Positions 1 through 64,000 of a stretch of DNA of 64,000 bases are shown here, in pieces. Position 1 is the stretch's first letter; each line of letters starts with the position of its first letter. The notes under the pieces were generated by a model. The model saw nothing but the letters and a program-made list of their open reading frames with translations, did no database searches and had not been told where the DNA came from. The stretch comes from an uncultured Acidimicrobiia bacterium (lineage in GTDB: Bacteria > Acidobacteriota > Terriglobia > Versatilivoradales > Versatilivoraceae). The translations under genes and the position numbers were made by a program. Where the stretch lies: assembly GCA_963786955.1 (NCBI GenBank), contig CAWBAT010000004.1, forward strand, positions 512,001 through 576,000, given 5' to 3'.

Positions 1-2241
1 TGCCAAACTGCGTTAGCTGAAGCGGAAGTGGAGTATGAGAATCATACGAGCCCATCCATCTACGTCAAATTCCCAGTGGCATCGGACCTCTCCTTTCTTG
101 CTCCTGATTTAGCAGGGAAACGGATCTACGTCATCATTTGGACCACAACGCCGTGGACTTTGCCCGCCAACCTGGGGATCGCATTCAACTCGCATTTAGA
201 ATACTCCGCAGTGGAAGTGGGCGAAGAAGTCTACATCATGGCTAGCGACCTGATCGAGGCGACGGCAAAACAATGTGGATTTACTCCCGGACATGTCGTT
301 GCTCAATTCCCCGGATCAAGTCTGGAACGACTGAAAGCCCGACACGCTTTCCTGGAACGAGATTCTCTTTTCGTCCTTGGCGACCATGTGACGCTGGAGC
401 AGGGCACGGGTTGCGTCCATACCGCGCCGGGGCACGGGCACGAAGACTACGTGACTGGAAAGATATACGGTCTAGACATCTATTGCCCGGTCAACAGTGT
501 AGGACAGTTCGTGGAAGGAACTGAACATTTCGCCGGAATGAATGTCTTTAAAGCAAACCCGGTCGTTGTGGAGCTTCTTCAATCCAAAGGCGCCTTACTC
601 GCAAGCGAAAATCTGACTCATTCCTACCCGCACTGCTGGCGGTGTCATCATCCGGTTATTTTCCGGGCTACCCCCCAATGGTTTATTTCCATGGACCATG
701 CAAACTTGCGGCAGTTGTCTTTGGAGGAAATCCGAAAAGTACGATGGATACCTGAATGGGGCGAAGAACGCATCTCGAATATGGTTTCGAGCCGCCCGGA
801 CTGGTGTATTTCGCGTCAACGCGTCTGGGGTGTGCCCATCATCATATTTTATTGCGATTCCTGCAATGAGCCGATCCTGGAAAAGAAGTTTATGGATCGG
901 GTTGTGGAGATCTTCGAACGAGAAGGATCCGATGCTTGGTTTCATCATCCTCCTGCCGAATTGTTGCCGCCGGGCGCTGTTTGTCCTCATTGCGGAGTAG
1001 CCAATTTCCGTAAGGAAACGGATATTTTGGACGTGTGGTTCGACTCGGGGTCCAGTCACCAAGCCGTGTTGGGGAAACGAGGTGATCTCCCATGGCCGGC
1101 GGATGTCTACATTGAGGGGGGCGATCAGTATCGCGGGTGGTTTCAGAGCTCACTACTGGTTGGAATGGGAGTGCACAATCAGGCACCCTACCGGCAGGTT
1201 CTCACTCATGGCTGGACGTTGGATGCGGAAGGAAAAGCCATGTCCAAATCGCTGGGAAACGTGATTGAACCACAAGCGGTCGTTAAGGATAATGGGGCAG
1301 AGATATTGCGCGCCTGGGTCGCCGCCAGTGACTTCAAAGAGGATGTGCGCATCTCCAAAGACATGCTGGGGCGGCTCTCCGAATTTTACCGTCGATTTCG
1401 GAATTCGGCTCGATGGATGCTGGCAAACCTTTATGACTTTTCCCCGCAGAGAGATACCGTCCCTCCGTCTTCTCTATCACAGATTGATCAATGGGCCCTC
1501 AACCAAACTGCTTCTCTGCTGAAAAAAATCGCAGGCTGGTACGAGGATTACGAGTTCCATCGCATCTTTCATGCGGTGAACGAATTTGTAACCGTCCAAT
1601 TGAGTGCCCTTTATTTCGATATTTTGAAAGATCGGCTCTACACTGCAGCCCCCAATTCGTTGCTTCGCCGCTCTTCTCAGACGGCGCTGTACCGAATTCT
1701 CGAAGCCCTCACCCGGGCTATGGCTCCCATATATAGCTTTACCTGCGACGAGATTTGGCAGTGCCTCTCTCAGTTTGAGAGCCGGGAGGCCAGTGTCCAC
1801 ATGGCCTCGTTCACGCAGCCGGATGCGCTGATAGCTGGAATCTCTCCCGAAGCACTCGTTCAGTTAAAAGACTGGGACAGGCTCATCGAACTCAGAGGAG
1901 AGGTTCTGAAGATCCTGGAGACAGCGAGGAAGGACAAGTTCCTGGGGAGCGCTCAGGAAGCCAAAGTACAGCTCGCGGGCAAGCCTGAGATCCTTGAGCT
2001 CCTCAAGAATTACCAGGCTTCCTTGCCCGCCCTTTTTATCGTGTCTCAAGTGGAAATCAAGGACGAATTGTCCAAAGGAACTTATTTCCTGGACAACGGG
2101 GAGATGCAGGTTTTGATCCTGCGCGCCGAGGGTCAGAAATGCGAGCGTTGCTGGAACTATTCGCTACAAGTCGGTCAGGATCCAAAATTCCAGACGGTCT
2201 GCGAAAAGTGTTCGGCCTCGTTAAAAGAAATGGGATTATGA
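1..2241 (+). CDS. ileS: Isoleucine--tRNA ligase (5' end outside window)
   Basis: Frame is open from base 1 (CQTALAEAEVEY). Motifs IWTTTPWT, GTGCVHTAPGHG, DWCISRQR, KMSKS-like AMSKS, and a C-terminal CERCW..CEKC zinc finger. Confidence 0.98.
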   Translation, partial: CQTALAEAEVEYENHTSPSIYVKFPVASDLSFLAPDLAGKRIYVIIWTTTPWTLPANLGIAFNSHLEYSAVEVGEEVYIMASDLIEATAKQCGFTPGHVVAQFPGSSLERLKARHAFLERDSLFVLGDHVTLEQGTGCVHTAPGHGHEDYVTGKIYGLDIYCPVNSVGQFVEGTEHFAGMNVFKANPVVVELLQSKGALLASENLTHSYPHCWRCHHPVIFRATPQWFISMDHANLRQLSLEEIRKVRWIPEWGEERISNMVSSRPDWCISRQRVWGVPIIIFYCDSCNEPILEKKFMDRVVEIFEREGSDAWFHHPPAELLPPGAVCPHCGVANFRKETDILDVWFDSGSSHQAVLGKRGDLPWPADVYIEGGDQYRGWFQSSLLVGMGVHNQAPYRQVLTHGWTLDAEGKAMSKSLGNVIEPQAVVKDNGAEILRAWVAASDFKEDVRISKDMLGRLSEFYRRFRNSARWMLANLYDFSPQRDTVPPSSLSQIDQWALNQTASLLKKIAGWYEDYEFHRIFHAVNEFVTVQLSALYFDILKDRLYTAAPNSLLRRSSQTALYRILEALTRAMAPIYSFTCDEIWQCLSQFESREASVHMASFTQPDALIAGISPEALVQLKDWDRLIELRGEVLKILETARKDKFLGSAQEAKVQLAGKPEILELLKNYQASLPALFIVSQVEIKDELSKGTYFLDNGEMQVLILRAEGQKCERCWNYSLQVGQDPKFQTVCEKCSASLKEMGL

Positions 2242-2741
2242 CTCGGTATTTTTACTTCCTCATTCCGCCAATTCTTTTTGCTTTAGATCGATGGACGAAA
2301 GCCCTCATTGAGAGCCACCTCGCTTTGTTTCAGTCGCAGCCTGTGGTACCGGGGTTTGTCGACTTGACTCATACACGCAACACAGGGATTGCCTTTGGCC
2401 TGTTGGCGAACAGTAATTCGCCCTGGATGCCAACCGTCCTCACGCTCTCTTCAGCTCTGGCGCTCATCCTCATCTTGTTCTTTTCGCTGAGACAACCGGC
2501 TAGCAATTGGAAACTCCAGATCGGGCTGATGCTGGTGCTAGGCGGGGCTGCAGGAAATCTCTTTGATCGACTGTCCTATGGATATGTCATCGATTTTATC
2601 GATGTCTTCTACAGAAACTATCACTGGCCAACCTTTAACGTGGCAGATAGCTCTATCTCGGTAGGCATTGGGTTGTTACTGCTCGAAGCACTGACCCAGA
2701 AAAACCCAATGGAAAAGGCAGACACGATTCTCATTAAATAA
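2238..2741 (+). CDS. lspA: Lipoprotein signal peptidase II
   Basis: NTGIAFG, GNLFDR, VIDFI and FNVAD motifs. ATG overlaps the ileS stop (ATGA). Confidence 0.96.
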   Translation: MTRYFYFLIPPILFALDRWTKALIESHLALFQSQPVVPGFVDLTHTRNTGIAFGLLANSNSPWMPTVLTLSSALALILILFFSLRQPASNWKLQIGLMLVLGGAAGNLFDRLSYGYVIDFIDVFYRNYHWPTFNVADSSISVGIGLLLLEALTQKNPMEKADTILIK

Positions 2742-2811
2742 TATGGTGTAGTGGCCTCTCTTAGAAGGGCTCATCCGTCCCCAGAAACAGACGCAATGTC
2801 AAAGGTCAAAC

Positions 2812-3621
2812 TTGTTCCCTAAACTTTTCGAATATTCCTGGCTTGTCATTCATACCTATGGATTTCTCCTCGCCTTGGGTTTCGTCTCAGGGCTGTATGT
2901 GAGCGCCCGAGCGGCCCAGCGGGAAGGGATAAACCCTGCTAAGGTTTATGATCTCGGATTGTATATCGCCATCAGTTCCCTCGTGGGGGCCAAGCTGCTG
3001 CTAATCATCACCGAGTATGCATACTACTCGGAAAATCCCGCCGAAATTTTTTCTCTGGCAACCTTGAGGTCGGGAGGCGTTTATTATGGGGGATTCCTGG
3101 TAGCGGCCACGGTAGGAATCAGCCTCGTGCGATATCAAAAGCTTCCCGTCTGGAAAATGACCGACATTTTTTCTCCGGGAATTGCGTTGGGACAATCGAT
3201 TGGCAGGCTTGGATGTTTTGCCGCCGGATGCTGCTATGGTCGGCCAACCCTATCGTTGTTTGGAGTCACCTTCAAAAACCCTTACAGCCAAGACACTGTC
3301 GGCGTACCATTGAATATTCCTCTCCATCCTGCACAGCTTTACGAAGCAGCCACGAATCTGGTAATTTTTTTTCTTCTTTGGACAACCCTGAAAAAGAAGA
3401 GATTTGATGGTCAGGTTTTCATTCTCTATCTCGTGTATTACTCAACCAGTCGATTTGTCATCGAATTTTTCCGCGGCGACCCGGAAAGAGGCTTCCTGTT
3501 TAATGGGCTACTTTCTACTTCTCAATTTATCAGCCTGGTCTTGCTGGTTTGTGCGGCCGTCCTGTATGTCGCATTGAAACGGCTGCAACTTCCGAACCAG
3601 GTTCCGGCTCGATCGAAGTGA
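2812..3621 (+). CDS. lgt: Prolipoprotein diacylglyceryl transferase
   Basis: GRLGCF, HPAQLYE and RFVIEFFR motifs; multi-TM; TTG start. Confidence 0.95.
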   Translation: MFPKLFEYSWLVIHTYGFLLALGFVSGLYVSARAAQREGINPAKVYDLGLYIAISSLVGAKLLLIITEYAYYSENPAEIFSLATLRSGGVYYGGFLVAATVGISLVRYQKLPVWKMTDIFSPGIALGQSIGRLGCFAAGCCYGRPTLSLFGVTFKNPYSQDTVGVPLNIPLHPAQLYEAATNLVIFFLLWTTLKKKRFDGQVFILYLVYYSTSRFVIEFFRGDPERGFLFNGLLSTSQFISLVLLVCAAVLYVALKRLQLPNQVPARSK

Positions 3622-4610
3622 CCCCCTCCATCGAATTACGCACTTTCATTGCAGAAGAACCCGATCATCATCACCGTTTGGATCATTTCCTTTGCAGCCA
3701 ACTGCCGGAACGTAGTCGTTCGCAGATCCAGAAATGGATTGATGAGGGATGTGTCCTCGTCGACGGAATCACGGTTAAGCGGAGTTATAAGATTCGCGGC
3801 AGCGAAAAAATCACCGTTAATATCCCTTCCCCGACCCCGCCGGCTGGCTTTGCTGAAGACATTCCTCTCAGTATCCTCTATGAAGACGCTGACCTGGCTA
3901 TCATCAACAAACCGGCTGGGATGGTCGTCCATGTGGGAGCCGGCGTCAGGCAAGGGACTCTAGTGAATGCTCTGCTCAGCCACTTCTCCGAGCTTTCAGA
4001 GAGCGGGGGGCATGAACGCCCCGGAATTGTTCATCGTCTGGACAAACAAACTTCGGGGCTACTCGTCGTGGCCAAAAACAATTTGAGCCATGTGAACCTT
4101 TCCAAACAGTTTCAATTCCGGTCTGTAAAGAAGCACTATTGGGCCTTGGTTCATGGACTCTTCGAAAAACCGCGTGGAGAAATCAAAACCCCAATAGGGA
4201 GAGATGCTCGCAATCGAGTCAAGATGACGACCCGATCAAATCGAGGACGAGAAGCTTATACGTCCTTTGAGGTTGTCGAAGAGCTGGTCAATTTCTCTCT
4301 CGTTCGTCTCCATATTCGAACAGGCAGAACTCATCAGATCCGGGTCCACTTGGCGTCGGTTAGCCATCCGGTTGTGGGAGACACCCTCTATGGCGCTCCT
4401 TCCCGAATCCAATTACCCGGGACAAACCAAGGGGTTCTAACCCTGAACAGAAATTTTCTGCATGCCTACTCGCTTGAGTTCGCGCATCCCCGGAGCGGAG
4501 AGTGGCTTTCGTTTAGCTGCGAGCTTCCCCCTGAATTGTCTCAGATCCTCGCCAAGTTGCGAGAGGCCCACTTGGAAAAAAAGAACCCGTTAGAAGGGAT
4601 TGAACGTTAA
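3618..4610 (+). CDS. rluD: RluA/RluD-family 23S rRNA pseudouridine synthase
   Basis: N-terminal S4 domain (RLD), NKPAG, GIVHRLDKQTSG and GRTHQIRVH motifs. GTG overlaps the lgt stop. Confidence 0.92.
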   Translation: MTPSIELRTFIAEEPDHHHRLDHFLCSQLPERSRSQIQKWIDEGCVLVDGITVKRSYKIRGSEKITVNIPSPTPPAGFAEDIPLSILYEDADLAIINKPAGMVVHVGAGVRQGTLVNALLSHFSELSESGGHERPGIVHRLDKQTSGLLVVAKNNLSHVNLSKQFQFRSVKKHYWALVHGLFEKPRGEIKTPIGRDARNRVKMTTRSNRGREAYTSFEVVEELVNFSLVRLHIRTGRTHQIRVHLASVSHPVVGDTLYGAPSRIQLPGTNQGVLTLNRNFLHAYSLEFAHPRSGEWLSFSCELPPELSQILAKLREAHLEKKNPLEGIER

Positions 4611-4675
4611 CTAGGCTGAAGCGGGTATCAGAGTTGATTTTTGAATCTGCAGCTTTATGTAACTGAAGAGGAGAA

Positions 4676-4965
4676 AAGCCGCGGACCCAAATATCGGGTC
4701 CGCGCTACACTCGGACAAAACCGCAGCGCAGTGACCTGCCTTTAGAACCTAATATTCGTTAAAATCAGAGCTCCATTAGGAGCGGCCCTTTGGCGTTTGT
4801 GCTGCGTCGAATGAACCCACAGCCGAAAACGGCGTCGCGGAGCTTGGCCCTCCAGACCAGAAGCGGTGGGAATCTCATAAAAAAACTCAAGGTCTTATAA
4901 CAGCGTATTTTCTGCGGCCCCGAAAAGCCCACGACGAATTCAAAATCAATTCGTCGTGGCTACAA
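4676..4965. repeat. REP-like palindromes (GTAG/CTAC-ended)
   Basis: aaagccgcggaccc..gggtccgcgctacactcgg recurs in reverse at ~41790-41815 and ~42126-42175. A second hairpin, cacgacgaatt..aattcgtcgtggctac, lies at ~4929-4963. Confidence 0.75.
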
Positions 4966-4993
4966 ATCTTGTGCCTTCGGCAAGGGGACTGGG

Positions 4994-5022
4994 TTGACGG
5001 GTCTCTGTCATCCGCCTATAAT
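4994..5022 (+). promoter_or_regulatory. Sigma70 promoter of the VWA gene
   Basis: TTGACG-17 nt-TATAAT, about 50 nt upstream of ATG 5074. Confidence 0.75.
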
Positions 5023-5073
5023 CCAGGCATCCCTCATCATCAGCGGGGAAAGAGAAAGGGTAGAGGCAGAGGC

Positions 5074-6033
5074 ATGAAATCAAATTGTTTATTGAAGTTC
5101 CTGGCTTTGATGGCACTCATCATTTTTCTTTCCAAGGGAGAATGGCCTTTTCAGTTTCTCTCAAAGGTCGATGCCGCAGAGGATAACCCCTCTGGTAACA
5201 AAGAGATTGCCATTGATGTGGACCTTGTCAACTTTCCCTTATCTGCTTTAGACAAGAAAGGTGTTCCCGTCAAAGATCTTCGCCAGGACGAGATCAAGGT
5301 TTTTGAGGATAACGAACTCCAACGGATCACGAATTTCTCTCATGACCCAGATGCTCCCCTTGCGATTGCCCTGGTTATTGATACGAGCACCAGCTCCCGG
5401 GTCAAGTTTAAGGTTGAACAGGATGCGGCCATTGACTTTGCTCAAACGGCCGTTCGCCGCAAGAAGGATAGTTGCCTTCTGATGAGCTTTGATTCCACGA
5501 TCGATTTATTGCAGCCGTTCACGGACGATCCGGACCTTTTGACACGCGCCATCAAACGGCTAAAGACCGGCGGTGGAACGAAGATGTTCGATGCAATTCA
5601 CAAGGCCTGCCAAGAATACTTGGTGAAGGAGCGGGGTAAACGTCGCGTCCTGATCTTAATCAGCGACGGGGACGACAACATGAGCTATGAAACCCTCGAA
5701 TCGACTTTACAGGTCATCTTGCAAACCGATGTTTCCGTCTTCTCAATCAGTACTAATTCCAGCGGATTTTTCGGGATGGAGAATCCCAAACTAGACAAAC
5801 TTTTCAAACGGTTTGCAGAAGAATCTGGAGGGCGAGCCTTCTTCCCAAAAAAGATCGAAGACATGGCCTACAACTTCCGTGACATCACTGAGGAACTGAG
5901 AGACCAATATTCCCTCGCCTACCACACAACCAATAAAACCAAATCTGGGGCGTTCCGAAGCATCAAAGTTGAGTCAACCCGAAAGGATGTGAAATTGAAA
6001 TATCGGAAGGGCTATTACGCGCCTCGTGGGTAA
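5074..6033 (+). CDS. Acidobacterial VWFA-related secreted VWA domain protein
   Basis: N-terminal hydrophobic segment, VDLVN..D.KG.PV.DL motif, MIDAS DTSTS, ISDGDD, C-terminal RKGYYAP. Confidence 0.88.
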   Translation: MKSNCLLKFLALMALIIFLSKGEWPFQFLSKVDAAEDNPSGNKEIAIDVDLVNFPLSALDKKGVPVKDLRQDEIKVFEDNELQRITNFSHDPDAPLAIALVIDTSTSSRVKFKVEQDAAIDFAQTAVRRKKDSCLLMSFDSTIDLLQPFTDDPDLLTRAIKRLKTGGGTKMFDAIHKACQEYLVKERGKRRVLILISDGDDNMSYETLESTLQVILQTDVSVFSISTNSSGFFGMENPKLDKLFKRFAEESGGRAFFPKKIEDMAYNFRDITEELRDQYSLAYHTTNKTKSGAFRSIKVESTRKDVKLKYRKGYYAPRG

Positions 6034-6046
6034 GTCTTCGAGAATA

Positions 6047-7092
6047 CTATCGGAAGAAGACAAAGAGGAAGAAAAGTACAACGAGGAGCATCATCAAAGG
6101 AATCCAGTAGTGGAATCCTTCTGGTTTCGTGGTTCCAAAGGAAGGTAAGTATTTACCTTCCTTCTTCAAGTCTATACTCTCCGAAAGCGAAGTCGGCTGA
6201 TCCGGTTCCTGGGATGGAATTTGTTCTTTGACGTTTGGAGATCAAGGCTGATTTCATCCAGTTCGAAAGAGTCGGCCGAACTGTCTTGCGCCCGAACAGG
6301 TGGTTGATTGGAGGTCGCCTCTTGAGCACCTTCAAATTCTAAGATCGTCTCTTCCTTCAGCGATAACTCTTCTTCGATCTCTTGGGCTCTCTTCTCTTCC
6401 CTAAGGTTGACCTCCTTTTCCAAATCAATTCGAAACGCGTCCAACGCCGCATCAATTTCTTCTGTTTCAATCGCCGCAATGAGCGAAGAATTCGATGTTG
6501 CCGAAGCGGGGGCGCTGGAATGCAAAGTCAGTTTTTGATCAGCCTTCTTGCTGGCCAGAGAGGATTTTCCCACTTCGAAAAGAGATTCTACATCCAGAAG
6601 GTCCTCGTCCGATTGCCCAACCGGTCGCTCCACAGGGGTGGTTGACACCATGCCGGCGGCTTCATCCAGGACATTCGGGAAATCAACCACTCCCTCATCC
6701 TTAACCCCCGAGGCAGGGATTTCAGAGAAGGCTGTCTTGATCACCTTCATCAATAGCCATTTTGGAATAGGTTTTTCCAGGAAATCGATGGCGCCGCACC
6801 CAAAGATGGCCTCTTTGCGGTACTTCTCTGCCTTGTAGATGGCTGAGTACATGACCACTGGTCTGGCCACTCCCAATTGTCCGCTTGTAATTTTCTTGCA
6901 TAGTTCGAATCCATTGAGTTTTGGCAAGAGTGCGGCTGTCAGCACCAAATCAGGGACATTGTGTTGGTAGGTATGTAAAGCCTGCTGGCCATCAGAGACG
7001 GTAAGCAGAGAAAAATCTTCTTCCTTCAGGATATCCTGAATATATTCGATCGAACTCCGTTCATAATCGACGATAAGTATTTTCTTTGACAT
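6047..7092 (-). CDS. Atypical receiver-domain protein with acidic linker and probable C-terminal TM anchor (frameshift near 6240)
   Basis: KILIVD..PDLVLT..LPKLNGFELC receiver, with Ala at the usual phospho-Asp position. An alternative frame from ~6240 continues to WIPLMMLLVVLFFLFVFFR* at 6047. Confidence 0.7.
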
Positions 7093-7501
7093 GCTTAGGC
7101 CTTCTGTCTCTTATGCATCCGCAGAATTATCATCGGGTCAGGGGAGATCCATTAAGACAATAATCCCTTCCTTATTAATGACATCCAATTTCTCTATTCG
7201 GTAAAAGAAGCCTTTAACTTTATTCCTTCCGAAGATTGAGCCGCGTTTTTTCAGTCCACTGTCCAATCTGGGAAACGTATCTGCTTAAATTCCCATTTGA
7301 GTTTGGAACGATGAGGGCCGAATAAGTGTCGACCAAACAACGGCTTGCCATCACCAAAAATGAAAGTTTGTGCGAGTCTGTGGTATGATTTTTAAGACAT
7401 ATTGATTTGTCTGGGGAGTTTTGAATATCGTTCTTCAGTCTACTGCTTGCAGCTTTTTTCAGAGCCGATAAAGTCCGATGAGTCAGCCAAGCTTTCAGAT
7501 C

Positions 7502-8542
7502 ATGAATGCTTTCCGAAAAGGGATTATTGCCCTTTTGGTTTTCTATTTCATGTGGAGCGGGATTTTTCCGAGCCAGATCGGTGCTCAAAAAAAAGATGAC
7601 ACGTATCAATTGAAAGTACCGGTTGAGCTCGTTATTGTCCCCGTCACTGTAATTGATAAGGATGGGAACCTCATTTCGGATTTGACCAAAGAAGACTTTG
7701 AACTTTATGTCGACGGCGTCCCGCAGGCCGTTACTTATTTCTCGTCTGACCCAGTCCCATTATCAGTCGCCATCCTGATTGACAAATCAATGGAGTCGAC
7801 AACCCTCTCTTCCATCAAGAATACTCTGACTTCTTTGGTTGAATCATTCAGCCCCTTTGATGAAATCGCGATTTTTCAATTTGAAAACACCTCAGACAAA
7901 CTTCAGGATTTCACATTTAACAAAGAAGAGGTCTTAGCGGCGCTCAAGAAATTGAGCTTTGCAAGTGCCTCAGGTTCAACTTTTGGTGAGGGCTCATTCT
8001 CTGGAACTGGCGGAACAGGGGATACTAAGATCAATGGTGTGGTCATTGATAGCGCTCAAGGAAGAGTGCCTCCCCCAAAAACATTGAACACCCACATCCA
8101 TGACGCGGTCTTCAATACAGCCATGGAACTCCGGCGAAGGAGCAAGGAACGGCGAGGGATTATCGTAATCATATCGAATGGCCAGAATGCACCTGGAAAC
8201 CGCGTTTCGTATGACGAGGCCATCGGGGCCGTTGTCCGCGCGGAGATCCAAATTTATAGTATTGCCCAAGGGAGTTCTCTGTTCTATAGAAAGCTCAACC
8301 TTCTCGGCAAATACGCCAGCGCATCCGGTGGGTCAGTTTTTTTCCCGGTTAAGAACGAAAGTTTGTCGGACGCTTATCAGAAAACCGGACAAATGGCCCG
8401 CAATAAATATATGCTCGGATTCGTTCCCCATGACAACGTGAAGGAGCCCACGTTTCAAAAGCTGACGGTCCGCATTCGGACAAAGGACTCCAAAGTTGAA
8501 GATATCCGCTATCGCAAAGGCTTTTATTTGATGCCGCATTAA
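7502..8542 (+). CDS. Acidobacterial VWFA-related secreted VWA domain protein
   Basis: Signal peptide, VELVIVPVTV.DKDG, degenerate MIDAS (DKSME, ISNG), C-terminal RKGFY. Confidence 0.85.
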   Translation: MNAFRKGIIALLVFYFMWSGIFPSQIGAQKKDDTYQLKVPVELVIVPVTVIDKDGNLISDLTKEDFELYVDGVPQAVTYFSSDPVPLSVAILIDKSMESTTLSSIKNTLTSLVESFSPFDEIAIFQFENTSDKLQDFTFNKEEVLAALKKLSFASASGSTFGEGSFSGTGGTGDTKINGVVIDSAQGRVPPPKTLNTHIHDAVFNTAMELRRRSKERRGIIVIISNGQNAPGNRVSYDEAIGAVVRAEIQIYSIAQGSSLFYRKLNLLGKYASASGGSVFFPVKNESLSDAYQKTGQMARNKYMLGFVPHDNVKEPTFQKLTVRIRTKDSKVEDIRYRKGFYLMPH

Positions 8543-8717
8543 CGCGATTCTGTCCAAAGCCACCTTGGAGAGACTTCAACTGGAACCAAAGCTTTAAACC
8601 CTCATTCCTCGCTCCTTCCGATTCCTGATTCTTCGTTGCCCAGGTAAGAAAATTGAGTCCATCCTCCGATTTGGTTCTATAATTTGAGTAAAGCAAGTCT
8701 CTGGATAGGCAGGAGTC

Positions 8718-9482
8718 ATGGCTTTGGCGAAATTCAAGTCACTTCTCTTCACTCTTTTCTTCCTGACATCAGGAATCGTCCTGAATGCCGATACATCGAG
8801 CAGCCTGTCAGAAGACTCAAGGATCAAGATTATTCGCACTCTGGGTAGCGAATACGTGGCCCTCAAGATTCCACTCCCAATCAACAATAGAGGCCTGACG
8901 ATCAACTCGAATGGAGAATTTGATTGGAAAAGAAATGAAGAAGCTGCACTCTCAGCCGGGCAATTTATTGCCCCTGGCATTACCGTTCAGATCACGAAAA
9001 TTAATATTTTACCGAGCAAGATTGTTTTCGAGATCAATGGAGGAGGAAGAAAAAAGAAACGATTTCTGGAACATATTCAGGTAGGCGGTAGCGGTGGAGG
9101 GCGCACCTTGGCGGACCCAACCTCAGACGCGCCTCCACAAGGATCCTATGTGAATATTCAGTTCGCCAAATTCATTCCGGAATTATCCCCGGAGGAAATA
9201 CGGCAGATCCTTTCAAATGTGCTGGATTTCAGCATGAAATCTGCCGTCAAAAGCTTCATCGAATCAGTCCCTGATGAGTTCCAGGACGCGGTCAAAGAAA
9301 AGAAAGCCGTCGTCGGCATGGACAAAGATCTCGTCATCGCGGCCTTGGGACGGCCACTTCGAAAGATCCGAGAAAAGAAAGGAGAGGTTGAATCCGAGGA
9401 ATGGGTTTACGGTGAAAAACCTCAGAAGGTGATTTTCGTGACTTTCCAAAGCGGTAAAGTGGTCAGCGTGAAAGAATACTAG
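8718..9482 (+). CDS. Secreted hypothetical protein with SmpA/OmlA-like C-terminal motif
   Basis: Signal peptide, RBS AGGAG, GMDKDLVIAALGRP..EEWVYG motif. Confidence 0.7.
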   Translation: MALAKFKSLLFTLFFLTSGIVLNADTSSSLSEDSRIKIIRTLGSEYVALKIPLPINNRGLTINSNGEFDWKRNEEAALSAGQFIAPGITVQITKINILPSKIVFEINGGGRKKKRFLEHIQVGGSGGGRTLADPTSDAPPQGSYVNIQFAKFIPELSPEEIRQILSNVLDFSMKSAVKSFIESVPDEFQDAVKEKKAVVGMDKDLVIAALGRPLRKIREKKGEVESEEWVYGEKPQKVIFVTFQSGKVVSVKEY

Positions 9483-9500
9483 CCCTCATCCCCCCCTGAA

Positions 9501-9953
9501 TCAAAATTTCTTGGTCTGACGCAGAGCCTCATAGAGCACAATGGCGGCGGCATTGCTAAGATTGAGACTTCGTGGTTTTGTTCCCCACATGGGAATTTTG
9601 ATGGAAGAGTCAGGATTGTCACACACCAGCTCACTGGGAAGTCCGCGAGTCTCACTCCCAAATACTAGGTAGTCATTCCAGCCATATCGAATGTCCGTAT
9701 AGAGTCGGGTGGCTTTGGTGCTGACATAGTAGAAGCGGCCGGTATGGGCCGTTTGTTTCAATTCCTCGAGGGAATCGTGGTAACTGACGGTTACGCTCTC
9801 CCAATAATCAAGACCGGCACGCCGCAGATAATAGTCTGAGGTTGAGAATCCTAGCTTGCCAATCAGATGGAGGGGGGACTCCGTCAGCGCGCAGAGACGG
9901 GCAATATTACCGGTATTTTGCGGAATTTCCGGCTCAACTAGCACGACATGCAT
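9501..9953 (-). CDS. trmL: tRNA (cytidine/uridine-34 2'-O)-methyltransferase
   Basis: PEIPQNTGNIARLC, RRAGLDYW, FGSETRGL and RSLNLSN motifs. Confidence 0.96.
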   Translation of the reverse strand: MHVVLVEPEIPQNTGNIARLCALTESPLHLIGKLGFSTSDYYLRRAGLDYWESVTVSYHDSLEELKQTAHTGRFYYVSTKATRLYTDIRYGWNDYLVFGSETRGLPSELVCDNPDSSIKIPMWGTKPRSLNLSNAAAIVLYEALRQTKKF

Positions 9954-9959
9954 ATCTGC

Positions 9960-12209
9960 TCATTTTACTTGGAGCAAGGCTTTTCCTATTCCTATGTTTC
10001 CCACAGAATCATACACGCGCAAAGCAATGAAATGCTCCCCAGGATCGAGTTTCTCGGTTTTGACCTCAAACTCTTCGATTCGTGAATCGACGATTCCATC
10101 CACCGAAAAGATGATCTCCCACTCTTTTCCGTCAACGGACACCTCTGCACGGCGCAGCGGGGAGTAGGGGTCAGTGCCTTTGAACCGAACAACAGCTGCC
10201 CCATTCTGGCTAGTTTGAGACAAGATTTCCACTTGGGGTGGGATGTTATCGATGTCGAAGAATTGACTGACCAGTGAACTGGAAAGGGCAAGACCTCGGG
10301 GGTTGGACGGGGAGTCATCTGCCGTTATCCGTAGTTGGTATTTCCCATCCGGCAGGCTATCCGCTTCGAGCGTGAAGTATTTCTCTTCCACATCCTCTTT
10401 CAGGGGTTTCCATTCGGATTCTTTTTCCCCTTTGAAATAGATGGAGAACACTAACTCATCCTGATTCGGGTCCTCGGCTTCCCAGCTAAATGACATCGCT
10501 CCTTTTTGATAAACCCGCCGCGGCGGAATCATACCGGGACCTGAAGATGAAATGGCTTCACTGGCCCCTGACGCTATGGCAGCGCCCTGATCGGTCTGCG
10601 AATTAGGATTTCTGGACATCGAGACCCCCGGCTGTTTTTGAAACGCCACACCCGGCGGCAACAGATTAATGGCTTTAACTTCAGGCGGCAGATTTTGCGG
10701 CAAGTAGGGTAGAGTAATTTCTTTGAATATCACCGCATTTGCCCCAGAACCTGTCAGAACGAGCTTGTATTGAATATAGCGTGCCTTGGGGCTCTGAATT
10801 AGTTCTCCTTCGGGATTCGTATAGGCCTTCGACCAGTCACTCCAGGATTTATCCGGTTTTTTGGTGTTGCCGGAACGGGTGTACACCTTCAGTGTGGCGC
10901 CGCTGGGAACCTCGGCTTTCCAGTGGATTTGCCCCCAGCTCGAAGTCGTTTGAGTATCTTTGACATCGGATTCGTAAGTACCATGGCTATTGAGCTCATT
11001 ACTGAGCCGATAAATCTTTGCCAGATTGCTGGTGCAGGCAAACACGTCGGAGCCCCCGGAAATGAGACGGGTAGTTTGCTCTTCGTTGGTCTCGATCAGG
11101 AGAGTAGGCTTTTTCAGATCGTCCAATAGATAAATTCTGCCTTTATTTCCCGTCGATAAAAGTACTTTGCCATTGGGTCTCAAGTTGAGTCCGAAAAGTG
11201 TTTCCGAATCGGAAATCCACAAGCTTTCGACGTGATTGTCCTTGGAAACGCGAAAAATGCCACTTCTCAGATTTCCGGATTCGCGGCGTCCCGGCCGAGC
11301 AACCGGGATTCGGTAATTCGGGATTGGTTCTTCCGCGAGTGTTCTTTCCGTTGGAGCGGCAACCGAGACACTCACCGATATCGATTCGGAAGGAGCCCCT
11401 TCAGGCAGATTCACCTTGGACTGGGGAATGGCCCCCGCGGGCGAAGCGTTGATTCCAATGAAGTAGATATTCCCTTGCGAGTCGATTTGCAATTCGTGAA
11501 TTTCACGCATTGAGGAATCATAGAGAACAAAAGGTTTCCCTTCCGGAGAAATCCGATACAGATAGCCATCCGGGTCACTGCCGGCGACGATATTCCCTTG
11601 CTCATCGATCGCCAAACAAAGGATATTGGCTTGACCACTGTCATAAAAAATCTCCCCCTTGCCCTCTTTGTTCACCTTGTAGATCCGGCCCTTATTCCCA
11701 GTAGCGACAAAGAGATTCCCCTTCTTGTCAAATTCCATGTCCCAGATGAATTTATCCTCTGGATCAAAAAAAACCGTCGCTTTCCCTTCTCCATTGACCC
11801 GGTAAATCTTCCCGTCTGGGGAAGTCGCCACAAACAGGGTTTGTTCTGAGTCCAATGCGAGGGCTAAAACGTCGAGTTCAGCCGCATCGAAAAAAACCGA
11901 TGAAGAGCCGTTGATGTCCACTTTAAAAACTTTTCCGTCATGCCCCGTTCCAACGTAAAGGTTCTTCTTCGAGTCAAAAGCAGCCGACCAGATGAGGGCC
12001 TGGTCGGTATCAAAGACAGAGTCGAATTTGGGTGAAAGAGAGATTTGCCCTTCAGAATTCAAGGTGAGTTCTTTCAGAGTTCCTTTGGAAAATTCATTAA
12101 AGGTAGCAGTTGTCCAAAATGAAGGGGTGACAGCCAGGAGAACACTCGGAGCAGACACAGCGAGGAGACCAATAATCAAGGGGATGGCTCTTAATCTTGT
12201 GTGGTACAT
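9960..12209 (-). CDS. Secreted beta-propeller repeat protein with C-terminal Ig/FN3-like domains
   Basis: Signal peptide, repeated D..GNL(Y/F)V(G/A)TG..G(K/R)(V/I)YKV blades, RSGNT..PD..WS.WS motif. Confidence 0.8.
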   Translation of the reverse strand: MYHTRLRAIPLIIGLLAVSAPSVLLAVTPSFWTTATFNEFSKGTLKELTLNSEGQISLSPKFDSVFDTDQALIWSAAFDSKKNLYVGTGHDGKVFKVDINGSSSVFFDAAELDVLALALDSEQTLFVATSPDGKIYRVNGEGKATVFFDPEDKFIWDMEFDKKGNLFVATGNKGRIYKVNKEGKGEIFYDSGQANILCLAIDEQGNIVAGSDPDGYLYRISPEGKPFVLYDSSMREIHELQIDSQGNIYFIGINASPAGAIPQSKVNLPEGAPSESISVSVSVAAPTERTLAEEPIPNYRIPVARPGRRESGNLRSGIFRVSKDNHVESLWISDSETLFGLNLRPNGKVLLSTGNKGRIYLLDDLKKPTLLIETNEEQTTRLISGGSDVFACTSNLAKIYRLSNELNSHGTYESDVKDTQTTSSWGQIHWKAEVPSGATLKVYTRSGNTKKPDKSWSDWSKAYTNPEGELIQSPKARYIQYKLVLTGSGANAVIFKEITLPYLPQNLPPEVKAINLLPPGVAFQKQPGVSMSRNPNSQTDQGAAIASGASEAISSSGPGMIPPRRVYQKGAMSFSWEAEDPNQDELVFSIYFKGEKESEWKPLKEDVEEKYFTLEADSLPDGKYQLRITADDSPSNPRGLALSSSLVSQFFDIDNIPPQVEILSQTSQNGAAVVRFKGTDPYSPLRRAEVSVDGKEWEIIFSVDGIVDSRIEEFEVKTEKLDPGEHFIALRVYDSVGNIGIGKALLQVK

Positions 12210-12344
12210 GATTTCTCCAATGCATGAATTGGGAGGTCCGGCTTTTATGGAAAGCAAGGTGCGGGCAAGTGGATCATGTCAATAGGAAGTATTTCTGGCA
12301 AATTCCATCGCTCTCAACTGCCCCGGGACTAATAAGAGTGCCAT

Positions 12345-14273
12345 TCAATCCAATATCTCCAGGCTGAGGGTACGTTGGCCGCTAATCATAAACGGCGTTG
12401 AAGGCAATTCGTATTCGTAGAGGTTCGAGGATCGCAGGGTCATCAGGCTGCTACTCGAACTTCGGTCCGAAGTGATCACATGACTGAAAGACGGCGGCAG
12501 GTTTGAGAACTCCTCGCCTCGAATCATTACGGAAGGTTCCGGCTTCTGCAATCTGACATAGACCCGGTCATTCTTGCGGATGTTATTGATCGCACGAATC
12601 AACTGATCCAGGTCGCGCGGCATGAAGGTTTGCCGCAACATGCGATTCTCCACATTCGTCAGAGTGAGGCCATCCGCTACGGTCAATAGCAATATCCCAC
12701 TGGGCATGTCAGCCGGAATGGTGATCGGGAAACGCTCCACTTTCTCTTCGCCATTCGCCGTCCGCAGGAAAGCGGAGAGAATGACTGTTTCCCCTGCTCT
12801 CAATTGTTCGCGATCCGCCCAGACCCGGTCGAGGATGGCCGTTCTTTTTTCGTCACTGGAAGTGATATCCACAGTGACATTCTCTACATTCACGTTGTCA
12901 AATCCGCTCGCGAAGATGAAGCTGAGAGGTTGAACCACGGCCAGGGATGCAAAGACATGGGAATTGGACTCGCCCGAAAAGGTATTCTCAAATTTCACCT
13001 CTGGCTGGCCCTTGATCGTGATCTTCCCATGAACTTGAAGCGTTGCTTCGCCCAGAGCCCGCTCATAAGAGGTCAGGGTGTTAAAGACGGCGAAATTGAC
13101 CAGAAATGGAGAGAGGAAGCGATCATTCACGACTTCGAAATGGAAGGTCTCCATCCGATTTCGACTCGACTTCAAATTGATGGTTAAAGGGATGAGTTTC
13201 GGCAACATGCCGACGGTTCCATACAGGCCTTGCGAACGATCCTGAGTGATGGTCCCAGCCAACTCTGTCGGGACTGCAATCTTGAAGGAGCTGTTCAGAT
13301 TAGGCAGGAGTGAGATCACATTGGCCTTGCAAAAAGGCAACTGCACCGGTCCCACAGAAAGCCAGGGGTGGCCAAAAGCATAAATCTTATCCCCTTCCCG
13401 GAATGTGACCGTCCCGGCCGCACTGGCGCCAACCCCTAGGTCGCCGCGAATCAATTGCACCGCCAATGCCGAGCCGGGCTGGATATCTGCCCCGTCCGCC
13501 ATAATGTTTGATCCCTGTCCAACCGTCATCCCGCCCATTGGAACAGGGGTCATCCCAAGAGATTGAAAGGTTGGCCAAAAATACTGAATGGCTTTAGCGG
13601 AGAAACCGGAAAGAGAAAGCGGGGTGTCGATATACTGCAAGGAATGACCTGCAAAAGGCGTCAATCCTGGAAAAGATCCAACCAAGGAATTCGACAAATG
13701 AATTGTTTTCGCGGAACCAAACGGTCCGAAATTATCAATATCCAGGGCTGGAGACAATTTCACAGTACGAAAGGGAGGCACTGTCGAAACTTCGATTTTG
13801 ATAGGATCGATCCGGACCGGCCCGTCAGGCTTTTCAAAGATATTTAACATCTGCTCGATCGGCGTAATTCCGGCTATGGCTTCTTTCGAAAAAGGAAACG
13901 AAAACGCAACCGCTCCTATAAGCTTTCCATCAATATAAACGGGGCTGCCGCTCATCCCCCCCATGACACCCGTAGTCTCCAGGGGACTGCCCGATAGTTT
14001 GGCAAGAATCGCGCTTTGTCGCGGAAGTATATTTTCAAGCACGCCGAGAATCTCGACTTGAAACTCTTCAATTCGGCTTCCAGAATAGACCGTTTTCCCA
14101 GTCCCTTTCATCCCCGGTTTGATTTCCGAAAGCGGCAGGATCAGTCGAGGCGATTCTGCCTGAAACACGGGTCCCTTTAGACAAAGGAGCAGTAGAACAA
14201 CTAATAGAACCAGATATTTAGGCAAGGTCGATAATGCGGGAACCCATCGAATCTTCATTTTCATTCTACTCAT
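12345..14273 (-). CDS. SpoIVB peptidase S55 domain protein
   Basis: IKPGMKGTGKTV, catalytic GMSGSPVY, IYAFGHP; N-terminal TM or signal segment. Confidence 0.9.
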   Translation of the reverse strand: MSRMKMKIRWVPALSTLPKYLVLLVVLLLLCLKGPVFQAESPRLILPLSEIKPGMKGTGKTVYSGSRIEEFQVEILGVLENILPRQSAILAKLSGSPLETTGVMGGMSGSPVYIDGKLIGAVAFSFPFSKEAIAGITPIEQMLNIFEKPDGPVRIDPIKIEVSTVPPFRTVKLSPALDIDNFGPFGSAKTIHLSNSLVGSFPGLTPFAGHSLQYIDTPLSLSGFSAKAIQYFWPTFQSLGMTPVPMGGMTVGQGSNIMADGADIQPGSALAVQLIRGDLGVGASAAGTVTFREGDKIYAFGHPWLSVGPVQLPFCKANVISLLPNLNSSFKIAVPTELAGTITQDRSQGLYGTVGMLPKLIPLTINLKSSRNRMETFHFEVVNDRFLSPFLVNFAVFNTLTSYERALGEATLQVHGKITIKGQPEVKFENTFSGESNSHVFASLAVVQPLSFIFASGFDNVNVENVTVDITSSDEKRTAILDRVWADREQLRAGETVILSAFLRTANGEEKVERFPITIPADMPSGILLLTVADGLTLTNVENRMLRQTFMPRDLDQLIRAINNIRKNDRVYVRLQKPEPSVMIRGEEFSNLPPSFSHVITSDRSSSSSLMTLRSSNLYEYELPSTPFMISGQRTLSLEILD

Positions 14274-14447
14274 CTCATCGGTAATCCGATCACTTCCTCT
14301 TAACCCTTGATTCCAAGTACTTCTAGATAAATTTCATTGTTCGGGTCGATCAAGTTATTTGATAGTATTGATCGGAGGACGCTCATTACACCTAAGAATC
14401 AGTATAGCAGAAGGTTCTCCATGCTCTCCAAAGAATCTGGAGGATTC

Positions 14448-15044
14448 ATGCCAAGCTCCATTGGGCCCTTCTCTGCTTTCGTTCTAGCTGGGGGGATGAG
14501 CAGCCGGATGCAGCAGGATAAGGCCCTGTTGCGCTTTCGGGGTCATTATCTGATTGAGTACGCAATTGATGTTCTTCAACAACTTACCCCCGACATCCGA
14601 ATTATTGGCGATCCTCTCAAATATGAATTCCTTAAAAGGCCCGTTATCCCAGATCGTGTAGCTTCTCATGGCCCACTATGCGGCATCTACACCGGACTGA
14701 GTAGCTCGACAAACAGGTATAATCTATTCCTGGCCTGCGACATGCCGCTTATGAAGCCTGAGTTTTTTAGGTTGTTACTCGAAAGGATCGGGGATGCCGA
14801 TGCTGCTGCCATGAGGCTCATAGACAGGAAGGTTGAGCCATTGGCGGCCGTCTATTCCAAGAGCGGACTTCCCAAAATCGCGGAGAATATGGCCTTGCAA
14901 TATTACAAAATTACCGATTTTCTCGATCGAGCTCGGGTAACTTATCTGGGAGAAGAAGAACTCTCCGAATTTGGTCTTTCAGCCCGGATTTTCACAAATG
15001 TCAACATGCCAGAAGACCTGTTGTCGCTGGAATCCAATTCTTAA
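14448..15044 (+). CDS. mobA: Molybdenum cofactor guanylyltransferase
   Basis: LAGGMSSRM..DKA, GPLCGI, ACDMP and NVN.PED motifs. RBS GGAGG precedes 14448. Confidence 0.9.
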   Translation: MPSSIGPFSAFVLAGGMSSRMQQDKALLRFRGHYLIEYAIDVLQQLTPDIRIIGDPLKYEFLKRPVIPDRVASHGPLCGIYTGLSSSTNRYNLFLACDMPLMKPEFFRLLLERIGDADAAAMRLIDRKVEPLAAVYSKSGLPKIAENMALQYYKITDFLDRARVTYLGEEELSEFGLSARIFTNVNMPEDLLSLESNS

Positions 15045-15182
15045 GACCAGGGCCCGACTAATCAACCAATCATCAACTAGGATGGTAACTGTTGGCTAAG
15101 TATTGCCGATATATGACTTAGACCGAGTGTGTTATATTGGCCACCCTGTGGTCCCTTGCAGTCGCTGGGCTGCCGACGAATC

Positions 15183-16136
15183 ATGAATTTCCTAACCCGT
15201 ATCATCGCCACAATCCGGTATCCAGAATCGACCTTTGGGAAGACTTTGATCAGGATTCTTCCTATTGTCCTTTTTGTACTGATCTTGGCAATCGGGTTTT
15301 CAGGATTTTCCGTCTACCGAGCTGTTGTTCCAAACCGCTTGGCAGAGACGATAGACCCCAGCAGTTTTCTGTTAAGGAACTTCCAAACTCTCTCGTTTAC
15401 AACCTTCGATAAAGTGTCAATGGAAGGCTGGTTTATCCCTTCGGTTCGTGGAGCTCCAGTTATTTTCCTGTGCCATGGCTATAAATCCAACCGGTCAGAA
15501 GTTCTGACTTTAGCTTCCACCTTCCAGGAAAATGGCTTCAATTTGTTTTTGTTCGACTTCCGAGCCCACGGTACAAGCCAGGTGGGGATGAGCACGCTCG
15601 GAATCAAAGAAACGCAAGACCTAGTTGCGGCCATCCAGATGGTTACGGAAAGAAAAGATGTAGATCAGAACAGCGTGGGAGTATGGGGTGTGACGTTGGG
15701 CGCATATGTAGCCCTGTCGGCGGCAATCCTCAACGAAAAAATCAAAGTGCTGGTAGTGGATTCTCCCTTCGAGAGCCCGGACGCATTTCTGGATCTCCAG
15801 ACTTCCTCGATTTTAGGGATCAATAACTCAGTTTTAGATACGATGACCCGCTGGTGTTTCTGGCTAATCTCTCTTCCTACAGGTCATCCGAAAGATAATT
15901 TGCTGAACAATTTAAACCATCTGCAAAATTGTGAAAAGCTATTCATCACCGCCGAAGAGACTCCGCGATTAGAGGCGCAGGCACTCAACCTCTTCAACCA
16001 TGCGCCTGACCCCAAAGAGCTTCTTCGCCTGAAGGGATCTAGGACCAGTATTTTATACGATGTCGAGAGGAAGAATTACGAATACAAGGTTGTCGACTTC
16101 TTTAAGAAAAGGCTGCCCATCCGGGGGCATCAGTGA
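15183..16136 (+). CDS. Membrane-anchored alpha/beta-hydrolase fold protein
   Basis: TM segment, GWF.P, LCHGY, FDFRAHG. Nucleophile elbow reads G-V-T-L-G. Confidence 0.85.
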   Translation: MNFLTRIIATIRYPESTFGKTLIRILPIVLFVLILAIGFSGFSVYRAVVPNRLAETIDPSSFLLRNFQTLSFTTFDKVSMEGWFIPSVRGAPVIFLCHGYKSNRSEVLTLASTFQENGFNLFLFDFRAHGTSQVGMSTLGIKETQDLVAAIQMVTERKDVDQNSVGVWGVTLGAYVALSAAILNEKIKVLVVDSPFESPDAFLDLQTSSILGINNSVLDTMTRWCFWLISLPTGHPKDNLLNNLNHLQNCEKLFITAEETPRLEAQALNLFNHAPDPKELLRLKGSRTSILYDVERKNYEYKVVDFFKKRLPIRGHQ

Positions 16137-16201
16137 TTTGTTCTCTCCCCTTAGAAAAAGCTACGCCGACCCGTCTAAACTTTCATCGGGGACTCCCTGC
16201 T

Positions 16202-17893
16202 TCATTTAGAGTGAAGCTTCCATAGCCGTTGCCTGTGGAATGGGATTTCTTTTTCAACTTCAAACCGATGATCAAACTCCGCAGCATTGGCCAATGACGC
16301 CGTCACTAGATAAAAGGACTTGGCGTCTCGCGCGTCAATCTGATCTAGCGAACTGATGATGTTAGTTTCACTATTCAAATAGAAACTCAATCCATAAGCG
16401 ATACGACGCGGCACACCGTATGCGAATACAGGCTCTCCCTGGTATTCCTCGCTTTCCAGTTTAGCAGCAAGCTGTCGAGAGGATTCAATGGCATCAATCT
16501 GCGGGAATATTTGATGTACGATCAGTAGAACACCCAAAGCGCAGCCGGCAAGATAGCACAAAAATAAGGCTCGGTAATTTTCAATAAAAATCAGGACTAA
16601 GCCGATACATCCCATACCTATCATGAGCCAAGACAATAGCGGGAGTGACGGCTCAGCAGCAAGATTAAGCCCGTGCCCCCAAATCAAAAGGCCTAGACCC
16701 GCTGTAATCATGAGAATGGATTGGAAGAGTTCCACCCACGGGCGCTTGTGTTGCGCAGACTGCGGAGAGGACTCCATCAAGCGATCCTCCCAGTAAGCCG
16801 CCGTTAAGAGCGCCATCGCCGGAAAGATCGGAAGGATATAACCGGGGAGCTTGGAGCGGGAAATAGAGAAAAAAGTAAGAGGGACAATTACCCACAACCA
16901 GAAGAAGAGAGTGTCCGAGTTGCAGGCACGCTTCTCCGAACGCCTCAACCTCTTTAGATCTTGAAGACATGCGGCTCCGAATTGCAGGGTCCACGGAAGA
17001 AACCCAATGATGATGACGAATAGAAAAAACCAGATCGGCTGAGAGTGTTGGAAACGATCCGTTGCAAAGCGCGCCAGATTGTGTTGGAAAAAGAATTCCC
17101 TGATAAAGTTCCACCCATTAGCTTGAAAACAAAGAACATACCAAGGTAGCGCGACAGCGAGTGAGAGAAATCCGCCTGGAATCAGCCACAACTTTCTCCG
17201 CGAATAGGTTTCTGGCCGGAGGGTGAAGAAAATGATCAGAATGAGACTCACCAAGACCAGGCTTACAGGACCCTTTGCCAGTACGGCTACCCCCAATGAG
17301 AAATAGCCGGCGCCAAGCCATATCCGGATCCGGGGAGACTCACTCTGTTGAAGACGTGTTACGCTGCTATTTCTCCTTGAGATGGATAATCCAAAATAGA
17401 ATCCGGCTAACGACAAAGTTAGAGCTGCGGTTAGCAGCATATCCATAGAGGCGGCTCGACCAAAAGAAATGCACATCGGCGAGGAAGCGAGCATTAGAGC
17501 CGCCACAACCCCGCATTGAGGAGACCGCCATTTCCAGCCAAGTGTGAACACGGTGAGAATTAGAAGGATTGCGCTCATCGCTGCCGGAACTCTCGCCGCG
17601 ATTTCCGAGATCCCCAACACTTGATAAGACTGTGCAGCGAGCCAGTAGTAAAGAATTGGTTTTTCAAACCAAGGCTTTCCATAGAGATGTGGAGTAATGA
17701 AGTCTCCCGAAACTATCATCTCTCTGGCTACCTGAGCGTAACGGGGTTCGTCTGGGCCCACCAGCCCAAGCTGGCCAAGCCCGTGGAAGAACTGAATGTA
17801 GAGGAAAGAACTGGTGAGGAGTACGAGTAGGATGAGTCTCGAGGATTTTCCAGCCATCTGATCGAGGTAGTGCTGGCGCCTCTTTGTCCTCAT
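16202..17893 (-). CDS. ArnT/PMT-like GT-C glycosyltransferase (family 39/83)
   Basis: DEPRYAQVAREM, FEKP.LYYW, LAKGP and SKLPGYILP motifs; multi-TM. Confidence 0.9.
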   Translation of the reverse strand: MRTKRRQHYLDQMAGKSSRLILLVLLTSSFLYIQFFHGLGQLGLVGPDEPRYAQVAREMIVSGDFITPHLYGKPWFEKPILYYWLAAQSYQVLGISEIAARVPAAMSAILLILTVFTLGWKWRSPQCGVVAALMLASSPMCISFGRAASMDMLLTAALTLSLAGFYFGLSISRRNSSVTRLQQSESPRIRIWLGAGYFSLGVAVLAKGPVSLVLVSLILIIFFTLRPETYSRRKLWLIPGGFLSLAVALPWYVLCFQANGWNFIREFFFQHNLARFATDRFQHSQPIWFFLFVIIIGFLPWTLQFGAACLQDLKRLRRSEKRACNSDTLFFWLWVIVPLTFFSISRSKLPGYILPIFPAMALLTAAYWEDRLMESSPQSAQHKRPWVELFQSILMITAGLGLLIWGHGLNLAAEPSLPLLSWLMIGMGCIGLVLIFIENYRALFLCYLAGCALGVLLIVHQIFPQIDAIESSRQLAAKLESEEYQGEPVFAYGVPRRIAYGLSFYLNSETNIISSLDQIDARDAKSFYLVTASLANAAEFDHRFEVEKEIPFHRQRLWKLHSK

Positions 17894-17939
17894 GTTCTGC
17901 GGGCTTTTGGGGAATTACTCATATTGGCCTGCACCGGGT

Positions 17940-18164
17940 TTAGTAGTAGTCGGAACAGGACATGAAATAATGACAACGAGGACAGATCAGTTTGCAGTGG
18001 TCGCCCGTCAATTCAATTCCACACTGGGGACAGTATTGACTCAGGTCCTTTGTTTTCCATCGTATTGACTGCTCGCTCGACTCGGGATGGGATTCAGGTC
18101 GAAACGGCTCAAGCTTCTTACCTGCCATAAGGTCTGATTTGACTGTTTCGACCCGAGTTCTCAC
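17940..18164 (-). CDS. Small zinc-ribbon protein
   Basis: CPQC..HCKLICPRC.YFMSCSDYY; directly downstream of trxA. Start may be 18128. Confidence 0.65.
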   Translation of the reverse strand: MRTRVETVKSDLMAGKKLEPFRPESHPESSEQSIRWKTKDLSQYCPQCGIELTGDHCKLICPRCHYFMSCSDYY

Positions 18165-18173
18165 AACTAACCT

Positions 18174-18500
18174 TTAGGCATGGGTAGCTAGCATGTTTTC
18201 GAATACTTTCCTAGGAACTGCGCCGGAAATTCGGTCAATAATTTGCCCATCTTTGAATAATAGAATGGTTGGAATGCTCATGATTCCATACCGGCTAGCA
18301 ATCCCCGGATTGTCATCTGTGTTTAACTTTCCGACCTTTATTTTCCCGGAGTAAGCGGTGGCCAATTCGTCAATAATTGGACCCACCATGCGGCACGGAG
18401 CACACCATGGAGCCCAAAAATCTACCATGACTGGCAAATCTGATTTTAATGCCTCCTGATCAAAATTGTTGTCTGTAAACTCCACCAAGTTGCCACTCAT
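18174..18500 (-). CDS. trxA: Thioredoxin
   Basis: DFWAPWCAPC and SIPT motifs; RBS AGGAG. Confidence 0.96.
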   Translation of the reverse strand: MSGNLVEFTDNNFDQEALKSDLPVMVDFWAPWCAPCRMVGPIIDELATAYSGKIKVGKLNTDDNPGIASRYGIMSIPTILLFKDGQIIDRISGAVPRKVFENMLATHA

Positions 18501-18606
18501 GACGACTCTCCTTATCTGGTTGAATCCCATCATGATCCCGCTATCTAATTAAGAAAGCCGGAAGATGACGGACTTAGGGGGCGCGGGAGCGCCCATTTGC
18601 CTCATC

Positions 18607-18634
18607 ATTTTGACTCCGTGAATGGATTTGTCAA
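18607..18634 (-). promoter_or_regulatory. Possible sigma70 promoter for trxA
   Basis: TTGACA-16 nt-CAAAAT on the minus strand. Confidence 0.4.
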
Positions 18635-18648
18635 GGGCTTATTGGACT

Positions 18649-19758
18649 TCATTTCAGACTCAGTTCCTCTAAAATTCGCATGGTGGCTGACGAGAAAGGG
18701 TAGTGCCTCAGTTCTGCCGGCCTAACCCAACGGGCATCTTTCTCCGGCTCGGGGAGTGAATAGCCCTCTCCGATCTGAGCTCGAAAGACGTCGACGGTTA
18801 TCCGTCGAGTCGTGATTGAATGACGTATCTGGGTTATGTGTCTTAGGCCTGAGAGTTGCAGGTTATATTCTTTTTCAAAGTGCTTCTTGATGGCGGCACT
18901 CTCAGCTTGAACACTTCTTAGATCAAGGCCAGGAAACTCCCAAAATCCCTCGAGCTGCCCTTTCCCTGAGCGGCGGACAAGAAGGTACTTTCCACGATGC
19001 TCAAGAACGACTGTGGCGTGAAAAGATCTTCTGAGAGATTGTCTTTTCCCTTTATCTGGTAATTGCTCATGAACGTCCGCTTTCTTAGCCAGGCATTTTT
19101 TTTCCCATGGGCACTCTGAACATTTTGGTTGTCTAGGGGTGCAAACCGTAGCCCCTAATTCCATCAGGGCCTGGTTGAAATCTCCCGGATTATCAGAGTC
19201 CAGGAGATCTTGGGCCAGCTGCCAGAGCTGCCGTCGAACATTGCCATCGTTGATATTGGCATGGATTTTGAAAGCTCTTGCCAGCACCCGCATCACATTC
19301 CCATCCAATACGGCGAGAGGTTCCCCAAAGCAAATACTCAATATAGCTGAAGCTGTGTATCTGCCAATTCCAGGTAGGGCATGAACTGCTTCCAATGTCT
19401 CAGGGAATTTACCTTCATGCTTCGTGAGGATGACCCTAGCAGCCTTTCTCAAGTTCCTGGCTCGAGAGTAATAACCCAATCCTGCCCAGCATTTCAGAAG
19501 CTTGTCGTCTTTTGTTTTTGCCAGTGCTGGAAAGCTTGGGAATACCTTAAGAAACTTCTCATAGTACGGGATAACTGACTTAACCTGGGTCTGCTGCAGC
19601 ATGACTTCTGAAATCCACACTTTATAAGGATCGCGAATTCCCCGCCAGGGCAACTGCCTTTGATTCGGGTAATACCAGGCAAGCAGCTGAGATTGAAGCC
19701 AGCGGCGCTTTGGATTGGAAACTTTGACGTACAGAAGAGATGACTTTCGAAGGCTCAT
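18649..19758 (-). CDS. mutY: A/G-specific adenine glycosylase
   Basis: SEVMLQQTQV, WAGLGYYSRARNL, HhH LPGIGRYTA, Fe-S motif C-x6-C-x2-C-x5-C, C-terminal NUDIX-like domain. Start uncertain. Confidence 0.95.
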   Translation of the reverse strand: MSLRKSSLLYVKVSNPKRRWLQSQLLAWYYPNQRQLPWRGIRDPYKVWISEVMLQQTQVKSVIPYYEKFLKVFPSFPALAKTKDDKLLKCWAGLGYYSRARNLRKAARVILTKHEGKFPETLEAVHALPGIGRYTASAILSICFGEPLAVLDGNVMRVLARAFKIHANINDGNVRRQLWQLAQDLLDSDNPGDFNQALMELGATVCTPRQPKCSECPWEKKCLAKKADVHEQLPDKGKRQSLRRSFHATVVLEHRGKYLLVRRSGKGQLEGFWEFPGLDLRSVQAESAAIKKHFEKEYNLQLSGLRHITQIRHSITTRRITVDVFRAQIGEGYSLPEPEKDARWVRPAELRHYPFSSATMRILEELSLK

Positions 19759-19950
19759 GACTTGCCGATTGACCAAGTATTTGATCGTGGCCCTCGCCAA
19801 ATAAAGCGAGATGGTCAAGAATCAAGAAGCATCATCGGAATTAGGGACCTCGGTTGTCAAATTCAATTCAAATTTAAATGACCGGGTCTGGAAGAGTTTT
19901 TGCTAGTATGGGGTTGAATAATTTCAAAGAAAGGCTTGTGAAAACGGACG

Positions 19951-21501
19951 ATGAATGAGATTCCACTTATCGAAAAAGCCATTGTCATTGACCCTCGCGA
20001 CAATATTGCCGTTGCCAAAGTCTCCATAGGACTAGGCACGGTGTTGAGGTTGAACGGAACCAAGCTCTCAATCACGCAGACGGTGCCTCCCGGGCACAAG
20101 ATTGCTCTAAAACCTATCGCCAAAGGAGAAGCTGTCGTCCGCTATGGAGAAATCATTGGCGCGGCAACCCAGAATATTGCTCAAGGTAGCCCGGTTCACG
20201 TCCACAATATGACCATTGAGAATCTGACGCGCCAATACGAGTACTGTGTGGTGTCGAAGCCAGTCGATTACTTCCCAAATGCGGAGATCCCACAATTTCA
20301 AGGCTACCTCCGTCCATGGGGAGGTGTTGGAACTCGCAACTATGTCGCAGTACTTTCGACGGTCATTTGTTCCAGTCACCCAGCCAATTTGATCGGTAGG
20401 CATTTTGAGAATCAGTTCAAAGGCGATCCAAACTTTGATGGAGTCATTTCAATCACGCACCAGGAAGGTTGTGGAGGTGAAAAAGGCGACGACATGGAAC
20501 AGTTGATGCGCATCTATCATGGCATCATGTACCACCCGAATGTAGCCGGTATCCTGGTGTTGGGCTTGGGCTGCGAAGAGAGCAACATCGAATGCGTTCA
20601 GGGTTGTTCGTCGAGTTTGCCTTTTCCGCTTCAATCCAATACCAAAGACCGAATTCGTTATTTAACGGTGCAGGGCGCCGGTGGAACATCTAAAACAGTC
20701 GCACAAGGAATCGAGATTGTTAACGAACTCGTCGAAAAGGCACGGAACTGTCGACGTAGTAATGTTCCGGCATCTGAAGTCTTGCTCGGTTTGAATTGCG
20801 GTGGGTCGGACGCTTACTCCGGAATCTCGGCAAATCCGGCCCTGGGGCATGCCAGCGATCTGTTGGTCAGGTACGGAGGGACCACTGTCCTACCGGAAAC
20901 CCCTGAGATCTATGGGGCTGAACATCTCATCATGCGCGGCGCCGGCAACCGGAAGGCGGCAGAAGACTTGCTTAAAATTATCGAACGGTACAAGCGGTAT
21001 GTGGGAGCCATGGGTGGAACGCTTGATGACAATCCCGCGCCAGGCAACAAAGCTGGAGGAATCACGAACATCGTTGAAAAATCTCTGGGAGCTGTTCGAA
21101 AAGCTGGCTCGACCCCGTTGAATGCCGTATTCAATTATGCAGAACCCGTGAAAGCCCGCGGTTTCGTAATCATGGATTCTCCCGGATATGATACGCCATC
21201 CGTCAGCGGCTTGGTGTCTGGCGGGATCAATCTGGTTTGTTTCACAACCGGCCGAGGAACTCCCACGGGCAACCCTATCGTTCCCGTGATCAAAATTGCC
21301 TCAAATTCTCGGATGTACCAACATATGCAAGAGAATATGGATGTTAACGCAGGAACCATTATCGATGGGATAGAAAACATTGACCAGGTTGGCGAAAAGA
21401 TTTTCGAAAAAATGTTAGCAGTGGCATCGGGGGAAAAGACCAAGAATGAAATTACCGGGCACCGAGAGTTCGCCATCTGGCGCACAGGCCCGATGCTCTG
21501 A
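19951..21501 (+). CDS. UxaA/GarD-family altronate/galactarate dehydratase with SAF domain
   Basis: DNIAVA, GHKIAL, VHVHN, GTRN, CGGSD, IVEKSLGA and FTTGRGTP motifs. Confidence 0.93.
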   Translation: MNEIPLIEKAIVIDPRDNIAVAKVSIGLGTVLRLNGTKLSITQTVPPGHKIALKPIAKGEAVVRYGEIIGAATQNIAQGSPVHVHNMTIENLTRQYEYCVVSKPVDYFPNAEIPQFQGYLRPWGGVGTRNYVAVLSTVICSSHPANLIGRHFENQFKGDPNFDGVISITHQEGCGGEKGDDMEQLMRIYHGIMYHPNVAGILVLGLGCEESNIECVQGCSSSLPFPLQSNTKDRIRYLTVQGAGGTSKTVAQGIEIVNELVEKARNCRRSNVPASEVLLGLNCGGSDAYSGISANPALGHASDLLVRYGGTTVLPETPEIYGAEHLIMRGAGNRKAAEDLLKIIERYKRYVGAMGGTLDDNPAPGNKAGGITNIVEKSLGAVRKAGSTPLNAVFNYAEPVKARGFVIMDSPGYDTPSVSGLVSGGINLVCFTTGRGTPTGNPIVPVIKIASNSRMYQHMQENMDVNAGTIIDGIENIDQVGEKIFEKMLAVASGEKTKNEITGHREFAIWRTGPML

Positions 21502-21656
21502 CAGGGACACCTATTTCAATCGTTTTCAGATGGGGAAGTAGGTCAAGTTTGCAATCATTGTTGTAACCGGAGACATTGACCCATAAGCCCTAACCTAAGC
21601 TTGGATGATCGGTTCATTCTGGGCTCCTCGGTTGAGCAGATGACTTCCAGAATTGG

Positions 21657-21935
21657 GAAACGCCAAGAACGCAAAGGTCGCAAAGAGTAGGAGCCTTCAT
21701 GACCGCCGACGAAGTAGCTAAGGATATGGTTGACTCTGCACTCAAGGTGCATTGTGCCATGGGGCGCGGGCTGCTGGAATCGGCCAATTAGGCTGGTCTG
21801 GCACACGAGCTCCAAAGACGTGGCCTCCGGGTTGAATGCGAAGTCGTTATTCGTAGAACTGGGGGTAGGATGGGATCAGGCGGCTGACCGAGGTATATCC
21901 TCATTTCTTTGCGTGCTTGGCGCTCTTGGCGTTTC
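21657..21935. mobile_element. GxxExxY-associated element bounded by 30-bp inverted repeats of 9-mer units
   Basis: Left arm gaaacgccaagaacgcaaaggtcgcaaaga matches the reverse complement of 21906-21935 (gaaacgccaagagcgccaagcacgcaaaga) at 26/30. Confidence 0.6.
21699..21887 (+). pseudogene. GxxExxY (PD-(D/E)XK-like) protein remnant
   Basis: RBS AGGAG, then MTADEVAKDMVDSALKVHCAMGRGLLESAN*AGLAHELQRRGLRVECEV. In-frame TAG at 21789; C-terminal half missing. Confidence 0.8.
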
Positions 21936-22064
21936 GTCCTTTCGGCGGAAGGCCAGGAAAGTCTTCTAGAGTTAGCGCGCGTGGGACATTGTCCCCCAGC
22001 CGCCTCCAGCGTGGCCAGCGATAACACGATCTACTGCAACTTGATCTGGAATAACCATTGACCT

Positions 22065-22985
22065 ATGCGCTCCTTTATAATCAAACGGCTTCTGCTTACA
22101 ATTCCGGCGCTTCTTGGAGTAATCCTTTTGGTGTTCTCGTTTGTCCATCTTGTGCCCGGAGATCCTGTTCAGATCATGCTGGGAGATGGCGCGCCTGCAG
22201 CGGACCTCGAAAATTTGCGCAGTCAATTGGGTTTAGACCGCCCAATCGGGGAACAATGTTTCAAATATTTATCCGATCTTTCGCGGGGAAACCTGGGCAC
22301 TTCCTTTCGCTTTGGCGAACCCGTCGCGCGTATTATCTGGGAGCGCTATCCTGCCACAATTCAGCTCGCTTTCCTGAGCCTGGCCATTGGCTTGGTGATC
22401 GCCTTGCCCGCAGGGATCCTTGCCGCTTCCCGGGCCGGTCACTGGATTGATCGGGCCATCACTTCCGCCACTTTGTTCGGCATTTCGCTGCCAAACTTCG
22501 TTTCGGGGCCCTTGGCCATTGTCTTATTCTCAATCTGGCTGGGCTGGCTTCCAGTTTCGGGCCGACAAGGACCCACGTATTTTGTCTTGCCTGCATTAAC
22601 CCTCGGGTTGGGCTTTTCAGCTATTTTGACCCGAATGATCAGGGCCGGGATGATTGACGAACTGCAGGAAGATTACATCAAGACGGCCCGCGCCAAGGGG
22701 CTGAGTGAAATCCGGGTTTACTTGAAACACGCTCTAAAGAACAGTTTGATTCCCGTTATTACGGTGCTGGGGCTGCAATTCGGAACCTTACTGGCCGGGG
22801 CCATCATCACCGAGACTATTTTTTCATGGCCAGGAATTGGTCGTCTTACTGTGCAAGCCATCAATGCCCGTGATTACCCGCTCGTTCAAGGCTGCATCCT
22901 GGTCATTGCGCTGACCTATGTAGGAGCAAATCTGTTGACGGACCTGGTGTATGGCTTACTTGACCCAAGAATAAAATATCAGTAG
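22065..22985 (+). CDS. Peptide/nickel ABC transporter permease (OppB/DppB-like)
   Basis: PGDP, GLDRP, EAA loop DYIKTARAKG, ETIFSWPGIG. Confidence 0.93.
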   Translation: MRSFIIKRLLLTIPALLGVILLVFSFVHLVPGDPVQIMLGDGAPAADLENLRSQLGLDRPIGEQCFKYLSDLSRGNLGTSFRFGEPVARIIWERYPATIQLAFLSLAIGLVIALPAGILAASRAGHWIDRAITSATLFGISLPNFVSGPLAIVLFSIWLGWLPVSGRQGPTYFVLPALTLGLGFSAILTRMIRAGMIDELQEDYIKTARAKGLSEIRVYLKHALKNSLIPVITVLGLQFGTLLAGAIITETIFSWPGIGRLTVQAINARDYPLVQGCILVIALTYVGANLLTDLVYGLLDPRIKYQ

Positions 22986-23010
22986 AAACCTCTCGAAATC
23001 CTCTGGCTCT

Positions 23011-23823
23011 ATGAAATCCCATTCGCTGGCGCTCCTTGGCGGCTCGATCGTCATACTGCTTCTTTTGTTGGCACTCCTTGCCCCGCTTCTTGCTCCCTTC
23101 GATTACGACTCCCAGAATCTTCCCCAGCGGCTCATGTCGCCGGACCGGAACCATTGGTTTGGGACGGATGAACTAGGTCGCGATATTTTTTCCCGGGTCT
23201 TATATGGCAGTCGGATTTCAATGCTCGTAGGAGTATCGGTCGTAGGATTTGCAAGCGGAATCGGACTATTCGTGGGAATCCTGGCGGGGTTTTATGGCGG
23301 GTGGATTGATGAAGTGCTCATGCGGGTCGCCGACGTTCTGATGGCGTTTCCAGGAATCCTGCTAGCCATTGCCCTCGTCGCCTTTTGGGGGCCCGGCCTG
23401 GAAAAACTCATCTCGGCCTTGGTAATCGTTGGCTGGGTTGGCTATGCACGCTTGGTGCGAGGGCAGATTCTCAAAGTGAAGGAGCTCGACTTCGTCAAAG
23501 TAGCGCGCTCTTTAGGTGGGACAGATCTGCATATTATCTTGAGACACTTGATTCCCAATATCATTCAGCCTGTTCTCGTTCAAGCCAGTATCGGCATTGC
23601 GGGTGCAATCTTGGCCGAAGCGTCGTTGAGCTTCTTGGGTCTTGGAGTACCGCCTCCCCTTCCCAGCTGGGGAGCCATGTTAAATGACGCCCGAAGCCAT
23701 CTGTTTGATGCACCTCACCTTGTCCTGTTCCCTGCCCTCTCGACCATGACGGCGGTACTTGCTTTTAACTTATTAGGGGATGGTTTGCGTGAGCTGCTAA
23801 ATCCGAGATTGCGTTTCCTTTGA
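23011..23823 (+). CDS. Peptide/nickel ABC transporter permease (OppC/DppC-like)
   Basis: FGTDELGRDI, EASLSFLGLG..PSWG and NLLGDGLR motifs. Confidence 0.93.
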   Translation: MKSHSLALLGGSIVILLLLLALLAPLLAPFDYDSQNLPQRLMSPDRNHWFGTDELGRDIFSRVLYGSRISMLVGVSVVGFASGIGLFVGILAGFYGGWIDEVLMRVADVLMAFPGILLAIALVAFWGPGLEKLISALVIVGWVGYARLVRGQILKVKELDFVKVARSLGGTDLHIILRHLIPNIIQPVLVQASIGIAGAILAEASLSFLGLGVPPPLPSWGAMLNDARSHLFDAPHLVLFPALSTMTAVLAFNLLGDGLRELLNPRLRFL

Positions 23824-23963
23824 TCTGTAAGAAAAATTTCCTGACACCAAAGTCGATGGGAGTACCGAGTTACGACCCGAGCAAGTAGGACGCTTGCGTC
23901 ACAGGATTATGCTCTGGCTCTCTCTGACCTGTACCAACGTCAAAAGACCATTCCTGCAACTTA

Positions 23964-24090
23964 GTACTGCTTTTCATAAATACGGTGACGTTAACGCCGG
24001 GTCGGTGACCCGGCCTACAACTTTGTAGGCCGCGTGACCCCACGCGGCGCCTATCCTAAGATACGTCACCGCAATTACGATTAGCAGTAC
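23964..24090. mobile_element. 127-bp MITE with TTA target duplication containing a REP doublet
   Basis: Imperfect TIRs gtactgcttttcataaatacggtgacgt / acgtcaccgcaattacgattagcagtac. TTA on both sides (23961-23963, 24091-24093). Confidence 0.65.
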
Positions 24091-24095
24091 TTAGC

Positions 24096-25082
24096 TTATT
24101 CGGCAATCTCAAGGGCCAGTAAATCTAAGGGATTCACTCGTGCTTCATTAAGGCGGCAGGCCCAATGTAAATGAGGACCGGTGACACGACCAGTAGCACC
24201 AACTTCCCCGATGACCTGGCCAGATTTTACCATTTCATTCGCTTGGACCAGGAGCTTTGAACAATGCCCGTAGTACGTGTATAAGCCCAGTCCATGATCA
24301 ATCACCACAGTATTGCCGCTAAAGAACAGGTCTTCAGCGAGAACGACTTTCCCACTATTGGCTGCATGAATCGGTGTCCCTGTGGGAGCTTTCAGGTCTA
24401 CCCCAGAATGTGGAGAGCGGTGCTGGCCATTGACCACGCGCCGCCGCCCAAAACCGCTCGTCAATTCACTGGACAGAGGTACCTTGAATTTCCCGTCCCA
24501 ATAAGGGGAATCGGAGACCGTTTCCCAAATCGATTCCAACCGCTTCGTTTCTTCCGCTGACCTTTTTTGATCCTCAGGACTGGGTTGCGCGTACTTCTCT
24601 GCTACCGTGATTTTTTGCACCGGGAACTGCTTGGGAAGGACACGAACGCTTTCTTGAATTTCCACAAATTTAGAACCTTGAAACTCCACTCGAGCCTTGA
24701 ACCGATACACTTCTGGCTTGCTCTCTAAATCAACACCAACAAAGGCATAACTGACAGTGTTTTTCTTTCCTGAGAAGAAAGCCAGGCGTCGCTCGCAGAA
24801 CGTTCCCGTTGCACTGGCAATTGCACCCGTACAACGCGCTTTTGCAAGGAATACACTACCCGGGTAAATTTTTTGCGGAGGAATCAGGAGACGACAGGCG
24901 GGGCGAGCTGTTTCAGACCGCGCCGGCGTCAAAAAGAGAAAAAGTAACACGAACATCAAGAGACTCAGTCGCACCCCCACCCAACGTAGGCAGCCAACCG
25001 CCGGATAACGAAAAACCGGTGGTGGTTCAATTCTCTGAGCCAGCGGGGCGGAGGAATTACTACCTGGCTCAGCGTATGGCAT
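24096..25082 (-). CDS. M23-family metallopeptidase
   Basis: HSGVD, IDHG and TGPHLH motifs. Start uncertain; could be later, before the hydrophobic segment. Confidence 0.9.
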   Translation of the reverse strand: MPYAEPGSNSSAPLAQRIEPPPVFRYPAVGCLRWVGVRLSLLMFVLLFLFLTPARSETARPACRLLIPPQKIYPGSVFLAKARCTGAIASATGTFCERRLAFFSGKKNTVSYAFVGVDLESKPEVYRFKARVEFQGSKFVEIQESVRVLPKQFPVQKITVAEKYAQPSPEDQKRSAEETKRLESIWETVSDSPYWDGKFKVPLSSELTSGFGRRRVVNGQHRSPHSGVDLKAPTGTPIHAANSGKVVLAEDLFFSGNTVVIDHGLGLYTYYGHCSKLLVQANEMVKSGQVIGEVGATGRVTGPHLHWACRLNEARVNPLDLLALEIAE

Positions 25083-25236
25083 AAAAAAAGTATTTCGAGT
25101 TTCGATTTCGTGGAAACATTGGAGCATTGGTTTGGGGAGAGTAGAACATCGATGGGATGAGGAAGACCCTCGCAGTGGTGCTACTTCCAATCTGTTCAGG
25201 GCGAAGGGGAGAAGACAATCTAATTCCGGTGAATAA

Positions 25237-25467
25237 TTAATTCAGCCTTTCCCGGCACATGCCAGGCCTCGCTGCCCCGCATGTGTTACAGCCTTCTTGA
25301 GAGGTTTTCGCGGAGGCTGAATCACTGGACTGTACGGCAAAAGCCGAGAACAGTTTTTCCACATGATCGCTATCGCAACTCTGGCAGTTCATGGATTCCG
25401 TGTGTAACGATACGATCTTTTCGAAAACTTTTCCGCAATCCAAACAGTGATATTCATAAATTGGCAT
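25237..25467 (-). CDS. FmdB-family zinc-ribbon protein
   Basis: MPIYEYHC.DCG..FE..C.SC.S..VEKLFS. Confidence 0.88.
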   Translation of the reverse strand: MPIYEYHCLDCGKVFEKIVSLHTESMNCQSCDSDHVEKLFSAFAVQSSDSASAKTSQEGCNTCGAARPGMCRERLN

Positions 25468-25602
25468 GGGCACTCCAAAGTGAGAAGCTTGACCGTCTTG
25501 ACAACAGAACGGTCCTTCCAGAATCTAGTCCATCTCAGCGCTGCAAGCATTTCAGGGAATTAGCGAATTCCCATCAAAAGCCACTGAAAAACCGCATGGA
25601 TC

Positions 25603-25631
25603 AATATAGTCAAGTCAAGCGGCTCTGTCAA
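25603..25631 (-). promoter_or_regulatory. Sigma70 promoter upstream of the FmdB-family gene
   Basis: TTGACA-17 nt-TATATT on the minus strand. Confidence 0.55.
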
Positions 25632-25650
25632 AGTACGAGTCGATTCAGTG

Positions 25651-26506
25651 TTATTTTTTCAAATAGGGAATTGCGGCGTCATGCATCTGTCGTGCAACGT
25701 CAGATAGGGCATACAATCGGGCTTTCCCCCCTTCTCCCTGGGTCTGACTATCCCCTGGAGCGCGACGAAGTTCATCTTCGACCTGCTTCAACTGATTTTG
25801 GGTTGCGGAGATATAGTCCTTCAGCTCATAGTCTGTAGAAACTAGTATCTCATTGCAATCTATCTTCCCTTCCCCTTGATCTTGAATTTTACACTTGAGA
25901 AGCATGCGCTGGACAGTGGGCAATCCGAGGCCGGAACCGGTTAATGGGTCCGTCATTTCACTTCGGGCGAACCGAGCGAGATTTTCGACCTGTTGTGCCT
26001 GAGTTAAGTTTTCGCGAAGCTTCGCTGCAAACTGCTTTCTCAATTTGCTCTTATTTCCGCCCTCCGGGGAACCACTCGTTATTTCCTTTTGGGCTTGCTC
26101 GTATGCCGCCAACATGACCAACTGAATAAGAGGGGCGAGATCAGGCTGTCTCAGCACTTTGTTCCTTGAGGAAACCTGTTGGATCAGAACGGTCCACTTT
26201 GGGACAAAATCAATTTTACTGGAATTTTCCACGAGCCCTTTAGACCACTGGCGTAACGTTACAAGTTCCGGATCCTGTAGTTTCCATTTACCCAGCGTCT
26301 TAGGGATATCAACCGAAGGAATCGCCTTGATCAGAAGCCGTGAATCGTCAACGTTCATAGAGGGAGTCGGGAGAGCGGAGACAGCTGTTTCACCCTGCGG
26401 ACCTTCTTGAGCTTGAGGTGGATTGTGCTGAGAGTCTTGCGCTGAAGAGAAAACTCAGTCCTAGGACTATTGTGAGAAAGCAATAAGCAGAAGGTTTCTT
26501 TGTCAT
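25651..26506 (-). CDS. Secreted hypothetical protein (frameshift at ~26450)
   Basis: ATG 26506 gives signal peptide MTKKPSAYCFLTIVLGLS. Removing one T from a T4 run joins it to FSSAQDSQHNPPQ... and the 235-aa ORF. Confidence 0.6.
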
Positions 26507-26658
26507 GTTCACCAACTTGTCTTCTTGGAATTTCATTTAATGATCATACATCTATATTGTATTCGACTCTAGACATCCAACACTTTAAAAAGAGTGGGAG
26601 CCGGTCGCGCTGGAATGCTCAACCTTCTTCAATTTAGCGTTTCTAAGGTACACCGCAG

Positions 26659-26699
26659 TTGTCATTCTCCCCCAATTGTGGTATCTTCATTGTAGATAC
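26659..26699 (+). promoter_or_regulatory. mazEF promoter with autorepression palindrome
   Basis: TTGTCA-17 nt-TATCTT, overlapped by the palindrome GTATCT-N7-AGATAC. Confidence 0.6.
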
Positions 26700-26717
26700 A
26701 GACCAGAGGAGGGTCCT

Positions 26718-26960
26718 ATGCGTGTTGCTGTTCGAAAATGGGGGAATAGCCTGGCCCTAAGAATTCCCAAGTCGTTCGCCATTGAATCGAAAATTGCGAA
26801 CGGCTCTTCCGTCGATTTATCATTGGTTGAGGGAAAAATCATTGTTTCCCTTGCCACCTCCAAGCAGTATAAATTGAAGGAGCTTTTGGCTGGTGTGTCC
26901 AAAAAGAATATTCATCAAGAGGCCAATACGGGGGAAACTTCGGGTAAAGAGGTGTGGTAA
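26718..26960 (+). CDS. mazE: AbrB/MazE antitoxin
   Basis: KWGNSLALRIP..Y.L.ELL..H.E...G...GKEVW; RBS GGAGG. Confidence 0.93.
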   Translation: MRVAVRKWGNSLALRIPKSFAIESKIANGSSVDLSLVEGKIIVSLATSKQYKLKELLAGVSKKNIHQEANTGETSGKEVW

Positions 26961-27301
26961 TGCCGCCAAAGTATGTTCCCGACCGTGGCGATGCAGTTTG
27001 GATTACGCTAAATCCTCAAGCGGGTCACGAGCAATCCGGAAGGCGGCCTGCGCTTGTCTTGTCGCCGGCAGCCTATAATCGAAAGGTGGGGCTAGTCATA
27101 CTCTGTCCTATCACCACCCAAATCAAAGGGCATCCATTTGAAGTGATTGTCCCGGAGGGCCTGAAAGTTTCGGGCGCGATCTTATCTGATCAAGTCAAGA
27201 GCCTAGATTGGAAAGTGCGAAAAGCGGAATTATTGTGCCGTGTTCCAGCGATGGCCACACAAGACGTCTTAAGCAAGCTGAAGACACTCCTGCAGGATTA
27301 G
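26960..27301 (+). CDS. mazF: MazF/PemK endoribonuclease toxin
   Basis: YVPDRGD.VW..NPQAGHEQ.GRRPALVLSP and DQVKSLDW. Start overlaps the mazE stop. Confidence 0.95.
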   Translation: MPPKYVPDRGDAVWITLNPQAGHEQSGRRPALVLSPAAYNRKVGLVILCPITTQIKGHPFEVIVPEGLKVSGAILSDQVKSLDWKVRKAELLCRVPAMATQDVLSKLKTLLQD

Positions 27302-27424
27302 CGGTAGAAACAATCATTTGGTTGACTGAGGTAGCGCCATAATCCGGAAAGGCTGGAAAAAGTTTTCTGGAACAACTCGCTAGCGCCAACAATGACGCGA
27401 ACCCGTGACATTCTTCAGAAGTCC

Positions 27425-27610
27425 GTGTCGTAGCTGGCTCCGCTGGGGCCAGCCGGGGTCAACGTCCCAGGCTACAACTAATTTTTGCAACATCGCACGA
27501 CAGGCGTGGACGCCTGTCGCCACACAAGAGCCTCCGGGCCTTAGGATTGCACAGTAAAGATCTCCGCGATAAATCGTAGGGACTCGCGAAGACCTTATCC
27601 CTTCCAATCG
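27425..27610. repeat. REP-like palindrome cluster
   Basis: gtagctggct..ggccagcc..cccaggctacaac, and gacaggcgtggacgcctgtcgccacac (related to 56440-56467). Confidence 0.6.
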
Positions 27611-27775
27611 TCTAACTAAGTTTCATCCTCTCTCCTAGTCAAATTGCATCGCTGCAGGCAATTCCGCTAATCCGTGATATTCTTTCTAGCTATTGGTCCT
27701 GGCTGAACAGTCATTGAAATTATTGGGCCCAGTCACTGGAATCTCTGCTCCTCTGTCTGATCGCGAGACACACTC

Positions 27776-29569
27776 ATGGCCGGTCTTCAAAACCTCAGAC
27801 AATTTCTAGACCTCCTTCGCAAAGAGCGAGATGTTGTCTCCATCAGCGCCGAGGTCGATCCTTACCTCGAAATTGCTGAAATTCATCGCCGGGTAATAGA
27901 GCAAAGTGGACCTGCGCTGCTGTTTGAGCGCGTCAAAGGAAGCCCGTTCCCGGTGGTGACTAATCTTTTTGGAACGCCAAAGCGGATTGAGCTAGCCTTT
28001 GGAAGGCGGCCGCTAGAATTAATAAAACAGGTTGTCCACCTAGCCGAAACAATCTTACCCCCTTCTCTGTCGAAGTTATGGAAAAACAAAAACTTAGCCT
28101 TGGAAGCCCTTAAACTGGGTACTCGAAGCGTTCGGCAAGCTCCGGTCTTGGAAATCTGCCAATCCCCTATAGACCTCAATGCGCTTCCCATCCTCACAAC
28201 CTGGTCGCTCGACGGAGGCCCATTCATCACGCTGCCGCTTGTCTATACGGAACACCCCGGTGATAAACGACATAATCTTGGCATGTATCGCCTGCAGCGC
28301 CATGACGCCACTTCGACCGGGATGCATTGGCAAATTGGGAAAGGGGGTGGTTTTCATTACGCCGCCGCAGAACAACTCAATCAACCCCTACCCGTGAGTG
28401 TCTATCTCGGAGGTCCTCCATCTCTCATTCTGGCGGCCATTACTCCACTTCCGGAAAACGTGGGAGAATTGGTTATAGCCTCTCTCCTGGCCGGAGGACG
28501 GCTGCCGATGACCCGGACGAAGCAACACCCTCATCCTTTCCCAGCTGAAGCAGAGTTCGTTTTGCAGGGATTCGTGCCCCCGCGGCTGCGGTTGCCGGAG
28601 GGACCTTTTGGGGATCATTACGGTTACTATTCCTTAAAACACGACTACCCGGTTTTTGACATCCAGCACCTCTATCATCGCAGGGATGCGATTTATCCGG
28701 CCACAGTTGTCGGGAAACCCCGGCAAGAGGATTTCTTCATTGGAGACTACTTGCAAGAACTTCTGAGCCCGCTGTTTCCACTCGTCATGCCCGGACTCAG
28801 AGATTTGTGGAGCTATGGAGAAACAGGGTTTCATTCATTGGCTGCAGCCGTAGTCAAGGAACGCTACGGCAGAGAAGCCATGGCCTCCTGTTTTCGTATC
28901 CTTGGAGAAGGGCAACTCTCACTCACTAAATTTCTGATGGCCACGGATACTGCCATGGACCTCAAAATCTTCCCGAAAGTCCTCAGCCATATTCTTGAGA
29001 GAGTCCATTGGGAAACCGATTTCTTTATTTTTGCAAACTTGTCTATGGATACCTTGGACTACTGTGGACCGGAAATCAACCAAGGCAGCAAGGCAATCTT
29101 ATTGGGCCTGGGTGAGGCGATTCGCAGTCTGCCAGCACATTTCCAGGGACCCCTTCCTCCCGGCGCAGGAGACGTTCGGGTATTTTGTCCCGGTTGCCTG
29201 GTTGTCCAAGGCTTGGGATATTCTGCGGATCCAAAGCAGGCGGAGCGAATCGCTCGGTGGGAGGGATTTCAAGACTGGCAGCTCGTCATTCTTTCAGATC
29301 AAGTAGAAATCGCCGATAGTCCCGCTTTGTTCCTTTGGTCGGTTTTTACACAATTTGAGCCTGCTGCTGATATTTATGCCGCTCAAACTCAGGTTCGACG
29401 CCACCACCTTTGTTATCAAAGCCCGATTGTCATAGACGCACGCCGCAAGCCCACATACCCGGCAGAACTCGAAAGTGATCCTGACATTGGCAGACAAGTG
29501 GAAAGACGCTGGAAAGAATATTTTCCTGGCGATCGGTTAGCGTTTTCCGAGCACCGCCCGAGATCTTAG
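27776..29569 (+). CDS. UbiD-family (prFMN) decarboxylase, long menaquinone-pathway type
   Basis: EIAEIHRR, NLGMYR, EGPFGDHYGYY and GKPRQED motifs. Confidence 0.9.
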   Translation: MAGLQNLRQFLDLLRKERDVVSISAEVDPYLEIAEIHRRVIEQSGPALLFERVKGSPFPVVTNLFGTPKRIELAFGRRPLELIKQVVHLAETILPPSLSKLWKNKNLALEALKLGTRSVRQAPVLEICQSPIDLNALPILTTWSLDGGPFITLPLVYTEHPGDKRHNLGMYRLQRHDATSTGMHWQIGKGGGFHYAAAEQLNQPLPVSVYLGGPPSLILAAITPLPENVGELVIASLLAGGRLPMTRTKQHPHPFPAEAEFVLQGFVPPRLRLPEGPFGDHYGYYSLKHDYPVFDIQHLYHRRDAIYPATVVGKPRQEDFFIGDYLQELLSPLFPLVMPGLRDLWSYGETGFHSLAAAVVKERYGREAMASCFRILGEGQLSLTKFLMATDTAMDLKIFPKVLSHILERVHWETDFFIFANLSMDTLDYCGPEINQGSKAILLGLGEAIRSLPAHFQGPLPPGAGDVRVFCPGCLVVQGLGYSADPKQAERIARWEGFQDWQLVILSDQVEIADSPALFLWSVFTQFEPAADIYAAQTQVRRHHLCYQSPIVIDARRKPTYPAELESDPDIGRQVERRWKEYFPGDRLAFSEHRPRS

Positions 29570-29573
29570 TCCG

Positions 29574-31316
29574 ATGCCCGTCGCAGCCTTCGAATCCTTC
29601 AATCGTGAGAAACCGGGGTGGACAGCCTATTTCGACTCTCCCCTGGCAGTTTACCAGGCAAATAGCCTCCAGGATGTGATTCCCGTACTGAAGCGAGCTG
29701 AGGAGGCCGCCCGCAAGCAACAATGGGCAGTGGTCCTGATCAGCTACGAAGCCTCCCCTATCTTCGACCCAGCCATGAGAGTCCACCCTCCAGGACGCTT
29801 TCCTCTGGTCTGGGTGGCAACCTTTGACCGGGTTGCAATGCCCCCCCCAGAGCCTGGGCCTTCCAAGAAGCGTTTCGAACCACTCGGATGGAATCCAATC
29901 ATTTCACGACAAGCCTACACTGCAGCCATCGCGAGAATCAGAGACTATATTTCACAGGGTGATACCTACCAGGTTAATTACACTTTTCCTCTTAGTGCGA
30001 AATTTCAAGGGGACAGCTGGGAATGGTATCGCCGGCTGGGTACAAATCAAGGCGCTGGGTATAGCGCTTATCTCGATTGCGGCCCATTTCAAGTCCTATC
30101 TTTCTCTCCGGAACTCTTTTTTGAAAGGCAGGGAACCCGTTTGCAGACTCGTCCAATGAAAGGAACCCTCGCACGCGGACGCTGGCTGGAAGAGGATGAA
30201 TCCCAGATTCAGCAATTGAAATCTTCCGCAAAAAACCGGGCCGAAAACATCATGATTGTCGACCTATTGAGGAACGATCTTGGGAAGATTTCGGACCTTG
30301 GAAGCGTTTGCGTGACCGAACTCTGCCAGGTAGAGAGCTATGAAACGTTGTTGCAAATGACGTCTACCATTGAGTCGACGATCCCAGCGACTACCACTCT
30401 ATTAGATTTGATGAGTGCTTTGTTCCCTTGTGGATCAGTCACCGGTGCCCCGAAAATTAGGACTATGGAGATCATTCGCGAACTGGAACCGGACCCACGA
30501 TTCATCTACACGGGGACGATGGGGTTCGTTCGTCCAGGAGGCGATTGTGTGTTTAACGTGGCCATACGTACCTTGTGGCTCGAGAAGGAGACCGGAGAAA
30601 CACGAATGGGGGTCGGCGGAGGAATCACAATCGATTCCTCTCCCGAGGATGAATATGCCGAGTGTCTGCTCAAATCGCAGTTCCTCAATCGCCAGCAGCC
30701 CGAATTTGAGCTCCTTGAATCCCTTTTACTGGAAAGTGGACAATATTTTCTGCTTTCTAGTCATTTGCTCCGGATGCAAAAGTCAGCTCGCTATTTTGGG
30801 TTTGCCTGGAAGGAATCCGTCGTGATGAACGCATTGGAGCGCATCAAAACGGATCACCTGGAAGGCAACTGGAAGGTTCGCCTGTTGTTGGCAAGAAATG
30901 GTATGATTCGAACCGAGATTTCCCCCCTTCCCTCAACTGCCCCTTCTCCTCTTGTAGTGGCTTTGGCGCCTCTGCCCGTTGATTCCAGAGACCCTTTTTT
31001 GTTCAACAAGACGACTCATCGAGAAATTTATGAATCACAATTGGCTGCCCGACCGGATTGTGACGACTTGATATTTTGGAACGAACGAGGAGAGGCCTGC
31101 GAGTCTAGTATCGCGAATATAGTCTTGGAGACCGCTGGGCTAAAATGGACTCCTCCAAGAAGATCCGGCCTCTTAGCAGGCACTTTTCGGGACGAGTTGA
31201 TCCAACAAGGCAAAATCCAGGAACGTGTCATCCCGAAAGCTGAGTTAGCCGCCGCTGGCAATTTCTACCTGATCAACTCTGTCCGAAAATGGATTCCCGC
31301 CCAACTGGTGATTTGA
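29574..31316 (+). CDS. pabB: Aminodeoxychorismate synthase component I / ADC lyase fusion
   Basis: GDTYQVN, SPELF, AENIMIVDLLRND, FPCGSVTGAPK, followed by a class IV PLP domain (NKTT.R, GLLAGTFR, INSVR). Confidence 0.92.
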   Translation: MPVAAFESFNREKPGWTAYFDSPLAVYQANSLQDVIPVLKRAEEAARKQQWAVVLISYEASPIFDPAMRVHPPGRFPLVWVATFDRVAMPPPEPGPSKKRFEPLGWNPIISRQAYTAAIARIRDYISQGDTYQVNYTFPLSAKFQGDSWEWYRRLGTNQGAGYSAYLDCGPFQVLSFSPELFFERQGTRLQTRPMKGTLARGRWLEEDESQIQQLKSSAKNRAENIMIVDLLRNDLGKISDLGSVCVTELCQVESYETLLQMTSTIESTIPATTTLLDLMSALFPCGSVTGAPKIRTMEIIRELEPDPRFIYTGTMGFVRPGGDCVFNVAIRTLWLEKETGETRMGVGGGITIDSSPEDEYAECLLKSQFLNRQQPEFELLESLLLESGQYFLLSSHLLRMQKSARYFGFAWKESVVMNALERIKTDHLEGNWKVRLLLARNGMIRTEISPLPSTAPSPLVVALAPLPVDSRDPFLFNKTTHREIYESQLAARPDCDDLIFWNERGEACESSIANIVLETAGLKWTPPRRSGLLAGTFRDELIQQGKIQERVIPKAELAAAGNFYLINSVRKWIPAQLVI

Positions 31317-31592
31317 TATTTTCCGAGCCGCCGTTAGAATTTACAGGGTCATGCTCAGGGATGTGAGTTTCGTCCAGAGGATACCCCTCAAAGGCACCCT
31401 AATGCTAACGACATGAAACCCGAAAAATTCCCTAGACCTGAAGCGTAAATACTGATAGCTTTTGGAGTTATTGTTTGGCTTCCTCGTTGACATTGAGGCT
31501 TCTTACTGAAAATTTAGGGTTTAACGACTGCGGGCGACTTTGACGATAAAATGACCTTAACGCCCTTGGTTTTTCATTAGCGGAGGAAATTC

Positions 31593-33563
31593 ATGTATAC
31601 GGACCACATGTTCCAGAACAAGGACAATAAAGCTGTCCGGGGATTATGGTCAGGTTCCGCAATTGTTTCTCGTTTAGCTGATTTGAGTTGGAAAGCGTTC
31701 CAGGCCGTAAACCGCCGCTTGCCTGAGGGCGAGCTTCCAACTCCTAAGTGGGCGCCAGGAAAGATGTTAAAGAGTCATGAACGGTCCGCTCCAACCCTTG
31801 GATTTCCTCGCTCGACGGATTCCCTTTGTCCCAAATGCGTGCCTGAAGTAAGAAGCGCCATCATCCGGGGAGAAACTGAAATTTCCTCACTGGTGAACGA
31901 AAATCCAGGAGAAATCAAAGCTCAAATTGTCGAAGAGGGTGGACGCGTCTTGATGAGGAAAGTTTGTGAAAAGCACGGCCCCTTTGAAGACGTCTTATCA
32001 ACCAGCCCCGCCTTCTCTCGCAGAATTGAGAGCCTCTTTTTCGGGCGTGATTTCAAGTGTGCCGAGGATGAGGATATTCATCGTCACGGGACTTCCTCGA
32101 TCAAGTATGGCCGCGGAGCGGTTCTTACAGTCGATCTGACGAATCGGTGCAACATGATGTGCAACCCTTGCTTCATGGACGCAAACCAGGTGGGTTATGT
32201 GCATCAGCCTGAGTGGGAAGACATCAAGGCGATTTTCGATCGGGCGATTTCCTTCAAACCCAAGCGTCAGATTATTATCCTTCTCTCGGGCGGAGAACCC
32301 ACAATTTCTCCCTTCTTTTTGGAAGCCGTCGCGTACGCCAAGAAGATCGGTTTTTACCGGATCATGGCTGCCACCAATGGAATTCGCTTCGCTCAGAGCG
32401 AAGAATTTACTCGCCAGGCTCATGAAGCTGGCCTCCATGGCGCTTACTTGCAATTCGATGGTACGACCAACGAACTTAATCAGCATCGTGGGGTCGGGAA
32501 TCTTTTCGATGTCAAATTGCAGGCCATTGAAAACATGGCCAAAGTTGGAATGAAAACAACGTTAGTCACCACGATTGTCAATGGTGTGAATAACCACGGA
32601 ATTGGGGCCATTGTTGATTTCGCAGTGCGTAATATTGATAAGATCCAGACTATCGCTTTTCAGCCGGTGTCATTTACCGGGAGAGACGAAGACATTGACG
32701 ATGAAACTCGCTATGCCCAGCGTTACACCCTCTCCCAGATGACTGAGGACTTAAGAGAGCAGCTGGGTTCCGACTGGGATCCGATGCGCGACTGGTTTCC
32801 TCTTTCTTCCTACAGTGCTTTTACCAGTGTCATGGATCTGTTGCAGGGAGCGGATGCTCCCTGGGGTTGGAGTGCGTGCAACTGTCATCCTAATTGCGGC
32901 ATTTTTTCTCTGTTGGTGGTAAATCGCAAAACCCACGAATTTACCCCCCTCTATAAGTTCTTTGATTATGAACAGTTTATCCGTGATGTGGCGGTGATCA
33001 CAGACACGGCTCGCGGCAAGACACTCACGGCTGCCCAATTGGCTCTCTCCATCATGCGGAACTACAAAGCGGGCAAAGCCCCTGAAGGGTTCCCCATTCA
33101 ACAAATCGTCAACCTCTTTAAGCCCAGTTCCAGCACACCGAACAGTGATCGAAATGATCGCATGAAGATTCAAAGTGAGAATGATAACTGGCGCATTTTG
33201 TGCGTTGAAGGGATGTGGTTCCAGGATCTCTGGACCTACGACTTTCGCCGGACGGAAATGTGCGTGATTCCCTACGGAACTCAGGAAGGAGAGATTTCTT
33301 TCTGTGCGTACAATACCGGGGTCGGCTGGCGACAGATCATCGAGAACATGCACCAGACAGCCACCCTCGCCGAATGGCATCGCACTGAGGGAAGGCATGA
33401 GATCTTCGCAAAAGGGAAACCCGTTCCGCTGAGAACCGATCAACATCATTTGATCTTACCGGTTATTCAACCCGCTTCGGGAGGTGGGAGTTGCTGTAAC
33501 TCCAACCCGGCAATTTCGGAGAAGGATCGGGAGATTCTCGCAGCTGTTCGTACTGGGAAATAG
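31593..33563 (+). CDS. Tetraether lipid synthase (Tes/GDGT-MAS, MJ0619-like) radical SAM homolog
   Basis: SLCPKC..RKVCEKHG metal site, DLTNRCNMMCNPCF (CX3CX2C), SGGEPT, YLQFDG, FQPVSFTGR, CHPNCG, C.I.Y..ISFCAYN. Confidence 0.82.
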   Translation: MYTDHMFQNKDNKAVRGLWSGSAIVSRLADLSWKAFQAVNRRLPEGELPTPKWAPGKMLKSHERSAPTLGFPRSTDSLCPKCVPEVRSAIIRGETEISSLVNENPGEIKAQIVEEGGRVLMRKVCEKHGPFEDVLSTSPAFSRRIESLFFGRDFKCAEDEDIHRHGTSSIKYGRGAVLTVDLTNRCNMMCNPCFMDANQVGYVHQPEWEDIKAIFDRAISFKPKRQIIILLSGGEPTISPFFLEAVAYAKKIGFYRIMAATNGIRFAQSEEFTRQAHEAGLHGAYLQFDGTTNELNQHRGVGNLFDVKLQAIENMAKVGMKTTLVTTIVNGVNNHGIGAIVDFAVRNIDKIQTIAFQPVSFTGRDEDIDDETRYAQRYTLSQMTEDLREQLGSDWDPMRDWFPLSSYSAFTSVMDLLQGADAPWGWSACNCHPNCGIFSLLVVNRKTHEFTPLYKFFDYEQFIRDVAVITDTARGKTLTAAQLALSIMRNYKAGKAPEGFPIQQIVNLFKPSSSTPNSDRNDRMKIQSENDNWRILCVEGMWFQDLWTYDFRRTEMCVIPYGTQEGEISFCAYNTGVGWRQIIENMHQTATLAEWHRTEGRHEIFAKGKPVPLRTDQHHLILPVIQPASGGGSCCNSNPAISEKDREILAAVRTGK

Positions 33564-33610
33564 CTTCTTCCGCAAATCGTCTCGTTTTTGCATCTCTGTG
33601 AAATTAATGG

Positions 33611-33639
33611 AACGCAGGCCCCGGTGGCCTGCGTTTTTT
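33611..33639 (+). terminator. Intrinsic terminator after the radical SAM gene
   Basis: aacgcaggcc-ccggt-ggcctgcgtt followed by a T run. Confidence 0.7.
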
Positions 33640-33647
33640 GTTGAACC

Positions 33648-34706
33648 ATGAAATACTCCATTGCTGAACTCGCCAAACTCCTCGGGTTGGCCTTTCAGGG
33701 TGACGGAGAAAGGATACTCTCCCGCGTTTCTGGCTGGGACAAGGCCGATGACGCGTCTCTGATCTTCATTGATGGGCAGAAGCCCGCCGGGTTTTCTTCC
33801 GATCCCCTTCCAGCCGCTTGTGTCATGACGTCTCGACAACTCGTTCACTCGAATTGGAATGCCATCCTGTCGGAAAAACCGAAACTGGATTTTTCCAGAG
33901 CAGCCGAACTATTGGCTCCACGACCAATCGGTCGCGGGCTGATTCACCCGACGGCAATCATTGATCCAGAAGCCCTCCTAGAGGAAGCCGTAGAAATTGG
34001 CCCCTATGTGGTTGTTGGAGCAAAAACGAGAATAGGAAAAGCATCCATTCTAATGGCCGGAGTGTGCATCGGGGAGGAGTGTGTTCTCGGAGAAAATTGC
34101 ATCCTCCACCCGAGAACGACCCTCTATCCGGGAGTACACTTAGGAAATCGCGTGACGTTGCACGCGGGAGCGGTTGTGGGCGGTGATGGATTCGGATACA
34201 TCTTTGATGGCAGAGAGCATGTCAAATTCCCTCAGATTGGGAGCGTCGTCATTGAAGACAATGTAGAAATAGGCGCCAATACTACCATTGATCGAGGCTC
34301 CCTGGGCGTCACTCGCATCGGTTGCGGGGCCAAGATCGATAACCTCGTCCAGATTGCCCACAATGTGGAGATTGGAAGAGGAGTCGTCATAGCCGCCCAA
34401 ACTGGCATTTCAGGGAGCACCGTGATTGAGGATCATGCCATCATTGGCGGGCAAGTGGGGTTTGGTGACCATGCTCGCGTGGAGAGCGGTGCCGTAATCG
34501 GTTCAAAAGCCGGTGTTTTGCCTGGGAAAATCGTCCGCGGAGGACAGGTCTACTGGGGAGTTCCGGTACGCCCTCTTCAGGAATACAAGAAACTCAATGC
34601 TTTGTTTGGCCGGCTGCCTGAAATGAAGAAACAAATTGATCAATTGTTGCTCAGACTCAGGGAACTTGAGGAGAAGTTTTCGAAAGGGCTCTCGAAGGAA
34701 GAATGA
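33648..34706 (+). CDS. lpxD: UDP-3-O-acylglucosamine N-acyltransferase
   Basis: Hexapeptide repeats, [18 protein letters not shown] and [11 protein letters not shown]. Confidence 0.93.
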
Positions 34707-34754
34707 TTGGCATTGGATTGCGGCTTATAGGGTTTTCTCCTAAAGGTATCACCC

Positions 34755-35594
34755 ATGTTCATAGCTCTCCAAAGTCTCGTGACCATGCACTGCAACCTGC
34801 TCACCGACATTCGGGTCGCGACCGAGACAGGGCACTCCGGCATCGAAATTAACGGTCCCAAATTGAAGCGATATCTGGCACAAGGCTACGAGATCGAAAG
34901 CCTTTTGCCCCTGTTGAAGGACCTGCCGCCCGTCGGACTGACCTATGTCCAGGACATCGAGCGAAAGGATCCACGGCAACGGGCCGCACTCCTGGAAGAA
35001 TGTGAAGTGCTCTGTTCCCTGGCTGAGAAATTGGGTTGTCCGATGGTGCAGCTACTGACAGGACCGCTCGATCCAAACGGTTCCTATAAGGGGCTGGGAG
35101 ACATTCCTTGGTCGGAACTCCGCGAGCAGACCGCAAAGAATCTAAGGTCAATCGCAAAGATTGGACGGGCACATCAGGTTCGATTCTTTCTCGAAGCTCT
35201 CACATGGACGCCCCTTCACAAGCTCAGCCAAGTCCTCGAAGTCATCGACGCTGCAGGCGAGAATAATATTGGGCTCGTGGTTGATTTTTGGCACTTATGG
35301 GACAGCGGGACGACTGCAGACGAGATAGCAAAGCTTCAGAAAGATGTTATCTACTGCGTCCACTTTTGTGATTCTCTCGAGAAGTGGGGTGAACGCGGAA
35401 CGCACGAGCAGCGAGGCCGGGATGTGTGGACCGGAGGGGGTCGAATTCCCCTGAAGGAATGGGTCGACGCCGTCAAAAGCACCGGTTTCGATGGGTGTTG
35501 GTCTTGCGAACTGCTAAGTCCGAAATACTGGGAACTCGATCCATGGAAGACGGCTCGCGACCTGAAGGGTTTCTTGGAATATTTGCTCCACTAA
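34755..35594 (+). CDS. Sugar-phosphate isomerase/epimerase (xylose isomerase-like TIM barrel)
   Basis: FFLE, VVDFWH, VHFCD, G.G.IPL and GFDG.WSCE metal motifs. Confidence 0.88.
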   Translation: MFIALQSLVTMHCNLLTDIRVATETGHSGIEINGPKLKRYLAQGYEIESLLPLLKDLPPVGLTYVQDIERKDPRQRAALLEECEVLCSLAEKLGCPMVQLLTGPLDPNGSYKGLGDIPWSELREQTAKNLRSIAKIGRAHQVRFFLEALTWTPLHKLSQVLEVIDAAGENNIGLVVDFWHLWDSGTTADEIAKLQKDVIYCVHFCDSLEKWGERGTHEQRGRDVWTGGGRIPLKEWVDAVKSTGFDGCWSCELLSPKYWELDPWKTARDLKGFLEYLLH

Positions 35595-35631
35595 AAGTTG
35601 TATTTGTCTTTTCGATTGGAGGTTGAGTGGT

Positions 35632-36888
35632 ATGCCAGGTCCGGGAATGGAGCTCATTGGAGAGGAAGAAATTCAGGAAGTGCTCGAGGTTTTAAGGGGA
35701 GGATACCTCTTCCGTTATGGCGTCTCGCTGGGAACCGAAGTAGATCCTCGCTTCAAAGGAAAAGTTTATCAATGCGAACAGGAAATCGCTCGCTACTCAG
35801 GCGCCCGTTACGCGGTCGCGGTAAATTCCGGCACCTCAGCCCTGCTAACCGCTTTGAGCGGGTTGGGAATCGGCCCTGGAGATGAAGTCATAGTCCCAGG
35901 CTACACCTTTATCGCAAGCATCTCCTCCATTGTATATGCACGGGCCATCCCGGTCTTGGCTGAGATTGACCGGACTTTTAACTTGGATCCGAAAGACGTA
36001 GAGGCAAAAATAACGCCGCATACTAAAGCGATTATGGTCGTCCATATGATGGGGAGCCCTGCCCGGCTAGATGAACTCAGAGACATCGCTAATCTACATG
36101 GCTTGCCGCTTGTTGAGGATTGTGCGCAAGCCTTTGGAGCGAGTTATAAGGGAAAGCCTGTAGGCTCCATTGGGAAGGTCGGAACATTCAGCTTCAACGT
36201 CTACAAGACCATAACATCTGGGGATGGGGGGATGGTCATCACAGATGATGAAGATCTCTATCGACGCTGTTTCGCGTTTCACGATCAGGGCCATTCGCCC
36301 CTTCGAACCGGAGTGGAAATAGGCAATCGTCCCTTTATTGGGCTCGACTTTCGATTCACCGAACTTCAAGCTGCCGTGTTGCTGGCCCAATTCAGGAAGC
36401 TTCCTCGGATCCTCAGTCATCTGCGGGCCAATAAAAAGCACTACAAGGAATTGATTGCCGATTTGCCCGACCTGGAGTTTAGGGAGCTACCCGATCCCGA
36501 GGGAGACTGCGCCACGATGCTGACGGTGATTCTGCCCAGCGCCGAGATTGCCGAGAAAATTGCGAAGGATCTGGGAACGAAGGTAACGGCAGAAGCCGGT
36601 TGGCACGTTTACAAGAATATGGAGCAGATCATGGAGCAGCGGACTATTACGAGTGAAAAATGTCCTTTCTCCTGCCCCTATTACACGAGCAAGGGCGGGA
36701 GTATGCAATATCGAAAAGGGATGCTCCCTCAGACAGACGACCTATTGGGTAGATCTCTCAATATCAGCATCGGGGTATCTGATCCAGGACTGAGTTCATC
36801 CTTCGGTGTAACCATGAAGGACGGATTGGATGTGGTTGAGGAACGTGCAGCCCTGTTCCGACGTGTGGCTAGTCAATATTTAAGGTAA
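35632..36888 (+). CDS. DegT/DnrJ/EryC1/StrS PLP aminotransferase, KdnA-like
   Basis: NSGTSAL, GIGPGDEVIVP, EDCAQA and SFNVYKTITSGDGG. The N-terminus MPG..ELIGEEE..LFRY resembles KdnA as recalled. Confidence 0.9.
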   Translation: MPGPGMELIGEEEIQEVLEVLRGGYLFRYGVSLGTEVDPRFKGKVYQCEQEIARYSGARYAVAVNSGTSALLTALSGLGIGPGDEVIVPGYTFIASISSIVYARAIPVLAEIDRTFNLDPKDVEAKITPHTKAIMVVHMMGSPARLDELRDIANLHGLPLVEDCAQAFGASYKGKPVGSIGKVGTFSFNVYKTITSGDGGMVITDDEDLYRRCFAFHDQGHSPLRTGVEIGNRPFIGLDFRFTELQAAVLLAQFRKLPRILSHLRANKKHYKELIADLPDLEFRELPDPEGDCATMLTVILPSAEIAEKIAKDLGTKVTAEAGWHVYKNMEQIMEQRTITSEKCPFSCPYYTSKGGSMQYRKGMLPQTDDLLGRSLNISIGVSDPGLSSSFGVTMKDGLDVVEERAALFRRVASQYLR

Positions 36889-37139
36889 TGGTAGTTAGTT
36901 TCTAAGTACTCGGGGCAGAACCGCGAGAATGCTGCTATTCGCATCCCTGTTTTCGACTACTGTCACTCGCGCGACTATGCTACGTCCACTCAGAGGTTGT
37001 TTCCTAATTGCCCATTTTTGCCGCGAGAAAGGGCCGTTTAAGCCTTAAAAACACCCTTCAAATCAGCCGTATTCCCCATCCAAAGCGGATCTTGTGTGGT
37101 CCGACCCCGCTTGCTTCTTTGCTTGCTATTTTTGCTGAC

Positions 37140-37397
37140 TTCGCATGATCCGCTTTATCGGTTTGGGCAATGGCAAGCCAATCTGCACATCCTTGCGGCG
37201 ACCGAAATCAAGACCGTCCCCTACGTTCCCCTATCTCTCCGTTTGTGGAACGGTTGATCGGGATCCTTCGCCGTGAGTACTTGGATCGCACGTTGTTCTG
37301 GGCGAGCGGGGATCTGGAAAACAAGCTGCTCGATTTCAGGCCCTACTTCAACGCTCATCGCAGACACAGCCAACGTAAGTCCCGAACCATCCTATAG
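37140..37397 (+). pseudogene. Integrase-core (rve) transposase fragment
   Basis: HDPLYRFGQWQANLHIL..EIKTVPYVPLS / PFVERLIGILRREYLD..YFNAHRRH across a frameshift; N-terminus absent. Confidence 0.8.
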
Positions 37398-37999
37398 AAG
37401 TCCCCGAGTAACGCTCTTAGGCCAGGACCATCTTTACATTCCAACGGTCCGCCCTGCACCTATGCATACAAAGTCCACAGAGCGACCACTTTCCACAAGT
37501 GATACGACCGAAAAGCACCGCTGCAGCCCGGTCACGACTTTGGATCAGTTTTTTGGCCATACGACAGGTTCATTCCTACCAAATTCCACAGACGATGGAT
37601 GACCTGACACGAGGCTTTCCTCACTCCATGATAGCCACAGTGGGCAATACTCCTGCGCCAGACCATACAAGCATTCCACTAATTGGGGGTGAGATTGTGC
37701 TTGCGGTCAATGCTGCCATATGATCGCCTGATCCCACTAGCTGACAGGCGCATTGCTGAGAAATCTGTCCCGTTGACCAACCAGCCGACGTTCGGGCATT
37801 CTTACGTTCTGATTGCGGCAGCCGATGGCCTATCTGAGATTGAGGCTTCGGCAATGGTTACGCCTACGATAATACTTCAGTTGTCTATAATCTGAACAAA
37901 ACTCAAAAATGTCTTTACAGGCATTTTCAGATGTGCTTATGTTAGCATAGATTTCGAATTTTAAAATAAAAAACTGTAACAATCGCGGAGAACACTCAC

Positions 38000-38566
38000 A
38001 TGAAAAATCGACCATGTGTCTTGGTGTTGCTCCTCTGCACCCTGCTTGTAAGCATTGCGTTCGCGGAGGAGCGATTCACACTAGAAGATGGACAGTACGT
38101 TGTGAAGGGGAAAAACCTTCCGAAATTTGTCTGTGTACGAGGTTTTTTTGATTACGCATTTTCTAGCTTCCGAGCGGGAGAGGGGAACTACAAGGATTTT
38201 CTCAAAAAACTAGGTATGGAGCCCGACACTCCTGCTTCTAGGATAGTCACTCGAGCAATGTTTCTGGCTCAAGCCCTCTTGACTGAGGAGGTAGACTTAG
38301 GACCTTATGTGAATGCAGAGCCCGCTGTTTATGATGCCGTCAACCTCAGTTACTTGCGCAACCAAGTCCCACGCATGAAATCAATATACGATTCTATGCT
38401 TAAGGATATGAGTGCGATAGGAGTGCCCGCCGATGCAATCGAAATATTTATTGATCAGACTATCAGACCGTCAACGATAATAATTTCAGCACCCGAAACA
38501 CCAACTAAAGTATTACAGATAATGGATACATTTGAGAATACTGAAGCCGCAAAGGAGAGCAAATAA
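38000..38566 (+). CDS. Secreted hypothetical protein
   Basis: RBS GGAG, signal peptide ending AFA, AT-richer region. Confidence 0.75.
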   Translation: MKNRPCVLVLLLCTLLVSIAFAEERFTLEDGQYVVKGKNLPKFVCVRGFFDYAFSSFRAGEGNYKDFLKKLGMEPDTPASRIVTRAMFLAQALLTEEVDLGPYVNAEPAVYDAVNLSYLRNQVPRMKSIYDSMLKDMSAIGVPADAIEIFIDQTIRPSTIIISAPETPTKVLQIMDTFENTEAAKESK

Positions 38567-39007
38567 ATGAACCGTAAACTATTATTGTTTGTGGCTGTAA
38601 TTTTGACATCACCCGCTGTTGTCAATGCTACAGTGCTTTCTGTCACTCCGAGATTCACGGGATATATGTTGGGTGGATTACCTTACGCAAGGGGCGAAGC
38701 TACTGGACGGGCCGACTCTGTTTCCCCAGAAGATTATAACCACCTACTGCTTGTTTCAGTAGAAGTCTATAGGAGTTCATCTTCAACTCAATGCGGATAC
38801 ACAGACACGTACACGTATCTTACCAATGGCTCTGGCGCTGTTACTATCACACGTAGTGGTCAGACTAATCTTGTTCAAACGCAATCTCCCAACCCGGTTA
38901 CACAATGTAAGATGCATAGAGTAATGGGCGCCGTAAGCATCATAGGCAGCTGTACCCGGGGGGAACAAGTGTTTACTTGTGGAAGTGTCCCCGCATGTAT
39001 GGAATAA
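38567..39007 (+). CDS. Secreted Cys/Thr-rich hypothetical protein
   Basis: Starts immediately after the upstream TAA; signal peptide ending VNA; 5 Cys. Confidence 0.72.
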   Translation: MNRKLLLFVAVILTSPAVVNATVLSVTPRFTGYMLGGLPYARGEATGRADSVSPEDYNHLLLVSVEVYRSSSSTQCGYTDTYTYLTNGSGAVTITRSGQTNLVQTQSPNPVTQCKMHRVMGAVSIIGSCTRGEQVFTCGSVPACME

Positions 39008-39329
39008 CAATTTCAGCTTAGGGCTATGAAACTAGATTCAAGACTGGGTTAAGGCCCCCGCGATGGGCGGCTATAGCTTATTAAGGGAATGCGCCCTCAC
39101 CAGGTCGTAGCACTCTTGCCAATTTCCGATCACAATCTGTGCCTACTTCCACTAATATAAACGCATTACAAACAAGCGGGGCCGGACCAAGCAAGATCCT
39201 TTCTGGATGCTGAATACATGGGATTTTGGAGGTATTTTTTATACTTAGAACCCCTTTTTTTAAATGGAAAAAGGGGTATTGTGAAAAAGGCTCTGCGCGG
39301 AGTAGCATAAGCATGAGAGAGAGTCATAC

Positions 39330-39636
39330 GCTGGGCAGAATCTTCAGCTATGAAGGGGAAAACCGCCAGAAGACCTTTGATGGAGGGATGGGGAACACGG
39401 CCCAATACGTGTATGATGGAGACGGAAAAGGAATCAAGAAGATCCAGGGGGGAGCGACGACCCTCTATGTCTACAATGCCTTCGGAAACTTGATCGCGGA
39501 ATACTCTGACCATCCTTCCTCATCCGGGGGGACGACTTACCTGACCACGGATCATTTGGGGACCCCGCGGGTGGTGACCGATCCGAGCGGGGCCAGCCAG
39601 AACATAAACTTCTGCAATTTAGTAATAGTTTCATAA
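39330..39636 (+). pseudogene. RHS/YD-repeat core fragment
   Basis: FSYEGENRQ..YVYDGDG..YVYNAFGNLIAEY..YLTTDHLGTPRVVTD; no N-terminus and no toxin tip. Confidence 0.82.
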
Positions 39637-39775
39637 ACCCGCTAACGTATCTTTGAGCTTCCAGTAGACGGGGTTGTCTGCCAGACAGCGGATCGGGTGA
39701 GGGGTAGCTTCGCGTGTTAGAGTCTTTCATAATTAATTGAATGCAACTTGGTATAAGGTCTGACGATTACAGCTG

Positions 39776-40804
39776 ATGATAAACAAGCTGCGGTTTGCGG
39801 TTATAGGCACAGGGAATATCATCCGCGAGTTTCATTTGCCTGCGTTGATTCAAAACCCCAGGGCGGATGTGGTTGGCGCAGCCAACCTGCGCTCTGCATC
39901 GCTTGAGGCATTGGCAAAGGAATTCAGGATCAAGAAGACCTACACGGATTTCAATCTGCTGGCCCAAGACTCCGACATTGATGCCGTTGTGATCGGCCTA
40001 CCAAACTACTTAAACGCGCCAACAGCTATCAAAATGCTGCGAGCAGGAAAGCATGTGCTGTGCGAAAAACCCATGGCTAGGACGGTGACAGAGGCGGAAG
40101 CCATGGTTAAAGCAGCCGAACATTCGGGCAGAACCTTGATGATTGCGCACGTCTGGCGCTCACACGAAGAGATGCAGTGGCTCCGTGACGTCATCAACTC
40201 AGAAAAGCTCGGCCGCATCTTCAAGTGCAGAGCCCATGCCATTCCGGCGGGCTGGGGACCGCCAGCAGGAAGTTGGAGAACTCAAGCTGAACTCTCTGGA
40301 GGCGGTGCTTTTGCAGACATAGGGATCCACTCAGTAGATACCTTATCCTTTCTGTTTAATGATCAGCTATTCCCCCTTAAGGTCTTTGCTTCCAAAGGCA
40401 ATCATTTCCACAAGCTCGAAGTGGAGGACACCGCCAGCGTTTTGATTGAGTATGAGAACGGGATGACAGCGTGTATTGAAGCGGGGTGGTATCATCCCTT
40501 TGCCAACAGCCTTCACGGAGCCGTAGAGGTATTCGGCACTGAAGGCTATGCACGAGTGTTTCCGACCGAGTTGTACTGCAAGGTTGAAGGGATCTGGGGG
40601 TGGCAGACTCCTGCGGTGACCTCCGAACGGCCGCATATTGACAAGCCCATGTACGCGGCTCAGATCGATCATTTCATCGATTGTATTATCACCGGCCGGG
40701 CACCCTTGTGCGATGGCCGCCAAGGCCTCCAGGCGGTAAGGTTGATGGAAGCGGTATACGAATCGGCACGGCGAGGAGAGGTCATCAAACTCTCCCCAGC
40801 CTGA
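39776..40804 (+). CDS. Gfo/Idh/MocA oxidoreductase
   Basis: AVIGTG, AGKHVLCEKPM and GGGAFADIGIH motifs. Confidence 0.93.
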   Translation: MINKLRFAVIGTGNIIREFHLPALIQNPRADVVGAANLRSASLEALAKEFRIKKTYTDFNLLAQDSDIDAVVIGLPNYLNAPTAIKMLRAGKHVLCEKPMARTVTEAEAMVKAAEHSGRTLMIAHVWRSHEEMQWLRDVINSEKLGRIFKCRAHAIPAGWGPPAGSWRTQAELSGGGAFADIGIHSVDTLSFLFNDQLFPLKVFASKGNHFHKLEVEDTASVLIEYENGMTACIEAGWYHPFANSLHGAVEVFGTEGYARVFPTELYCKVEGIWGWQTPAVTSERPHIDKPMYAAQIDHFIDCIITGRAPLCDGRQGLQAVRLMEAVYESARRGEVIKLSPA

Positions 40805-40837
40805 ATTCCGGGGCATCTTAATACTCAGGAGGCAAAG

Positions 40838-41653
40838 GTGAGCGGATTTCCAACCATCGCGGTCAACACGGTGACCTATCTTCCCTACAGTTTGGACGAG
40901 GCGCTCCGGGGAATTCGAGCGGCCGGATTCAGATATGTAGAGCTCGCCTCCATCCCAGGTGTATGTCAGCACATCCCACTCGACATGGGTGATACTGCAA
41001 TCAAGACATTGAAAAAGAAGCTCGCCAATTTAGGCCTGAAGCTATGCAGCCTCAGTTCTCATACCGACTTGACCAGCAAAGAGGGGTCTAGGCTCGCGAT
41101 GCAGGCAATAAACCTGGCATCACGACTGGAAGTATCCATCGTCAACACGGCAGTTGGAGGACCTTCGAACGAAAACGAAGATGAGTCCCTCTTTCTGGAA
41201 AATATTCCAGAGATCGCAGACTATGCCCGACGTAACCGCGTAGTCTTGGCTCTGGAGATTCATGGCACTTTGACCTCGACTGGCAAGAAGAGCCTGGGGT
41301 TGATCCGAAAGGTAAACCATCCCAACGTGAAGATTAATTACGATACCGGGAATAGCCTCTATTTTGCAGGAACTTCGCCTTATGAAGATCTCATGGAAGC
41401 CCTACCCGAGGTGGCACACATTCACCTTAAGGACAAGGTCGGAGGTAGAAGGGTTTGGAATTTCCCGCCCATCGGTACCGGTGAGATTGATTTTCGGCGA
41501 ATACTGGATTCGCTCTCAACCGCCAACTTTTCAGGCCCCATGAGCATTGAAATTGAATTCACAGAAAAAGGATGGCCCAGTTTGACAGAAGTCGATGACG
41601 CCGTTGTTGTCTCTTTTCGAAACTTGGGGAAGCTGTTAAAACGAAGGGAATAA
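40838..41653 (+). CDS. Sugar-phosphate isomerase/epimerase (TIM barrel)
   Basis: ALEIH, NYDTGN, HIHLKD, GTGEIDF and SIEIE motifs. GTG start with RBS GGAGG. Confidence 0.9.
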   Translation: MSGFPTIAVNTVTYLPYSLDEALRGIRAAGFRYVELASIPGVCQHIPLDMGDTAIKTLKKKLANLGLKLCSLSSHTDLTSKEGSRLAMQAINLASRLEVSIVNTAVGGPSNENEDESLFLENIPEIADYARRNRVVLALEIHGTLTSTGKKSLGLIRKVNHPNVKINYDTGNSLYFAGTSPYEDLMEALPEVAHIHLKDKVGGRRVWNFPPIGTGEIDFRRILDSLSTANFSGPMSIEIEFTEKGWPSLTEVDDAVVVSFRNLGKLLKRRE

Positions 41654-41664
41654 CAAGCTGATCG

Positions 41665-42175
41665 CTGAAGTAGCAACAGGCCTCCTGGCCTGTTGGCCGG
41701 GGCCAGCGGCCCCGGCTACAGCTGATCCTTGCGACATTGCACAAAAGGCTTGGACGCTTGTTGCCAGGGGTAATCGGTCGCCACGACGCAGCTTTGCCCG
41801 AGTGTAGCGCGGACCTGGATTCCCCCTTTGAAGGGGGTGCCGCTTTGCGGCAGGGGATGTAAAGGGTCCGCGTCTTGTCTTCTCATTCTTGAATAGGCCG
41901 CAGAGTCAGAATACGACTCTGCGGCCTTCTGAGGAAAGTGTTTAACGCTCCTCCCTTCCCCCAAAGCCGCGGAGTTAAACCGCAACTCCGCGCTACCTGC
42001 TCTGTCACATGTTCATCGAGCGTGCGCGGGAGTGCCCGCTCCGCCTAGCCCTCCAAACAGGTCGCTCCTGACGGAGCTGCGATTCTTGACGATTGCTCAG
42101 TTCTAGAGACAGCCCGCCGCGACGCGGCTTTGCGCGAGTGTAGCGCGGACCCGCTTTCCGGGTTTGCGGCCTTTC
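41665..42175. repeat. Mixed REP-like palindrome cluster
   Basis: gtagcaacaggcctcctggcctgt..ggggccagcggccccggctac; gtgtagcgcggacc (x2); gagcgtgcgcgggagtgcccgctcc; gctcctgacggagc. Confidence 0.78.
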
Positions 42176-42412
42176 TACTCACCAGTTTCAATGAGCCACA
42201 GAGTCAAGAATCGACTCAGCACTACTTGCTTCACTCCTTACCCAAGGAAGGGAACCAAGATTGAATTTCTCTACATTTTTCCTCTTGTAACGGAGATTGG
42301 CCCAGGTCCGGATCTCCATGACCAGGAGATGTCTGTTGATCCTTGCTGAGCATTTGAGATATTTTGGTTCCGCTCAGGCTTTACATTTGAACCACGAGGA
42401 GGAATTTGTTGA

Positions 42413-43276
42413 ATGACGAAATCCGTTGCAGAAAAATATGTTTATTCCGATCTCACCTGGCCTGAAGTAAACGAGGCCGTCAAAATGAAAAAAGTGATCC
42501 TTCTTCCAGTCGGATCGACGGAACAACACGGACCACATCTTCCCCTGGACGTGGACAATTTGTTGGCCACAAGCATATGTCTTGAAGCGGGGCGGCGCGC
42601 TCCTCAAAAAATCCTGGTTGCTCCGTCAATCCCCTATGGCTACAACATTAATGCCATGGATTATCCTGGGACCCTACACGTTGCTTATGATCACTTTGTC
42701 GAATACTGCGCCGACGTGTGCAAAAGCTTCGCCTACCACGGATTCAAACGGATTGTCATCGTGAATGGACATGGGGGGAATACGGCCCTGCTTGAAGTAG
42801 TCGGCCGGAAAACCGTTATGGAGACCGATGCTCTCGTGGCCTCTTTTATGTGGTGGAACATGCTTCGGGTCAATCCCGACTTCGTGGATTCCTTCCGAGA
42901 GTCTGTGTTCCCCGGAGGGTCCGGTCACGCCTGCGAAATCGAGACCTCAGCGTATCTTTGTTTGGCCAGTGACAAAGTTCAGATGGACCGTGCCAAAGAT
43001 TATATTGCCTGGTACAACCAGAAAGGAGCCACGGGGTTTCAATGGGCGGATGCGTTTGGCTCAGGGCCGGTGAGTTTAGTCGAATGGACTAGCACATTTG
43101 TGGAGGAGGGCGTATTTGGTCAGCCAACTTTGGCTACAGCCGAGAAGGGACAACGCATTATTGAGGAGGCGGTCTCCCGGCTGGTCCAATTCGTAGAAGA
43201 ATTCCAAGATCGAGTTCCGCGGCCTCGAGTGGATCACCATGTTCTTCCGACTACCAGTCCTCTTCCCAAGGTCTGA
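42413..43276 (+). CDS. Creatininase-family amidohydrolase
   Basis: LPVGSTEQHGPHLP.D.D, NGHGGN, HACEIETS and ATAEKG motifs. Confidence 0.93.
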   Translation: MTKSVAEKYVYSDLTWPEVNEAVKMKKVILLPVGSTEQHGPHLPLDVDNLLATSICLEAGRRAPQKILVAPSIPYGYNINAMDYPGTLHVAYDHFVEYCADVCKSFAYHGFKRIVIVNGHGGNTALLEVVGRKTVMETDALVASFMWWNMLRVNPDFVDSFRESVFPGGSGHACEIETSAYLCLASDKVQMDRAKDYIAWYNQKGATGFQWADAFGSGPVSLVEWTSTFVEEGVFGQPTLATAEKGQRIIEEAVSRLVQFVEEFQDRVPRPRVDHHVLPTTSPLPKV

Positions 43277-43340
43277 ATGAGGAAAGCGCGCCCTGATACT
43301 TTTCGTTGGTCAGTCTGGTCCTGGTCGTTTTAGACCCAGA

Positions 43341-44246
43341 CTACATTCGGTGGGCTTTGGCCTTTGGGCGTGACTTTAGGTGGGCCTCTATTTGCAATTC
43401 GTCTTTCCGGATCTGTTCATTCTGCCAATTGTGGTCAATACGGGGATAGAAACGCTCCGGAGCTTCCAAAGCCCAGAGTTGTTTGCGAATCACCCAGTTG
43501 TTGGGTTCCAAGCTGAAAGCTCTCCTCCAGAAAGTCACTGCATCCCGGACTTTCCTTAAACGGAGGGCCACCGCTCCCCGCGCAAATAGGGCTCTGGTAT
43601 TCTTGGGCTGGACAGCAAGAATCGCGTCGTATTCTTTGGCCGCCTTTTTATGCTGACCTGTCTTTACAAGCAGTTCGCATAGTTTCAGTCGCTTCTCAAA
43701 TCCGCGGCTGGAAGCTTTGATTTGGCGTTTCAACTCAGTAATTTCTTTCTTGAAGGGCAAGCTTGGTCGTTCCTGAACTCGAATGGGCTGCTTGGCCCAT
43801 TTATCTGAAATCAGATCTTCGATAATCTTTCGGTTGATGTTGTCCCGAATATCGAATCCACCTACCTTGAGATAGCGAATGACTCCGCGTTCATCGATGT
43901 AGTAGCCATTGGGGACAAAGTCAAAACCCAACTGGTCCCACAAACAATCTACAGAATCGACAACGACCGGGAAATCCGCTTTCGCCTGTTCGACAAAAGG
44001 TTTTACGACTGCGGCACCTTGCCCATCCATCGCTACTCCGATGATCTCGATCCCGCCATTCTGATGCTCTCGGTAGAATTCCTGCCACTCGGCAAGCTGT
44101 TCACGGCAAGAGTCCCATGTTGCCCAGGTAAACAACAGGACACGCTTCCCTCGATATTCACTGAGCCGAATCTCATTTCCGTCCAGTGTGAGGAAAGCAA
44201 GATCTGGAGCCGGGTCGCCAATTTTGACACTTCGTTTTTCAGGCAT
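43341..44246 (-). CDS. Redoxin (AhpC/TSA-TlpA-like) domain protein with TPR C-terminus
   Basis: IGDPAPD..LSEYRGK.VLL..WATWDSCR, YIDERG.IR, TPR helices. Confidence 0.82.
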   Translation of the reverse strand: MPEKRSVKIGDPAPDLAFLTLDGNEIRLSEYRGKRVLLFTWATWDSCREQLAEWQEFYREHQNGGIEIIGVAMDGQGAAVVKPFVEQAKADFPVVVDSVDCLWDQLGFDFVPNGYYIDERGVIRYLKVGGFDIRDNINRKIIEDLISDKWAKQPIRVQERPSLPFKKEITELKRQIKASSRGFEKRLKLCELLVKTGQHKKAAKEYDAILAVQPKNTRALFARGAVALRLRKVRDAVTFWRRAFSLEPNNWVIRKQLWALEAPERFYPRIDHNWQNEQIRKDELQIEAHLKSRPKAKAHRM

Positions 44247-44370
44247 GATTGAGTCGGTGCCGAGAACCAAGCCTCAATTGAAACCCGGTTCTCGTGGTAG
44301 TCGTCTAATCCTTATATGGGTTGAATCGATGGGTCCGATATCCAGGGAGGCGTAAACTAACGTTACGAGA

Positions 44371-44401
44371 CCAGAAGGAAGATCCAATCTCTCCCTTCTG
44401 G
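44371..44401 (-). terminator. Hairpin after the S1 gene (possible terminator)
   Basis: ccagaagg..ccttctgg stem 15 nt after the stop; no clear U tract. Confidence 0.35.
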
Positions 44402-44416
44402 AAATCCATCAAGAAC

Positions 44417-45883
44417 TCAGTCTGCTGTGTGAGATTTCTGACGCAGCTCCTGAGGAAAACTTTCGCCTAGACTATGTCCTCCGCTATTGACCGCCGCCTC
44501 CAGGTATTCTCTTACAGCACCCTGAGTTCCTTCGTCAACAACTGCCTTGATACTGAGTGAGATCTTACGTCCGGCAAGGTCGACTCCGAGCACCTTGGCA
44601 GAGATTTCCTGTCCGGGCAGGAAATTGGTAAGCACGTGTTTACTCGTCGCCTCTCCGACCTCCGAAATGTGAACGAGCCCTTCAATCCCCTCGGCGATCT
44701 CAACAAAGATACCGAAATCAGCGACACGTGACACCGTGCCCCGAACGGTTTGGCCGGGCTGATGATCACGGGCAAATATTTCCCATGGGTTTTCTGTTAC
44801 TTTCCTCAGACTCAGCGACAATTTTCGATTGGTTGGATCAATGCGGGTAACTACAGCGTCAACCTCATCACCCACCTTCAAGACTTGGTCCGGATGACTC
44901 ACCCGGCGGGTCCAGGAGATCTCGGAAACTGGAATCAACCCCTGAATGCCAGATTCTAATTCGACAAACGCCCCGAAATTCTCCAGTTTCCTTGCGATCC
45001 CACGAACCAGAGCTCCCTCAGGATAAGCTTCCGCTGCTCTCAGCCAGGGGTCGTCTTCCGTTTTTCGAAAGCCAAGAGAGATGCGATTCTTCTCGCGATC
45101 GTACTTCAGGACCTCGACCTCAATCTGGTCTCCAATCTTAAACATTTCGGTAGGATGATGGATACGTCGCCAGGACATCTCGGAAATATGCAGGAGTCCT
45201 TCCACGCCCCCGATATCCACGAACACCCCATAATCCATCATTCGTTTCACAACGCCGTGCAGCTGTTGTCCTTCAGTCAGAGTCGTTAAAGTCTCGCGTC
45301 GTTTCTCTGCTTTTCCTTCATTGAGAATTGCTTTTCGAGAAAGAATCAACTTGCCGTTCGGCAGGTCGTGTTGAATGACTTTGAAGATATAGCTTTGGCC
45401 AATATAGGGTTTGAGGTCTTCCACATACTGTTCGTCGATTTGCGAGGCGGGGACGAAGGCTCTCATTCCGACATCCACGAGCAATCCGCCCTTGACAATC
45501 TCTGTCACTCGACCTTCAACGGGCTTGCCAGCAATAATCGCTTCTTCAATTACTGCCTGCCTCCTGGCTCTACTGGCCTTACGATAAGACACGCGGAGCT
45601 GTTGGTCACTTCCTGTTCCGCTCTCCAGCATAACAAGAATAGTATCCCCTTCTCCATACATCAAGCTCCCATCAGGGGCGGTGATCTCTTCTCTTTTTAA
45701 GATGCCTTCAGAGCGGCCTCCGGCATCCACTAAAATATCCGTATCAAAGATCCCAACGATTTTACCTTGTACGATATTTCCGGGCTTTAATTGCGTCGCA
45801 GTTTCATTGTACTTTGCAAGAAGAGCAGCAAAATCCTCCTCGTGGCTGACTTCATTCTTTTGTTCCAATTTCTCATTATCCAT
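44417..45883 (-). CDS. rpsA: Ribosomal protein S1-like protein (five S1 domains)
   Basis: Repeated YGVFVDIGGVEGLLHISEMSW / FGAFVELE.GI.GL / FGIFVEI..GIEGLVHISE. Possibly a paralog. Confidence 0.8.
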   Translation of the reverse strand: MDNEKLEQKNEVSHEEDFAALLAKYNETATQLKPGNIVQGKIVGIFDTDILVDAGGRSEGILKREEITAPDGSLMYGEGDTILVMLESGTGSDQQLRVSYRKASRARRQAVIEEAIIAGKPVEGRVTEIVKGGLLVDVGMRAFVPASQIDEQYVEDLKPYIGQSYIFKVIQHDLPNGKLILSRKAILNEGKAEKRRETLTTLTEGQQLHGVVKRMMDYGVFVDIGGVEGLLHISEMSWRRIHHPTEMFKIGDQIEVEVLKYDREKNRISLGFRKTEDDPWLRAAEAYPEGALVRGIARKLENFGAFVELESGIQGLIPVSEISWTRRVSHPDQVLKVGDEVDAVVTRIDPTNRKLSLSLRKVTENPWEIFARDHQPGQTVRGTVSRVADFGIFVEIAEGIEGLVHISEVGEATSKHVLTNFLPGQEISAKVLGVDLAGRKISLSIKAVVDEGTQGAVREYLEAAVNSGGHSLGESFPQELRQKSHTAD

Positions 45884-46031
45884 TAGGGGACTCCAACCTT
45901 TGTAGATTAGATCCGATTATAACAGAATCACATCCATTTGAGCAGGAATTCGGCGCGGGGCATAATCTGCTCTCTAGACATCACTCCTTAAAGTTGTTAA
46001 GCTTTGTATTATCTTTCTATCGGGGTGAGTT

Positions 46032-46409
46032 ATGGCCACATCTTTCACGGAAAAGCGCTCTCACCAGCGCGCTAGAGTAACCTGGAAAGTGGAGTGCGTA
46101 GGCACCCAGGGTTCAAAGCCTGCGATCCACGAAGGGAGTCGGTTGGAAGACTATAGTCCTTCCGGTGCCTGCTTCTTGACAATGTCAGAAGTAAAGGTCG
46201 GGATGGAGTTGGTCTTTAACGTTAGCCTCCCGCTTCGCATGGCTCGCCCCTTGGTCCTTAAAGGAATCATTGTCCGGGTCGATGAGGACGTTGACATCGG
46301 AAAGATGTTTAGGGCTGCAGGAGTCCGCTGGTTGCCAAACCAGAAAAAATTGCCGGACCTTCACCGAATCTCTTTAGACCCGCCGCGTTCAAAAGACAGC
46401 TCTCACTAA
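46032..46409 (+). CDS. PilZ domain c-di-GMP-binding protein
   Basis: RxxxR (KRSHQR) and DxSxxG (DYSPSG) motifs. Confidence 0.8.
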   Translation: MATSFTEKRSHQRARVTWKVECVGTQGSKPAIHEGSRLEDYSPSGACFLTMSEVKVGMELVFNVSLPLRMARPLVLKGIIVRVDEDVDIGKMFRAAGVRWLPNQKKLPDLHRISLDPPRSKDSSH

Positions 46410-46465
46410 GTGATCTTGGCGAATTTCAAGAACTCATTGATGTAAACTCAAAACGGGGAGAACGA

Positions 46466-46813
46466 ATGACTCACTTTGACTGGAACCAGATCCCACAGGA
46501 ACAGCTGAATCCGCACTTTTCGAGAAAATTTGTAAATGGCGAAAAAATCATGATCGCCCAACTCTTTCTGAAAAAAGGATGTGTCGTTCCAGAACATTCT
46601 CACGAAAGTGAACAATTATCCATGGTAGTCACCGGCAATGTGAAGTTCAAGCTCGATGGGGAAGAGCGGATCGTGACCAGCAACCAAATGGTATTGATCC
46701 CCTCCAATAAAGTTCATTCGGTCGAGGCACTGGAAGACACCCTCGTGTACGATATTTTCAGCCCAATCCGTGTCGACTGGCTTGAAAAAACCGATAGCTA
46801 TTTGCGCAAGTAG
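46466..46813 (+). CDS. Cupin domain protein
   Basis: PEHSHESEQ..G, IPSNKVH and DIFSPIR.DW motifs. Confidence 0.9.
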   Translation: MTHFDWNQIPQEQLNPHFSRKFVNGEKIMIAQLFLKKGCVVPEHSHESEQLSMVVTGNVKFKLDGEERIVTSNQMVLIPSNKVHSVEALEDTLVYDIFSPIRVDWLEKTDSYLRK

Positions 46814-46898
46814 CCCGCTTGGGTTAACAGATACTCTGATTTATTCCTTCCCATTGGTCACACCTTATAGACAAGTTTAAAGGAACGGAGGAACTCGG

Positions 46899-47423
46899 AT
46901 GAAAAAGAGAATGATTCTTTGTCTCTTGGCTTTAACGTGGGTTGCTCTGGTCTCGACAGAGGCTTTGCCCCAGAAAAACCCCAGGACTACCAGTAAACTT
47001 GAAATCGGAGGGAAATATATTTTTGTGGAGTACGGGCGGCCTTCCCTCAAAGGTCGCGACATGTTAACGCAATTGGAAGTTAGTAAGATCTGGAGGTTGG
47101 GAGCGGACAAGTCCACAACGCTGACATCCAGTGCAAACCTCTCTTTCAATAAAATCTCCGTCCCTCCGGGAACCTATAGCCTCTGGTTAAAGAAACTGGG
47201 GGACAAATCTTATGAGTTGCTCTTCAATAGTAAGAGTGGCCAATGGGGAACACAGCACGAATCGATCGACGACTTCGCAGATGTACCCCTGACGTATTCA
47301 GAAAGCAGTGAAAGTGTGGAATTGTTTACGATCAACTTGATCAGGGCAGCGAAGGGCAATGGTGCCGAAATTGAATTGCTCTGGGGTAACGTTGTTCTGA
47401 AGGCGCCTTTCACCCTCAAGTAA
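46899..47423 (+). CDS. DUF2911-like secreted protein
   Basis: Signal peptide, VEYGRPS.KGR, WRLGA, PGTYSL and QWG motifs. Confidence 0.85.
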   Translation: MKKRMILCLLALTWVALVSTEALPQKNPRTTSKLEIGGKYIFVEYGRPSLKGRDMLTQLEVSKIWRLGADKSTTLTSSANLSFNKISVPPGTYSLWLKKLGDKSYELLFNSKSGQWGTQHESIDDFADVPLTYSESSESVELFTINLIRAAKGNGAEIELLWGNVVLKAPFTLK

Positions 47424-47768
47424 CTCCCACCCATTTAAAAGAATTCTCTATTACGCACCGCTCCTGAAGCTCAAATGGAGGCCAAGTTTCTTCTTTTGAA
47501 ATTCACATGAGGCCACAACCTCCCGAGTAACCAGCATCTCCTCAGAAATCGCGCCGGATGATTTATCCCATGTGAATCAGCAGGAGGGTAAGGCTAGAAG
47601 AGCTGGGGTGGAAGTGGTCGGTGGAATAGATGATGCGACCGTGAATATCCCAATGCGCCGTTTTCCTTAACAGTTAAAGACAGATCGACTGCGGGCTGCA
47701 TTATTTGCAGAGTTCTTCAGCATCTCCGTTAGAGAATCATCTCCCGGTAGAGGCGAAATGAATAGGGT

Positions 47769-48206
47769 TCAGTGAATACGGCTATTTTTGCTTGTCAGGC
47801 AGGCAAATGCCATTAACGCTTTTGCTTTTTCCTTCTCAAATGGCAGGACCCCTGTTTCCGAAGTCACCTTGGAAGCAGGGGGAGCTGTTTTCAAGACATT
47901 CTCCAAGGTTGTCTCCGCCTGACTGAGGCGTTGGTTGATGACGCTTAGAGCATTTGAATATGTGTTGATGGCACTCTGGATCTTTTCCAGTGATTTCTTG
48001 CTTTCTTCCCGGCAGGCCTCCACCAGAACTTGTCTCTCGTATGTATCCCGCACCTTACCCGCTAGAGCCTCAATCTGATCTGGGGCCAAGCTCAAGTCGC
48101 TTAGGCGCTCGATCAGTCTGGCTATCCGAGATTTGAACTCGGTAGAAAGATTGTACTCCTGATTCAACTGACTTAGATAGCTGCTGAGTGGGTTTTCTTT
48201 GACCAT
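47769..48206 (-). CDS. Hypothetical coiled-coil protein
   Basis: 145-aa helical ORF with RBS AAGGA; no recognised motif. Confidence 0.6.
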   Translation of the reverse strand: MVKENPLSSYLSQLNQEYNLSTEFKSRIARLIERLSDLSLAPDQIEALAGKVRDTYERQVLVEACREESKKSLEKIQSAINTYSNALSVINQRLSQAETTLENVLKTAPPASKVTSETGVLPFEKEKAKALMAFACLTSKNSRIH

Positions 48207-48721
48207 ACGATCCTTGAAGATATTGTCTTAATAGGAGCTGCGATGAGCTCGGGCCTGTTGAAAATCGAAGATTGAAGGAGCAAATCCCATCTTTGCTATG
48301 GCATTCAATGGCACGCCAACCACCAAATTGGGAATACCCTTTAGCCATTTTGGTTTGGAGGAGGAATCTGTCCTAATAATTGTAATTTCAAATACTTAGA
48401 CTAGGTCTAAACTCGGGGATACAGGGACGAGGAAATGGAAAAAGAGAAAAAAATGTCCGATTCTGGGCAGTAGGATAGGAAGGGGTGGCATTCGATTCTT
48501 TCAAAAACCTTTCCCTGTGAGCAATTCTATGCCAATCATTAGCCTATTGCCGTTTTGGATGACAGGCCTCTCAATTGTCCTCCATTGAGAATGCCGTACG
48601 AATGCCTCGATACATCTTTTTGAGTTATTGCTTCACGCATCCACACCATCCAATTTCGCTAGACACACGATGACCTTTTCATTAAGATTTCGCCTGTCTT
48701 TCCAAGCTGTGTGTTGTCTTT

Positions 48722-48825
48722 CAGGTCTCGGGCTCCGTGCAATTCGGATCTGCAAACCCCGCCAGGTTCGGAAGAAAGCAACGGTAGTGGACACCCGGAT
48801 GTGCCGCGGAACAACCCGGGACCTG
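48722..48825 (+). ncRNA. ffs: Signal recognition particle 4.5S RNA
   Basis: Long hairpin closed by caggtctcggg/cccgggacctg. Core CAGGTTC-GGAA-GAAAGCAAC matches SRP helix 8. Canonical position upstream of dnaX. Confidence 0.92.
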
Positions 48826-48939
48826 GCCAGTCTTCACAAACTCTTTTTGCTCACGCTCAATCAGGGGAGATTCTTAAGTTCGGAAGACCCTTGCTGACAT
48901 TGCATCTCCTTTCAAAGAATCGATTTCCCGATCAACTTC

Positions 48940-50610
48940 ATGAGCTACCAAGTGATTGCACGTAAATGGCGCCCTCAGACATTCGCTGAAATTGTGGGTC
49001 AGGATGTTATTGCGCAGACGTTGAAGAATGCGGTGGAGCAAAACCGAATCGCTCACGCTTATCTTTTTGCGGGTGCCCGTGGAGTTGGCAAAACATCCAC
49101 GGCCCGGATCCTGGCAAAGGCATTGAATTGTCTACAAGGCCCGACGGTTACTCCATGCAACGTGTGCGATACCTGCAAGGAAATAACCGCTGGGAACTCC
49201 ATCGACGTGTTGGAAATCGATGCGGCCTCCAACCGCGGCATTGATGAAATCCGGGAACTCCGGGAAAACGTCAAATATGCGGCAGCCAAAGATCGTTATA
49301 AGGTTTTCATTATTGATGAAGTCCACATGCTGACCACAGAGGCCTTTAATGCTTTGCTGAAAACTTTGGAGGAGCCTCCTCCTCAAGTCGTTTTCGTACT
49401 GGCAACCACGGAGCTTCACAAGGTCCCATCTACGATCTTATCACGCTGCCAGCACTTCAATTTTCGCGCCATCCGTTATCAGGAGATCCTGGAACAGTTA
49501 ACTCGTATTGCGGCAAGTGAGCAAATTCAAATCAGCCCAGAGTCGCTCCACGCCATTGCCCGGGCTTCAGAGGGGAGCATGCGCGATGCCCAGTCTCAGT
49601 TGGAGCAGATAGTCTCTTTTTGTGGAAATGAAATTCGCGATGAGCTCGTAAAAGACTTATTGGGTGTGGTCCCACACCAAATGTTGGAAGAATTGACACA
49701 GGCGATTATTCAGTCCGACTCTCGAGGACTCATTCAGCTGGTGGAACAACTTGTGCAAAGTGGACTCAATCTTCAACACTTCATCCGAGAATTGATTGCA
49801 CACGCCAGGAACCTCATGATGTTGAAAATCATCGGAGAAGATCCCCAGCTAATTCCTTTGGCTCCTGCTGAGATGACGCGCTGTCATGAGTTCTCCGATT
49901 TGTTTTCCGAAGAAGATTTGACTCGTTTTTTTAGTATTCTGGTATCCACAGAATCGGACATGCGCTGGTCGTCTCAACCTCGATTCCAGCTGGAGATGGG
50001 GCTCATGAAGATCCTGCAGGCGAAAAAGCTCGTCGCCATTGAAGAGTTGCTGACAAATCTTGGTGGGAACCCGCAAATTCAATCTTCCAATTCCGCTTCG
50101 GGAAAGAAGTCAGGTGGCACGCTCAACCCTAACATTTCTCAAAGCCTGACCACGGCCGCGGCTGTTAAACTCCAGGTTCAGTCTGATCCGGAGTTGCCTG
50201 GCAAGGCAAAACTGGAAGAGCCGTGCCAGAAGATCAGACATGCTGTATTTGAGAAGTCTCCTATGATTTCCGCCCTTCTGGACCACGCCATCGCTATGAA
50301 GGTTTCCGAAGGAGAAATAGAGATTGTCTTTCTCGAGAAAGAGAAGTTTTCTTACGACATGCTACAGACTCGCGAAAATCTTCAGTTAGTCCAGCAGGTG
50401 ACTAACTCCGTCATTGGAAGGCCTCGGCCGATAAAACTGACACTCTTAAAAGAAGGAAGCATGGGGACTGCCATTGAAAACAAACCCGAGTCGAGCCAAA
50501 CGGATTCAAGAGTGAATCTCATTGAGCAAATTAAAGAAGATTCTGAAGTCAAAGATTTCCTGAACACCTTTCAGGGAGAAATTATTGAGATCAAGGAGTT
50601 GAAGCGGTGA
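48940..50610 (+). CDS. dnaX: DNA polymerase III subunit gamma/tau
   Basis: YQVIARKWRPQTF, GARGVGKT, EIDAASN, IIDEVHML and SRC motifs. Confidence 0.97.
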   Translation: MSYQVIARKWRPQTFAEIVGQDVIAQTLKNAVEQNRIAHAYLFAGARGVGKTSTARILAKALNCLQGPTVTPCNVCDTCKEITAGNSIDVLEIDAASNRGIDEIRELRENVKYAAAKDRYKVFIIDEVHMLTTEAFNALLKTLEEPPPQVVFVLATTELHKVPSTILSRCQHFNFRAIRYQEILEQLTRIAASEQIQISPESLHAIARASEGSMRDAQSQLEQIVSFCGNEIRDELVKDLLGVVPHQMLEELTQAIIQSDSRGLIQLVEQLVQSGLNLQHFIRELIAHARNLMMLKIIGEDPQLIPLAPAEMTRCHEFSDLFSEEDLTRFFSILVSTESDMRWSSQPRFQLEMGLMKILQAKKLVAIEELLTNLGGNPQIQSSNSASGKKSGGTLNPNISQSLTTAAAVKLQVQSDPELPGKAKLEEPCQKIRHAVFEKSPMISALLDHAIAMKVSEGEIEIVFLEKEKFSYDMLQTRENLQLVQQVTNSVIGRPRPIKLTLLKEGSMGTAIENKPESSQTDSRVNLIEQIKEDSEVKDFLNTFQGEIIEIKELKR

Positions 50611-50690
50611 TCATCTCTCTGTTATTTTTATAATTCACCGATTTAAGCTGCGCTTGAATTAGTGAATACCTTTGCAAAGCGGGGACCATC

Positions 50691-50993
50691 ATGAAGAATA
50701 TGCAGCAGATGTTGAAACAGGCTCAGAAGATGCAGGAAGAACTGCAGAAGCAAATGGCAGAAATGTCTATCGAAGGCACTGCTGGGGGCGGCATGGTGTG
50801 CATCAAAATGAATGGGCTAAAACAAGTACTGAGTGTAAAAATCGAGCCTGATGCCATCACCTCAGGAGACGTCGAAATGTTGCAGGATTTGATTTTAGCA
50901 GCCATTAATGAAGCGGCACGCAAGGTGGACGAGGAACTCTCTGGGCAAATCGGAAATCTCACGGGCGGCATGAAGATTCCCGGACTCTTTTAA
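50691..50993 (+). CDS. ybaB: YbaB/EbfC nucleoid-associated protein
   Basis: MLKQAQKMQ, AGGGMV, EMLQDLI.AA.N; dnaX-ybaB-recR synteny. Confidence 0.95.
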   Translation: MKNMQQMLKQAQKMQEELQKQMAEMSIEGTAGGGMVCIKMNGLKQVLSVKIEPDAITSGDVEMLQDLILAAINEAARKVDEELSGQIGNLTGGMKIPGLF

Positions 50994-51026
50994 TTTCCAT
51001 CGTGGCCATTGCTGCAAGGCGATTCC

Positions 51027-51626
51027 ATGCGCGACTACGCGCCCCCTGTTGAATCTTTAATCGAAGAGCTTCGAAAACTTCCTGGGGTCGGCTCAAAAAC
51101 CGCCCAGCGACTGGCCTATCACCTCATCCGAATTCCCCGAAATGAGGCCGAGAAGCTCGCTCACGCCATTCTCAGCTTGAAAGAAGCCATTCGCTATTGT
51201 TCTGTCTGCAACAACATCACCGATCACGACCCATGCCGTTATTGCGCCGACCCGTCGCGCGATAAAAGTATGATTTGTGTCCTTGAAGAACCACATGGCG
51301 TTCTCGCAATCGAAAAGACTCGCGAGTATCGAGGCGCCTATCACATCTTATTAGGGGTCCTTTCTCCACTACAGGGAATTGGACCAGATCAACTGCAGAT
51401 CAAGGGGTTGATGGAAAGAATCAAAAACGGGGAGATCAAAGAGGTGATCCTGGCTACCAATCCCAGTGTCGAAGGCGAGGCCACCGCGCTCTATCTTTCA
51501 CGGTTGATCCGGCCATTGAATGTGCGTGTGACAAGAATCGCCACGGGTGTACCGGTGGGAGGGGATTTGGATTACGCCGATCAGATCACGATCTCCCGTG
51601 CACTCGAAGGACGGCGGGAAATTTGA
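51027..51626 (+). CDS. recR: Recombination mediator RecR
   Basis: LPGVGSKTAQRLA, C4 zinc finger, Toprim EVILATNPSVEGEATA. Confidence 0.97.
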   Translation: MRDYAPPVESLIEELRKLPGVGSKTAQRLAYHLIRIPRNEAEKLAHAILSLKEAIRYCSVCNNITDHDPCRYCADPSRDKSMICVLEEPHGVLAIEKTREYRGAYHILLGVLSPLQGIGPDQLQIKGLMERIKNGEIKEVILATNPSVEGEATALYLSRLIRPLNVRVTRIATGVPVGGDLDYADQITISRALEGRREI

Positions 51627-51779
51627 AATCCGGCATGAAGTGCGGGATCTATGAGTATTCTGTCTACTCGATGAAAAGCCTTGGACCCTGGGAAAAGTCA
51701 TGATCGTGGCGAAAGTCCCGCGCTTGGTGCGGGTCTGCGGCAATCTACTAACTTTGTGATTTTCGCCCGACTGTGCCCG

Positions 51780-52480
51780 CGAAAGCAAACCGCTAAGAAC
51801 GCCAAGCACGCCAAGAAAAGTTGTTTGTAGTCCCGGCTTCAGCCGGTCCGGAATATCACCGCCTGAAGGCGGTACTATACGATAGCCTTGTCGTAGTCTG
51901 GTTTGTAGTCCCGGCTTCAGCCGTCCGGAATTTCACCGCCTGAAGGCGGTACTACGGAATTTGTGGTGCAGGCGTCCTCGCCTGCCTCCCAAGCGACCTA
52001 AAAAGCCACCACTGCGGGCGGGACGCCCGCGCTCCCAGGGCGATCCAGACTACAACGCCGATGCTGTAGCCGGCATCATGAGGCCGGCCCTGGGCCGGGA
52101 TCAGCGATCCCGCCTACAACTGAGCACCAGAGCGGGATATTTATGGATTAGTAACCTCCATAAAATAAAAATAAAGTTATCCATAAATAGCCAGGTTCCT
52201 CTATTGGGTTGCTTAGCTTTCGCCAAGACGCCGAGAACACCAAGCCGCATATGGGCTTTCCGGCAGGGCACTGAAGACCAGGGTAATCCCTCGCTCTAAT
52301 AAGCTCGAATTCCGAAGTTGGGCGGGCGGGATTTCTATCTATTGGCTGATCTGTCTGAAGATTGCAAGAAGCTCAAGAAAGGGGAAAAGTGTACCGATAG
52401 CCCGCAGATTCAGGTGGAATGCGCGCTCCGCCGCGCGTTCATTGAGCGTGCGCGGGAGCGCCCGCTCCACCTTGCAATGC
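51780..52480. repeat. Large mixed REP-like cluster
   Basis: Two tandem gtagtcccggcttcagccg..ccgcctgaaggcggtact units (51827, 51905); 9-mer arm at 51788; gcaggcgtcctcgcctgc; ggatcagcgatcc; caggtggaatgcgcg..cccgctccacc (52411-52472). Confidence 0.82.
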
Positions 52481-52503
52481 TCATGCAACTTCGGAATTCA
52501 AGA

Positions 52504-55500
52504 TTAATACTGGATTTTCAACCCGAACTGAATTTCACGCGGAGGATTGCTCTGGCCAGCCTCGTGACCGAAGTTCACACCGAGTTGGCCGCCACCGATG
52601 ATATTCCCATACATGTCCCCGCCCTGGTCGAAGCTGAAAAGGACACGGTTGAAGGCATTCAGAAAGTCTACCCGGAATTCGATACTCACACGATCATTAA
52701 GGTTCATTTGTTTCTTGATGGAGAAATCCTCCTGGTAGAATGGTAATTGGCGGATATCAGCATCCGTGACCGGAGCGTTGCCAAAAGTATACGGTGCTGG
52801 GTCCGCCCAGGCATTGCTGTTAAACCGGGAACCCGCCGCTCCTATGCCATTGGGATCCCAGGTGCCATTAAGGATGGCTGCCGACTTCTTCTCCACACCG
52901 GGTACGACACTGGCCCGAGTGGTGAAAGAGTTATCCGACATGTACGGGTAGAGGGAGTTGCCTGACGAAATGATCATTTGCGGGGCGCCGCTCCGGTACT
53001 GCTGGATTCCGGCGACGCTCCAGCCTCCCAGCACCTTGCCCGCCGCACCCCCTTTGTTTACCCATTTCTTACCCGGACCAAAGGGCAATTCGTACTGATA
53101 GGAAAACACCAAATTATTCGGATAATCATTGAGGCTCAGCGCTTTTTCTCCCGCGGCATTATAGAAGTCCTGGGTGAATCCCGAGAACAGATTGTACAGG
53201 CTTCCTGCATTGGTAAGGGTCTTTGACCAGGTATACGCGACAAGAAAGGTTAACCCATTAGTTAGATTCTTCCGAGCCGATATTTGCAGGGCATTATAGG
53301 TTGACATGCCGGTCGTTTCTCCATAATCCCGCATCTGTGCATTGCCATCTAGTGTGTCAACTTGGTACTGCGGAAACGGGCGCAAAGCCTGGCCCAGCTG
53401 GGCATTACTCCCCCAGAGAGATTCGAACCCCGTAAAGGGAGCATGCCTGCCTGTCCCGGGGTCCACCGGCATAGCCTGCACAACCGGGAGGGCCTGAATG
53501 GTAGGGTCAGCAATATTCATGAAGAGCTGGGCCCCGTAGCCAATGTACGCCGTCGGGACCACGTTGCTATTCCTCAGACGGCTAGACAAGTTCGTTCCCT
53601 TGGTCCAGACATAACCGACATCGAGGAGAATTTGCCCGGGAAGCTGCCGCTGGATACCGAAAGCAGCGTTTTGCATTTGCGGAGCCCTTTCATCCCCTGG
53701 CCACGCCCCAAACGAGGTAGGGCCGCCCCCATTCATGTAGTTCTGACTGATAAACGGCACACTCTGGTAATACTCGGCCGGCCAACCGGTTTCAAGCTTC
53801 ATATGAACATCTGTAGATCCCAGGGGACTGCACGACGTTGCTCCAGCAAATCCCGCGTAATAAGTTGTGCCGCAATTATTTGAGGCGCTGTATCCCAACT
53901 GGCTCCCGGGATCACCAAAGGAGCGTGCGAGGGAACGTGCGCCTCCTGCCGCTGTATACAGAATCCCGTAACCGCCTCGGAGGACCGTCTTGGCATTCAG
54001 GCTATAGGCGAACCCGAAACGCGGGCCCCACCCATGCTCGTTAGATGCTCCCGTACGCCGCTCGGGTGTTGCGTAGGCGAGTACACCTTTAATGCCAAGA
54101 TCGGTATTCATGATGAGTGGGTCAAACCAGGTTTTGATGTTGTGTGCATCCACCGTAGGCTTGAACAGGTCATAACGCAGACCCAGGTTCAACGTGAGTT
54201 TGGAGGAGAGTTTGAAATCGTCTTGAATGTACAGTCCATACCGTGCCATCCGATCTGCATTCTCGGAAGCCGTGATAGTCGCCGTACCTTGGGTGGGGAG
54301 CCCCAAGAGGAAACCAGCCACTCCCACTCCTGTACAAACGTCCCCCGGATTGCATGCGCCACTAGCATAGAATTTCTGGTCAAGCAGCGCGGTTGTTCCA
54401 GATTGATAAGTGTTAGAACTGGATTGGTTGGCAGTGCTCCAGCCGTTATTTTGCAGCTTGATGTAACTAAACCCTCCCTTGATCGTATGCCGGCCTTTGA
54501 TCCAGGTCACACTGTCGTCAAAGGTAAAATTGTTATTCGCACTATAGCCTTGGCCGCCTGTCCCGTAAGTCCCTAATCCACCGATGCCTGATACTGGAAA
54601 CGTTGACCCTGCACCTGTCTGGGGCACGCCACTATAGCCGAGAATCGCCGGCCAACCGGTGCCGGCCTGAGAGAAGTAATCCAACCGGCTCCGGTTAAAC
54701 CCAAACGCCCAGTGGTTGATGAGATTCTGCCTGATAAAATAATCGTGGCTGAGCCGAACAATGCGATAGCCATTAGTGCTATCAGAGCCATCGCTAATGG
54801 CGCCCGGCCATCTGGAACCCGTTGGGACGTATTGGCTTTTCCAAATAAACGACGCCATTTATCCGGTTTTTGTCCGAGAACACCTGGTCGAGTTTGACCC
54901 CATAATCGTTGATGCTATCTCGGTTCAGATACGTCCCGAGCCAATTGAGTTGGTAGCCAAAATTGCAGCTTGGACAAGCCGGTGGGTCTACAAAATACGA
55001 AAACATCCTCGCGGCCACAGGATCAATCCGGTTTTTCGGAATGATATTGGCCTGGCCTGGAATCGGCAAGCCGGTCTTAGGATTAAAGCCAAAGCCGTCG
55101 CGCAGAATGGCTGCGGCTCCACTCGTGTTCACGAGCCCAGTGGCCGGGTCTGCTGCTCCCGCCGGGACGATTCGAGTCGTTGCCGGGTCATAGATCTCAG
55201 ACGAATACACCGGCCGCCCTAGTGCATCGGTACCGATAGGGCCGCCGAGAATATTGCTTAAGTCCCCGCCCTTCATAGCCGCGGTAGGGAGAGTATCCTT
55301 GGAGTTAGCCCCGAGTTCTTTGATGTTGCGGAAGCCGTTATACCAACCGTAGAAGAAAGTCTTATCTTTGTGAATGGGCCCGCCGATCGTGGCCCCGAAT
55401 TCGTTTTGATTGTTTTTCGGGGTCGTTGCAGCGTAAAAACCCCGGGCATCCAAGACCGTGTTGCGGAAAAACTCATACACCACGCCATGAAACCCGTTGC

Positions 55501-56273
55501 TCCCGCTCTTGAGTGTAAAGCTGGTTATTCCCAGCCCCGTCTGGCCGAATTCTGCCGGGGGAAGGAGCGTCATGACCTTGAACTCCCCGACCACGTCCGG
55601 TGGGAACGGGAGCTGACTGAAGTCTCCGGACGCCCATAACCCTGGCCGATTACGGCGCCATCGAGATGCCATTCAATGCTAGCACTCTGACTGCCATTGA
55701 CGGTGGTATTCAACTGCCGGGCTGGACCGTTGTGGCTTATTTCACGGTCCCTCTGCTGGTAACACCAGGAGAGAGGTGATCAGGGAGGCCGGATTGCGCA
55801 CCTCCTGCATGCCCACCAGGGGCAGATTAACGACATCATGTTCCTGAAATAATGGTTCCCCGGTCGGACGTCGCGGACTCAACCATTAACACCTCAGAAG
55901 AGACTGTAATGGACTCAGTGACCAGTCCCACTTCCAGGCGGATATCAACGTGGGCGGTTTGGCCAAGCTCTACAGTGATATCACTTCCGACGTATTGCTT
56001 AAAGCCTGCTTTCTGGGCAGTCAAAAGGTACTCGCCCACCCGCAAGAGCGGAAACGTAAAGCCCCCGTTTCCCCCGGTCGTCACTTTAGAGCTCGTGTTC
56101 GTCGCGACGTGAGTGGCGGTAACGCCCGCCCCTACAATTACAGCTCCCGACGAGTCGGTCACCGTTCCCGTGATCGTTCCGCGATCGCTTTGTGCGTTTA
56201 GCCTGGGAACTGAAACGCCAAGAGTGAGGAATAGGCCAGTAACGAAAATCAGGGCCCGACGTCTCTTCTTCAT
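52504..56273 (-). CDS. TonB-dependent receptor (Oar-like, CarboxypepD_reg N-terminus), split by at least 5 frameshifts
   Basis: Signal peptide plus GTITGTVTDSSGAVI; KSGSNGFHG..YEFFRN; YIQDDFK..LTLNLGLRYD; C-terminal PREIQFGLKIQY. Frame changes at ~55840, ~55775, ~55740, ~55632 and ~54850. Confidence 0.88.
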
Positions 56274-56439
56274 TATGGTATCTTCCGCACGGGATTACCG
56301 ACGTGTTATTCCAATGGTAAAGAAGAAAGAAGAAGTCGGATCTTGGTTATCAAGACGGAATTATAAAATGATACATATAATTTAGCCTCCTTCGAAGCCA
56401 GTGTCAAACATAAACGGTTCTGGCACCTCGTATTCAGCA

Positions 56440-56812
56440 CGACAGGCCAGGAGGCCTGTCGCCACACAAAAAACTGTAGCTACAGGCCTCCTGGCCTGTT
56501 GTCCGGGGCCAACGGCCCCGGCTACGTGCGCCTGAAAGCGTGTTTGATCGGAGAGGTGGAAGTCCTCTTCAGGTATACGCTCTCCGGCCTGTAACCAACT
56601 GTAACTGCGTCGCCGAGAGACGGGGTGGGAGATCCGCCTGTCCGGTTTGGAGGGGGGAGGGGCCGAAATGAATCGGCTCTTCCTACCCCTATAACAACGT
56701 CTCGATCGTGCATCTTCGATACTGCTGTAGCCGGGTCCTTGACCCTGGCCATGAATTGCCGGATCAGCGATCCCGGCTACAACTGAGCACCAGAGCGGGA
56801 TATTTATGGATT
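56440..56812. repeat. REP-like cluster hosting the intron remnant
   Basis: gacaggccaggaggcctgtc; gtagctacaggcctcctggcctgt..ccggggccaacggccccggctac; gtagccggg..ggatcagcgatcccggctac. Confidence 0.8.
56526..56692 (+). mobile_element. Internally deleted group II intron (5' end + 3' DV half + DVI), no ORF
   Basis: Starts GTGCG. Ends gggagatccgcctgtccggtttggaggggggaggggccga..tcggctcttcctAcccctAT with the bulged A 8 nt from the end. Confidence 0.8.
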
Positions 56813-56829
56813 TTAAGGTGCATGGAGAA

Positions 56830-57510
56830 AGAAAATTTGAAGTCGCCCATAAGTACCCAGGATCGGCTTTTTTTAGTCGACCTAGCTTTCCACAACTTGC
56901 CGACAGAGTAGCTCATCCAATGATCATTATCATGGCTCGATTGTCCAACTATTACACGTGACTTGCAGACGACTACGCACGTGATCTTTGCTGGAGTTGT
57001 ATTGTTGTCAATAACTGTGGTCCTTTAGCCACAACTGCACCGCCAACCAAACCCATATGAATTTGGTAACTGATCCGTTGAGTCATCGAACATAACAAGT
57101 AGTGGGCAGAGAATAACTCTCATTATGTCATGCTCAACATATTTGTGGTCACCATATTGATAAGATAAGTTAGATTGGGCTTTGAGTCGTGACCCCTACA
57201 AAATCGGTTTCAACCGGAGGGGTGCAGGGCAGATTTGAGGAAGTTAGAGCAATCAAAAGTAATACCTATACCTTCTCGTTCGCCGTTGATCGCCGATCCA
57301 TAAGACACACATCCCGTATAGATCAGGCTTGGTCATGATATTGGAAAGAACGGTATTAGAGTCATCATACACCTTCACCATCGCTCTGTATGCTAAAAGT
57401 GGAATCAGATCGATATTGTCGCTGTAACTGGTATCATTACCTGCTGCAGCTGTCATGACCAGAGCTGAGCAGAGGAATATGCAAGCCAGTACTATTTTTG
57501 TTCTAGACAT
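56830..57510 (-). pseudogene. Secreted hypothetical protein, multiply frameshifted
   Basis: RBS AAGGAG and signal peptide MSRTKIVLACIFLCSALVMTAAA. ORF stops at 57253, but protein-like reading continues in alternating frames. 3' end uncertain. Confidence 0.5.
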
Positions 57511-57570
57511 GTGAGTGTCTCCTTAATTGATATCAAGAGGGGTGAGCAGAATCTGAGCTTCGATTCGATA

Positions 57571-57632
57571 CGATCAGGGTAAGGAACTTATGTCTGGAGT
57601 AAATCACGGATTTGTCATGGTTTTGTAATATT
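57571..57632 (-). promoter_or_regulatory. Conserved promoter with OmpR/PhoB-type tandem boxes (copy 1)
   Basis: 51/62 ungapped identity to 60817-60878; ATTACA/ATGACA/GTGATT at 11-bp period. Confidence 0.72.
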
Positions 57633-57699
57633 GTCTGAAGGCTATGCGGTTATTCCAATTGGTGCAGCAGTAGGAGGAAACGCTGAAAGGAGCTGAACA

Positions 57700-58620
57700 A
57701 TCCCCCTCACTCGATCCGCCGTCCGGGTGGAAGCTTATCAAGCTTCCACCCCTTCCCCGATGGGGGCGAGGGATTCAAATCATTATTCTCCACCAGGCTG
57801 ATGAACCCCCAACAACCAAAAGAAGAAGACCGACAGAACTTCAGAAATTGTATTCGGATCAACTGTGCCCTGCGCTGGTCAGAAGTTTTTGGAGCACGAA
57901 CTCATCAAGGTGGGACGTCTGGCTCCGGACTTGTCGATTGTCCTGCAAAAGAAAAGGGGTTCCATCAAAAGGGCTGTCAGCCAATGAGTCTCAATTGATT
58001 ATATTCCTCAGTTGCTTTAGTTGCTTTTTTTCATTGGAGACAACACAAGCTAAATCCCGCGACCGTTTCTTGTATGTAGTACCGCCTTCAGGCGGACGGT
58101 TATTGGGTACACTAAGGCGCCGGCTGAAGCCGGGACTACAAACGTCTTGGGAGGGGGTGTCCTAATGTGGGAGCCGGTGTCCTCACCGGCGATTCATTCT
58201 CGAGGACCTTTGTTTCACCTGCCTGTAGAAACTTGCAGCACTTTTCATGTAGTGTTCACGCCTCAAACTACAGTTTTCAGCTCCCCTCGCCCTTGCGCGG
58301 GAGAGACGACCCTCTCGACAATCGGCTTCCCTCTCCCCAACACGGGAGAGCGGAGCCGAAGATCGCTTTGGGCATGCTCTCCCGAATTGGGGAAAGAGGA
58401 GCCGAAAACCTGAAAGCGTGCGCGGAGCGCCCGCTCCACCACACATAGCAAAACCAACTTCGGGATTCGGGATAAATGGCCGAACGGGATGTAGCGAACG
58501 CTCGCCGCAGCGTTCCCTACTGCCGAGGCGTGCAAGATGCCCGCGCTCCCAGGTTATGCTGCGGGCGTCCTCGCCTGCTTTCGGACGGCCTGAAAGGCTG
58601 CCGCTCCGCCGCAGTCCGAG
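57700..58620. repeat. Mixed REP-like cluster
   Basis: ccctc..gggggcgagggg type; gtagtaccgccttcaggcgg..cggctgaagccgggactac (58076-58139); ccctctcccc..gggagag; gcgtgcgcggagcgcccgctccacc; gtagcgaacgct..agcgttccctac. Confidence 0.78.
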
Positions 58621-58625
58621 TTGCC

Positions 58626-60800
58626 TTATTTCGCGGCCGTCATGGCTGGCAAAAAGTTCTCCAGAGCCCAGATTTGATCCGAATCTGCCGCCACGACTGT
58701 GAAGAATATGCTCCGGCCGTCGGGGTGCATTTGTGGACCTTTGATACGGGCGTTCATCGATAAGCCGACCCTTTCCGCTTCTCCTCCGTCCACGGGAACA
58801 CGCCAGATGGACTGTTGCCCCGTGATCGTGAACAGAATGTAACGATGATCCGGCGTCCATGCCAGGGTGTTGTATGCATTAAACTCCCCTTCTGGGTAAC
58901 GGTAGAGGACGCGCGGCTCACCGCCGGCCGCGTTTGTAACAAAGATCTCCTGCCCTTTTGAAGAGGTGGACACGTAGGCAATCTGCTTTCCGTCGGGTGA
59001 AACGGCCGGGCTCGCAAAGAGAGTATCTTGGGGGAAGAATGGGACCGACTCTCTGAGTATAGCGGTCTGGCGGGTGTCTAGATCGAAACGCGCCAATTGC
59101 TGGGAATTTCCGCCCGCCTGGAAGAAAACGGATTTCCCATCCGGCGATAACTTGAATCCAGTGATCAAGTCTTTCCTTTCCCCTCCCACTTCTTCGGCTT
59201 TGCCGGTAGTCAGATCCACACGATACAGGAAGGCCCCTTGCCGTTGGTTCTCGCTTCCAGGCACTAGGACCGAACGGCCATCGGGCAGCCAACCCGGCCC
59301 ATTGAAATACAGGGAGTTGATCTCCAGATTCAGGGGAAACACACGCTCCTGACGACTGCTCAGATCCCGAACCACCAACACTGTGTCCGGGCGATCGGAA
59401 TAGTAGGCAAGCTGTTTGCCGTCGGGCGACAAGGACGCTCCCCAATTCGAGTTGACATACTTTTCTGTCACGACTTGGGGTGTTCCGGACACCTTCCCAT
59501 CATTGCCCAAAGCAGCGCGATATACGTTCCGCCGGTTTCTTCCGCGAACGGAATAATATAGCGTTCCGGTAGGCGTCATCGTCAACGGCACAATGGTCCC
59601 GATATCGCTCTTGACGAGCTCGGCCTCTCCGGCAGCCTTTCCGTCCTTGACCGCTATGGACCATAGAGAGGGGGCCGCGGTGCGGTCGCTGACGAACAGA
59701 ACCCGCGAACCGTCTGGGGACCATACGGTTGAGTAATCATTGGCCGGATGTTGCACGATAGCGGTCTCCTGGCTTCCGTCTGCAGCCAGAACGAAGATAT
59801 CCCTGGCCGTCCCCGCACCATCACCCGCAGGGGTGTCGTAGGCAATGTAGCGTCCATCGGGCGAGATACTCGCGCCAATCTGCGCCCAGCTGAGTGACTT
59901 GAGCTGCCGAATGGAGCTATCCTGTACCGAAAGCATAGCAATCTGCCAGGTGCCGTTTTCTAGCGATCGCGTAACCAGCAGGTTCCGGCCATCCGGTGTC
60001 CAGCCCCTTACAAACAGATAGTTGGGGCTGCGATGGACGATTCGTGGAGCCGCATTCCCATCCATCGGGACGATCCGAACCTGGAACTCCCATTCAGGAA
60101 GTTTGACAAAAAGGTAGGCCACCTGACGGCCGTCTGGGGAAATGACCGATCCGTCTGCATATCCGTCTGCGGGCCGGGTCAGCACACGCTTTGTGCCTGC
60201 TGCAAGGTTAAGGACCGCAACCCCCCCACTCGAATCCGTTAAGCTGACCCAACTGCCATCCGGCGATACCGTGCCATTGATTATCTCTCCAGAGTAAACC
60301 TGCCGCATCGAGATCCTGTTCCCCGATACTCCCGGTGAGCGCAAGGCCGCCAGGCGTACGCGTGCTTGAGCGACAATTTCCTGCTGGTCAGAAAAGTCAC
60401 GCACAACACGTTCGTAAGCCCGGCGCGCATCTGCGACGCCGAGTTTTTCGTAACACCCACCCATCTGTAACAAGGCCTTGGCAGTAATCAATCGGTTGCC
60501 ACTCGCGTTGGTTATGATCTTCTGGTACTGCTCAATTGCGCCTTTCAGGTCCCCGTCTACTAACTCCAGGTGAATGGCGGCCTTGAGCTGCACTTCGGCT
60601 GAGTCCTTGGTCTGTCCTGCTGCGAGTGACGCCAGCCACAACGCGGACAATGCAATAAATAGCTGTGCCCGCTTGCAGGTGGAGCGGGCGCTCCGCGCAC
60701 GCTTCTCAAACGTACGACGGGGGACGGTAGTCCCACGCGCGCATTCCCCCTGGGACATCAAGGGGGCCAGCCCCTGGCCGGATAGATTAAGCTTGTTCAT
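58626..60800 (-). CDS. Secreted TPR + PD40/TolB-like beta-propeller protein
   Basis: RBS GGAGGG before ATG 60800. Signal h-region, TPR (ELVDGDL..AIEQY), many (W/I/L)SPDG repeats, C-terminal IWALENFLP. Confidence 0.88.
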   Translation of the reverse strand: MNKLNLSGQGLAPLMSQGECARGTTVPRRTFEKRARSARSTCKRAQLFIALSALWLASLAAGQTKDSAEVQLKAAIHLELVDGDLKGAIEQYQKIITNASGNRLITAKALLQMGGCYEKLGVADARRAYERVVRDFSDQQEIVAQARVRLAALRSPGVSGNRISMRQVYSGEIINGTVSPDGSWVSLTDSSGGVAVLNLAAGTKRVLTRPADGYADGSVISPDGRQVAYLFVKLPEWEFQVRIVPMDGNAAPRIVHRSPNYLFVRGWTPDGRNLLVTRSLENGTWQIAMLSVQDSSIRQLKSLSWAQIGASISPDGRYIAYDTPAGDGAGTARDIFVLAADGSQETAIVQHPANDYSTVWSPDGSRVLFVSDRTAAPSLWSIAVKDGKAAGEAELVKSDIGTIVPLTMTPTGTLYYSVRGRNRRNVYRAALGNDGKVSGTPQVVTEKYVNSNWGASLSPDGKQLAYYSDRPDTVLVVRDLSSRQERVFPLNLEINSLYFNGPGWLPDGRSVLVPGSENQRQGAFLYRVDLTTGKAEEVGGERKDLITGFKLSPDGKSVFFQAGGNSQQLARFDLDTRQTAILRESVPFFPQDTLFASPAVSPDGKQIAYVSTSSKGQEIFVTNAAGGEPRVLYRYPEGEFNAYNTLAWTPDHRYILFTITGQQSIWRVPVDGGEAERVGLSMNARIKGPQMHPDGRSIFFTVVAADSDQIWALENFLPAMTAAK

Positions 60801-60816
60801 CGTTCGTCCCTCCATG

Positions 60817-60878
60817 CGATCAGGATAGGGAGCTAATGTTTGCGGCAAATCACGGAGCTGTCATGATTTTGTAATATT
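60817..60878 (-). promoter_or_regulatory. Conserved promoter with OmpR/PhoB-type tandem boxes (copy 2)
   Basis: aaatcacggagctgtcatgattttgtaatatt, near-identical to 57601-57632; directly upstream of the PD40 gene. Confidence 0.72.
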
Positions 60879-61115
60879 CCTAGCAAGCCTGGGCAACCTG
60901 CCCCAAGTGTGTTGCACCCTCTTAGGGGTGTCCTTTCGTGGGTGGCCCGTCACCCAGGGCGGCGCTCAGGGCTTCGCCCTTTGCTTTGCCCTGAACTATT
61001 TTGTTTTGCCCTTATCAGTGCGGAGAAAAATGTCCAAACACCAGACCCCTCCCTGAAGCGGGGGACAAGCTAGAAGCACACTGAGATTCGATGGCCGGCG
61101 GTCTAAGCGCACATG

Positions 61116-61790
61116 TCACCCATCGAAACGGTAACCAATGCCGCGAATGCTGAGTAGATAGCGCGGCTGGGGGCCCGACGGTTCGATCTTCTTGCGCAGA
61201 CTGGTGATCTGGTTATCCACTACGCGCTCGGTAACAAACGTGTCTGGACCCCAAGCTTCATCAAGCAACTGCTGCCGACTCAAAACCCTGCCCCGGCGGC
61301 GAACAAAAGTCGCCAGCAGCTTGAATTCAAGCGGAGAGGTCTCAACCACTTCTCCAGCCCGGCGAAGCTCACGGCGGGTGAAGTCTACTTCCACCTCGCC
61401 AAATCGATACACCTCGGGGAGCTCACCGGTAGCGCGACGCAGAATGGTTTTGATGCGCGCCCGTAGCTCCCGTGGGCTATAGGGCTTGGTGACATAATCA
61501 TCCGCACCCATCTCCAGACCTAGTACTTTCTCGGCTTCGTGGGTTCTGGCTGTGAGCAGGATAATTGGTGTTGCTATATGGGCCCGGCGCAGCTCACGGC
61601 AAACTTCAAAGCCGTCTTTCCGCGGCAGCATGACGTCTAGTAGAATCAGGTCGAACGCCTGCTCTCGGGCGCGGTGGGCGGCACTGTCGCCATCACCCAC
61701 CACCTCGACTTCGTAACCTTGTATTTTGAGGTCGTCTTCCAGCGCCAGGGCGATTCCTGGTTCGTCTTCTACTACCAGAATGCGCGTCAT
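61116..61790 (-). CDS. OmpR/PhoB-family response regulator
   Basis: RILVVEDE, LILLDVMLP, GADDYVTKP; winged helix R.VD.QI..LRKKIE, RGIGYRF. Confidence 0.96.
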   Translation of the reverse strand: MTRILVVEDEPGIALALEDDLKIQGYEVEVVGDGDSAAHRAREQAFDLILLDVMLPRKDGFEVCRELRRAHIATPIILLTARTHEAEKVLGLEMGADDYVTKPYSPRELRARIKTILRRATGELPEVYRFGEVEVDFTRRELRRAGEVVETSPLEFKLLATFVRRRGRVLSRQQLLDEAWGPDTFVTERVVDNQITSLRKKIEPSGPQPRYLLSIRGIGYRFDG

Positions 61791-61819
61791 CTCATAAGTC
61801 TCCTGTGATGAAGATACGA

Positions 61820-62390
61820 CGGGGCCCCCCAAACCCCGCGTTGGGGAAAGGGGAGCCGAAACTGTTCAAAGCGCTTGGAACTGTAGAACCTGAAATTCGC
61901 ACGCATTAGGCTTGAAATTCACGCCCTATCGTGTTGACTATCCCGCCCCAGAGCGATCGGCGGGAACCAGACTTTCACTGGTCAGACCTCCAAAAGGTCA
62001 GGCGTACTTAACACCCTGCTTCAGCAGGGTGTTGGGGAGATTCCTTAGCTTCGTAAACCGTTGAAACGGTTCGTGCCAATGATCTTTCCCAACCACCGCG
62101 CTAAAGCGCGGTGCTATTAAGAGAAATCTCACAATCATGCAAAATTTAGGTAGAAACTCCCGGTGAAGTCTTGAGAACACTTCACGGGTGTCTCTGGGCA
62201 TCCAGGGAGACATCCCACTACGCCCCAGAAAGTTTGCAAAAATGCGTCGGGTCAAGGGACCCGCCCTACAACACATTTGCAAAGCCTCTGGATCCATTGA
62301 AGGCCTGGAGCTTTCTCAAAGCCCCAACCTCACGTGGCAGGTCCCCACAATTCCAATTTTTTCACACTTCCCCATTCACGCAGAGAATTG
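61820..62390. repeat. Palindrome-rich spacer between the HK and RR genes
   Basis: aacaccctgcttcagcagggtgtt, aaccgttgaaacggtt, accgcgctaaagcgcggt; ttggggaaag(g/a)ggagccgaaaac shared with 58388. Confidence 0.6.
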
Positions 62391-62391
62391 T

Positions 62392-63999
62392 TCATTGTCC
62401 TTTGCAGTTGTCGATCGGCAACAGCAGCGAAAAGGTACTTCCTCTTCCAAGTTCGCTCTCGATCTGCACCTTGCCGCCATGAGCCTGGACAATGCGCTGC
62501 ACCATTGCCAAACCGATCCCGGTACCTTTTACATTCGAACCTCTCGTAGCCATACCACGAACGAATTTCTGGAAGATCTCCTTTTGCTCTGACACGGGAA
62601 TACCCGAACCCTGATCACGGACTCGTATCGCCAAGAATTCCCTCTCTCGATCGACCGACACGGAGACCGCTGAACCCTCTGACGAGTACTTCACCGCGTT
62701 ATCCAGCAGGTTCCAAACGGCGAGAGCCAGAGCCTCCCGGTCGGCCTGCATAGGAGGTGATTTGCCGTTGGTACTGAGCTCAATGCTATGACGCTTGTTC
62801 CTGCCTCCCTCTTGAAACTCGGCCACAAGATTATGCAACAAAGCGACGGCGTCCACCGGTTCAAATTGGTACTCGAAAGCCCCAGCCTCCATGCGAGCGA
62901 AATTCAAGAGGCTTTCGACCAGCCGTTGAAGACGTTCCGTTTCGCGGGCAAGCGCTTCGTAATACTGCCGGCGGCGTTCCTCAGTGGGCACAAGGTTGCT
63001 TGCCAGAAGTTCTGTAAGATGACGGAGCGAAGTCAGCGGAGTGCGAAATTCATGAGAGACTGCCGAGACAAAATCCGACTGAAGAGAAGCCACGGCGAGT
63101 TCCCGCGCGACGGTCCGTGTGACGAAGTAACTGCCCGCCAACGCCAGGACTCCCATCATCATTAGACCCGCCAGCACCAGCCGTCGTCGGGCCGCGAATT
63201 GGGCAAGCTCTGGCTGCGGGTCAGCACTGGCTAGCTGCAGAGTCCAGGGAAGCCGAGTCTCATTGGTGGTACGAATCGCTTGCGGCTTTCCTGCGGCCAG
63301 CGCGTGACCAAGCACACTATGCCCATCCTTGTCGGTAAGCCGCAAGTCGACTCCCTGTTGTTCCCAGATGGACCGCCATTGTGATTTCAGATAGCCGGTG
63401 CCTGCAATTAACGCCACAAACTGGTCCCGAGTGCTGTGCCATATGAGCAAGAAGGGTAAGCCACGTACCCAAAGGCTGGCAAAACCTCCCGAACGCGTTT
63501 CATCGCGCTGCAATTCACGACTTTGTTCCCACAGCGACTCCACCGCGGCCGAGAACGCCAGACCTTGTTCGCGCCGATCTTGAAATTCAGGCCCTGAGGG
63601 TGCCCATCGTTCAAGCTGCTTTGAATAAAACTCGTAGGAAGCTCGATCGAGTGGCCAGCGACCGTGGTCCAGGTCAGATTGGAGTGCGGAGGCAGCCTGG
63701 CGCAGTTCAGCAAAAGATTTCAATTCTTCCAACACTGCACAACTTGCCTGCCGAGCCAGGAGTCCGGCAGGTATCCCCCCCAGGGTGGTAGATTCCATCT
63801 GGGCAAGCTCTTGGTACACTGCCAGTGCCTCCTTGAGCTGGCCATTCTTACGGAGATTGCGGGCAAGGCGCAGGAGTGCGCCCGCGCGTACGGCAGGATC
63901 CTTCGTGCGTGCTTGCTGAGTGAAAACCGCACTGGCCCCAGCATGATCCTGCTTTTGAAATTCAAGAACTTCTCCAGCCTGGAAAATGCTGCCAGACGC
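62392..63999 (-). CDS. Sensor histidine kinase with TPR-like extracytoplasmic region (5' end outside window)
   Basis: Frame is open to the window end. TM, H-box VSHEFRTPLT, NLLDNAVKYS, DQGSGI and GTGIGL motifs. Confidence 0.95.
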   Translation of the reverse strand, partial: ASGSIFQAGEVLEFQKQDHAGASAVFTQQARTKDPAVRAGALLRLARNLRKNGQLKEALAVYQELAQMESTTLGGIPAGLLARQASCAVLEELKSFAELRQAASALQSDLDHGRWPLDRASYEFYSKQLERWAPSGPEFQDRREQGLAFSAAVESLWEQSRELQRDETRSGGFASLWVRGLPFLLIWHSTRDQFVALIAGTGYLKSQWRSIWEQQGVDLRLTDKDGHSVLGHALAAGKPQAIRTTNETRLPWTLQLASADPQPELAQFAARRRLVLAGLMMMGVLALAGSYFVTRTVARELAVASLQSDFVSAVSHEFRTPLTSLRHLTELLASNLVPTEERRRQYYEALARETERLQRLVESLLNFARMEAGAFEYQFEPVDAVALLHNLVAEFQEGGRNKRHSIELSTNGKSPPMQADREALALAVWNLLDNAVKYSSEGSAVSVSVDREREFLAIRVRDQGSGIPVSEQKEIFQKFVRGMATRGSNVKGTGIGLAMVQRIVQAHGGKVQIESELGRGSTFSLLLPIDNCKGQ

Positions 64000-64000
64000 T

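What the first reader, a model, noticed from the sequence alone, without database searches (positions are those of the whole stretch)
56476..56695. Miniature group II intron inserted precisely at the CTAC end of a REP palindrome
Seen: a REP (gtagctacaggcctcctggcctgt..ccggggccaacggccccggctac) is followed with no spacer by GTGCG (56526), the group II 5' splice consensus. 167 nt later come the 3' strand of domain V, a complete domain VI (gggggagggg-ccga..tcgg-ctcttcct-A-cccc) and terminal AT (56692), then aac. Removing the insert restores ggctac|aac, the same REP end seen uninterrupted at ~27470-27478 and 56775-56783. The intron-free sister REP is at 41670-41719. Established: a branch A 8 nt from the end is IIB-like, and IIC introns home next to hairpins (terminators, attC). 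Inference: this intron lineage may use the abundant GTAG/CTAC REPs as homing sites, so one selfish element would parasitise another. The copy lacks the RT ORF and the 5' strand of DV with the catalytic triad, apparently lost by deletion at a gggaga microhomology between DI and DV. It is therefore a relic or a non-autonomous passenger.
Basis: partly seen in the sequence, partly recalled or inferred. Interest (0 to 1): 0.82.

Follow-up and report, generated by a model that had tools for sequence, protein, structure and literature searches.

The report
Dead mini-intron beside a REP hairpin
A 167-base leftover of a self-splicing group II intron sits exactly at the end of a repeated DNA hairpin (REP), and its relatives show that this intron family homes to such hairpins by a 5-base pairing rule.

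Summary
Window 56526-56692 starts GTGCG directly after the CTAC end of a REP doublet (56476-56525). It ends in a domain VI hairpin plus TAT.

Rfam alone does not call it: Intron_gpII scores 20.6 bits against a cut-off of 40. Homology settles it. The element is the first 104 nt (97% identity) joined to the last ~66-78 nt (94%) of a 761-nt ORF-less group II intron elsewhere in the same genome (C5:1038212-1038972). That copy's DV/DVI scores 55.4 bits. About 594 nt were lost at a G-run microhomology, including EBS1, DII-DIV and the 5' strand of DV. The mini is therefore catalytically dead.

It is a single copy. None of 30 other genomes of the family holds it.

RT-bearing (~1.87-1.90 kb) and ORF-less relatives occur mainly in Acidobacteriota MAGs. 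Their 5' flanks hold a GC-rich hairpin in 67 of 77 cases. A 5-nt EBS1 loop covaries with the 5 nt before the intron, which is IIC-like homing.

In this genome both copies sit in GTAG/CTAC-tagged REP dimers that have many unoccupied sisters. The REP-targeting idea is supported as one case of a hairpin-plus-IBS1 rule. The "passenger" idea is not supported. This is a new variant of a known kind, of moderate interest.

The parts
56442..56465 (+). Upstream REP-type hairpin ACAGGCC-AGGA-GGCCTGT + CGCCAC. It is a degenerate member of the ACAGGCC..GGCCTGT..CTAC REP family and part of the local REP cluster.
   Evidence: One search lists G000:C4:568442-568465(+) with 1 mismatch. The family has 39 matches in G000 and 14 in G002, with 0 in the controls.
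56476..56525 (+). REP doublet: GTAGC + hairpin ACAGGCC/GGCCTGT + TGT + hairpin CCGGGGCC/GGCCCCGG + CTAC. This is the homing-site hairpin.
   Evidence: Searches show the sister copy at 41670-41719 with 3 mismatches. One search gave 63 blastn-short hits in the genome. One search found the same doublet type about 450 nt from a Y1 transposase gene at C9:203666.
56521..56525 (+). Inferred IBS1, GCTAC: the last stem base plus the CTAC tag.
   Evidence: In relatives the 5 nt before the intron pair with the EBS1 loop. The relative L014 carries EBS1 GTAGC, the exact complement. The mini's own EBS1 is deleted, so the pairing is inferred.
56526..56629 (+). Intron 5' segment, GTGCG... It corresponds to nt 1-104 of the 761-nt parent, i.e. 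the first hairpins of domain I.
   Evidence: 97% identity to G000:C5:1038869-1038972(-).
56627..56631 (+). Deletion junction in a G-run, GGG(AG). About 594 nt of the parent are missing here: the rest of DI including EBS1, DII, DIII, the DIV remnant and the 5' strand of DV with the AGC triad.
   Evidence: Sequence comparison of the mini with the parent. The BLAST pieces overlap at query positions 90-104.
56630..56648 (+). Loop and 3' strand of domain V only, (G)AGATCCGCCTGTCCGGTTT.
   Evidence: Alignment to the DV of the parent, GAGCCGGATGCGGGAGATCCGCCTGTCCGGTTC. Rfam aligns a pseudo-DV with mispairs at 20.6 bits.
56649..56692 (+). Complete domain VI with bulged A at 56685, and the 3' end ...CCCCTAT.
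   Evidence: From DVI to the 3' end it is identical to the parent copy. The MFE fold keeps this hairpin.
56693..56695 (+). Start of the 3' exon, aac. Together with the 5' side it restores the REP end GGCTAC|AAC.
   Evidence: The uninterrupted form ggctacaac is read at 27470-27478 and 56775-56783. CTACA is the commonest hairpin tail in the genome, with 250 cases.
56726..56783 (+). Second, unoccupied REP doublet, GTAGCCGGG...CCCGGCTAC, in the same intergenic cluster.
41670..41719 (+). Intron-free sister of the occupied REP doublet.
23996..24060 (+). Unoccupied sister of the REP dimer that holds the full 761-nt intron on contig C5, ...CCCGGCCTA|CAACTTTGTAGGCC...
   Evidence: There are 42 unoccupied sisters in the genome. 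The C5 flanks are identical in register, and there is no target duplication.

Best explanation
The 167-nt element is an inactive, one-off relic of a retrohoming event.

Inferred origin. An ORF-less, IIC-like group II intron of about 761 nt reverse-spliced into DNA immediately 3' of a REP stem-loop. It was presumably supplied with a reverse transcriptase in trans. The RNP read the hairpin, and a 5-nt EBS1 loop paired with the REP tail GCTAC (EBS1 inferred to be GTAGC).

Inferred decay. Later, about 594 internal nucleotides were lost at a GGG(AG) microhomology between a domain I hairpin and domain V. That loss removed EBS1, DII-DIV and the catalytic 5' strand of DV. The relic can therefore neither splice nor move.

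What is shown:
- the homology to the parent intron;
- the deletion boundaries;
- the single-copy status;
- the hairpin rule and the EBS1-IBS1 covariation in relatives;
- the REP nature of the site.

What is inferred:
- the retrohoming mechanism, by analogy with class C introns;
- the EBS1 of the lost progenitor;
- the supply of RT in trans.
For: Homology:
- the 5' 104 nt are 97% identical, and the 3' 78-79 nt 94% identical, to the ends of a 761-nt element at G000:C5:1038212-1038972.
- that element's DV/DVI scores 55.4 bits against a cut-off of 40.
- the mini's 3' part resembles ORF-less copies (94-97%) more than RT-bearing copies (75-81%).
- the ORF-less form is collinear with RT-bearing introns of 1867-1896 nt, minus about 1.1-1.2 kb of ORF.

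Intron-encoded protein of relatives:
- it has RVT_1 + GIIM and no endonuclease domain, and matches TIGR04416 at 396 bits.
- its best solved relatives are IIC reverse transcriptases (7uim 224 bits, 6ar1 218 bits).

Targeting rule:
- 67 of 77 assessable 5' flanks carry a hairpin ending within 9 nt of the intron. The same rule finds one at 340 of 5000 random genome positions.
- 23 of 37 non-duplicate copies have 5/5 Watson-Crick EBS1-IBS1 pairs. The mean is 4.32, against 1.95 for shuffled pairings (maximum 2.73 in 2000). Sliding the site by 1-3 nt gives 0 full matches. There are 19 distinct EBS1 words.

REP nature of the sites:
- 438 of 1569 GC-rich perfect hairpins in the genome carry a GTAG head or a CTAC tail.
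- an unoccupied sister of the mini's REP lies in the window.
- there are 42 unoccupied sisters of the C5 site.
- an RT-bearing relative in G002 sits after a CTAC REP of a family with 39 and 14 copies.

Inactivity:
- the DV 5' strand is absent.
- no contiguous copy in 30 other genomes.
- no exact junction match in metagenome contigs.
Against: - The mini alone fails Rfam's threshold.
- Its own EBS1 is gone, so pairing with GCTAC cannot be read from it. The nearest full copy in the same genome has EBS1 TAGGC, not GTAGC. The relative that does carry GTAGC (L014) itself sits at GCTCC, a 4/5 match.
- 14 of 37 copies pair at fewer than 5 positions, and 6 of them at 3 or fewer.
- 10 of 77 flanks have no hairpin by the strict rule. 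By eye most of these have bulged or long-loop hairpins.
- No RT of the cognate lineage was found in this genome (93% complete). The only GIIM hits belong to a different IIC intron with 38% amino-acid identity.
- The intron lies on the strand opposite to all larger neighbouring ORFs, so sense transcription is not evident.
- The deletion could not be checked against reads. No public run holds as much as half of the stretch's sampled words; the best share was 0.21.
Confidence: 0.85

Rival explanations
1. The mini is a still-mobilisable, non-autonomous 'miniature intron' (MITE- or SINE-like passenger) that keeps only the ends needed for recognition by a reverse transcriptase supplied in trans.
For: Both termini (GTGCG... 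and DVI...TAT) are intact and differ from the parent at only 4 of 167 positions. The RNA folds more stably than shuffles, z -3.4. ORF-less relatives do appear to move.
Against: There is one copy in the genome. No contiguous copy was found in 30 other genomes of the family, and there was no junction match in metagenome contigs. EBS1 and the catalytic DV strand are deleted. Reverse splicing, the known route of group II mobility, is therefore impossible for this RNA.
Confidence: 0.04
2. The adjacency to the REP is coincidental or reversed: a REP or REPIN was placed next to a pre-existing intron fragment, or the intron landed in an intergenic region that merely happens to be full of REPs.
For: REPs are very abundant here: 438 tagged hairpins, and CTAC-tailed sides make up 406 of 3138. 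A hairpin-seeking element would therefore meet them often. The REP itself is not interrupted, only flanked.
Against: The boundary is exact to the base, restoring GGCTAC|AAC as in uninterrupted sisters. The second copy in the genome sits inside another REP dimer that has 42 empty sisters. The family-wide EBS1-IBS1 covariation puts the recognised 5 nt at the hairpin tail.
Confidence: 0.05
3. The internal deletion is an assembly artefact, for example a collapse between the two ends of a full-length intron, and the real locus holds a 761-nt or longer intron.
For: The genome is a 9-contig assembly at 93% completeness, and no reads of the source could be laid. In one search one 151-nt contig of run X1 bridges the same intron/3'-exon junction (34 and 40 nt on either side). 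It continues upstream into a DV variant with the intact-type GCGGGAG.
Against: The junction has only 3-5 nt of homology, too short for an assembler to collapse on. The mini carries private substitutions on the DI side of the junction (C>A and G>A), and these fit a separately evolving copy. The X1 contig's DV differs at several positions from the mini while its DVI and exon are nearly identical. This suggests a k-mer chimera or a different strain.
Confidence: 0.05

Closest known systems
Bacterial class C (IIC) group II introns, e.g. B.h.I1, GsI-IIC, E.r. IIC
   Same: - They insert just downstream of a DNA stem-loop and use a short EBS1-IBS1 pairing.
- The IEP has RT + X/maturase and no endonuclease domain.
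- The total size is about 1.9 kb.
- The closest solved RTs are IIC RTs.

The literature describes IIC introns after terminators 'or other inverted repeats' (PMC1702495, abstract from the search listing). It also describes DNA-hairpin recognition with short EBS-IBS pairings (PMC12584367, passages; PMC4424553, passages).
   Different: - The target stem-loops here are GTAG/CTAC-tagged REP dimers and other repeated palindromes without a T-run, not terminators or attC.
- DV has the AGC triad.
- DI-DIV reach no Rfam D1D4 model: 21-25 bits against cut-offs of 32-35. The genome's own bona fide IIC intron scores 131 bits.
- The IEP is only 38% identical to that IIC IEP.
- Membership in class C proper, as against the neighbouring terminator-seeking IEP types g6/U1/U2 (PMC8919778, passages), is unresolved.
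ORF-less bacterial group II introns served by an IEP in trans (cyanobacterial examples; review PMC4424553)
   Same: The 761-nt parent lacks the RT ORF but keeps a conserved ribozyme and a DIVa-like stem. 53 of 215 predicted pairs show compensatory change across 7 copies. It occurs at different sites with different EBS1 words.
   Different: - The review states that bacterial ORF-less introns are rare and nearly always share a genome with a closely related RT-bearing intron (passages read). In this genome no cognate RT was found.
- The window's element is a further deletion of that form and is not a working intron.
Mobile elements that target REPs (ISPpu9, ISPpu10, IS1397 and others; Tobes & Pareja 2006, PMC1525189)
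   Same: One selfish element uses another repeated element as its landing site. That paper's table lists a P. putida KT2440 group II intron with 2 of 9 copies REP-associated (table passage read).
   Different: - Those are mostly DNA transposons. The intron case there is a minority of copies, and the passage I read gave no pairing rule.
- Here the intron's guide (EBS1) is complementary to the REP tag itself and covaries with it across relatives.
GTAG-tagged REPs / REPINs with RAYT transposases (PMC3733652; PMC3116915 from the search listing only)
   Same: The target is a GC-rich stem-loop with a terminal GTAG tag. It occurs in head-to-head dimers and in hundreds of copies. Y1 transposase genes are present, and one is flanked by the same doublet.
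   Different: This describes the host site, not the element. The passages read list GTAG REPs in Proteobacteria, Cyanobacteria, Chloroflexi and PVC, and mention Acidobacteria only for TIR-flanked transposases.

Membership tests
Group II intron (ribozyme) | 5' end GUGYG | tested here: met
   GTGCG at 56526. It is conserved in 30 of the 32 relatives with a 5' end; the other two start GCGCG.
Group II intron (ribozyme) | Domain V: 34-nt helix with catalytic triad, 2-nt bulge and GNRA loop | tested here: not met
   The mini keeps only the loop and 3' strand. Rfam scores it 20.6 bits against a cut-off of 40. The parent copy meets this feature at 55.4 bits.
Group II intron (ribozyme) | Domain VI with a bulged branch A 7-8 nt from the 3' end, and a 3' terminal AY | tested here: met
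   The bulged A is at 56685 and the element ends ...CCCCTAT at 56692.
Group II intron (ribozyme) | Complete DI-DIV scaffold with exon-binding sites | tested here: not met
   Only nt 1-104 of DI remain. The EBS1 loop, at about nt 176-180 of the parent (columns 177-181 of alignment A1), is deleted.
Class C / IIC introns | Insertion immediately downstream of a DNA stem-loop | tested here: met
   The window has an 8-bp stem + CTAC. 67 of 77 relatives' flanks carry a hairpin, against 340 of 5000 random positions.
Class C / IIC introns | Short EBS1-IBS1 pairing as the main sequence determinant | tested here: met
   A 5-nt loop covaries with the site: 23 of 37 copies pair at 5/5, against a shuffle mean of 2.1 such copies of 37. 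For the mini itself this is inferred only.
Class C / IIC introns | No EBS2-IBS2 pairing | not tested
   I did not search DI for a second exon-binding loop. The hairpin occupies the place where IBS2 would lie.
Class C / IIC introns | IEP without endonuclease domain | tested here: met
   P0001 (from relative L045) has RVT_1 + GIIM only, in a 456-aa open frame.
Class C / IIC introns | IEP falls in phylogenetic class C | tested here: inconclusive
   The best solved matches are IIC RTs at 218-224 bits, against 161 for IIB and 143 for IIA. The genome's true IIC IEP scores 499 bits to GsI-IIC. No reference set with class labels was at hand.
Class C / IIC introns | DI-DIV match to described IIC-type covariance models | tested here: not met
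   D1D4-1 and D1D4-3 score only 21-25 bits, below their cut-offs, in the parent and in RT-bearing relatives.
GTAG-tagged REP (host site) | GC-rich stem-loop with a terminal GTAG/CTAC tag, in high copy number and forming dimers | tested here: met
   438 of 1569 hairpins are tagged. The pattern gave 39 copies with 0 in the controls. Sisters were found.
GTAG-tagged REP (host site) | Association with a RAYT-type Y1 transposase | tested here: inconclusive
   The genome has 21 Y1_Tnp matches over the cut-off. The one at C9:203666, which has 1 in-frame TGA, lies about 450 nt from the same doublet type. No functional link was tested.
Miniature non-autonomous mobile element | Several copies of the same short form at different sites | tested here: not met
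   One copy in the genome, none in 30 related genomes, and none in the metagenome scan.

The most novel reading that the evidence does not exclude
The relic marks a lineage of ORF-less, IIC-like introns in Acidobacteriota that behaves as a long-lived non-autonomous retroelement.

- It keeps a conserved ribozyme and an IEP-binding stem.
- It borrows a reverse transcriptase, possibly even from a distantly related IIC intron, as would be needed in this genome.
- It retargets among RAYT-type REP/REPIN families by changing a 5-nt EBS1 so that it mimics each REP's GTAG-type tag.

On this reading one selfish repeat system is tracked by another (hyperparasitism). The 95-96% identity of the 761-nt form between different genera would then point to horizontal spread, since a flanking coding stretch is only 82% identical within the genus.
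Probability: 0.35. Interest if true: 0.65.

Novelty: new variant of a known kind. Interest (0 to 1): 0.5.

Why it matters
The relic itself has no function. It led, however, to an intron family not captured by Rfam's DI-DIV models, and the family's targeting rule can be read straight from genomes: a hairpin plus a covarying 5-nt guide.

Three points follow.
- Hairpin-seeking group II introns can specialise on REP/REPIN repeats, not only on terminators and attC sites. This links two selfish systems.
- Reductive decay is visible in two steps: RT-bearing, then ORF-less (761 nt), then a 167-nt stump.
- The ORF-less form gives a testable case of trans-mobilised group II introns in bacteria, where such forms are considered rare.

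Short, programmable, structure-dependent DNA targeting is also of practical interest for intron-based gene targeting.

Tried and rejected
1. Rfam at gathering thresholds on the whole window gave only the SRP RNA. The weak miRNA-type hits on the REP hairpins are palindrome artefacts, and I discarded them.

2. I asked whether the genome's own RT-bearing intron at the start of C5 is the parent. It is not. There is no nucleotide similarity, the IEP is only 38% identical, and it sits after a classic hairpin + T-rich tail.

3. I looked for recurrence of the 167-nt form. It was not found in 30 other genomes of the family, nor as an exact 21-mer junction in metagenome contigs. Exact matching would miss mutated copies.

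4. I asked whether the ORF-less copies form one clade. The DI-DIII tree of 17 copies interleaves ORF-less and RT-bearing rows. Parsimony needs 4 changes, and starred branches force at least 2. L056 was long-branched and stayed in the tree. I could not decide between repeated ORF loss and recombination between co-resident copies. The shared DIV remnant favours a common origin.

5. Public runs: none of the 24 listed holds as much as half of the stretch's sampled words (best share 0.21). In the four runs laid, no contig covered 56634-56657. This is no evidence either way. I name no habitat.

6. Orthologous locus: G002 shares the flank 55000-56184 at 82% identity, and then synteny ends. It carries an RT-bearing intron about 1 kb further on, on the other strand and at a different hairpin. 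No empty orthologous site could be shown.

7. Literature. Searches found only one mention of an intron-REP association, the table in PMC1525189. I found no paper describing EBS1 matched to REP tags, or ORF-less IIC-like lineages in Acidobacteriota. The library lacks most subscription papers. PMC2525955 (Simon 2008, on ORF-less introns) is not held. Supplements are closed, so additional files of PMC1525189 and PMC8919778 that may list insertion sites were not seen. Robart 2007 and Chung 2022 are recalled, not read.

8. No complex prediction, structure or atlas job was run, because none bore on the question.

Full report
**What is in the window.**
- A REP doublet occupies 56476-56525: GTAGC, hairpin ACAGGCC/GGCCTGT, TGT, hairpin CCGGGGCC/GGCCCCGG, CTAC.
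- GTGCG follows at 56526 with no spacer.
- 167 nt later the element ends ...GGGGCCGAAATGAATCGGCTCTTCCTACCCCTAT at 56692. The bulged A at 56685 is 8th from the end.
- The next bases are aac.
- An intron-free sister of the doublet lies at 41670-41719 (3 mismatches in 50; none in 100 shuffles).
- The uninterrupted end ggctacaac is read at 27470-27478 and 56775-56783.
- All larger ORFs nearby are on the minus strand. The element is intergenic and antisense to its neighbours.

**Is it a group II intron?**
Rfam at curated thresholds says nothing here. A permissive local scan gives Intron_gpII 20.6 bits, E 0.12, against a cut-off of 40, with a mispaired pseudo-DV.

The decisive evidence is homology within the same genome.
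- The first 104 nt are 97% identical to the start of a 761-nt element at G000:C5:1038212-1038972.
- The last 78-79 nt are 94% identical to the end of that element.
- That element's DV/DVI scores 55.4 bits. It has weak, correctly ordered DI-DIV matches.

Comparing the three sequences places the junction in a G-run.
- The parent's DI reads ..GGGGTGGGGAGC..
- The parent's DV reads ..ATGCGGGAGATCC..
- The mini reads ..GGGGTGGGAGATCC..

About 594 nt are missing: most of DI including EBS1, DII, DIII, the DIV remnant and the 5' strand of DV with the AGC triad. Outside the junction the mini differs from the parent at 4 positions. One of them breaks a DI pair.

The 3' part resembles ORF-less copies (94-97%) more than RT-bearing copies (75-81%). 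The mini is therefore a second-step deletion of an already ORF-less intron.

**The family.**
- A search of 61 related genomes found matches in 27. Many of these are only generic DV similarity.
- With the mini as query, 12 of 31 genomes of the family match at E <= 1e-10, counting G000 itself.
- Full copies come in two forms. RT-bearing introns are 1867-1896 nt; one further RT-bearing copy, in a genome of another family, is 1836 nt. ORF-less introns are 708-763 nt.
- The IEP of a relative (P0001) has RVT_1 + GIIM and no endonuclease domain. It matches TIGR04416. It is closest among solved structures to IIC reverse transcriptases (224 and 218 bits; IIB 161; IIA 143).
- DI-DIV of the family reach no Rfam D1D4 model.
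- An exact-pattern scan of species-representative genomes returned 85 stretches, of which 80 became loci. By my reading of the record titles, about 64 of the 80 are Acidobacteriota MAGs: Terriglobia, Blastocatellia, Pyrinomonadaceae and the like.

**The targeting rule.**
- By eye, the 32 copies with a 5' end all follow a GC-rich hairpin plus a short tail.
- A strict rule was applied to the 77 assessable flanks. These overlap in part with the genomes. The rule finds a hairpin ending within 9 nt of the intron in 67, against 340 of 5000 random positions of G000.
- The alignment of DI shows a loop, GAGCCTGC-NNNNN-A, complementary to the 5 nt before the intron.
- Over 37 non-duplicate copies in which my motif found the loop, 23 pair at 5/5, 8 at 4/5 and 6 at 3 or fewer. 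The mean is 4.32, against 1.95 for shuffled pairings (maximum 2.73 in 2000). Sliding the site by 1-3 nt gives no full match. There are 19 different EBS1 words.
- Forty loci were not scored. Three had flanks that were too short. The rest either ran off a contig or escaped my motif.

This is the behaviour described for class C introns: DNA hairpin plus short EBS-IBS pairing (PMC12584367 and PMC4424553, passages; PMC1702495, abstract).

**Are the hairpins REPs?**
In this genome they are.
- Of 1569 perfect GC-rich hairpins, 438 carry a GTAG head or CTAC tail. CTACN directly follows 406 of 3138 hairpin sides.
- The window's doublet type recurs about 450 nt from a Y1 transposase gene at C9:203666.
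- The full 761-nt copy on C5 sits in the centre of another REP dimer...CCCGGCCTA|CAACTTTGTAGGCC.... This dimer has 42 unoccupied sisters, one of them in the window at about 23996-24060. The comparison shows a clean insertion without duplication. Its EBS1, TAGGC, matches GCCTA exactly.
- In G002 an RT-bearing copy with EBS1 GTAGG follows ACAGGCCGGGAGGCCTGTCCCTAC. That REP family has 39 matches in G000 and 14 in G002, with none in the controls.
- The mini's IBS1, GCTAC, is the complement of the EBS1 GTAGC carried by the 96%-identical ORF-less copy L014.
- Elsewhere the tails differ (CCCTA, CTCCA, CGCTC, GGGAT, GACAG, GTCTC). Several targets are visibly repeated palindromes within one genome.

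REP use is thus real, but it is one case of a more general hairpin-plus-guide rule.

**The ORF-less lineage.**
- Seven ORF-less copies from seven genomes align over their whole length.
- RNAalifold predicts 215 pairs, and 53 of them have compensatory changes. These include pairs in the DIV remnant and a DIVa-like stem.
- The copies sit at different sites with seven different EBS1 words.
- The copies in G000, G002 and G011 are 95-96% identical. A coding flank is only 82% identical between G000 and G002.
- The DI-DIII tree interleaves ORF-less and RT-bearing copies. Single origin with recombination, or repeated ORF loss, remains open.
- G000 has no cognate RT. Its only GIIM hits belong to a bona fide IIC intron at the start of C5: 499 bits to GsI-IIC, and 38% identity to P0001.
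- With 42 empty sister sites and one occupied site, the intron is not spreading in this genome.

**Verdict.**
The element is a dead, private stump.
- What the stump points to is an IIC-like intron family whose guide matches REP tags, with a conserved ORF-less branch. That is a new variant of a known kind.
- Literature searches turned up only a table entry for a REP-associated group II intron in P. putida (PMC1525189). The library is incomplete and supplements were closed.

Noticed in passing
window 23960-24090: This is a palindromic repeat of about 130 nt. It has outer inverted arms (cttagtactgc... / ...gcagtac) and, at its centre, the REP dimer CCGGGTCGGTGACCCGGCCTACAACTTTGTAGGCCGCGTGACCCCACGCGGCGCCTA. 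The dimer has 42 near-identical copies in the genome, which looks REPIN- or MITE-like. The full-length ORF-less intron on contig C5 sits in one such copy.
   Followed up: partly
window 58416-58438 (+) and 60680-60702 (-): The same 23-mer, GCGTGCGCGGAGCGCCCGCTCCA, occurs twice in inverted orientation about 2.2 kb apart, around the ORF 58626-60848(-). The same hairpin + TCCA motif is the landing site of RT-bearing introns in relatives (L045, L046, L088, L102). Here both copies are unoccupied.
   Followed up: no
window 48726-48824: Bacterial small SRP RNA, 69.5 bits.
   Followed up: no
G000:C5:1-5100 (L011, L012): A bona fide IIC intron lies here. D1D4-3 scores 131 bits, and the IEP scores 499 bits to GsI-IIC. 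It follows a hairpin + TTCTTCTT. Segments are partly duplicated at the contig start (1-608 = 2238-2845; 2837-3840 = 4079-5082), which may be nested or tandem copies or an assembly effect.
   Followed up: partly
G000, genome-wide (e.g. C7:70146, C2:96449, C8:30963, C6:101177): There are 21 Y1_Tnp matches over the cut-off. Several are flanked on both sides by their own distinct hairpin types, for example aacccctcgatgaatcgaggggtta. This suggests many separate REP-transposase pairs in one genome.
   Followed up: partly
run X1, contigs laid on window 56522-56609 and 56659-56732: In one contig an intron 5' end follows directly on the DVI end (...CTCCCTACCC+CTAC) of another intron. This would be a head-to-tail tandem in which DVI + CCTAC acts as hairpin + IBS1. 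Another 151-nt contig bridges the same intron/3'-exon junction as in the window but continues into a different, intact-type DV. These are single low-depth contigs and may be chimeric.
   Followed up: no
G002:C11:353018-357075 (L166, L043): The orthologous flank of window 55000-56184 (82% identity) is followed, about 1 kb on, by an RT-bearing family member. It lies on the opposite strand at a different hairpin (tail CGCTC, EBS1 GAGCG). This is an independent hit in the same neighbourhood.
   Followed up: partly
loci L118, L139, L147, L158: In four MAG contigs (titles: Terriglobia) the intron follows a repeated motif of the type gtcatYctgagcgRagcgaagRatct. This is a long-loop palindrome that my strict hairpin rule missed, and it looks like another repeat family used as a target.
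   Followed up: no
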